This document shows positions 1 to 20,000 of a DNA stretch of 20,000 nt, piece after piece (position 1 is the first letter of the stretch; every line of letters begins with the position of its first letter). The notes beneath the pieces were generated by a model that was not told the DNA's origin, searched no databases, and saw only the letters and a list, made by a program, of their open reading frames with translations. Source of the stretch: Vermamoeba vermiformis (Eukaryota); assembly GCA_045837725.1 (NCBI GenBank), contig JBEWZL010000198.1, positions 173,379 to 193,378 on the forward strand. The letters run 5' to 3'. The position numbers and the translations under genes were made by a program.

Positions 1-95
1 GAAAAAGAAAGCCAGATCCAAAATGAATAAAAATTTGCGGTGCGGATAATATGATGACCTATGTAATAACATTACTATAATTTTATAATACGTAC

Positions 96-792
96 CAGTA
101 GGTATATCTTTTCCTAACAAGAAGTTCGAGACCTCGTTACTGAAATTATTGCAATTGTAGCTGAGAAGGCTGTAGGTTTCAACGGTGTAGTTGTGTTTGA
201 TATCACCGAGAAAGTCTTCAAATACATCGCGGGGGATGTGAGTCACACCTAGACTATATTTATAATATTGAGTTAGTTGAAGGCACGTTGTTGATTAGAA
301 AAAAGGTCGTGCAGATCTAGCTGGTCACGCAACCAAAATTTGTTTAATAATTATTGACTTACTCGATAACTTTTTGCGGAGTTCCGTATGGAGATGTTCC
401 CTATTACATAAGGTTAGTACAAGAATAGCTACAGCAAAATATTATTTTGAACTCTAAAAGGCTCCGTTTTTCCGTCCGTTTGAAAATTTTAATTCCTACT
501 TACTGGTGCTCCAATTTGAATTACGCCTCCCCAATAATATTCTCTACCATATACAACAACGCCCGAGTGCCTATGAAATTTATTTGGATTAATTTTGAAT
601 TTTATGACAAATTTTTCGTTAAAGATCTGGCATTTGCAGGAGTTGAATAATTGTAATACAACGTGTTTATAAATATTAAATTTACCATATTCCTTCGATA
701 TATTTGCCTAGCAAAGATTGAGACATCGATCTTGCCATTCCGTGGCTAATGTCGTACAAATACAATTTAACTGGAAATCCTCCGTCACTCAT
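96..792 (-). CDS. DESI1: DeSI/PPPDE-family cysteine peptidase (desumoylating isopeptidase 1-like), spliced, 3'-partial. Exons 792-686, 570-504, 400-363, 253-96; remainder probably beyond the left edge
   Basis: Manual minus-strand splicing at GT-AG introns with consistent phases gives [123 protein letters not shown]. This matches the DeSI-1 pattern (VKLYxYD, GIWH with catalytic His, NCNxF with catalytic Cys). Not in the ORF track because the exons are short. Confidence 0.92.
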
Positions 793-983
793 ATTTGCTT
801 TTTAGTGCTATGAATATATACTTAGTGGATAATGAGATCTGTGTTCGATCGAGTTAGGTGCAAAAAATTGAAATGTCCAACAACTGCTTCGCATTATTTT
901 TATTGTAAATTGCAACACCTGTACCATATATGTATATTTAATATTTATTATAATATTTGACCTCTTCTCTTCCCAAGTCTTTG
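793..983. promoter_or_regulatory. Putative bidirectional promoter between divergent DeSI and ankyrin genes
   Basis: Only 191 bp separate the two divergent start codons (792 minus, 984 plus); AT-rich with TATA-like runs at ~925-957. Function is inferred from geometry. Confidence 0.5.
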
Positions 984-2270
984 ATGGATTTCGTTAGCCA
1001 AGCCTTTGCTGCAGCCAAACAGGGCAATCTTGCTTTCTTCAATGTATTTATACAAAACCCTCGTATGGCTGATATGCGCGATGAGAATGACGATACTCTG
1101 ATGCACGTGGCAGGTAAATCGCTATTTCCAATTTGGATTGGTTAAATTATTTCTTCCAGAAATTTTTGCTAATTAAATTAGGGCATTTTATTCGATTGTT
1201 ATTTGCATGTATATTATGATTATTGGGATAACCGTATTTAATTTCTGTATTTCGCCGTGTGATCTATTTTCAATTCAAATTTCTCGCCGAAGATTCTGCA
1301 ACCTGCTTCCCTCATTGAATAAGCTGCATTAAACAAATCTTAATTAATTATATAACAGCGACATATAACCATCCAGACATAATAAGGCTTTTGCACGACA
1401 ATTGTGGCTTGAGTGTAAATCTTTACGGATGTAGCTCGCGCACGCCTTTAGCTTGTGCATCTTACGAAGGTTAGTATCGATTTGGATATAATAACCATAA
1501 TATATGATCAGGACATTGATAATGCTCTTACGAATTAGGTCATCTACGGTGCATCCAAGTTCTCTTAGAACGACGGGCTAATATCTCCCTCACTGATAGT
1601 CTCGAGGAAAATGCTCTTCATAAGGTGAGATAAATTTCTTATTTAATTGTTACTGCTGTAAAAAGATGCGCGGCAAGCATCCGTGTGCATCTCCTAGATC
1701 CAGTTCGTTTTTTCGCGAATTACTTAAAGCTAACCATACAAAAATTATATAAATAGGCAGCTACTCGCGGCCACACATCATGTTTGGCATTGTTGTTGTC
1801 ATATGGAGTTCACGAGCTTGTACTGAATGAGCAGAACGTGACGGGAGCCTCACCTCTGCACGCAGCCATGGACAATGGCCACCAAGGTATTTTTTTTAAC
1901 GGATATAATCATGATATTACATTACCATCTTAATATACACATTCAAAAGGTTCCTGTTGCTTTAATTAGATCCGTAATTAAAATTGATCCCGAAAATCGA
2001 ACACAAACAATTTGAAAATTAAAGTAACAATTCTAATGATCGATCGATCTTCTAGAGTGTTGTCAATTGCTATTACAAGCTGGCGCAAATCCATCACTGG
2101 AAGATTTTTTCGGTTACAAACCAACGTTCAGAGCGAGAACGAAGCGGCCGTACGATCTGATGCGCATTAATGTCGATGTAAATACTTGGACTTTCTTTAA
2201 AGGCAGCGGTGACTTCGAGCAAATGAAGACACAAGAAGTTGCGCCAATAAACCTTCGAAGATCGGTTTGA
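984..2270 (+). CDS. Ankyrin-repeat protein, ~223 aa, about 4-5 ANK repeats. Exons 984-1113, 1359-1469, 1539-1624, 1757-1886, 2056-2270
   Basis: GT-AG introns with consistent phases join DTLMHVA|ATYNHPDIIRLL...RTPLACASYE|GHLRCIQVLLERRANISLTDSLEENALHK|AATRGHTSCLALLLSYG...GASPLHAAMDNGHQ|ECCQLLLQAGANPSLED, the typical TPLHxAxxxGH..LL..GA ankyrin consensus. Total 672 nt, in frame to TGA at 2268-2270. Confidence 0.9.
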
Positions 2271-2487
2271 TGGATCGGATCTCGAGAAACATCAATTCAA
2301 TTGCCAGTGCGTTTCCTGTTCGTTGTTTGTCACAATGGGACGATCAGTGATCGCAAATTGTAGCACAATGGAAACGAGCTCCGAACTTTACAAAAAGCGT
2401 TAACTCACAGAACATAACTTGCGAAACTTTGTGTGATGCACCAGAAATCCGGGATCGTGCAACTGAATCAATTCAATTTAATAGCAG

Positions 2488-2531
2488 GTAAGCCCAAGAC
2501 ATTAGATTTATAAAAATTAATTTACCCGCAG
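2488..2531 (+). other. Candidate 5'UTR intron of RTK copy 1 (44 nt)
   Basis: CAG|GTAAGC ... AT-rich ... CCGCAG|G, ending 24 nt before the ATG. Confidence 0.5.
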
Positions 2532-2555
2532 GAGCGAACCCGGTCTTTCCTCGTA

Positions 2556-5500
2556 ATGCGCCCATATCTAGTGATTCTGTTGGTACTATTCGTGGCATGG
2601 AATGCAAGTGGTGATCTTATAACAAAGCGAGCCCAATTATCATCAAAGCGTGACGGAGTTGGCGGCATCCAAGTTGCAGATCGATTCTACTTTGCTGGTG
2701 GCATGGAACTCAACGACTATATTCCCACAAATATCGTCGAAATATACAATATAACATCGGGAGAATGGGAAGAGCCGATTTACTTGCAAGAGCCTCGTGC
2801 ATTCATCTCAACAGCTGTCATCGGTCAAAATATTTATTTTATTGGCGGATATCGGCTCTCTAATTCCTGTGCAATGCTTTACAACTCTGTTTTACATCAA
2901 TACGAAGACATTGGATGTGGCCCAACAGTTCGTCAAGCAATCCAAATATCGGATTACAATTCCACGTTGACAGTTCTTGGAGCGTTCTCTGCTGACTTCT
3001 ACAATATCACTTCAGCGCAGTGGTACTACCGGCCAAAGCTCACAACATGGATGCAGAGCATGGGTGGTGGAGCAGTACTGGTTCACGAAAACTTGGTCGT
3101 TGGCATCGGAGGTGTCAACTCAACGACGTTCGAACAGATCTATGACGCGTGGATTTACGACACTTATACAGATGAACTGACAGTATTCAGCAACGCCACA
3201 ACAGCAGATATTGTGGTTTCATCTTCGGACTTCTCTGTGGCTCACGGCCGTGTCGTCATCTACGTTACTGGCTGGTACTTTGTGCACGAGTTTGGTACGA
3301 CAGAATGGCACGAAGGCTTTATGCCGAATATTTCAAATGTAGCAATCCTCCCTGACGCCATATTCTTGTTCAATATAACTGGTTTCACCATTTACGACTG
3401 GAGTTCTATGGAGCCAAGATGGGTAGTTGGATACGTCATAAACACATTCGTTTTCGACAATCAAATAGTGATAGATCTAGGAAGCAGCCTGCTCGTCTAT
3501 GAATCAGCACAGTTGACGACAATTAACCTTGATTCTCTGATACGACGTGCGGTTCGTTTTGGTCAGTCAGGTGACAAGTACATGTTTTACACCAGCAGCA
3601 GTCAACTTCGTCTCTACGATTCACAAACAAAGAGCATATCAAACTTGTCTCTAGTCGTAGTAGATGTCAGGTGGATGATCCCTTTTGACGACACAACATT
3701 GGTTCTTTTCACGACAAGCACCGCAACTATCTATTACTTGAACAACGACACGAGCATTGATCAAACAATATCTATGACTTACTCAGGGTACCTCATCGGT
3801 ACTGATATAGTCAGTGTCAACGATCAGAAAGTGTGGATCAATCTTGGCGAAACAAGAGCGTTGAACCTCACCTTATCCCGCTAAATTAATTGACAATGCT
3901 GCGATTTTTGGACAGACTGGTCAAAGTTATTTCTTCATGGACGTATTCAACCACGTGACGAGAGAATGGCAGCCAAGAATACCAATGGACTCTAACCCCT
4001 ACGGCTTGTATCTACCAGTAGTCGTGATTGACGACTTGATTACCGTTGGAAAGAGACCTTGGACTTTTCGATATAATGTCACGAGCGGAGAGTCATCTAC
4101 AACGATGGTGGCTTCAAATTCATGGCCTATGGGTCGAGTAGTCAACACTGTGTCCGTTGTGAATCACACAGGTTACCTCCCAGGCACAACTTCGTCCATG
4201 ATTATCTCTGTCAACTCAACGACAGTGACTTTTTCCGATGACTTGCAGCTCAGTGGCGCACCAATACAATTCGTTACCAGCAACGACAACGTCATTTATA
4301 TGACAGTATATGAAGGACATTACTACAGCCTACACACATATGATATAGTGAATGACTTGGTGGATACACTAGTCTTGCCACAACCACAAGACTCCGTGTC
4401 AATAGCAATATTCAATGACACGTTGATTGCCTTAGGAAGCGATGGAAATGCTTATGGCTTATTACGAAGTGACAAATTAACGTGGTACAAAGTTCCGTTG
4501 CAAAGCAATTTTTTTCGGCCAATCACGGCCATGATGAAAGACGGCACAATGATGGTAGCGGCAGGAAGACACAATATCCTTAAAACTTATACGGACGAGT
4601 TACTCTTCATCAATGCATCGGCTGTCATCGAGTTGGGCACTAAGATATCGATTAATCAACCTTTCACCGACAGAACGCCTAGTACGCCGGACGCAGCCAG
4701 CCCGAACCAACAGAGTGGATTGACACAAGGAGAACTCGCAGCAGCAGTTGTCGTACCTGTAGTCGTTGTCATTGGAGGCCTCATAGCACTCATAGTCGTA
4801 TTGCTCAAGAGAAGGCGCAGCAACAAGAAGAAAGGCTCATCAAACACTGTTGGTCTCGAGGCACGGTTCGGAGCATGGTTCACTCCGTTCAATCAGATCA
4901 CTTTCAGAGAGCAGCTCGGTCAAGGAGGATCAGGTCAAGTGTTCAAAGGCACTTGGAAGAACACAACAGTTGCACTCAAAGTGAGCATGACTCAAGCAAA
5001 CACGAGTGTCATCGCTGAACTCGAACTCATGATGCAACTCAGACCTCATCCAAATGTCGTTCAGTTGCTTGGCTTCAGTGTGCATCCAGAGACAGACAGC
5101 ATCATTTTGATCATCGAGTTCTGTGAAGGTGGTTCACTTGACGCCAAGCTCTATGACAAGCACCACGATGACATATCACTTCAAAATCAGCTTCAATGGC
5201 TCACGGGCATCGCCAAAGGACTCAGTCACTTGCATTCGAACAACATCGTGCACAGGGATGTTGCTGCGAGGAACATCTTGCTTGATAGAAACGAACCAAA
5301 ACTGACTGACTTTGGCATGTCACGACTCGTTGATGAACAAAAACAACACGGAACAACAAAGTCAGAACTTGGACCAATCAGATGGATGTCACCAGAGTCG
5401 TTGAAGAACAAAGAATACTCCACAAAGTCTGGTAAGTTTGTAAAGCGAAGCTCTTATTGTGTTTCCTGTGCACACGTCAATAACCTCTTCGTTCAGACGT

Positions 5501-5741
5501 GTGGTCATTTGGTATTCTGAGGTACGAAGTGATTGCACGACAAGAGCCTCACAGCGAAGCAGATCCGATCGAGATTGGTCGACTCATCAGAGACTCAGGT
5601 TTGACACCTGTCATTCCATCGTCGTGTCCTTCTCAGCTCGCTGATGTCATGAAACAATGCTGGCAAATGTCGCCACAATCAAGACCAACTATAGAGGCCA
5701 TTATTCCATCATTGGAGGCTTTACGAATATCGCTTCAGTAG
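2556..5741 (+). pseudogene. Kelch-ectodomain receptor tyrosine kinase, copy 1, frameshifted at ~3865-3881 (probable pseudogene or assembly indel); kinase intron 5432-5496
   Basis: ORFs 2556-3884 and 3937-5431 are collinear with the N- and C-halves of the intact paralogues but in different frames. The second frame is open back to 3865 (..PYPAKLIDNAAIFGQTGQSYFFMDVFN). Signal peptide, TM (AAAVVVPVVVVIGGLIALIVVLL) and HRDVAARN/DFG/PIRWMSPE are present; last exon 5497-5741. Confidence 0.72.
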
Positions 5742-6168
5742 ATTATGATAAAGCTCGGAAAATTAAATTAAAGTTACCTTCTTAGGGTATTAAATCAAGT
5801 ATTCATGATTATTTAGATTTTCACCGATGCTACTAAAAGATGCAGTATGACTGACTTTTTGCCAGATCCCAAGTATCTAATGATTACGCGCGTGTGAATT
5901 CCGAAAGCGTAAACACGTACAAATTTTGACGTTTTTATCTTTATGGCATTAACGCATATTAGACACTATACCAGTTAGGTATAACGCTAATCAGTCAAGA
6001 GTGCTCGTGGCTGCAAGGTAACTTTCATGATTAGATCTTCCCTGAATGAGCATGATTAAATGCTGTTCGTTTATTTTATTATTAAATTTACACTTTAAAC
6101 CTGATTACAGCATTTATTTTTCTGTCGGCTAAATATTTTTTCAATTAGGGACACGAATCAACGATCCG
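5742..6168 (+). repeat. Repeated intergenic spacer, copy A (3'UTR, promoter and 5'UTR)
   Basis: Closely similar to 9350-9773 and 12938-13380, e.g. shared GTATCTAATGATTACGCGCGTGTGAATTC and GCATTAACGCATATTAGACACTATACCAGTTAGGTATAACGCTAATC. Confidence 0.9.
6018..6148 (+). other. Candidate 5'UTR intron of RTK copy 2 (equivalents: 9622-9753 in copy 3, 13223-13360 in copy 4)
   Basis: AAG|GTAACT (GTACCT in copies 3 and 4) ... GCTAAA ... TTTTTTCAATTAG|G, ending 20 nt before the ATG; removal would delete upstream ATGs. Confidence 0.5.
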
Positions 6169-9100
6169 ATGCGGCTTTTGATTCTCTTCGTGCTATATTG
6201 CAGCTCATTAGTTGCCACGAGCAATATAGTTACAAAGCAAACCCAATTGTCTGCAAAACGTGACGGAGTTGGTGGAATCCAAGTTGCAGATCAATTCTAT
6301 TTTGCTGGTGGCTTCGAACTCCATGACTATATTCCCACAAATATTGTCGAAATATACAATATAACATCAGGAGAATGGGAAGAGCCGATTTACTTGCAAG
6401 AGCCTCGTGGATTCATCTCCACAGCTGTCATCGGTCAAAATATTTATTTTATTGGCGGAACTCGGGTGCTCTACTGCACTGCACTATATAATTCTTCTTC
6501 GCATCAATATGAAGATATTGGATGTGGACCAACAGTTCGGAAAATACCCGGCCAGATCACGAACCAAAATGCAACAGTTACCATACTAGGAAGTTTCTCG
6601 GTGGATCTTTATAACATTACGTCAAAACAGTGGTACTACTTCCCGAAGCTGACATCATGGATGCAAAATATTAGTAGCGGTTTCTCACTCATTCATGAAA
6701 ACCTCATCATTGGAGTTGGAGGTTTCAACGCAACGACGCTGGACCTGATCAATGACGCGTGGATTTACGACACTTTTACAGATGAACTGACAGTATTCAG
6801 CAACGCCATTACCACACTCAACACATTAAACACGGCATTCAGATTCACCGTGGCCAACGGCAGGGTCGGCATATACACCGTTGACAGGTTCATTTCGCAT
6901 CAATTCGGCACGACGGAATGGCGCGAAGTTTTCGTGAACAATATTTTGCAAGCGGCGATCCTCCCCGACGTTCTATTCTTGGTCAACGACACAAGTTATG
7001 CAGTCTATGACTGGAGCACTGAAACCTTGACATTCACGCTTGACCGAATCTACAACCTTTATCCGTTTGGAAGTCAACTTGTTCTCGATCGAAAAACAGC
7101 TCTTCGTATCTATGAAGCTGGACAATGGACAGATTTGCAACTCGCTTCATCAATATATACGAACGTTCGTTGGCTCAACAGATTAGTCTTTCAAGGTGCA
7201 GACAATCGGTTGCAATTCTATGATTCACTCACGAAGAGCATATGGACGTCATCAACAACGCCAGTCAATGTTGTATCGTTTCTTCCATTTGACGACGATA
7301 GATTAGTCATATTCATGCCCGGCCGATTGGCGACCATCTATTACGCTAGCAATGACAGCCTATCAGCAGTTTTCGCCGCTAATATGACGAGTGGCGTCGT
7401 CGTTGGCACCGATATTATTGGTGTAGACTCTCAGACTGTGTTGGTCAACTTGAGTCAGGTGATGCCGTTGACCAGAATGACTTCGTCAGCATCGTCTGAT
7501 TACACAGTCTTGCGTGGCTACCTGACTGACTATAATTACATCGATGTCTACAATTATGCGACGCGGTCGTGGCTGCCACAGATATTTATGAACCTAACGC
7601 AACAGCTTGGTGTCAACTATCCAAATATAGTTGTAATTGACGATTTGTTAATCGTAATGAAGAGATTCGGTTATTTTCGCTATAATACCACCACCGGAGA
7701 GATATTTGTGAATTTAAGCACGGCAGTCGCGGCACCCCTGTTCCGCACACTTACCAGAGTTCCCGTCGTTGATCGGATTGGCTATCTTCCTGGCACTGCA
7801 GTTTCATCAATGATTTATTTCAACTCCACGTACCTCGCATTCGTTGACGCCCTATTCTTACCAGATAGAACCAACCAATTCACTACTAGTCCCGAGAACG
7901 TAATATACATGTCGGCTACTTCTCAAACCGTGTTCTCCAAGATTTTCATTTACAATATCTCAAGCGGAATGTTGGACACGGCGGTATTGCCATCACCACC
8001 GTCAAGTGCATTCGTGGCAACTGTCAACAATGTCACACTTGCGTTCGGCACTGGCGGAGATATCTTTGGATTTTATCATAGTGACCCTTCAAAGTGGTAC
8101 ACGACACCGTTCAACTACAGCATATCACCTACTATCATCGAGATTGTGGCTGATGGAACGCTAATGCTGGCCAGCGGAAGACACTTTCAGCTTGGATTTT
8201 ACAACGACCAGATTCTTTTCGTCAATGCATCAGCTATCATTGGGCTAGGCTCCGTGGTGTCTGAGCCAGTAACTGGAACAGAACCTACTGCTTACAATGT
8301 CCCGCTAGACAGTCCCGGTGGTGCAAGTGCCTTGGCGACTGGAGAGCTTGCTGCTGCCATCGTTGTCCCGGTTGTAGTTGTCATCGGAGGTGTCATAGCA
8401 CTCGTCATCGTATTGATCAAACGAAGAAAACACAAATCGTCAACTACAATTGGATTGGAGGCACGGTACGGAGCATGGTTCACTCCGTTCAACCAGATCA
8501 CTTTCGGAGAGCAGCTGGGTCAAGGAGCATCAGGTCAAGTGTTCAAAGGCACTTGGAAGAACACAACAGTTGCACTCAAAGTGAGCATGACTCAAGCAAA
8601 CACGAGTGTCATCGCTGAACTCGAACTCATGATGCAACTCAGACCTCATCCAAATGTCGTTCAGTTGCTTGGCTTCAGTGTGCATCCAGAGACAGACAGC
8701 ATCATTTTGATCATCGAGTTCTGTGAAGGTGGTTCTCTCGACTCCACGTTGTACGACGCTGCCGACGACCTGTCACCGCAAACTCAAGTTCAATGGCTCA
8801 CAGGCGTAGCAAAAGGGCTTGGTCACTTGCATTCGAACAATGTCGTGCACAGAGATGTTGCAGCGAGGAACGTGTTACTTCACAGAAACGAACCAAAACT
8901 GACTGATTTTGGCATGTCACGACTCGTTGACGAACAGAAACAACACGGAACAACAAAGTCAGAACTTGGACCAATCAGATGGATGTCACCAGAGTCGTTG
9001 AAGAACAAAGAGTACTCCACAAAGTCAGGTAAGTTCAACACTTTGACACGCGTCAATGACTCGGGACTGATGAAGCATCATTACTAACAAGTAAGTTTTA

Positions 9101-9349
9101 ACAGATATTTGGTCGTTTGGTATTCTCATGTTCGAGGTCATTGCACGACAAGAGCCTCACAACGAAGCAGATCCGATCGAGATTGGTCGATTGATCAGAG
9201 ACTCAGGTTTGACACCTGTCATTCCATCGTCGTGTCATCCTCAACTCGCTGATGTTATGAAGCAATGCTGGCAGATGTCGCCACAATCAAGACCAACTAT
9301 AGAGGCCATTATTCCAGAATTGGAGGCAGTACGAATATCGCTTCATTAG
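6169..9349 (+). CDS. Kelch-ectodomain receptor tyrosine kinase, copy 2, ~1034 aa. Exons 6169-9028, 9105-9349
   Basis: Signal peptide MRLLILFVLYCSSLVA; Kelch-like motifs (FYFAGG..VEIYN..W, PR..STAVIGQNIYFIGG); many NxS/T sequons; TM at ~8347-8418 followed by KRRK; kinase motifs GQGASGQV, VALK, HRDVAARN, DFG, PIRWMSPE. The 76-nt intron 9029-9104 (GTAAGT..TACTAAC..CAG) restores SD-IWSFG. Confidence 0.93.
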
Positions 9350-9773
9350 ATTATGATAAAGCATCCGGAAAATTAAATTCTAGTTACCTTCTTAGGGTAT
9401 TAGATCCAGTATTCATGATGATTTAGATTTTCCCCGATGCTACTTAAAGATATAGTCTGCTCTGACTTCCAAGTATCTAATGATTACGCGCGTGTGAATT
9501 CAGAAAGCGTATTCACGTACAAATTTTGACGTTTTTTATCTTTATGGCATTAACGCATATTAGACACTATACCAGTTAGGTATAACGCTAATCAGTCAAG
9601 AGTTGTCGTGTCTGGTGCAAGGTACCTATTCAGATTAGATCTTCCCTGAATGAGCATGATTAAATGCTGTTCCGTTTATTTTATTACTACATTTACACTT
9701 TAAACCTGATTACAGCATTTATTTTTCTGTCGGCTAAATATTTTTTCAATTAGGACGCGAATCAAAGATCCGG
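9350..9773 (+). repeat. Repeated intergenic spacer, copy B
   Basis: Same conserved blocks as 5742-6168 with small indels. Confidence 0.9.
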
Positions 9774-12700
9774 ATGCGGCTTTTGATTCTCTTCGTGCTA
9801 TATTGCAGCTCATTAGTTGCCACGAACAATATAATTACAAAGCAAACCCAATTGTCTGCAAAACGTGACGGACTTGGTGGAATCCAAGTTGCAGATCAAT
9901 TCTATTTTGCTGGTGGCTTCGAGCTCAACGATTATATTCCCACAAATATTGTCGAAATATACAATATAACATCCGGAGAATGGGAAGAGCCGATTTACTT
10001 GGAAGAGCCTCGTGGATTCATCTCAACAGCTGTCATCGGTCAAAATATTTATTTTATTGGCGGAACTCGGGTGCTCTACTGCACTGCACTATATAATTCT
10101 TCTTCGCATCAATATGAAGATATTGGATGTGGACCAACAGTTCGGAAAATACCCGTCCAGATCACGAACCAAAATGCAACAGTTACCATACTAGGAAGTT
10201 TCTCGGTGGATTTTTATAACATTACGTCCAAACAGTGGTACTACTTCCCGAAGCTGACATCATGGATGCAAAATATTAGTAGCGGTTTCTCACTCATTCA
10301 TGAAAACCTCATCATTGGAGTTGGAGGTTTCAACGCAACGACGCTCGACTTGATCAATGACGCGTGGATCTACGACACTTATACAGATGAACTGACAGTA
10401 TTCAGTAACGCCATTACCACACTCAACACAGTAAACAAGAGTTTCAAATTCACCGTGGCCAACGGCAGAGTAGGCATATACACCACTGACGATAGGTTCA
10501 TTTCACATCAATTCGGCACGACGGAATGGCGCGAAGTTTTCGTGAACAATATTTTGCAAGCAGCGATCCTCCCCGACGTTCTATTCTTGGTCAATGACAC
10601 AAGCTATGCAGTCTATGACTGGAACACTGAAGCCTTGACATTCACGCTTGACCGAATCTACAACATTTATCAGTTTGGAAGTCAACTTGTTCTCCATCGC
10701 TTAACCTCGCTTCGTATCTATGAAGCTGGCCAATGGACAGAATTGCAACTCGCTTCATCAATGTATACTTCCGCTCGATGGCTCAACAGAATAGTCTTTC
10801 GAGGTGCAGGCAATCAGTTGCCATTCTATGATTCACTCACGAAGAGCATATGGACGTCCTCATCAACAGCGCCATTCAATATTGTGTCGTTTCTTCCATT
10901 TGACGACGATAGATTAGTCATATTCATGAGCGGCCAATTGGCGACCATCTATTACGCAAGCAATGACAGCCTATCAGCAGTTTTCGCCGCTAATATGACA
11001 AGTGGCGTCGTCGTTGGCACCGATATTATCAGCTTAGACTCTCAGACTGTGTTGATCAACTTGACTCAGGTGATGCCGTTGACCAGAATGACGACGTCAG
11101 CATCGTCTGATTACACAGTCTTGCGTGGCTACCTGAGCGACTATAATTACATCGATGTCTACAATTATGTGACGCGGTCGTGGCAGCCACAGATATTTAT
11201 GAACCTAACGCAACAAATTGGTGTCAACTATCCAAATATAGTTGTAATCGACGATTTGTTAATCGTAATGAAGAGATTCGGTTATTTTCGCTATAATACC
11301 ACCACCGGAGAGATAGTGACGTTAAACACGGCAGTCGGGGCACCCTTCTTCCGCACACTTAACAGAGTTCCCATCGTTGATCGGATTGGCTATCTTCCTG
11401 GCAGTGCGCCTTCAGCAATGATTTCTTTCAACTCCACATCTCTCACATTCGTTGACACCCTATCCTTACCAGAGAGAACCAACCAATTCACTACTAGTCC
11501 CGAGAACGTAATCTACATGTCGGCTAATTCTCAAGGCGTGTTCTCCAAGATTTTCATTTACAATATCTCAAGCGGAATGTTGGACACGGCGGTATTGCCA
11601 TCACCACCGTCAAGTGCATTCGTGGCAACTGTCAACAATGTCACGCTGGCATTCGGCACTGGCGGAGATATCTTTGGATTTTATCATAGTGACCCTTCAA
11701 AGTGGTACACGACACCGTTTAACTACAGCATATCACCTACTATCATCGAGATTGTGGCTGATGGAACGCTAATGCTGGCCAGCGGAAGACATTATCAGCT
11801 TGGATTTTACAACGACCAGATTCTTTTCGTCAACGCGTCAGCTATCATTGCGCTAGCCTCCGTGGTGTCTGAACCGGTAACTGGAACAGAACCTACTTAC
11901 AATGTCCCGCTAGACAGTCCCAGTGGCTTGGCGACTGGAGACCTTGTTGCTGCCATCGTTGTCCCGGTTGTGGTTGTCATTGGAGGCGTCATAGCGCTCG
12001 TCATTGTGTTGGTAAAGCGAAGGCGCAACAACAAGAAGAAAGGCTCATCAAACACCGTTGGTCTCGAGGCACGGTTCGGAGCATGGTTCACTCCGTTTGA
12101 TCAGATCACTTTCGGAGAGCAGCTCGGTCAAGGAGCATCAGGTCAAGTGTTCAAAGGCACTTGGAAGAACACAACAGTTGCACTCAAAGTGAGCATGACT
12201 CAAGCAAACACGAGTGTCATCGCTGAACTCGAACTCATGATGCAACTCAGACCTCATCCAAATGTCGTTCAGTTGCTTGGCTTTAGCGTGCATCCAGAGA
12301 CAGACAGCATAATCTTGATCATTGAGTTCTGTGAAGGCGGTTCTCTCGATGCCAAGTTGTACGATGAGACACACGAGATATCATTCAAGGATCAAGTTCA
12401 ATGGCTTGTTGGTGTTGCAAAAGGACTCAGTCACTTGCATTCGAACAACATCGTGCATCGTGATATCGCAGCGAGAAATGTTCTGATCGACAGAAACGAA
12501 CCAAAACTGACTGACTTCGGAATGTCGCGACTCGTTGACGAACAGAAACAACACGGAACAACAAAGTCAGAACTTGGACCAATCAGATGGATGTCGCCAG
12601 AGTCGTTGAAGAACAAAGAGTACTCCACAAAGTCAGGTAAAGCGTGCTCTTATTGTGTTACCTGTTCACAAGTCAATAACCTCTTCGTTCAGACGTGTGG

Positions 12701-12937
12701 TCATTTGGTATTCTCATGTTCGAAGTTATTGCACGACAAGAGCCTCACAGCGAAGCAGATCCAATCGAGATTGGACGACTGATCAGAGACTCAGGTTTGA
12801 CACCTGTCATTCCATCGTCGTGTCATCCTCAACTCGCTGATGTTATGAAGCAATGCTGGCAGATGTCGCCACAATCAAGACCAACTATAGAGGCCATTAT
12901 TCCAGAATTGGAGGCAGTACGAATATCGCTTCATTAG
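9774..12937 (+). CDS. Kelch-ectodomain receptor tyrosine kinase, copy 3, ~1035 aa. Exons 9774-12636, 12693-12937
   Basis: Same architecture as copy 2 with HRDIAARN; the 56-nt GT-AG intron 12637-12692 restores KSD-VWSFG and the frame to TAG at 12935-12937. Confidence 0.93.
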
Positions 12938-13380
12938 ATTATGACAAAGCATCCGGAAAATTAAATTAAAGTTACCTTCTTCGGTAATTAACTCAAGTAT
13001 TCATGATGATTTAGATTTTCCCCGATGCTACTAAAAGATATAGTCTGCTATGACTTTTTGCCAGATACCCCAAGTATCTAATGATTACGCGCGTGTGAAT
13101 TCAGAAAGCGTATTCACGTACAAATTTTGACGTTTTTTATCTTTATGGCATTAACGCATATTAGACACTATACCAGTTAGGTATAACGCTAATCAATCAA
13201 TAGGTCTCGTGTCTAGTGCAAGGTACCTATTCTAATCATGATTAGATCTTCCCTGAATGAGCATGATTAAATGCTGTTCCGTTTATTTTATTACTGCATT
13301 TACACATTTAAACTGGTTACAGCATTTATTTTTCTGTCGGCTAAATATTTTTTCAATTAGGACGCGAATCAAAGATCCGG
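12938..13380 (+). repeat. Repeated intergenic spacer, copy C
   Basis: Same conserved blocks as 5742-6168 and 9350-9773; no resemblance seen to the spacer at 16609-17121. Confidence 0.9.
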
Positions 13381-16300
13381 ATGCGGCTTTTGATTCTCTT
13401 CGTGCTATATTGCAGCTCATTAGTTGCCACGAACAATATAATTACAAAGCAAACCCAATTGTCTGCAAAACGTGACGGAGTTGGCGGCATCCAAGTTGCA
13501 GATCAATTTTATTTTGCTGGTGGCTTCGAACTCCATGACTATATTCCCACAAATATTGTCGAGATATACAATACAACATCGGGAGAATGGGAAGTGCCGA
13601 TTTACTTGCAAGAGCCTCGTGGATTCATCTCCACAGCTGTCATTGGCCAAAATATTTATTTTATTGGCGGAACTCGGGTGCTCTACTGCACTGCACTATA
13701 TAATTCTTCTTCGCATCAATATGAAGATATTGGATGTGGACCAACAGTTCGGAAAATACCCGGCCAGATCACGAACCAAAATGCAACAGTTACCATACTA
13801 GGAAGTTTCTCGGTGGATTTTTATAACATTACGTCCAAACAGTGGTACAACTTCCCGAAGCTGACATCATGGATGCAAAATATTGGTAGCGGTTTCTCAC
13901 TCATTCATGAAAACCTCATCATTGGAGTTGGAGGTTTCAACGCAACGACGCAGGACCTGATCAATGACGCGTGGATTTACGACACTTCTAAAGATGAACT
14001 GACAGTATTCAGCAACGCCATTACCACACTCAACACATTAAACAAGAATTTCAGATTCACCGTGGCCAACGGCAGAGTCGGCATTTTCACCACGGACAGG
14101 TAAACGACAAGTCTACCATGAGCTGCAGCGAAGCTAAAAGACGGACAGGTTCATTTCTCATCAGTTCGGCACGACGGAATGGCGCGAAGTTTTCGTGAAC
14201 AATATTTTGCAAGCAGCGATCCTCCCCGACGTTCTATTCTTGATCAACGACACAAGTTATGCGGTCTATGACTGGAACACTGAAGCCTTGATATTCACGC
14301 TTGACCGAATCTACAACATTTATCCGTTTGGAAGTCAACTTGTTCTCGATCGAAAAACGGCTCTTCGTATCTATGAAGCTGGCCAATGGACAGAATTGCA
14401 ACTCGCTTCATCAATATATACGAACGTTCGTTGGCTCAACAGATTAGTCTTTCAAGGTGCAGGCAATCAGTTGCAATTTTACGATTCACTCACGAAGAGC
14501 ATAAGCACGTCATCAACAACGCCAGTCAATGTTGTATCGTTTCTTCCATTTGACGACGATAGATTAGTCATATTCATGCCCGGCCAATTGGCGACCATCT
14601 ATTACGCTAGCAATGACAGTCTATCAGCAGTTTTCGCCGCTAATATGACAAGTGGCATCGTCGTTGGCACGGATATCCTCGGTTTAGACACTCAGACTGT
14701 GTTGATCAACTTGAATCAAGTGATGCCGTTGACCAGAATGACGACGTCAGCATCGTCTGATTACACAGTCTTGCGTGGCTACCTGAGCGACTATAATTAC
14801 ATCGATGTCTACAATTATGTGACGCGGTCGTGGCAGCCACAGATATTTATGAACCTAACGCAACAGCTTGGTGTCAACTATCCAAATACAGTTGTAATTG
14901 ACGATTTGTTGATCGTAACGAAGAGATACGGTTATTTTCGCTATAATACCACCACCGGAGAGATATTTGCGAATTTAAACACGGCAGTCGCATCACCCCT
15001 GTTCCGCACACTTACCAGAGTTCCCGTCATTGATCGGATTGGCTATCTTCCTGGCACTGCAGTTTCATCAATGACTTATTTCAACTCCACATCTCTCACA
15101 TTCGTTGACACCCTATTCTTACCAGATAGAATCAACCAATTCACTACTAGTCCCGAGAACGTAATCTACATGTCGGCTACTTCTCAAACCCTGTTCTTCA
15201 AGATTTTCATTTACAATATCTCAAGCGGAATGTTGGACACGGCAGTATTGCCATCACCACCGTCAAGTGCATTCGTGGCAACTGTCAACAATGTCACACT
15301 GGCGTTCGGCACCGGCGGAGATATCTTTGGATTTTATCATAGCGACCCTTCAAAATGGTTCACGACCCCGTTCAACTACAGCATATCACCTACTATCATC
15401 GAGATTGTGGCTGATGGAACGCTAATGCTGGCCAGCGGAAGACACTATCAGCTTGGATTTTACAACGACCAGATTCTTTTCGTCAACGCGTCAGCTATCA
15501 TTGGGCTAGGCTTCGTGGTGTCTGAGCCAGTACCTGGAACAGAACCTACTGTTTACAATGTCCCGCTAGACAGTCCCAGAGGTCCAAGTGGTTTGGTGAC
15601 TGGAGACCTTGTTGCTGCCATCGTTGTCCCGGTTGTAGTTGTCATCGGAGGTGTCATAGCACTCGTTATTGTGCTGGTCAAGCGAAGACAAAACAACAAG
15701 GAGAAAGGCTCGTCAAACACTGTTGGTCTCGAGGCACGGTTCGGAGCATGGTTCACTCCGTTCAATCAGATCACTTTCGGAGAGCAGCTGGGTCAAGGAG
15801 CATCAGGTCAAGTGTTCAAAGGCACTTGGAAGAACACAACAGTTGCACTCAAAGTGAGCATGACTCAAGCAAACACGAGTGTCATCGCTGAACTCGAACT
15901 CATGATGCAACTCAGACCTCATCCAAATGTCGTTCAATTGCTTGGCTTCAGTGTGCATCCAGAGACAGACAGCATCATCTTGATCATTGAGTTCTGTGAA
16001 GGTGGTTCACTTGATGCCAAGCTCTATGACAAGCACGATGACATATCACTTCAAACACAAGTTCAATGGCTCGCAGGCATTGCCAAAGGACTCAGTCACT
16101 TGCATTCGAACAACATCGTGCATCGTGATATCGCAGCGAGAAATGTTTTGCTTGACAGAAACGAACCAAAACTGACTGACTTTGGCATGTCACGACTCGT
16201 TGACGAACAGAAACAACACGGAACGACAAAGTCAGAACTCGGACCGATCAGATGGATGTCACCAGAGTCGTTGAAGAACAAAGAGTACTCCACAAAGTCT

Positions 16301-16608
16301 GGTAAGTTCAAGACAGTGACACCGTCAATGACTTGCCTTTGACGCGTGTCATTCTAACGCACTCGTACACAGACATTTGGTCATTCGGTATTCTCATGTT
16401 CGAGGTCATTGCACGACAAGAGCCTCACAGCGAAGCAGATCCCATCGAGATTGGGCGATTGATCAGAGACTCAGGTTTGACACCTGTCATTCCATCGTCG
16501 TGTCATCCTCAACTCGCTGATGTCATGAAACAATGCTGGCAGATGTCACCGCAATCAAGACCAAAGATAGAAGCGATAATTGAGTCTTTGGAATCACTTA
16601 CAATCTGA
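13381..16608 (+). CDS. Kelch-ectodomain receptor tyrosine kinase, copy 4, ~1035 aa if the 49-nt insertion is spliced. Exons 13381-14099, 14149-16301, 16373-16608
   Basis: Removing GT..AG 14100-14148 gives FTTDR|FISHQ, collinear with copy 2 (YTVDRFISHQ). Kinase intron 16302-16372 (71 nt, GTAAGT..CTAAC..CAG). All kinase motifs intact; distinct C-terminus IESLESLTI. Confidence 0.85.
14100..14148 (+). other. Copy-4-specific 49-nt putative spliceosomal intron (phase 2) with a 10-bp direct repeat ACGGACAGGT at its junctions
   Basis: ACGGACAGGT at 14092-14101 and again at 14141-14150; CAG|GTAAAC donor and CAG|G acceptor; absent from the other four paralogues; precise removal restores the frame. Confidence 0.8.
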
Positions 16609-16966
16609 AACTATAAAAGCAGCTTTATTGTCTGAAGCTAGATCAGAGAATTGGGATGCTAACGTAAAGAATGCCAACGAGCCTCGTATCGCGTTCAAGA
16701 CGGGCTTTGCTTTGAATTAATTTGATTTGGACTTCAATTTCGTCAAGGCCAACAGGTGAATGTAACCTGCAGTCGCACATGTAACCAGTGCACAAATCAA
16801 ATTAAACGACTCACAATGAATGAACGTAGATTTCCAATTGTGACGATTAATACGTCATTTTCGCATCGGCAGTAGTTAGAAGCAGCAAGGCTAATTAATT
16901 TAATTAAATTAAATTAAAAAAGCCAAAAAATTAGCGGCAATAATTTAAGCCCAACGATCTTCTTCT

Positions 16967-17112
16967 GTAAGTAATATCGGATTTAATCCTTATCTGAAAA
17001 TTGGCGCAGATCGAATCCACATCTGCCATTTTTAAAGCAACGCAAGTTATTCTTATTATTTTCCCCTTTTTTGCATTGGTTTTCTAATCTAATGATTTAT
17101 TATATTGCTTAG
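16967..17112 (+). other. Candidate 5'UTR intron of RTK copy 5 (146 nt)
   Basis: GTAAGT donor, CTAAT branch-like motifs at ~17085-17093, TTAG acceptor 9 nt before the ATG. Confidence 0.5.
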
Positions 17113-17121
17113 GCCTGATTA

Positions 17122-20000
17122 ATGGTGCATCCAATTGTGGCTACGCTCTTAGCGTTCACTCTGTGCCTTACAATTGCCCATAGCACTCTTGTGATTAAAA
17201 AAGAGCGCTTCTCTGCACCACGTGACGCAGTTGGAGCGATCCGAGTTGCAGATCAATTTTATTTTGCTGGTGGCTTCGAGTTCAACAATTATGTTCCCAC
17301 AAATATCGTCGAAATATACAATATAACATCAGGAGAATGGGAAGAGCCGATTTTCTTGGAAGAGCCTCGTGGACTCATCTCAACAGCTGTCATCGGCCAA
17401 AATATTTACTTTGTTGGCGGAACACGCTTCCCAAATTCATGTGCAATGCTTTACAACTCGTCTTTACATCAATACGAAGACATTGGATGTGGCCCTACTG
17501 TTCGGACGCCAATTCAAGTCTCGAATCACAACTCAACAGTGACAGTTCTCGGAGCGTTCTCCGCTGACTTCTTCAACTCTTCGAAGCAATGGGAATACAT
17601 ACCAACTCTAACATCATGGATGCAAGGAATCAGTGGAGGGATCAAGTTCGTGCACGAAAACTTCGTAGTTGGCATTGGAGGTGTCAACACAACGACACTC
17701 GAATCGATCTATGACGCGTGGATCTACGACACCGATGGACGCAACTTGACAGTATTGAACAGCGTCATTACAACAAATAATCTCAATTCGACTTTTGGCT
17801 TCACTGGAGCTCATGGTAGACTTGTCGTTTACTCGTATGACAGGTACTTTGTGCATCAGTTTGGCACGGAAGAATGGCGCGAAGTTCTCCTAGACAGTCC
17901 GACACAGGCAGTAGTACTCAGTGACGTGGCGTTTGTGTTCAATAGATACGGATACAGCGTTTATGATTGGAGCACCAACGTCGCCAACTGGACGGCCAAA
18001 ACATTCCAAAACGTACTGTCGTTCGAAAATCAATTAGTGCTGGTTGACAATTTTGCGCTTGATATCTACGAAGCTGGATCGTGGAGTTCCATGGGGTTAA
18101 CCAATCAAGTTATTCAGGCGTATCGTTGGTTTGACAAGTACATCTTTTACAATCCTGCAGACGATCTGCGTGTCTACGACTCGAAGGCAAGATCAATCTC
18201 AATAATACCAAGCACAAAAACTGATTACTGGTCGTCAATAGTACCAGTAGATTCCAACACCGTAGTTCTGTTTTGGCCGGGAGGAAACGCTTCAATTTTC
18301 AATTACGAGACGCAGTACTTATCTCCTGCACTTCCAGTAAATTTCCTCGGCTACTTTGCAATTGGAACAGATATCATCAATCTGAACAACCAATTATCTT
18401 GGATCAACTTCAACGAAACTATTACTATTACAGCAATGCAATCATTACAATCGAATGACCACACCGCTCTTGCGCAAATGGGAGTTCGAGAGCGATACCA
18501 AAAGATCAATGTATACAATTACAAGACTAAGACGTGGCTACCAGATATAGAACTGCAACTGAAACAGGCAGACCCGAGGTTAGCTTTCTCTCCGGTGATG
18601 GTCATTGACGACGTGCTCATTGCATTGCTGGGACAGTACACGTATCGATACAACACTACAAGCGGTGAATTGCTTCAAGTATATGACGGCCAATTGTCCT
18701 TCTACTTCACTGTCAACGCAGTGCCCGTGGTTGATGGTGTGGGCTATTTGCCGAGCCTCGTAGTTTCCGTAATCCTTTGTGTCAATTCAACTTCGATCGA
18801 ACGTGTTCCACAACCAGGCGAAGATTCAACATGGCAGTTTGTGACTAAAGATAATGTCATGCATATTTCAACGTCGACTACTGGATCAAATTTCATGAAT
18901 ATTTACACGTACGACATCAATACCGGAACCATGGACACTTATGCGTTGCCAAGGCCTCAAGACAAGTTATCAATTGCAATCGTTGACAGTACTCTGGTGG
19001 CATTAGGCAGCGACGGACTGGCATACGCGGTGAATCTAAACGACAAATCAATCTGGTACACAGTACCGTTCCAATACGGCTTCGTTTCAACAATATCAAC
19101 AGGATTGCAAGATAGGACAGTCATGGTGGCAGGAGGAAAGCACTATCAACTTGGACATTACACAGACGAGATATTGTTCCTCAACGCATCCGTTATCCTC
19201 GAGTCTGATGTCATCGTTGATCTCACACCTCATGCGTCGAACAATGATACAACTCCGAACAACAGCCAAGCACTGACTGACGGAGAGCTCGCAGCAGCAA
19301 TTGTAGTGCCTGTAGTCGTTATCATTGGAGGTGTCATAGCGCTCATAGTCGTATTGATCAAGAGAAGACGCGGCAACAAGAAGAAAGGCTCATCAAGCAC
19401 TGTTGGTCTCGAGGCACGATATGGAGCATGGTTCACTCCGTTCAATCAGATCACTTTCAAAGAGCAGCTCGGTCAAGGAGCGTCGGGTCAAGTGTTCAAA
19501 GGCACTTGGAAGAACACAACAGTTGCACTCAAAGTGAGCATGACTCAAGCAAACACGAGTGTCATCGCTGAACTCGAACTCATGATGCAACTCAGACCTC
19601 ATCCAAATGTCGTTCAATTGCTTGGTTTTAGCGTGCATCCAGAGACAGACAGCATCATTTTGATCATCGAGTTCTGTGAAGGCGGTTCGCTCGATGCCAA
19701 GTTGTACAACGAAACAACAAAGATGTCATTCAGCGATCAAGTTCAATGGCTTGTTGGTGTTGCAAAAGGACTCAGTCACTTGCATTCGAACAATGTCGTG
19801 CACAGAGATGTTGCTGCGAGGAACGTGTTACTTGACAGAAACGAACCAAAACTGACTGACTTTGGCATGTCACGACTCGTTGATGAACAAAAACAACACG
19901 GAACAACAAAGTCAGAACTTGGACCAATCAGATGGATGTCACCAGAGTCGTTGAAGAACAAAGAGTACTCCACAAAATCAGGTACGATTTGGCACTTTGA
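17122..20000 (+). CDS. Kelch-ectodomain receptor tyrosine kinase, copy 5 (divergent), 3'-partial. Exon 17122-19981, kinase intron begins at 19982
   Basis: Absent from the ORF track because no stop occurs inside the window. Manual translation: MVHPIVATLLAFTLCLTIAHS (signal), ..FYFAGGFEFNNYVPTNIVEIYNITSGEW.., TM LAAAIVVPVVVIIGGVIALIVVLI-KRRR, HRDVAARN, DFGMSR, PIRWMSPE, YSTKS-G|gtacga at the same intron position as the other copies. Confidence 0.92.
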   Translation, partial: MVHPIVATLLAFTLCLTIAHSTLVIKKERFSAPRDAVGAIRVADQFYFAGGFEFNNYVPTNIVEIYNITSGEWEEPIFLEEPRGLISTAVIGQNIYFVGGTRFPNSCAMLYNSSLHQYEDIGCGPTVRTPIQVSNHNSTVTVLGAFSADFFNSSKQWEYIPTLTSWMQGISGGIKFVHENFVVGIGGVNTTTLESIYDAWIYDTDGRNLTVLNSVITTNNLNSTFGFTGAHGRLVVYSYDRYFVHQFGTEEWREVLLDSPTQAVVLSDVAFVFNRYGYSVYDWSTNVANWTAKTFQNVLSFENQLVLVDNFALDIYEAGSWSSMGLTNQVIQAYRWFDKYIFYNPADDLRVYDSKARSISIIPSTKTDYWSSIVPVDSNTVVLFWPGGNASIFNYETQYLSPALPVNFLGYFAIGTDIINLNNQLSWINFNETITITAMQSLQSNDHTALAQMGVRERYQKINVYNYKTKTWLPDIELQLKQADPRLAFSPVMVIDDVLIALLGQYTYRYNTTSGELLQVYDGQLSFYFTVNAVPVVDGVGYLPSLVVSVILCVNSTSIERVPQPGEDSTWQFVTKDNVMHISTSTTGSNFMNIYTYDINTGTMDTYALPRPQDKLSIAIVDSTLVALGSDGLAYAVNLNDKSIWYTVPFQYGFVSTISTGLQDRTVMVAGGKHYQLGHYTDEILFLNASVILESDVIVDLTPHASNNDTTPNNSQALTDGELAAAIVVPVVVIIGGVIALIVVLIKRRRGNKKKGSSSTVGLEARYGAWFTPFNQITFKEQLGQGASGQVFKGTWKNTTVALKVSMTQANTSVIAELELMMQLRPHPNVVQLLGFSVHPETDSIILIIEFCEGGSLDAKLYNETTKMSFSDQVQWLVGVAKGLSHLHSNNVVHRDVAARNVLLDRNEPKLTDFGMSRLVDEQKQHGTTKSELGPIRWMSPESLKNKEYSTKSGTIWHF

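Follow-up and report, generated by a model that had tools for sequence, protein, structure and literature searches.

Where the 49 nucleotides that interrupt the main exon of one receptor-kinase gene in Vermamoeba vermiformis came from, and whether the cell would remove them as an intron, is the question raised by this locus. We analyzed a window of 20,000 nucleotides (the whole stretch of DNA presented here), which holds five tandem plus-strand genes, all encoding kelch-ectodomain receptor kinases: copy 1 (2556 to about 5730), copy 2 (6169 to about 9331), copy 3 (9774 to about 12919), copy 4 (13381 to about 16599) and copy 5 (17122 to past the window end). Every copy combines a signal-like N-terminus, a kelch-like ectodomain, a transmembrane segment and a kinase of Tyr/Ser-Thr type, and the closest full-length proteins in a large protein collection are 46-50% identical. 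With the insert removed, the main exon of copy 4 is 94.1% identical to that of copy 2 and 93.3% identical to that of copy 3, while copies 4 and 5 are 64% identical overall.

A short intron splits the kinase domain at one position common to all copies, as shown by a two-part match to a transcript-derived homologue (P0001). In copy 4 this intron (16302..16372, plus strand, 71 nt, GTAAGT...TTCTAAC...CACAG) is taken here as the reference for what a genuine intron looks like and is followed by the last coding exon (16373..16599, plus strand), which encodes the kinase C-lobe and is intact across its aligned part. The corresponding plus-strand introns of copies 1, 2 and 3 lie at 5432-5496 (65 nt), 9029-9104 (76 nt) and 12637-12692 (56 nt), respectively. 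These introns are of two sequence types, one in copies 1 and 3 and the other in copies 2 and 4, a division that cuts across ectodomain similarity: the main exons of copies 2, 3 and 4 are 93-94% alike and copy 1 is distant, yet copy 1 shares its intron type with copy 3. This pattern suggests that the array underwent gene conversion or is mosaic in origin. The kinase intron of copy 1 also has two stacked donors (GTAAGTTTGTAAAG).

Several other features of the array were noted when the window was compared with contigs of two further data sets, X1 and X5, the latter a separate water-metagenome run. Copy 1 appears in the window as two ORFs (2556-3884 and 3937-5520) with frames one base apart; 1 nt at 3875 is absent from an X5 contig, in which the frame then continues into ...FFMDVFNHVTREW, like the other copies. 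The split at window positions 3861-3940 is either a true frameshift in the strain or a 1-nt assembly error. Just 3' of the copy 4 coding end, 55 nt at 16606-16662 are replaced by 17 other letters in an X1 contig, a strain or allele difference in the copy 4 3' region. Finally, X1 word depth is about 5- to 10-fold higher over the kinase parts (e.g. 4995 at 4670-5336), suggesting that many further family members are present in that genome.

The interruption in copy 4 is bounded by a perfect direct repeat. The 10-mer ACGGACAGGT occurs at 14092..14101 and again at 14141..14150 (10/10 identical, 49 nt start to start), and the two repeats enclose a 39-nt core, AAACGACAAGTCTACCATGAGCTGCAGCGAAGCTAAAAG, at 14102..14140 (all plus strand). 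The left repeat carries AG/GT at 14098-14101 (the slash marks the splice boundary), which forms the candidate donor, and the right repeat carries the candidate acceptor AG at 14147-14148. Because the duplicated 10-mer holds AG/GT, the 49-nt addition starts with GT and ends with AG, and the candidate intron (GTAAAC...GACAG, plus strand) spans 14100..14148, with its GT at 14100-14101. It divides the main coding exon into a 5' part encoding the signal-like N-terminus and kelch-like ectodomain (13381..14099, plus strand) and a 3' part encoding the remaining ectodomain, the transmembrane segment and the kinase N-lobe (14149..16301, plus strand), whose spliced frame is open.

No other site for the 10-mer was found in the window when up to one mismatch was allowed, the repeat pair being its sole two occurrences. 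Direct repetition of this kind is not rare per se, as 37 of 200 shuffles gave at least two matches to the 10-mer and three pairs of 10-nt direct repeats within 100 nt of each other are present in the window; what goes beyond chance expectation is that this pair bounds exactly the only gap of copy 4 against copies 2 and 3. The gap measures 49 nt relative to copy 2 and 46 nt relative to copy 3, which carries one extra codon.

The consequences for the reading frame are straightforward. Left in place, the insert ends the copy 4 ORF (13381-14103) after 240 amino acids, ...GIFTTDR, with a TAA at 14101-14103. Removal of 14100-14148 yields an open exon of 2872 nt that is colinear with copies 2 and 3 and would read ...GIFTTDRFISHQFGTTEW, the copy 2 counterpart being ...YTVDRFISHQFGTTEW. 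The bases of copy 4 at the predicted junction are ...ATTTTCACCACGGACAG/GTTCATTTCTCATCAG..., several of which differ in copies 2 and 3. The insert length is not a multiple of three, and the other coding indels among copies 2-4 all are. No inverted repeat pairs were found in 14060-14180, and thus no terminal inverted repeats; the predicted RNA fold of 14030-14170 (-26.6 kcal/mol, z -0.29 against shuffles) showed no excess structure and no hairpin of the insert with its own upstream exon. These results agree with an earlier note on this DNA, which had described a copy-4-only insertion flanked by a 10-bp duplication with AG/GT and lacking terminal inverted repeats, whose excision restores the paralogous protein exactly and whose retention gives an immediate TAA and a 240-residue fragment.

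As the assembly differs from the X1 and X5 contigs by several single nucleotides, including the one at 3875 that breaks copy 1, it may hold small indel errors, and the insertion could in principle be one of them. Against this stands a 731-nt X5 contig (record 14), which spans 13747-14477 colinearly, has no gaps and differs at 10 letters; neither the X1 nor the X5 contigs show a joint or a left-out stretch at 14100-14148. Furthermore, a protein from another public record (P0008, source contig 3711 nt) has 240 amino acids, four residue differences from the window and the same ...GIFTTDR end. Because the X5 contig spans the insert and P0008 stops at the same residue, the insertion is present in at least two lineages about 1-1.5% from the window. 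Nor would an assembly error typically yield an insert of 49 nt that is structured and has a core derived from a paralogue (see below). An artefact, the possibility that the earlier note had wished to see checked, thus carries a negligible probability, the insertion being borne out by both records.

We then considered the direction of change. The site is uninterrupted in 12 of 12 homologues, i.e. the four window paralogues (copies 1, 2, 3 and 5), all seven database proteins compared (P0001-P0007), among which D239 and R240 are invariant at the site, and one distant locus (L001, 32% identity) recovered from JGI metagenome contigs by profile search. The duplicated 10-mer is specific to copy 4, with copies 2, 3 and 5 reading GTTGACAGGT, ACTGACGATAGGT and TATGACAGGT, respectively; since both 10-mer copies are identical and copy-4-specific, the event is placed in the copy 4 lineage. 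Judged from these comparisons, gain is far likelier than loss, in line with the view of the earlier note, and an ancestral intron is ruled out because all 12 homologues are uninterrupted and the sequence is derived; no distant paralogue with an intron at this site, which would have spoken for an old intron, was seen among them.

The origin of the core became apparent from comparison of the window with itself. Positions 14100-14143 match the reverse complement of copy 5 positions 17789-17832 at 40 of 44 positions (E 1.4e-12), and this pair is the only minus-strand self-match at E<1e-3 in the 20 kb. The core proper is identical to the reverse complement of 17792-17830 at 36 of 39 positions. Copy 5 positions 17789..17832 (plus strand), the insert's closest template, encode ...TFGFTGAHGRLVVY; 3 nt separate them from the downstream TATGACAGGT (17836-17845), the copy 5 homologue of the duplicated 10-mer with its AGGT site. 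In other words, the insert is an inverted version of the paralogous counterpart to the exon sequence directly upstream of the insertion site. The earlier note had associated short direct repeats at new intron junctions with repair of staggered breaks and with Introner-type elements; the core, however, is neither anonymous nor Introner-like, but inverted copy-5-type coding sequence from the homologous position (36/39, or 40/44 with the junction bases).

Which paralogue was copied may be read from alignment scores. The insert scores 36 when aligned to the copy 5 segment, against 8-12 for the counterparts of that segment in copies 1-4 (10 for the upstream segment of copy 4 itself). Because of this difference, and because copies 4 and 5 are only 64% identical, the template was a copy-5-type gene and not copy 4 itself. 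The three core differences from copy 5 would all be nonsynonymous in copy 5; one of them is T14135, where copy 5 GCCAAAAG corresponds to GCTAAAAG in the insert. At the left junction target and template have GT in common (2 nt of microhomology), and at the right junction there are 0 to 2 nt, none clear, the ACG of the insert facing TCG of the copy 5 reverse complement; copy 5 is the closest template, and the exact donor may differ. Also, 44 nt complementary (40/44) to copy 5 mRNA would be present in copy 4 transcripts that keep the insert, or in the candidate intron once excised.

As the 40/44 reverse-complement match is the sole minus-strand match in the window, it argues that a copy-5-type paralogue was copied in inverted orientation. 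We consider it very probable that this templated copying, together with a 10-bp target duplication, produced the insert in the copy 4 lineage. Two other sources were weighed. An intron formed by tandem duplication of an AGGT-containing exon segment was rejected, as only the 10-mer is directly duplicated and the core is inverted and copy-5-like (score 10 on the upstream segment of copy 4 versus 36 on copy 5). An Introner-like or other mobile element, i.e. a short non-autonomous transposon generating a 10-bp target-site duplication, would account for the flanking direct repeat, but the core copies a paralogue exon from the homologous position and is not an independent element, terminal inverted repeats are missing, and 39 nt is far below the size of known mobile elements. 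Moreover, a 24-mer of the core gave 0 matches in JGI metagenome contigs, and within the 20-kb window its only other copy is the paralogous copy 5 exon. A mobile element is therefore extremely improbable, and the sequence indicates that the core was supplied by a paralogue, through templated repair or a template switch.

The following series of steps could generate the observed structure. During break repair or replication, a DNA 3' end reading ...ACGGACAGGT in the copy 4 lineage would leave its own template and, through 2-nt microhomology (GT on AC), prime synthesis on a copy-5-type paralogue, with the sense strand as template and 13 nt back from the homologous position. About 39 nt would be copied there, hence their antisense orientation, before a return to the original template 10 nt behind the departure point, by which ACGGACAGGT would be duplicated. 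Either the displaced sense DNA strand of the paralogue or its mRNA could have been the template, as the product cannot tell which, and a later C-to-T change at 14135 may have made the CTAA branch motif. We infer the order of the template switches and the enzyme pathway from the product; at 39 nt, the copied core is longer than typical templated insertions of alternative end joining.

A related scenario places the event elsewhere. An ancestral intron might have been lost from the other genes, or gene conversion might have brought the intron into copy 4 from a further, unseen paralogue in which the insert had formed in cis by snap-back on its own copy-5-like sequence. The cis route has some appeal, given that on copy-5-like sequence a 3' end ...GACAGGT folding onto ...GTTTAC yields exactly this insert, and the mosaic kinase introns (copies 1/3 versus copies 2/4) imply that sequence exchange between copies happens. 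It is, however, at odds with the absence of such an intron from 12 of 12 homologues and with the 10-mers themselves: both are identical and copy-4-specific, even though the second lies inside the insert, where the donor's own version would be expected. Both flanks are, furthermore, 93-94% identical to copies 2 and 3. Taken together, we regard loss from the other genes or transfer from another one as highly improbable, and a direct gain in copy 4 templated by a copy-5-type gene as the preferred account of the origin.

Next, the candidate splice signals were compared with those of the local introns. In the kinase introns of copies 1-4 (n=4), lengths range from 56 to 76 nt and CTAAC or ATAAC lies 13-17 nt ahead of the AG. 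The candidate donor, CAG/GTAAAC, is close to that of the copy 3 kinase intron, CAG/GTAAAG, and matches the consensus at an equal number of positions; the donors of the copy 1, 2 and 4 kinase introns read G/GTAAGT (the comparison sample being four introns). A branch-point-like motif is present in GCTAAAAG (14133..14140, plus strand), where the A at 14137, 11 nt from the end of the candidate intron, would be the branch nucleotide. The role of the motif is putative, and it reads CTAAA, 11 nt ahead of the AG, as opposed to the CTAAC/ATAAC of the genuine local introns. No pyrimidine tract precedes the candidate AG (AAGACGGACAG), and at 49 nt the candidate is shorter than the smallest of the four measured kinase introns (56 nt).

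The earlier note had pointed to a GCTAAA motif shared with candidate 5'UTR introns of copies 2-4, which we also find, there 16-17 nt ahead of the AG. These candidate 5'UTR introns lie at 6018-6148 (copy 2), 9622-9753 (copy 3) and 13223-13360 (copy 4), measure 131-138 nt, have the form CAAG/GTA...GGCTAAATATTTTTTCAATTAG/G and are conserved between the copies.

The GT...AG ends, a donor like that of the genuine copy 3 intron, the CTAAA motif and a near-local size together make removal by the spliceosome plausible, with restoration of the frame. On these signals the chances that the 49-nt insert is a spliced intron appear evenly poised. The same holds for the explanation as a whole, i.e. a paralogue-templated inverted insertion acting as a newborn spliced intron, to which we would give about an even chance. 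Its most specific form is put forward more tentatively, as a proposition a little short of an even chance: a newborn spliceosomal intron, made when about 39 nt of antisense sequence from a neighbouring paralogue exon were taken up during break repair at an AGGT site, with the 10-bp duplication giving both splice sites.

The main competing reading accepts the same origin and holds that the insert is unspliced or poorly spliced. Under it, the 49-bp insertion would be disabling, and copy 4 would be a young pseudogene or would encode an N-terminal ectodomain fragment of 240 amino acids only, its transcripts being exposed to nonsense-mediated decay. The TAA directly after the donor and an insert length that is not a multiple of three are as expected from such a lesion, as are the missing pyrimidine tract, the imperfect branch motif and a length below that of the four measured introns. 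That array members can decay is illustrated by copy 1, which is frameshifted in this assembly. In the databases, P0008 is recorded as a 240-residue product and was the only shorter relative found in the protein collection; a search of the same collection with the copy 4 downstream ORF gave no match at E<=0.001, and no long downstream ORF of a close relative was seen there.

Expression data bear on this reading in one respect only. In two RNA runs (X21 and X23) carrying the same species label as the best-matching DNA run, 7 and 10 reads, respectively, of about 13 million records each were placed at a likeness of at least 97%. All lay in bins other than those of copy 4, where the kinase is conserved, and the majority had only a partial fit. 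Copy 4 expression was therefore not detected in these runs, which would fit a disabled gene; since all five genes are nearly absent from the reads, the runs say nothing about splicing. The near-absence of array reads may reflect either an array that is silent in those conditions or RNA from a diverged strain.

In contrast to what a disabling insertion would lead one to expect, copy 4 is fully open and intact over its 2.15-kb downstream exon and its last exon. Lineages that differ by about 1.4% (10 of 731 nt) share the insertion, the other coding indels are all in frame and the donor is as strong as that of the genuine copy 3 intron. Likewise, copy 4-lineage dN/dS 3' of the insert is 0.21 (19 nonsynonymous, 28 synonymous), not above the values of the intact copies 2 (0.29) and 3 (0.21), although this low value could date from before a recent insertion. 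None of these observations, i.e. openness, shared insertion, dN/dS, indels and donor strength, excludes recent inactivation of copy 4. Among the best-supported strain differences listed against the X1 and X5 contigs, six nonsynonymous and three synonymous changes fall in copy 4 3' of the insert; this nominally favors inactivation and is uninformative given the 3:3 ratio of the intact copy 2 (copy 1, 7:4). We rejected these counts as a test of constraint, as they are too few, cover only the best-supported differences, and include many alternative letters that are the copy 2/copy 3 state. Overall, loss of function through an insert that is not, or only poorly, spliced is a serious contender that falls somewhat below an even probability.

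Several known processes resemble what is seen at this locus. Short template-switch mutations, reportedly described by Loytynoja and Goldman in 2017, are said to create inverted copies of nearby sequence. In the same way, the copy 4 insert reproduces, in inverted orientation, sequence lying within a few bases of the switch point; unlike in those mutations, the copied strand came from a paralogue and 49 nt were added rather than sequence replaced. The insert also fits a break-repair model, described in PMC3443670, in which introns are gained with direct repeats at their flanks. Break-repair intron gain with filler DNA has in common with the copy 4 insert its absence from relatives, a short direct repeat, DNA copied from elsewhere in the genome and an AGGT protosplice site. 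The reported filler is mitochondrial DNA or of unknown source, whereas in copy 4 it is the antisense of a paralogue exon at the homologous position, and what it forms is a candidate intron. Tandem duplication of an AGGT exon segment (PMC3443670) similarly lets a duplicated AGGT supply donor and acceptor for exact excision; in copy 4, by comparison, only 10 bp are directly duplicated, and the other 39 nt are an inverted paralogue copy rather than adjacent exon.

On the repair side, the steps proposed above bear the hallmarks of templated insertion or template switching, which PMC7407515 describes for synthesis-dependent end joining and MMBIR. As in the templated insertions of alternative end joining (SD-MMEJ, polymerase theta) and in MMBIR, copy 4 shows an identifiable template, an inverted copy, 2-nt microhomology on the left and a repeat motif created by the event; the difference is that in copy 4 the template is a 64%-identical paralogue and not the broken locus itself. 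Introners and introner-like elements (PMC8469720) are short sequences appearing as new introns, some families having target-site duplications. Copy 4 differs by showing no sign of a multi-copy family within the window, no terminal inverted repeats and an exon-derived sequence. In the partially covered literature on intron gain and templated insertion, we found no account of an intron that arose from antisense sequence of a paralogue's exon, which is no proof of absence. The copy 4 insert is accordingly best filed, as a candidate intron, as a variant of break-repair intron gain.

To our knowledge, all models of intron gain are at their weakest in explaining where the new sequence comes from, and most young introns match nothing. 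In copy 4, one can read directly from the DNA what sequence was the donor, in which orientation it was copied, where the switches took place and what was duplicated at the target. If the insert is not spliced, copy 4 would be an ordinary young pseudogene whose mutational origin is unusually well documented. If it is spliced, templated repair between tandem paralogues would have turned an antisense exon into an intron in a single step, tying intron gain to the signatures of template-switch repair, and one by-product would be 44 nt within the copy 4 pre-mRNA that are complementary to the mRNA of copy 5. The array would then hold an intron caught in the act of formation, made from the gene family's own exon read backwards and traceable base by base.
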